Source: Faecalibaculum rodentium (GTDB lineage Bacteria > Bacillota_I > Bacilli_A > Erysipelotrichales > Erysipelotrichaceae). From it: a stretch of 32,000 nucleotides of DNA. Location: assembly GCF_001564455.1 (NCBI RefSeq), contig NZ_CP011391.1, positions 1,950,001 through 1,982,000 of the forward strand, written 5' to 3'. A model generated the notes under the pieces. That model made no database searches. It saw nothing but the letters and a program-made list of their open reading frames with translations, and had not been told where the DNA came from. Position numbers and translations under genes: made by a program. Positions 1-32,000 of the stretch are shown piece after piece (within the stretch, counting starts at the first letter, position 1; the number at the start of each line of letters is the position of its first letter).

Positions 1-16002: not shown

Positions 16003-16236
16003 ATATACTCCTTCCATCTTCCGATAGTTTTGATTATATCATGTCGGCAGGGCGGAGAGTATCCTGTCAGGCGGGTTTATTGTACTAAATAATACAATAC
16101 AACCGTCCATCCTGCCTGGCAGGGAAACCCTGACAGGTCAGGCCGGAGGTTGTGAGGGGTGGTGGACTGCTGAAATGACGAGCCGGAAATGCCAGACAGA
16201 GAAGGCCATCAGACAGGCCTTCTTTGTTTCAGGCAG

Positions 16237-17004
16237 TCAGTTTGGTTCCGGCGTTCTTTCCGGTACACCCCGCCAGGAAGACAGTTCCACATCCGGTCTG
16301 TCGAGAAACGCACCGAAAGTCTCTGATAACAGGTTGGCGGCATCGGCCTCCCTGCCTTTGCACAGGCTGGAGAGAGCTGCAAGGTCCGCATCGGCTCTGC
16401 CCGGATGCAGGGCCAGTTCCACCCACCCGGCGTCCCCGGCCTGTCCGGCCAGTTTCTGTACAAAGTCCTCCGGAGATTGCAGGCAGTCATCCGACGAGCC
16501 CGCCAGGCAGAGTCTGGGCAGCACAAAGGGGACGGGTCCGTTTTCTTCCGGCGCCATGAACATCCGCAGCGGGATGTGGTATTTTCCGGAGAGCCGTTCC
16601 ATGATGGCTGCTGCCCCGGGGATCCGCTCGATGCCATGATGGGAATCCAGGTGTTCCGGCTTCTTCCCGGTGAGTTCCACGAACCGGTCAAACTGCGCCT
16701 GGATCTCGGTTTCCATCTCCTGCAGATCAATCGCCTGACCGCCAGCCCAGATGGATTTGTCAAAGGTCCCGTCTTCCTTCATCAGCGAAGCCGGTCGTGT
16801 CAGCGGCCTGCCTGCGGTCAGGCAGACATGCAGGCCCACACTCAGCCCCGGGTTTTGCTTCCACAGTCCGGCTGCTTCTTCAGCAGCGGGCATGTTCGTC
16901 ATCAGCGAGCAGGAAGTCAGCCTTCCCTTGCGGTAACAGTCGATGATGGTTTCATTGCAGGCGGGGGTGATTCCGAAGTCATCCCCGTTTATGATCAGCT
17001 TCAT
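16237..17004 (-). CDS. YdjC/ChbG-family carbohydrate deacetylase
   Basis: 255 aa. N-terminus MKLIINGDDFGITPACNETII..SCSLM...GLHVCLT is typical of the YdjC family. The start is 10 nt downstream of the luxS stop. Confidence 0.85.
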   Translation of the reverse strand: MKLIINGDDFGITPACNETIIDCYRKGRLTSCSLMTNMPAAEEAAGLWKQNPGLSVGLHVCLTAGRPLTRPASLMKEDGTFDKSIWAGGQAIDLQEMETEIQAQFDRFVELTGKKPEHLDSHHGIERIPGAAAIMERLSGKYHIPLRMFMAPEENGPVPFVLPRLCLAGSSDDCLQSPEDFVQKLAGQAGDAGWVELALHPGRADADLAALSSLCKGREADAANLLSETFGAFLDRPDVELSSWRGVPERTPEPN

Positions 17005-17013
17005 TCCGCGCGC

Positions 17014-17490
17014 CTACACCAGTCTGCGCTCGAAGGCATCCGACGAAATGCCCTTTTCCAGAATCTCGCCCGCCCAGGCTTTCGCGCCGGTCAGGGAGTG
17101 ATCCTTGTAATTGCCGCACTCTTCGGCCCGGGTGCCCGGTACATCCTCCCATTCGGTTTCCAGCACCTGCTCCAGGGCATTCTTCAGGGCCTTTGCCGCC
17201 TGTTCCGGATCGCCATGGCCCCATGTCAGGAGATGGAACCCCGTGCGGCAGCCATAGGGGGAACAGTCAATGTAGCCCTCCAGCTGCGGACGCAGGTAGA
17301 GCGCCAGCAGGTGCTCCAGGGTGTGGATGGCACCCGTGGGGATCTCCTGCACATTGGGCTGTGTCAGCCGGACATCATAATTGGAAATCACGTCTCCGGC
17401 AGGACCGGTCTGTTCGCTGATGAGCCGCACATACGGGGCCTTCACCTTTGAATGGTCCAGGGTAAAGCTCTCGATGGTTGTATCGTTCAT
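17014..17490 (-). CDS. luxS: S-ribosylhomocysteine lyase (AI-2 synthase)
   Basis: 158 aa from the ATG at 17490. [15 protein letters not shown], metal-binding HTLEHL, CRTGFH. The upstream part of the ORF-track ORF (to 17565) has no support. Confidence 0.93.
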
Positions 17491-17570
17491 ATCACTGTTG
17501 CCTTTCCGACACCGTCCGCTCCCGGTGTCCTTCTTATCTATAAAGGAATCGCTTCGCCTCGGCACAGCCG

Positions 17571-18635
17571 TCAGTCCTGTGTGTTTTCACTGACCCGCTC
17601 CCTGCCGATGATCCCCTCAGCCAGCAGCCTGCAGGCGGCTTTGTACAGAGGCTGGAAGGCGGTGGGAACCGCCATGCCGGCTTCGATTTCCTCCGGCGTA
17701 TACATCTGGGCCATGGCCCCTTGTTCGACAGGAACCAGCCAGCCGGCGATATGCCAGATCTTGTGGGTGAAAACATGGTCGTATCGCGGCAGCGGATGGA
17801 TCCCGGTTGTGTCTTTGGAAACTTCGCCTTCAGGAAAGCCATATAGTCCGGCCAAAAGGCCCTTTGCGGGGCGCTTTTCCAGGTGCATCCTGTACCCGTC
17901 TGTATAGATCAGGAAGGTTTTCTCCTCCTCTGTTTTCCGCTTCTTTTCCGGCAGGACCGGCAGTGATGCCGGATCCTTTGCCAGACACCACTGATTCACC
18001 GGACAGCCCGCACAGTCCGGCGTTCCCGGGGTGCATACCAGAGCCCCGAGTTCCATGATGGCCTGGTTGAACTCTCCATACGGTTCGATCATGGCATCCA
18101 GGACCCGGGCCTCGATTTCCCGCTTCACCGCCGGTTTCGTGACATCCTCCCGGATATCATACAGTCTTGCGAACACCCGCAGCACATTCCCGTCCACCGC
18201 AGCGGCTTTTTCGCCAAAGGAAATTGAGGCGATGGCCCCCGCGGTATAAGGACCGATTCCCGGCAGTGTCTGCAGTTCCTTCTTTGACCGGGGCATTCTT
18301 TCCCGTGCCACGATCTGCGCAGCCTTCTGCAGATTCCGCACCCGGGAATAATATCCAAGTCCCTGCCAGGCCCTGTGGAGCGTGTCTTCATCCGCAGCCG
18401 CAAGGTCCTGCACCGTGGGAAACAGCGTCATGAACCGGTCATAGTACTGCACCATGGCCTCAATGCGGGTCTGCTGGGCCATGATCTCCGACACCCATAT
18501 GTGGTACGGCTCTCGATCCCGTCGAAATGGCAGATCCCGGTGATGGGCCTGGTACCAGTCCATCAAAGGCCGTGCAAACCCCGGTGCCGGATTGACGGTT
18601 TCCGGATCTGCATTCATGCTTCGTTCTGTCTCCAT
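17571..18635 (-). CDS. mutY: A/G-specific adenine DNA glycosylase
   Basis: 354 aa from the ATG at 18635 (RBS AAGGAGGG). [13 protein letters not shown], Hh[16 protein letters not shown], 4Fe-4S cluster [18 protein letters not shown]-terminal NUDIX-like domain. Confidence 0.9.
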
Positions 18636-18754
18636 GCAGTCCCTCCTTTGTTTTTGGTGCCTGCTGTCACCTTCGGGCTTGCCTCTGCAGCCACAGGCCC
18701 TGTATGCCAGCATCGGCACAGCCCAGTATACACAGCTTCTCACAATCGGGTGAA

Positions 18755-18792
18755 AGAAAAAACGGGAACACCGGATTTCCGGCTTCCCGTTC
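18755..18792 (-). terminator. Intrinsic terminator after manA
   Basis: Minus-strand AACGGGAAGCCGGAAATCCGGTGTTCCCGTT followed by TTTTTCTTTC. Confidence 0.75.
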
Positions 18793-18856
18793 TCTTCATG
18801 CGTCTGTGCCGGCCTGTCTTGCAGGCGGTCACGGGAATCAGAGGATCTGTTTCTGC

Positions 18857-19819
18857 TTATACCCGTGTATAGATATAGGCGCAGTTGCCCACGATATCAA
18901 CCTTGCCGCTGCCTGCGTCGATGAAAATCGAGTCGCCTTTGTTGGCATGCAGCTCGGTGCCGTCATTGGAGATGATCGCATCGCCTTCGATCATGATGAT
19001 CGAGCCGAAGCTTTCGTCATCCTGGTCAATGGTCACCTTGCCATGCACTTCCGTCACGAAGGTCGTGAAGTAGTTGCAGGTTGCCAGCATTTCGGTTGAA
19101 GCCTGGCCGTTGTCCACCTTCTCGCCGATGGGCTTGAAATCGGATTCGATGGGATCGAAAATCGACACATCCAGGGCCTTGTCAACGTGCAGCTCTCTGG
19201 GTTTGCCGTCCTTGCCCACCCGTCCGAAGTCATAGACACGGTAGGTGGTGTTGGAGTTCTGCTGGATTTCGCAGATCTGGATGCCGGCGCCAATGGCATG
19301 GATCGTGCCGGACTTGATGAAGAACACATCGCCTTTGTGGACCGGAACCGCCCGAAGCAGGTCGAGAACCGTGCCGTCTTCGATGGCCTTCCGGAATTCC
19401 TCCCGGTCAGTGTGGCGCTTTACGCCGAAATACAGGAAGGCGCCGGGTTCGGCATCCAGGATGTACCACATTTCGGTTTTTCCGGGCTCACCCTCCACAC
19501 GCCAGGCATATTCGTCATCCGGGTGCACCTGAATCGACAGCGGCTGCTTTGCGTCGATGAGCTTGATCAGCACAGGGAACCGGTTCATGTCTTTGCAGTC
19601 TGTGCCCAGCACCTGCCAGCCTTTGTCTTCAATGTACTGAGAGAGTGTCTTTCCGGCGTCATCGCCTGTCACGACTTCGCTCTGTCCGTCCTTGTGTGTG
19701 GACAGTTCCCAGCTCTCGGCCAGGGGATCCATGTCGGTTTTTTTATTGTAGAGTTCTTTCAGCTTGGTCCCGCCCCAGATGTAATCCTTGAACGCGGGGT
19801 GCAGTTTCACAATCGCCAT
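18857..19819 (-). CDS. manA: Mannose-6-phosphate isomerase, class I
   Basis: 320 aa. KDYIWGGTKL, LSIQVHPDD, cupin-type PMI signature, Firmicute-type short PMI. Confidence 0.9.
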   Translation of the reverse strand: MAIVKLHPAFKDYIWGGTKLKELYNKKTDMDPLAESWELSTHKDGQSEVVTGDDAGKTLSQYIEDKGWQVLGTDCKDMNRFPVLIKLIDAKQPLSIQVHPDDEYAWRVEGEPGKTEMWYILDAEPGAFLYFGVKRHTDREEFRKAIEDGTVLDLLRAVPVHKGDVFFIKSGTIHAIGAGIQICEIQQNSNTTYRVYDFGRVGKDGKPRELHVDKALDVSIFDPIESDFKPIGEKVDNGQASTEMLATCNYFTTFVTEVHGKVTIDQDDESFGSIIMIEGDAIISNDGTELHANKGDSIFIDAGSGKVDIVGNCAYIYTRV

Positions 19820-20011
19820 TTTTGAAGTACCTCGTTTCTGTCCTCATTATAGAACACAGGGCTCGGAAAGCGAGCCTGTGATGGTTGAATATACGTATTT
19901 TTTTATATGTATGCACATATATCAGACAAAGGCAGCGGGCTTCCGTCCTGAAACCCGTGGATTTACAGGTCCCGGGACCATTTGGCCGGCATCGGCATCA
20001 CTGATCAGGAG

Positions 20012-20041
20012 AAAAAAGCCTGCATGCGACAGACTGCAGGC
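20012..20041 (-). terminator. Intrinsic terminator directly after the 7TM/H-box gene
   Basis: Minus-strand GCCTGCA-GTCTGTCGCA-TGCAGGC followed by TTTTTTCTCC. The stem begins 12 nt after the TGA stop at 20055..20053. Confidence 0.7.
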
Positions 20042-20052
20042 AGGCGGATTTG

Positions 20053-20883
20053 TCAGGGAAGATCATCTGCGGAGCGGCTGTTTTGCGTCAGCCGCTCATG
20101 TTCCAGGGCGTTGATCAGATCGTGGCGGAACCGGCGCAGTTCCTGCCGGCTCAGATCGGGCTTGAGCAGCGCCTGCAGCTGCTTGCGGTATTCCTGCCGT
20201 ATGATCTGTCCGGCTCTGATGTCTGTCTGTCTTTGCATATATCGATGGAGAGAAACGGCAAACCACACATCGAAAGCCGCCAGCATGACCGTCATGAGTA
20301 CATACTGCTGCCAGGTCGCGGCATAACCACGGGGATAAGACAGACTGATGCAGTAGAAAGCCAGGATGGAAAGACTGGCCAGCAAAGACGTGAGGTACAG
20401 AAACAGTGTCTGACTGGGGCTCGAAGAGCGGACTTTTTTCAGGATCAGTCCGTAGATCAGCGCCATGATCCATGTGGCGAGCAGCTGTGCCAGTCCCAGA
20501 AGCCAGTGAGTCTGACCAAACAGCACATAAATGTCCTGGGAGAAAATGAACTGCATGTTCAGCAGATGGATCAGAATGTGAACCGGGATTTCACACAGCG
20601 GCAGCGGAAGCCAGTACAGGACAAAGCCGAGCAGCCGCTGCTTCAGGCTCAGTTCCGGGTTCATGACCCGAAACAGCAGCAGCAGAGCGATGCAGTTCAG
20701 GATATTTTTCAGCAGCGCCCAGTCCAGGGGACAGATGGCATCCAGCGGATACAGGATGAACAGAAAAAACCCGGCATATATCAGAAAGCCCCGACGTCCG
20801 GCATCGAAATACAGGCTCAGAAACCAGGACTGCACCAGGCACTGCAGGACCAGAACCAGCAGATGAAGCCAGTTGATGGTCAT
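20053..20883 (-). CDS. Polytopic (~7 TM) AgrC-like sensor module ending in a canonical H-box, with no ATPase domain
   Basis: 276 aa from the ATG at 20883 (RBS GAGGA). ATGA overlap with the upstream kinase gene. Seven hydrophobic segments are followed by ..LSRQELRRFRHDLINALEHERLTQNSRSADDLP-stop. RFRHDxxN is the HPK10/AgrC-type phospho-His box. The protein stops 20 aa after the His. Confidence 0.75.
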   Translation of the reverse strand: MTINWLHLLVLVLQCLVQSWFLSLYFDAGRRGFLIYAGFFLFILYPLDAICPLDWALLKNILNCIALLLLFRVMNPELSLKQRLLGFVLYWLPLPLCEIPVHILIHLLNMQFIFSQDIYVLFGQTHWLLGLAQLLATWIMALIYGLILKKVRSSSPSQTLFLYLTSLLASLSILAFYCISLSYPRGYAATWQQYVLMTVMLAAFDVWFAVSLHRYMQRQTDIRAGQIIRQEYRKQLQALLKPDLSRQELRRFRHDLINALEHERLTQNSRSADDLP

Positions 20884-21668
20884 GCTTCTTCCTCGAGCCA
20901 GAGAGTGGCAGTGAACCGGCACCGGCCGTTTTCCATGACACCCTTTAGCTGGCCTCCCTGCTGTGTGCAGAGATCTTCCAGGATCTGCAGTCCGTGTCCG
21001 TGACCAGGCCTGTTTTTGCTGGACAGACCGGGGGTGATGGCGGCGTTGTCAGAAACGGAGTTTTCGCAAATGCAGACCAGACAGTTGCGCCGCAGTCCGG
21101 CTTCCAGAGACACAAACCGGCGCTCCGACGGACACTGCGAGGCAGCCAGGATGGCATTGTCCAGCAGGTTTGTGAGCAGGCTCAAAAGAATGGCCGAATC
21201 CAGCGGCAGGTCTGCCGGAAGCGAGACCTGAAAATGACTGCGGATGTTCTGTTCTTTCATTTCTCTGGACTTCCTGAACAGGATGGCATCCGCCACCGGG
21301 TTGTCACAGCGGCTGACATACAGATCCGGAAAGTCCTCCTCCAGGTCCTGGATGACTGACGGGTGTTTCCGGATACGGAACCGTATGGCTTCGATTTCCT
21401 GACCGGTCTGCACCATCGCCGCGAGCTGCTCGAGCTCCATGTCCTTCAGTGTTTCCAGTGCCTGGGCCGATGCATCCCGGCGGATCATGGCCATGAGAGA
21501 CTTCATGAGCAGAAGACAGAGGAAGGCGCTGATTGCAAACAGGCCCAGGATGGCCACCTGTGCCTGTTCATAGCTCCAGCTGCGAAACAGAAATGGCGAA
21601 GCGCCGACCATGAGCGCTTCAGACACGAAAAACAGAATCATGTAAATCAGCGGCCTGCCCTTCAGCAC
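20880..21668 (-). CDS. GHKL-type (AgrC/HATPase_c_5-like) sensor kinase with only 2 TM and a degenerate H-box
   Basis: 262 aa. GTG start at 21668 with RBS GGGAGGAA. Two N-terminal TM segments. N-box LLTNLLDNAI, G-box GHGHGLQIL. At the position aligned to RFRHD it reads IRFRIRKH, so Ile replaces the canonical His. Confidence 0.8.
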   Translation of the reverse strand: MLKGRPLIYMILFFVSEALMVGASPFLFRSWSYEQAQVAILGLFAISAFLCLLLMKSLMAMIRRDASAQALETLKDMELEQLAAMVQTGQEIEAIRFRIRKHPSVIQDLEEDFPDLYVSRCDNPVADAILFRKSREMKEQNIRSHFQVSLPADLPLDSAILLSLLTNLLDNAILAASQCPSERRFVSLEAGLRRNCLVCICENSVSDNAAITPGLSSKNRPGHGHGLQILEDLCTQQGGQLKGVMENGRCRFTATLWLEEEA

Positions 21669-22396
21669 AATGATTCCTCCCGGAGCAGGAACCGGCTGTA
21701 GGACTGGCGGATTTCAGCCTGATGAGCTCTGGAGACCGGAATGCGCAGTCCGTTGGCAAGTTCGAATTCTGTGCCGTAGAAGGCAGCGGTCATGGAGTAA
21801 TTCACCACATAGCTGCGGTGACACTGCACAAAGCTGTCCGGCAGCTGTTCGAGCAGAGTGCGCAGATCTTCTCTGGCTTTCAGCACCCGGTTCCGGCAGG
21901 TGATGAACGTCCAGCGCCGGACCCGTTCCATGCACAGGATGGACGAAGGCTCCACCCGGTAGATGGCCGTTCCATCGTGGATCACCAGTGGTTTGGGCTG
22001 GTCCTGCAGCTGGCGCAGCGCCCTGGACAACGCGGCTTTCAGCCGCTGTTCCTTCTGCGGCTTGTATATGAAGTAGCAGTGTTCCACATCATAGACCTCA
22101 CAGGATTTTTCCAGGTAGGCGCTCATGAATATCACCGGCGACCCGGGGTCCAGGCGGTGAATGTATCTGGCCAGATCAATGCCGTCTTCCCCGTTGTCCA
22201 GGACAATGTCCATGAGAAATATCCGCTTCGTGCCGGCTGTCTGCGGCCCCTGCAGGAGCCGCTGCAGTTCCAGGGATCCTGTGACAGGACGAATGACCAG
22301 CTCCGGTGCCAGCTGCGAAAGGATCCGGATCATGTCTTCCCTCTGCAGCGGATCGTTTTCGCAGAGGACCAGCTCATATTGCTTCTTGTCTTCCAT
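21662..22396 (-). CDS. LytTR-family response regulator
   Basis: 244 aa from the ATG at 22396. Receiver domain (LVLCENDP .. IFLMDIVL .. MSAY) plus C-terminal LytTR DNA-binding domain (..FVQCHRSYVVN..). First gene of a three-gene operon. Confidence 0.88.
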   Translation of the reverse strand: MEDKKQYELVLCENDPLQREDMIRILSQLAPELVIRPVTGSLELQRLLQGPQTAGTKRIFLMDIVLDNGEDGIDLARYIHRLDPGSPVIFMSAYLEKSCEVYDVEHCYFIYKPQKEQRLKAALSRALRQLQDQPKPLVIHDGTAIYRVEPSSILCMERVRRWTFITCRNRVLKAREDLRTLLEQLPDSFVQCHRSYVVNYSMTAAFYGTEFELANGLRIPVSRAHQAEIRQSYSRFLLREESLC

Positions 22397-22646
22397 GCTT
22401 CCCTTTCCTGCAGAACCTTCCGGCAGCCGCATGCCTGGACAGCATGCAGGGAGTTGGATAGAGCCATTGGTCCTGCCAATGGGACCATTATACTGACTGC
22501 CTGCCGGATAAAACAGTCTGTTTTAATTCATTCATGGTGATGCTGCTGGTTTTGGGCAGATGATCCGCCGGCTCCGGCCAGGACGAAAACCTCTGACTGG
22601 CCTACAGGCAGGCACCGCTTTTTACCTCACGCCAGTTTGCCGGAAG

Positions 22647-22670
22647 CTGCAGACCGTTCTGCGGTTTTTT
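22647..22670 (+). terminator. Orphan plus-strand intrinsic terminator in the divergent intergenic region
   Basis: CTGCAGA-CCGT-TCTGCGG (7 bp including one G-U) followed by TTTTTT (22665-22670). No plus-strand CDS lies upstream of it. Confidence 0.45.
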
Positions 22671-22832
22671 CGTACTCTCTGGCACCACTTGACACATGCC
22701 GGCATCGGCGGAATCCTGCCATAACTTTATGATTCCAAAGAATCATACGTTTATTTTCAACATATCCCCCGATTCGTCGAATTTCTTTGCAAAATCGTTC
22801 TGATAATCAGAAAATGACAGAGGAAGAAAGCG

Positions 22833-23795
22833 GTGAATTGGACTATGAAGAATCTGAAGGGAAACCTGCGGTTCTGGCTGGTCATGATGGCGGTCTTTGC
22901 CCTGGGATCTCTGGTGTTCACAGCGGGAATCATCCGGCGAGAACATCTTGTGTTCGGGGCCACGTACATGACCATGAACAACCCGTTTTATCAGGTCATC
23001 AACACGGAACTGCGTAAGGCTGTCACAGAACACGGTGACAGTCTGGTGGTTCGCGATCCCCTCATGAATGCCGACCGGCAGATTGAACAGGTGGAGCAGT
23101 TTATAGCCGATGACGTGGACGGGATTTTTGTGAATCCCGTGGACTCCGTATCGCTGGGTCCGGTCCTGCGCCGGGCACAGAAGGCGGGGATCCCGGTGAT
23201 TGCCGTGGATTCCACGCTCAAGGATGACTCCATGCTGCTGTCGACGGTGATTTCGGACAACTACGATGCAGGCAGGCAGTGTGGCCAGGACCTGCTGGAG
23301 AAAACCGATTCCGCCAGGATCTGGCTCCTGCGGCATTCTGAAGCGGTCTCCGCGAGTGACAGGATCCGCGGATTTCTCTCAGTGGTGGAATCCGTCCCGG
23401 GGTATACAGTGATCGGGGAAGCCGAATGCGAGGGACAGCTCGAACAGGCCATGCCGGCCATGGAGGAACTCATTCGTCTGCACCCGGACGGATCGGTCGT
23501 GATGGCCCTCAACGACCCCTCGGCTCTTGGAGCCATCGCAGCCCTCGAGGAAGCGGGACTGAATTCCGTTCTGGTGTACGGCATTGACGGCACGCCGGAC
23601 ATGAAGAGCCGGATCGCAGTCCATCCCAGTCAGTTCGCGACAGTGGCGCAATCCCCAATCTCCATCGGTTCCATTGCGGCAAGCACGATGTATGAGCATC
23701 TGTCCGGAAAACGCGTGCCTCATTACATCCCTGTGGAAGTGTCCCTGATTGACGGGAAAACCATCGGCGGGTATTCCCTGACGGAGTGGCAGTGA
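22833..23795 (+). CDS. Membrane-anchored periplasmic-binding-protein (PBP type 1, ribose/sugar-binding-like) sensor component
   Basis: 320 aa. N-terminal uncleaved-looking TM anchor (FWLVMMAVFALGSLVFTAG), then a Peripla_BP-like fold (NNPFY..VDGIFVNPVDS..GIPVIAVDS..). The start may be the GTG at 22833 or the ATG at 22845. Its stop is 1 nt before the kinase start. Confidence 0.85.
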   Translation: MNWTMKNLKGNLRFWLVMMAVFALGSLVFTAGIIRREHLVFGATYMTMNNPFYQVINTELRKAVTEHGDSLVVRDPLMNADRQIEQVEQFIADDVDGIFVNPVDSVSLGPVLRRAQKAGIPVIAVDSTLKDDSMLLSTVISDNYDAGRQCGQDLLEKTDSARIWLLRHSEAVSASDRIRGFLSVVESVPGYTVIGEAECEGQLEQAMPAMEELIRLHPDGSVVMALNDPSALGAIAALEEAGLNSVLVYGIDGTPDMKSRIAVHPSQFATVAQSPISIGSIAASTMYEHLSGKRVPHYIPVEVSLIDGKTIGGYSLTEWQ

Positions 23796-23796
23796 C

Positions 23797-32000: not shown

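Follow-up and report, generated by a model that had tools for sequence, protein, structure and literature searches.

Gene order and flanks of a LytTR operon

Within a 32,000-nucleotide stretch of the Faecalibaculum rodentium chromosome (the window; NZ_CP011391.1, positions 1,950,001 to 1,982,000), an operon of three coupled minus-strand genes encodes, in order, a LytTR-family response regulator, a 262-aa ATPase protein and a 276-aa protein with seven transmembrane (TM) helices, in open reading frames at 21662..22432, 20880..21668 and 20053..20922, respectively. The regulator, which was correctly assigned to the LytTR family in the original prediction and matches Response_reg and LytTR in Pfam, most likely starts at Met13 of its frame, because an alignment of orthologues and an AAAGGGA Shine-Dalgarno sequence agree on this position; the predicted protein then has 244 aa (21662..22396). 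Translational coupling had also been proposed and is visible at both junctions: the 262-aa protein starts with a GTG that overlaps the regulator stop codon (GTGCTGA), and the start codon of the 7-TM gene, ATG at 20883, shares an ATGA with the stop codon of the ATPase gene. The good intrinsic terminator foreseen after the last gene is a minus-strand GC-rich hairpin (stem 20018-20045) followed by UUUUUU (U-tract 20012-20017), spanning 20012..20045 with dG -16 kcal/mol and z -2.9.

The start of manA (18857-19819) lies 233 bp downstream of the 7-TM gene, where about 230 bp had been claimed, and the same manA and mutY neighbours are found on those related contigs that reach that far. The gene luxS (17014-17565) sits beyond manA and mutY, and we found no evidence of its linkage to the operon, much as it had first been judged not obviously linked. 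Upstream of the regulator, a minus-strand TATAAT at 22487..22492, read from the sequence, is a candidate -10 box of the operon promoter; it is accompanied by a poor -35 and was not detected in a consensus promoter scan. The block around it is partly conserved with a related locus (L001). Apart from this TATAAT and the partly conserved block, the region upstream of the regulator contains no convincing LytTR direct-repeat boxes.

The reported absence of agrB/agrD-like genes holds for both the window flanks and related loci. There is no AgrB match among the scanned genes flanking the operon in the window, no AgrB/AgrD-like gene among the called genes of related loci, and no conserved small ORF upstream of the regulator in nine operons; no sign of an Agr-like peptide circuit was seen. 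Neither a ligand nor a peptide precursor or regulon came to light.

Complementary motifs in two membrane proteins

The 262-aa protein (20880..21668, minus strand) resembles a catalytic (CA) subunit that has lost its phosphoacceptor His. Its two TM helices are followed by a degenerate DHp-like helix and a CA domain of the AgrC type, and its N-terminus, MLKGR, is conserved among orthologues. Hydropathy places the two TM segments, the number first counted, at about aa 5-29 and 34-63 (21480..21656). A membrane-embedded Glu17 is present in 10/10 of the partners having TM1, at a position where the full-length HPK10 kinase P0017 has Leu. The full GHKL ATP-binding domain that had been recognised by eye matches HATPase_c_5 in Pfam (E 1.1e-9) and extends over aa 121-258 (20895..21308). 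Its N-box LLTNLLDNAI (aa 164-173, 21150-21179) and G-box GHGHGLQIL (aa 222-230, 20979-21005) can be read directly from the sequence; in an alignment of 11 CA partners with P0017, N167, D170, N171, N203, G224 and G226 are invariant in all rows, and H223 is present in every row except that of locus L007, whose partner is the only defective one (N-box and G-box intact in 10/11). These ATP-binding residues are kept over about 25% sequence identity. The protein aligns to residues 201-419 of P0017 with 98.9% probability (hhalign), and the AF2 model is confident in the CA region (pLDDT 85-93) but poor in the DHp-like region (pLDDT about 47-56). The best PDB matches of the CA model are to AgrC (6e52, E 7.8e-9; 4bxi, TM score 0.74).

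In place of a canonical H-box the 262-aa protein reads IRFRIRKH (aa 95-102, 21363..21386), as originally noted, with Phe97 at the canonical His position. Aligned to the LRHD of P0017, this column reads F, A, D, L, S, E, E, T, E, E and E across the CA partners, so that the canonical His is absent from 11/11. The His within RKH to which the original prediction drew attention is a different matter: His102 lies five residues past the canonical site, and the other partners do not keep it, having A, D, N, S, R, R, G, R, G and R in its place. Two features, the position of His102 and the pair of TM helices with a 9-residue loop that resembles intramembrane-sensing kinases, would suit a scenario in which the 2-TM protein is a complete atypical kinase capable of non-canonical autophosphorylation and the 7-TM protein serves it as accessory sensor or Hpt-like relay, comparable to LiaF, BceAB or SaeQ. 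However, among the 11 aligned partners the stretch from TM2 to the CA domain has no conserved His, His102 included, nor any other conserved residue, and the scenario leaves unexplained the invariant H-box of the 7-TM protein; we consider it improbable.

The 276-aa protein (20053..20883, minus strand), a predicted sensor and putative phosphoacceptor subunit, combines seven TM helices with a cytoplasmic H-box helix and has no CA domain. Its sensor domain (aa 3-213, 20245..20877) was delimited by hydropathy, charge distribution and AF2 helices; hydropathy gives seven segments, in line with the approximate count made at first sight, and basic residues in loops 1-2, 3-4 and 5-6 and in the C-terminal tail fit an N-out, C-in topology. 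Polar residues recur within the membrane across the family: Gln14 in 24/24 members, Asn60 in 21/24 and Glu98 in 20/24. The H-box ELRRFRHDLINAL (aa 248-260, 20104..20142) has as its core the canonical HPK10 motif RFRHDLIN, with His254 encoded at 20122-20124. The description of this H-box as textbook proved apt, with R253, H254, D255 and N258 invariant in 24/24 full-length members down to 21% identity; no other part of the protein is better conserved than this His. The protein ends 22 residues after His254, not 20 as first stated, and tails past the His range from 9 to 55 aa in the family, too short to hold a CA domain, as had been argued for the present gene.

Profile searches of both proteins, recommended alongside the original prediction, returned HATPase_c_5 for the ATPase protein and, for the 276-aa protein, a weak NCBIfam AgrC match (E 1e-4, profile positions 107-235) and no match in Pfam. 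The profile of the 7-TM family aligns to residues 101-253 of P0017, its TM region and H-box, with 89% probability (E 2e-6), and a PDB profile search aligns the H-box weakly (E 0.64) to the MRKFRHDYVN H-box of Staphylococcus aureus AgrC (PDB 6e52). AF2 models the sensor monomer with low confidence (pLDDT 65). Because the sensor has one DHp helix only, the geometry of a heteromeric bundle built on it would be without precedent.

Conservation of the split and its origin

A profile search for the 7-TM protein across 1.84 billion representative proteins yielded 28 representative clusters, each of at most 315 aa, and in none of them is the protein fused to an ATPase domain. In 11/11 operons from Faecalibaculum, Allobaculum and metagenomic lineages (at least two named genera), a REC-LytTR regulator is followed by the ATPase protein and then by one to three sensor genes, with frames that overlap or abut; the 7-TM family also has a member in Dubosiella, outside this count. 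The arrangement spans GC contents of 28-56%. Values of dN/dS of 0.17-0.36 for the ATPase and sensor genes (0.2-0.36 for the sensor alone) indicate purifying selection, and identities are 45-69% in the sensor TM domain, 57-71% in the sensor tail, 61-72% in the regulator and 50-66% in the CA partner; with such TM identities, the sensor domain does not show the pherotype hypervariability of Agr systems. Other searches were less productive: a word-indexed search with the 24-sequence sensor alignment gave only 8 matches, and a scan of genome contigs gave a single near-identical MAG.

The proposal of two complementary half-kinases is supported by this purifying selection together with an RHDxxN motif in 24/24 sensors and a canonical His in 0/11 CA partners. 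It had been suggested that relatives be examined for a single intact AgrC-like gene and the present locus for a deletion scar; the opposite was seen, with two ORFs in 11/11 operons. Given the CA-before-sensor order, the split in 11 operons and the lack of a fused form among the 28 clusters, we reject the view that a single AgrC gene was broken up by pseudogenisation or by a frameshift artefact.

Some relatives do show signs of damage. In-frame TAG codons occur in the sensor genes of two loci (L006 and L015) and the CA gene of L007 is apparently frameshifted, and the system is therefore dispensable in some strains. In addition, CA partners of the Faecalibaculum clade have lost about 16 residues of the DHp hairpin, which could equally be a sign of decay. 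Taken at face value, these apparent lesions would fit an AgrC-like kinase that was duplicated and is now decaying, its genes turning into pseudogenes with no present signalling role. We regard such decay as very improbable for a system that is kept in at least two named genera across GC contents of 28-56%, at dN/dS of 0.17-0.36, with invariant catalytic and phosphoacceptor motifs and with window gene copies that are intact and translationally coupled.

Judged by their sequences, both proteins descend from HPK10 kinases. They share a homologous juxtamembrane helix, an overlapping TM-plus-alpha1 segment present in each. Because of this shared helix and the CA-first gene order, the split looks like the product of an HPK10 kinase duplication followed by complementary loss, which fits better than simple gene fission; fission is unlikely when both proteins carry the homologous segment and the CA gene comes first.

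A candidate two-chain kinase and its counterparts

The receiver residues Asp63, Ser92 and Lys112 of the regulator (numbered from Met13) are invariant across 8 operons, and the regulator would therefore need a phospho-His donor. We think it probable, at roughly 60%, that the operon encodes a natural two-chain AgrC-type (HPK10) histidine kinase that phosphorylates in trans, together with its LytTR regulator. The 7-TM protein would be the sensor, receiving whatever signal the system responds to, and a helix continuous with its TM7 would bear the sole phosphoacceptor, His254; the 2-TM protein would be a membrane-anchored catalytic subunit without a His. The two would assemble in the membrane, where parallel juxtamembrane helices may bring His254 and the CA domain of the partner side by side; His254 is about 41 residues away from the membrane, and the former His position of the partner about 35. 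Trans-phosphorylation of His254 by the CA domain would follow, with onward transfer to Asp63 of the regulator. Indirect hints of a physical complex come from the translational coupling, the homologous juxtamembrane helix and the intramembrane polar residues; among the latter, Glu17 of the CA subunit and Gln14 of the sensor are family-specific and may form possible intramembrane contacts. The H-D-x-x-N retained by the sensor may in addition let its free form serve as a phosphatase of the regulator.

The same motif lends itself to another explanation, in which the sensor is a phosphatase, or a sink or decoy as the original prediction also envisaged, whose H-D-x-x-N helix docks the regulator to dephosphorylate or sequester it, regulator~P comes from another kinase or acetyl phosphate, and the ATPase protein is a pseudokinase scaffold or ATP-dependent modulator. 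The kept HDxxN, with D255 and N258 invariant, is like the phosphatase motifs of HisKA-type kinases, HisKA-only proteins with such motifs have been noted (PMC3591291), and the DHp of the CA partner is degenerate. However, a phosphatase-only role should not in principle need an invariant His, and this explanation accounts neither for CA ATP-binding residues that stay invariant over about 25% identity nor for the constant co-transcription of three genes in fixed order. It is thus unlikely in our view, if the least unlikely of the alternatives to a two-chain kinase.

The two or three sensor genes of some operons would, under the two-chain reading, share one catalytic subunit. More tentatively, such operons could encode a multiplexed receptor kinase, in which different signals, received by one to three interchangeable sensors, compete for one catalytic engine with one LytTR output while idle sensors act as phosphatases. 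If so, the signal from sensor to catalysis would pass between chains through intramembrane and coiled-coil contacts and not along one polypeptide, and the idle sensors might make the response switch-like, as bifunctional split kinases are predicted to be; kinase-phosphatase partitioning of this kind is predicted to give ultrasensitivity (Amin et al. 2013, PMC3591291). That operons carry between one and three sensors also suggests a modular design, with inputs being added to one output.

The closest comparison is with the AgrC/HPK10 systems (AgrCA, ComDE, PlnBCD, FsrCA), with which the operon shares a polytopic sensor of 6-7 TM helices, an (F/L)RHDxxN H-box, a HATPase_c_5 CA domain and a cognate REC-LytTR regulator. 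AgrC combines all of this kinase content in one chain. The operon instead divides it between a protein with the sensor and the His and a 2-TM, His-less protein with the CA domain; HATPase_c_5 is not on the chain that bears the His, and the motif pattern across the family places phosphoacceptor and catalytic domains on separate proteins. Unlike AgrC systems, the operon also has its CA gene before the sensor gene and carries one to three sensor genes, and unlike agr loci, its neighbourhood and the called genes of related loci have no AgrB/AgrD-like gene.

Split kinases as such are already known, from CheA3/CheA4 and from Mycobacterium tuberculosis HK1/HK2, and these were the only examples that we found in the literature, with no prior description of a split LytTR/HPK10-type kinase; the two-chain AgrC-type form is best read as a new variant of that theme. 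In CheA3/CheA4 of Rhodobacter sphaeroides, as in the operon, the phosphorylatable and catalytic domains are on separate proteins; neither protein autophosphorylates alone, together they phosphorylate a regulator, and the partner with the His doubles as a phosphatase (PMC3591291). CheA3 and CheA4 are soluble, sit on chemoreceptor arrays and use an Hpt-like P1 acceptor. In the operon, both partners are instead integral membrane proteins, with a DHp-type H-box helix as putative acceptor and the predicted sensor as the bearer of the His. HK1 (Rv0600c) and HK2 (Rv0601c), listed with their cognate regulator TcrA (PMC9321153), are like the operon in comprising three genes for an ATP-binding protein, a His-bearing protein and one regulator. 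They are of the HisKA/OmpR class and represent a simple fission in natural order. Work by Shrivastava et al. in 2007 reportedly has the phosphoryl group passing from HK1 to HK2 to TcrA, and the HK1/HK2 counterpart is fused in some mycobacteria. By contrast, the operon is of the HPK10/LytTR class, with reversed gene order, overlapping homologous segments and no fused form found.

Two further comparisons are instructive. LiaFSR, BceS-BceAB and SaeS-SaeQ, like the operon, pair a 2-TM minimal-loop kinase-like protein with a polytopic, presumably sensing, membrane protein. Such intramembrane-sensing kinases keep their own phosphoacceptor His and rely on accessory membrane proteins that have no H-box; in the operon it is the accessory protein that has the His, and the 2-TM protein retains none. 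In the streptococcal LytTR regulatory systems HdrRM and BrsRM, the regulator has no receiver domain; a membrane inhibitor restrains it, and phosphorylation is not known to take part. Co-encoding of the LytTR regulator with a membrane protein is described for HdrRM and BrsRM (PMC6193735). The regulator of the operon differs in having a full receiver (Asp63, Ser92, Lys112) and an ATPase partner.

Sensing, helix rotation and catalysis are hard to separate in membrane histidine kinases, because the usual objects of study are single chains. A natural split AgrC-type kinase would allow direct tests of trans-phosphorylation, of cross-interface signalling and of kinase-phosphatase partitioning. Faecalibaculum, Allobaculum and Dubosiella are culturable members of the rodent gut microbiota, which should make the system tractable. 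The 7-TM family has no Pfam model, and its named database members are labelled 'hypothetical protein'; a genome survey of two-component systems would therefore record such an operon as a His-less 'kinase' and an orphan.

Three genes, two membrane proteins

The three genes lie head to tail on the minus strand, as open reading frames at 21662..22432, 20880..21668 and 20053..20922. Reading frames, domain matches and hydropathy bear out the original prediction of a LytTR regulator, an ATPase protein with two transmembrane (TM) helices and a 7-TM protein with an H-box. Gene 1, composed of a receiver and a LytTR domain, probably starts at Met13 (22396), a position preceded by an AAAGGGA ribosome-binding site and equivalent in alignment to the residue at which its orthologues begin. 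Gene 2 starts at a GTG overlapping the regulator stop codon, with N-terminal residues MLKGR kept in orthologues, and the gene 3 start codon, ATG 20883, shares an ATGA with the gene 2 stop. A GC-rich terminator hairpin followed by UUUUUU ends the operon (20012-20045; dG -16 kcal/mol, z -2.9). At the other end, about 90 nt 5' of the regulator start, a candidate minus-strand promoter (22487-22530) combines TATAAT with a poor -35; the preceding AATTAAAACAGACTGTTTTATCCGGCAGGCAGTCAG is conserved in part in L001, a locus of a Faecalibaculum relative. Such a region may serve as a promoter that depends on an activator and is autoregulated, but clear direct repeats of the LytTR type were not found in it.

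Gene 2 encodes 262 aa, with two hydrophobic segments separated by a 9-residue loop in the hydropathy profile. Profile searches proposed in the original prediction returned HATPase_c_5 in gene 2 (E 1.1e-9) and a weak match of NCBIfam AgrC to the sensor-to-H-box part of gene 3 (E 1e-4), which had no match in Pfam. The AF2 model of the gene 2 domain is confident (pLDDT 85-93); among solved structures it comes closest to 6e52, the kinase module of S. aureus AgrC (E 7.8e-9), and to 4bxi, the CA domain of AgrC (TM-score 0.74, rmsd 2.7 A). The predicted lack of the canonical His holds across the family: in 11 catalytic partners aligned to the full-length HPK10 kinase P0017 (motif RRLRHDMKNH), the residues at this column are F, A, D, L, S, E, E, T, E, E, E, with Phe97 in gene 2 and His in 0 of 11. 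The His of RKH in the window, five residues past this position, is likewise unconserved, and no conserved residue was found between TM2 and the CA domain in the 11 partners. Autophosphorylation of the 2-TM protein at a residue other than the canonical one, the 7-TM protein serving as accessory or relay, is quite improbable, because the 2-TM protein has no conserved acceptor to offer. The N-box (N167, D170, N171), Asn203 and the HGxGL box do not vary among the partners, the copy at the relative's locus L007 excepted. That copy (P0015, 238 aa, 1302-2018) diverges and ends at the G-box (ADMGRGWRS...); it looks like a frameshift or assembly error and may be inactive. The DHp hairpin is about 16 residues shorter in the CA partners of the Faecalibaculum clade and of L013.

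Gene 3 encodes 276 aa with seven hydrophobic segments, and its basic residues, placed in every second loop and in the C-terminal tail, fit an N-out, C-in topology. ELRRFRHDLINAL, with His254, lies in the last helix of the protein, and only 22 residues follow this His, which leaves no room for an ATPase domain.

Conservation of the operon and the sensor family

We compared loci of Faecalibaculum relatives (L001, L006, L007, L015), Allobaculum / Erysipelotrichaceae bacterium 51-3 (L010, L014) and uncultured lineages (L009, L011, L012, L013; GC 28-51%). In every context retrieved, a REC-LytTR regulator is followed by a HATPase_c_5 protein (219-285 aa as called) and then a 7-TM protein, so that the two-ORF arrangement is conserved across genera. 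Sensor number varies: a single catalytic gene is accompanied by one sensor gene in the window, two in L001 (6001-7627) and L006, and three in L013 (3958-6804), and all sensors of these multi-sensor operons have the H-box.

Word-indexed searches returned no more than a handful of gene 3 homologues at 50-55% identity, F. rodentium being the only named organism; those of full length span about 270-290 aa, and all four have the H-box at the extreme C-terminus. When 1.84 billion representative proteins were searched exhaustively with a profile, 28 sensor clusters emerged, none above 315 aa. Across 24 full-length sensors, down to 21% identity, only Gln14, Tyr232 and Arg253-His254-Asp255-x-x-Asn258 are invariant, and the tails past the His have 9-55 residues, too short in every case for a catalytic domain, which takes about 130. 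No Pfam model covers these 7-TM sensors, those named in databases are all labelled 'hypothetical protein', and one member occurs in Dubosiella newyorkensis; they make up an unannotated protein family.

Sensor and CA genes are under purifying selection, with dN/dS of 0.23-0.52 for sensor pairs, 0.20 between the window and a Faecalibaculum MAG whose gene 3 protein is 98% identical, and 0.17-0.25 for CA genes. Damaged copies do occur in some relatives, but this selection and conservation contradict the notion that the genes are decaying remnants, which is very improbable.

An in-frame TAG falls in the juxtamembrane segment of two relatives' sensor genes, one a second F. rodentium paralogue with CAG changed to TAG (L006 3249-3251), the other the sole sensor on a metagenome contig of 2.3x coverage (L015 4157-4159). 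Past each TAG the same frame holds an intact conserved H-box tail up to the normal stop; recent pseudogene formation, an assembly error or some other cause could account for these genes.

Proposed division of labour and origin

Asp63 (the acceptor), Ser92 and Lys112 of the regulator are invariant across eight operons; being phosphorylatable, the regulator has to receive its phosphoryl group from a phospho-His, and the operon's only conserved His is on the 7-TM protein. We consider it probable (roughly 0.6) that the gene 2 CA domain phosphorylates His254 of gene 3 in trans, from which the phosphoryl group would move to the regulator. The two membrane proteins would associate through their TM helices and parallel juxtamembrane helices; His254 would stand about 41 residues from the membrane and the partner's former His position about 35, placing His254 and a CA domain suspended from the partner helix at similar depth. 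Candidates for a subunit interface or ligand site are polar, family-specific intramembrane residues, namely Glu17 of the CA subunit (TM1, 21618-21620; 10/10 members, Leu in the full-length HPK10 kinase) and Gln14 (20842-20844, within a TM helix; 24/24), Asn60 and Glu98 of the sensor, the last two also largely conserved. A free sensor, retaining H-D-x-x-N, could act as a phosphatase; modelling of CheA3/CheA4 predicted switch-like responses from a bifunctional split kinase (PMC3591291). The presence of two or three sensors in some operons suggests that one shared catalytic subunit may serve several inputs. A sensor acting solely as phosphatase or decoy beside a pseudokinase is unlikely, as this leaves unexplained both the invariant ATP-binding residues and the obligatory three-gene operon. 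Every computational test made here favours the originally proposed pair of complementary half-kinases.

The sensor family profile aligns with P0017 over residues 101-253, from the TM region to the H-box (89% probability, E 2e-6), and the CA family over residues 201-419, comprising the last TM helix, DHp and CA domain (98.9% probability). A direct alignment of the two families spans the last TM helix plus the juxtamembrane helix (probability 50-71%; E 1.6e-4 and 3.8e-5) and sets Phe97 against His254. These overlapping homologous segments and the CA-first gene order disfavour simple fission of one kinase gene and point to an AgrC-like gene that was probably duplicated, with complementary losses in the two copies.

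Known systems and genomic surroundings

Split histidine kinases are established in R. sphaeroides CheA3/CheA4, and HisKA-only proteins turn up in database surveys (PMC3591291); another split system is HK1/HK2-TcrA of M. tuberculosis (PMC9321153). Unlike known split kinases, the present family is of the HPK10/LytTR class and consists of two integral membrane proteins, of which the sensor bears the His; gene order and apparent duplication origin also differ, and sensor number varies. It would be a further, membrane-bound form of split kinase. Mechanistic details of HK1/HK2-TcrA were reportedly described by Shrivastava et al. in 2007. AgrC-type kinases resemble the family in every motif but are single polypeptides. 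The operon is not an agr locus because no AgrB or AgrD was found with it, as originally noted, nor a streptococcal LytTR regulatory system because its regulator has a full receiver domain. The canonical His missing from the 2-TM protein also sets it apart from classical intramembrane-sensing kinases that work with an accessory protein. No account of a system of this kind turned up in full-text literature searches.

Downstream of gene 3, 233 bp alone precede manA, followed by mutY and luxS; in relatives an ABC transporter (SBP_bac_1, ABC_tran, BPD_transp_1) that is absent from the window lies between the kinase operon and manA (L001 8134-12038; L006 3900-7804; L007 3446-7353). Upstream, a divergent plus-strand module (22833-27049) encodes a Peripla_BP_4 sugar-binding protein, a HisKA_3 histidine kinase, a GerE-type regulator and an SBP_bac_1 solute-binding protein; L001 is syntenic for its first three genes, and the module has the look of an independent two-component system for sugar sensing, unrelated to the operon. 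Elsewhere in the window, long ORFs overlap on opposite strands at 13564-16092 (+), an 842-aa frame with no Pfam match at E 1e-5, and 13606-16017 (-). Within 27296-31996 (-), a 1566-aa ORF overlaps two long plus-strand ORFs.
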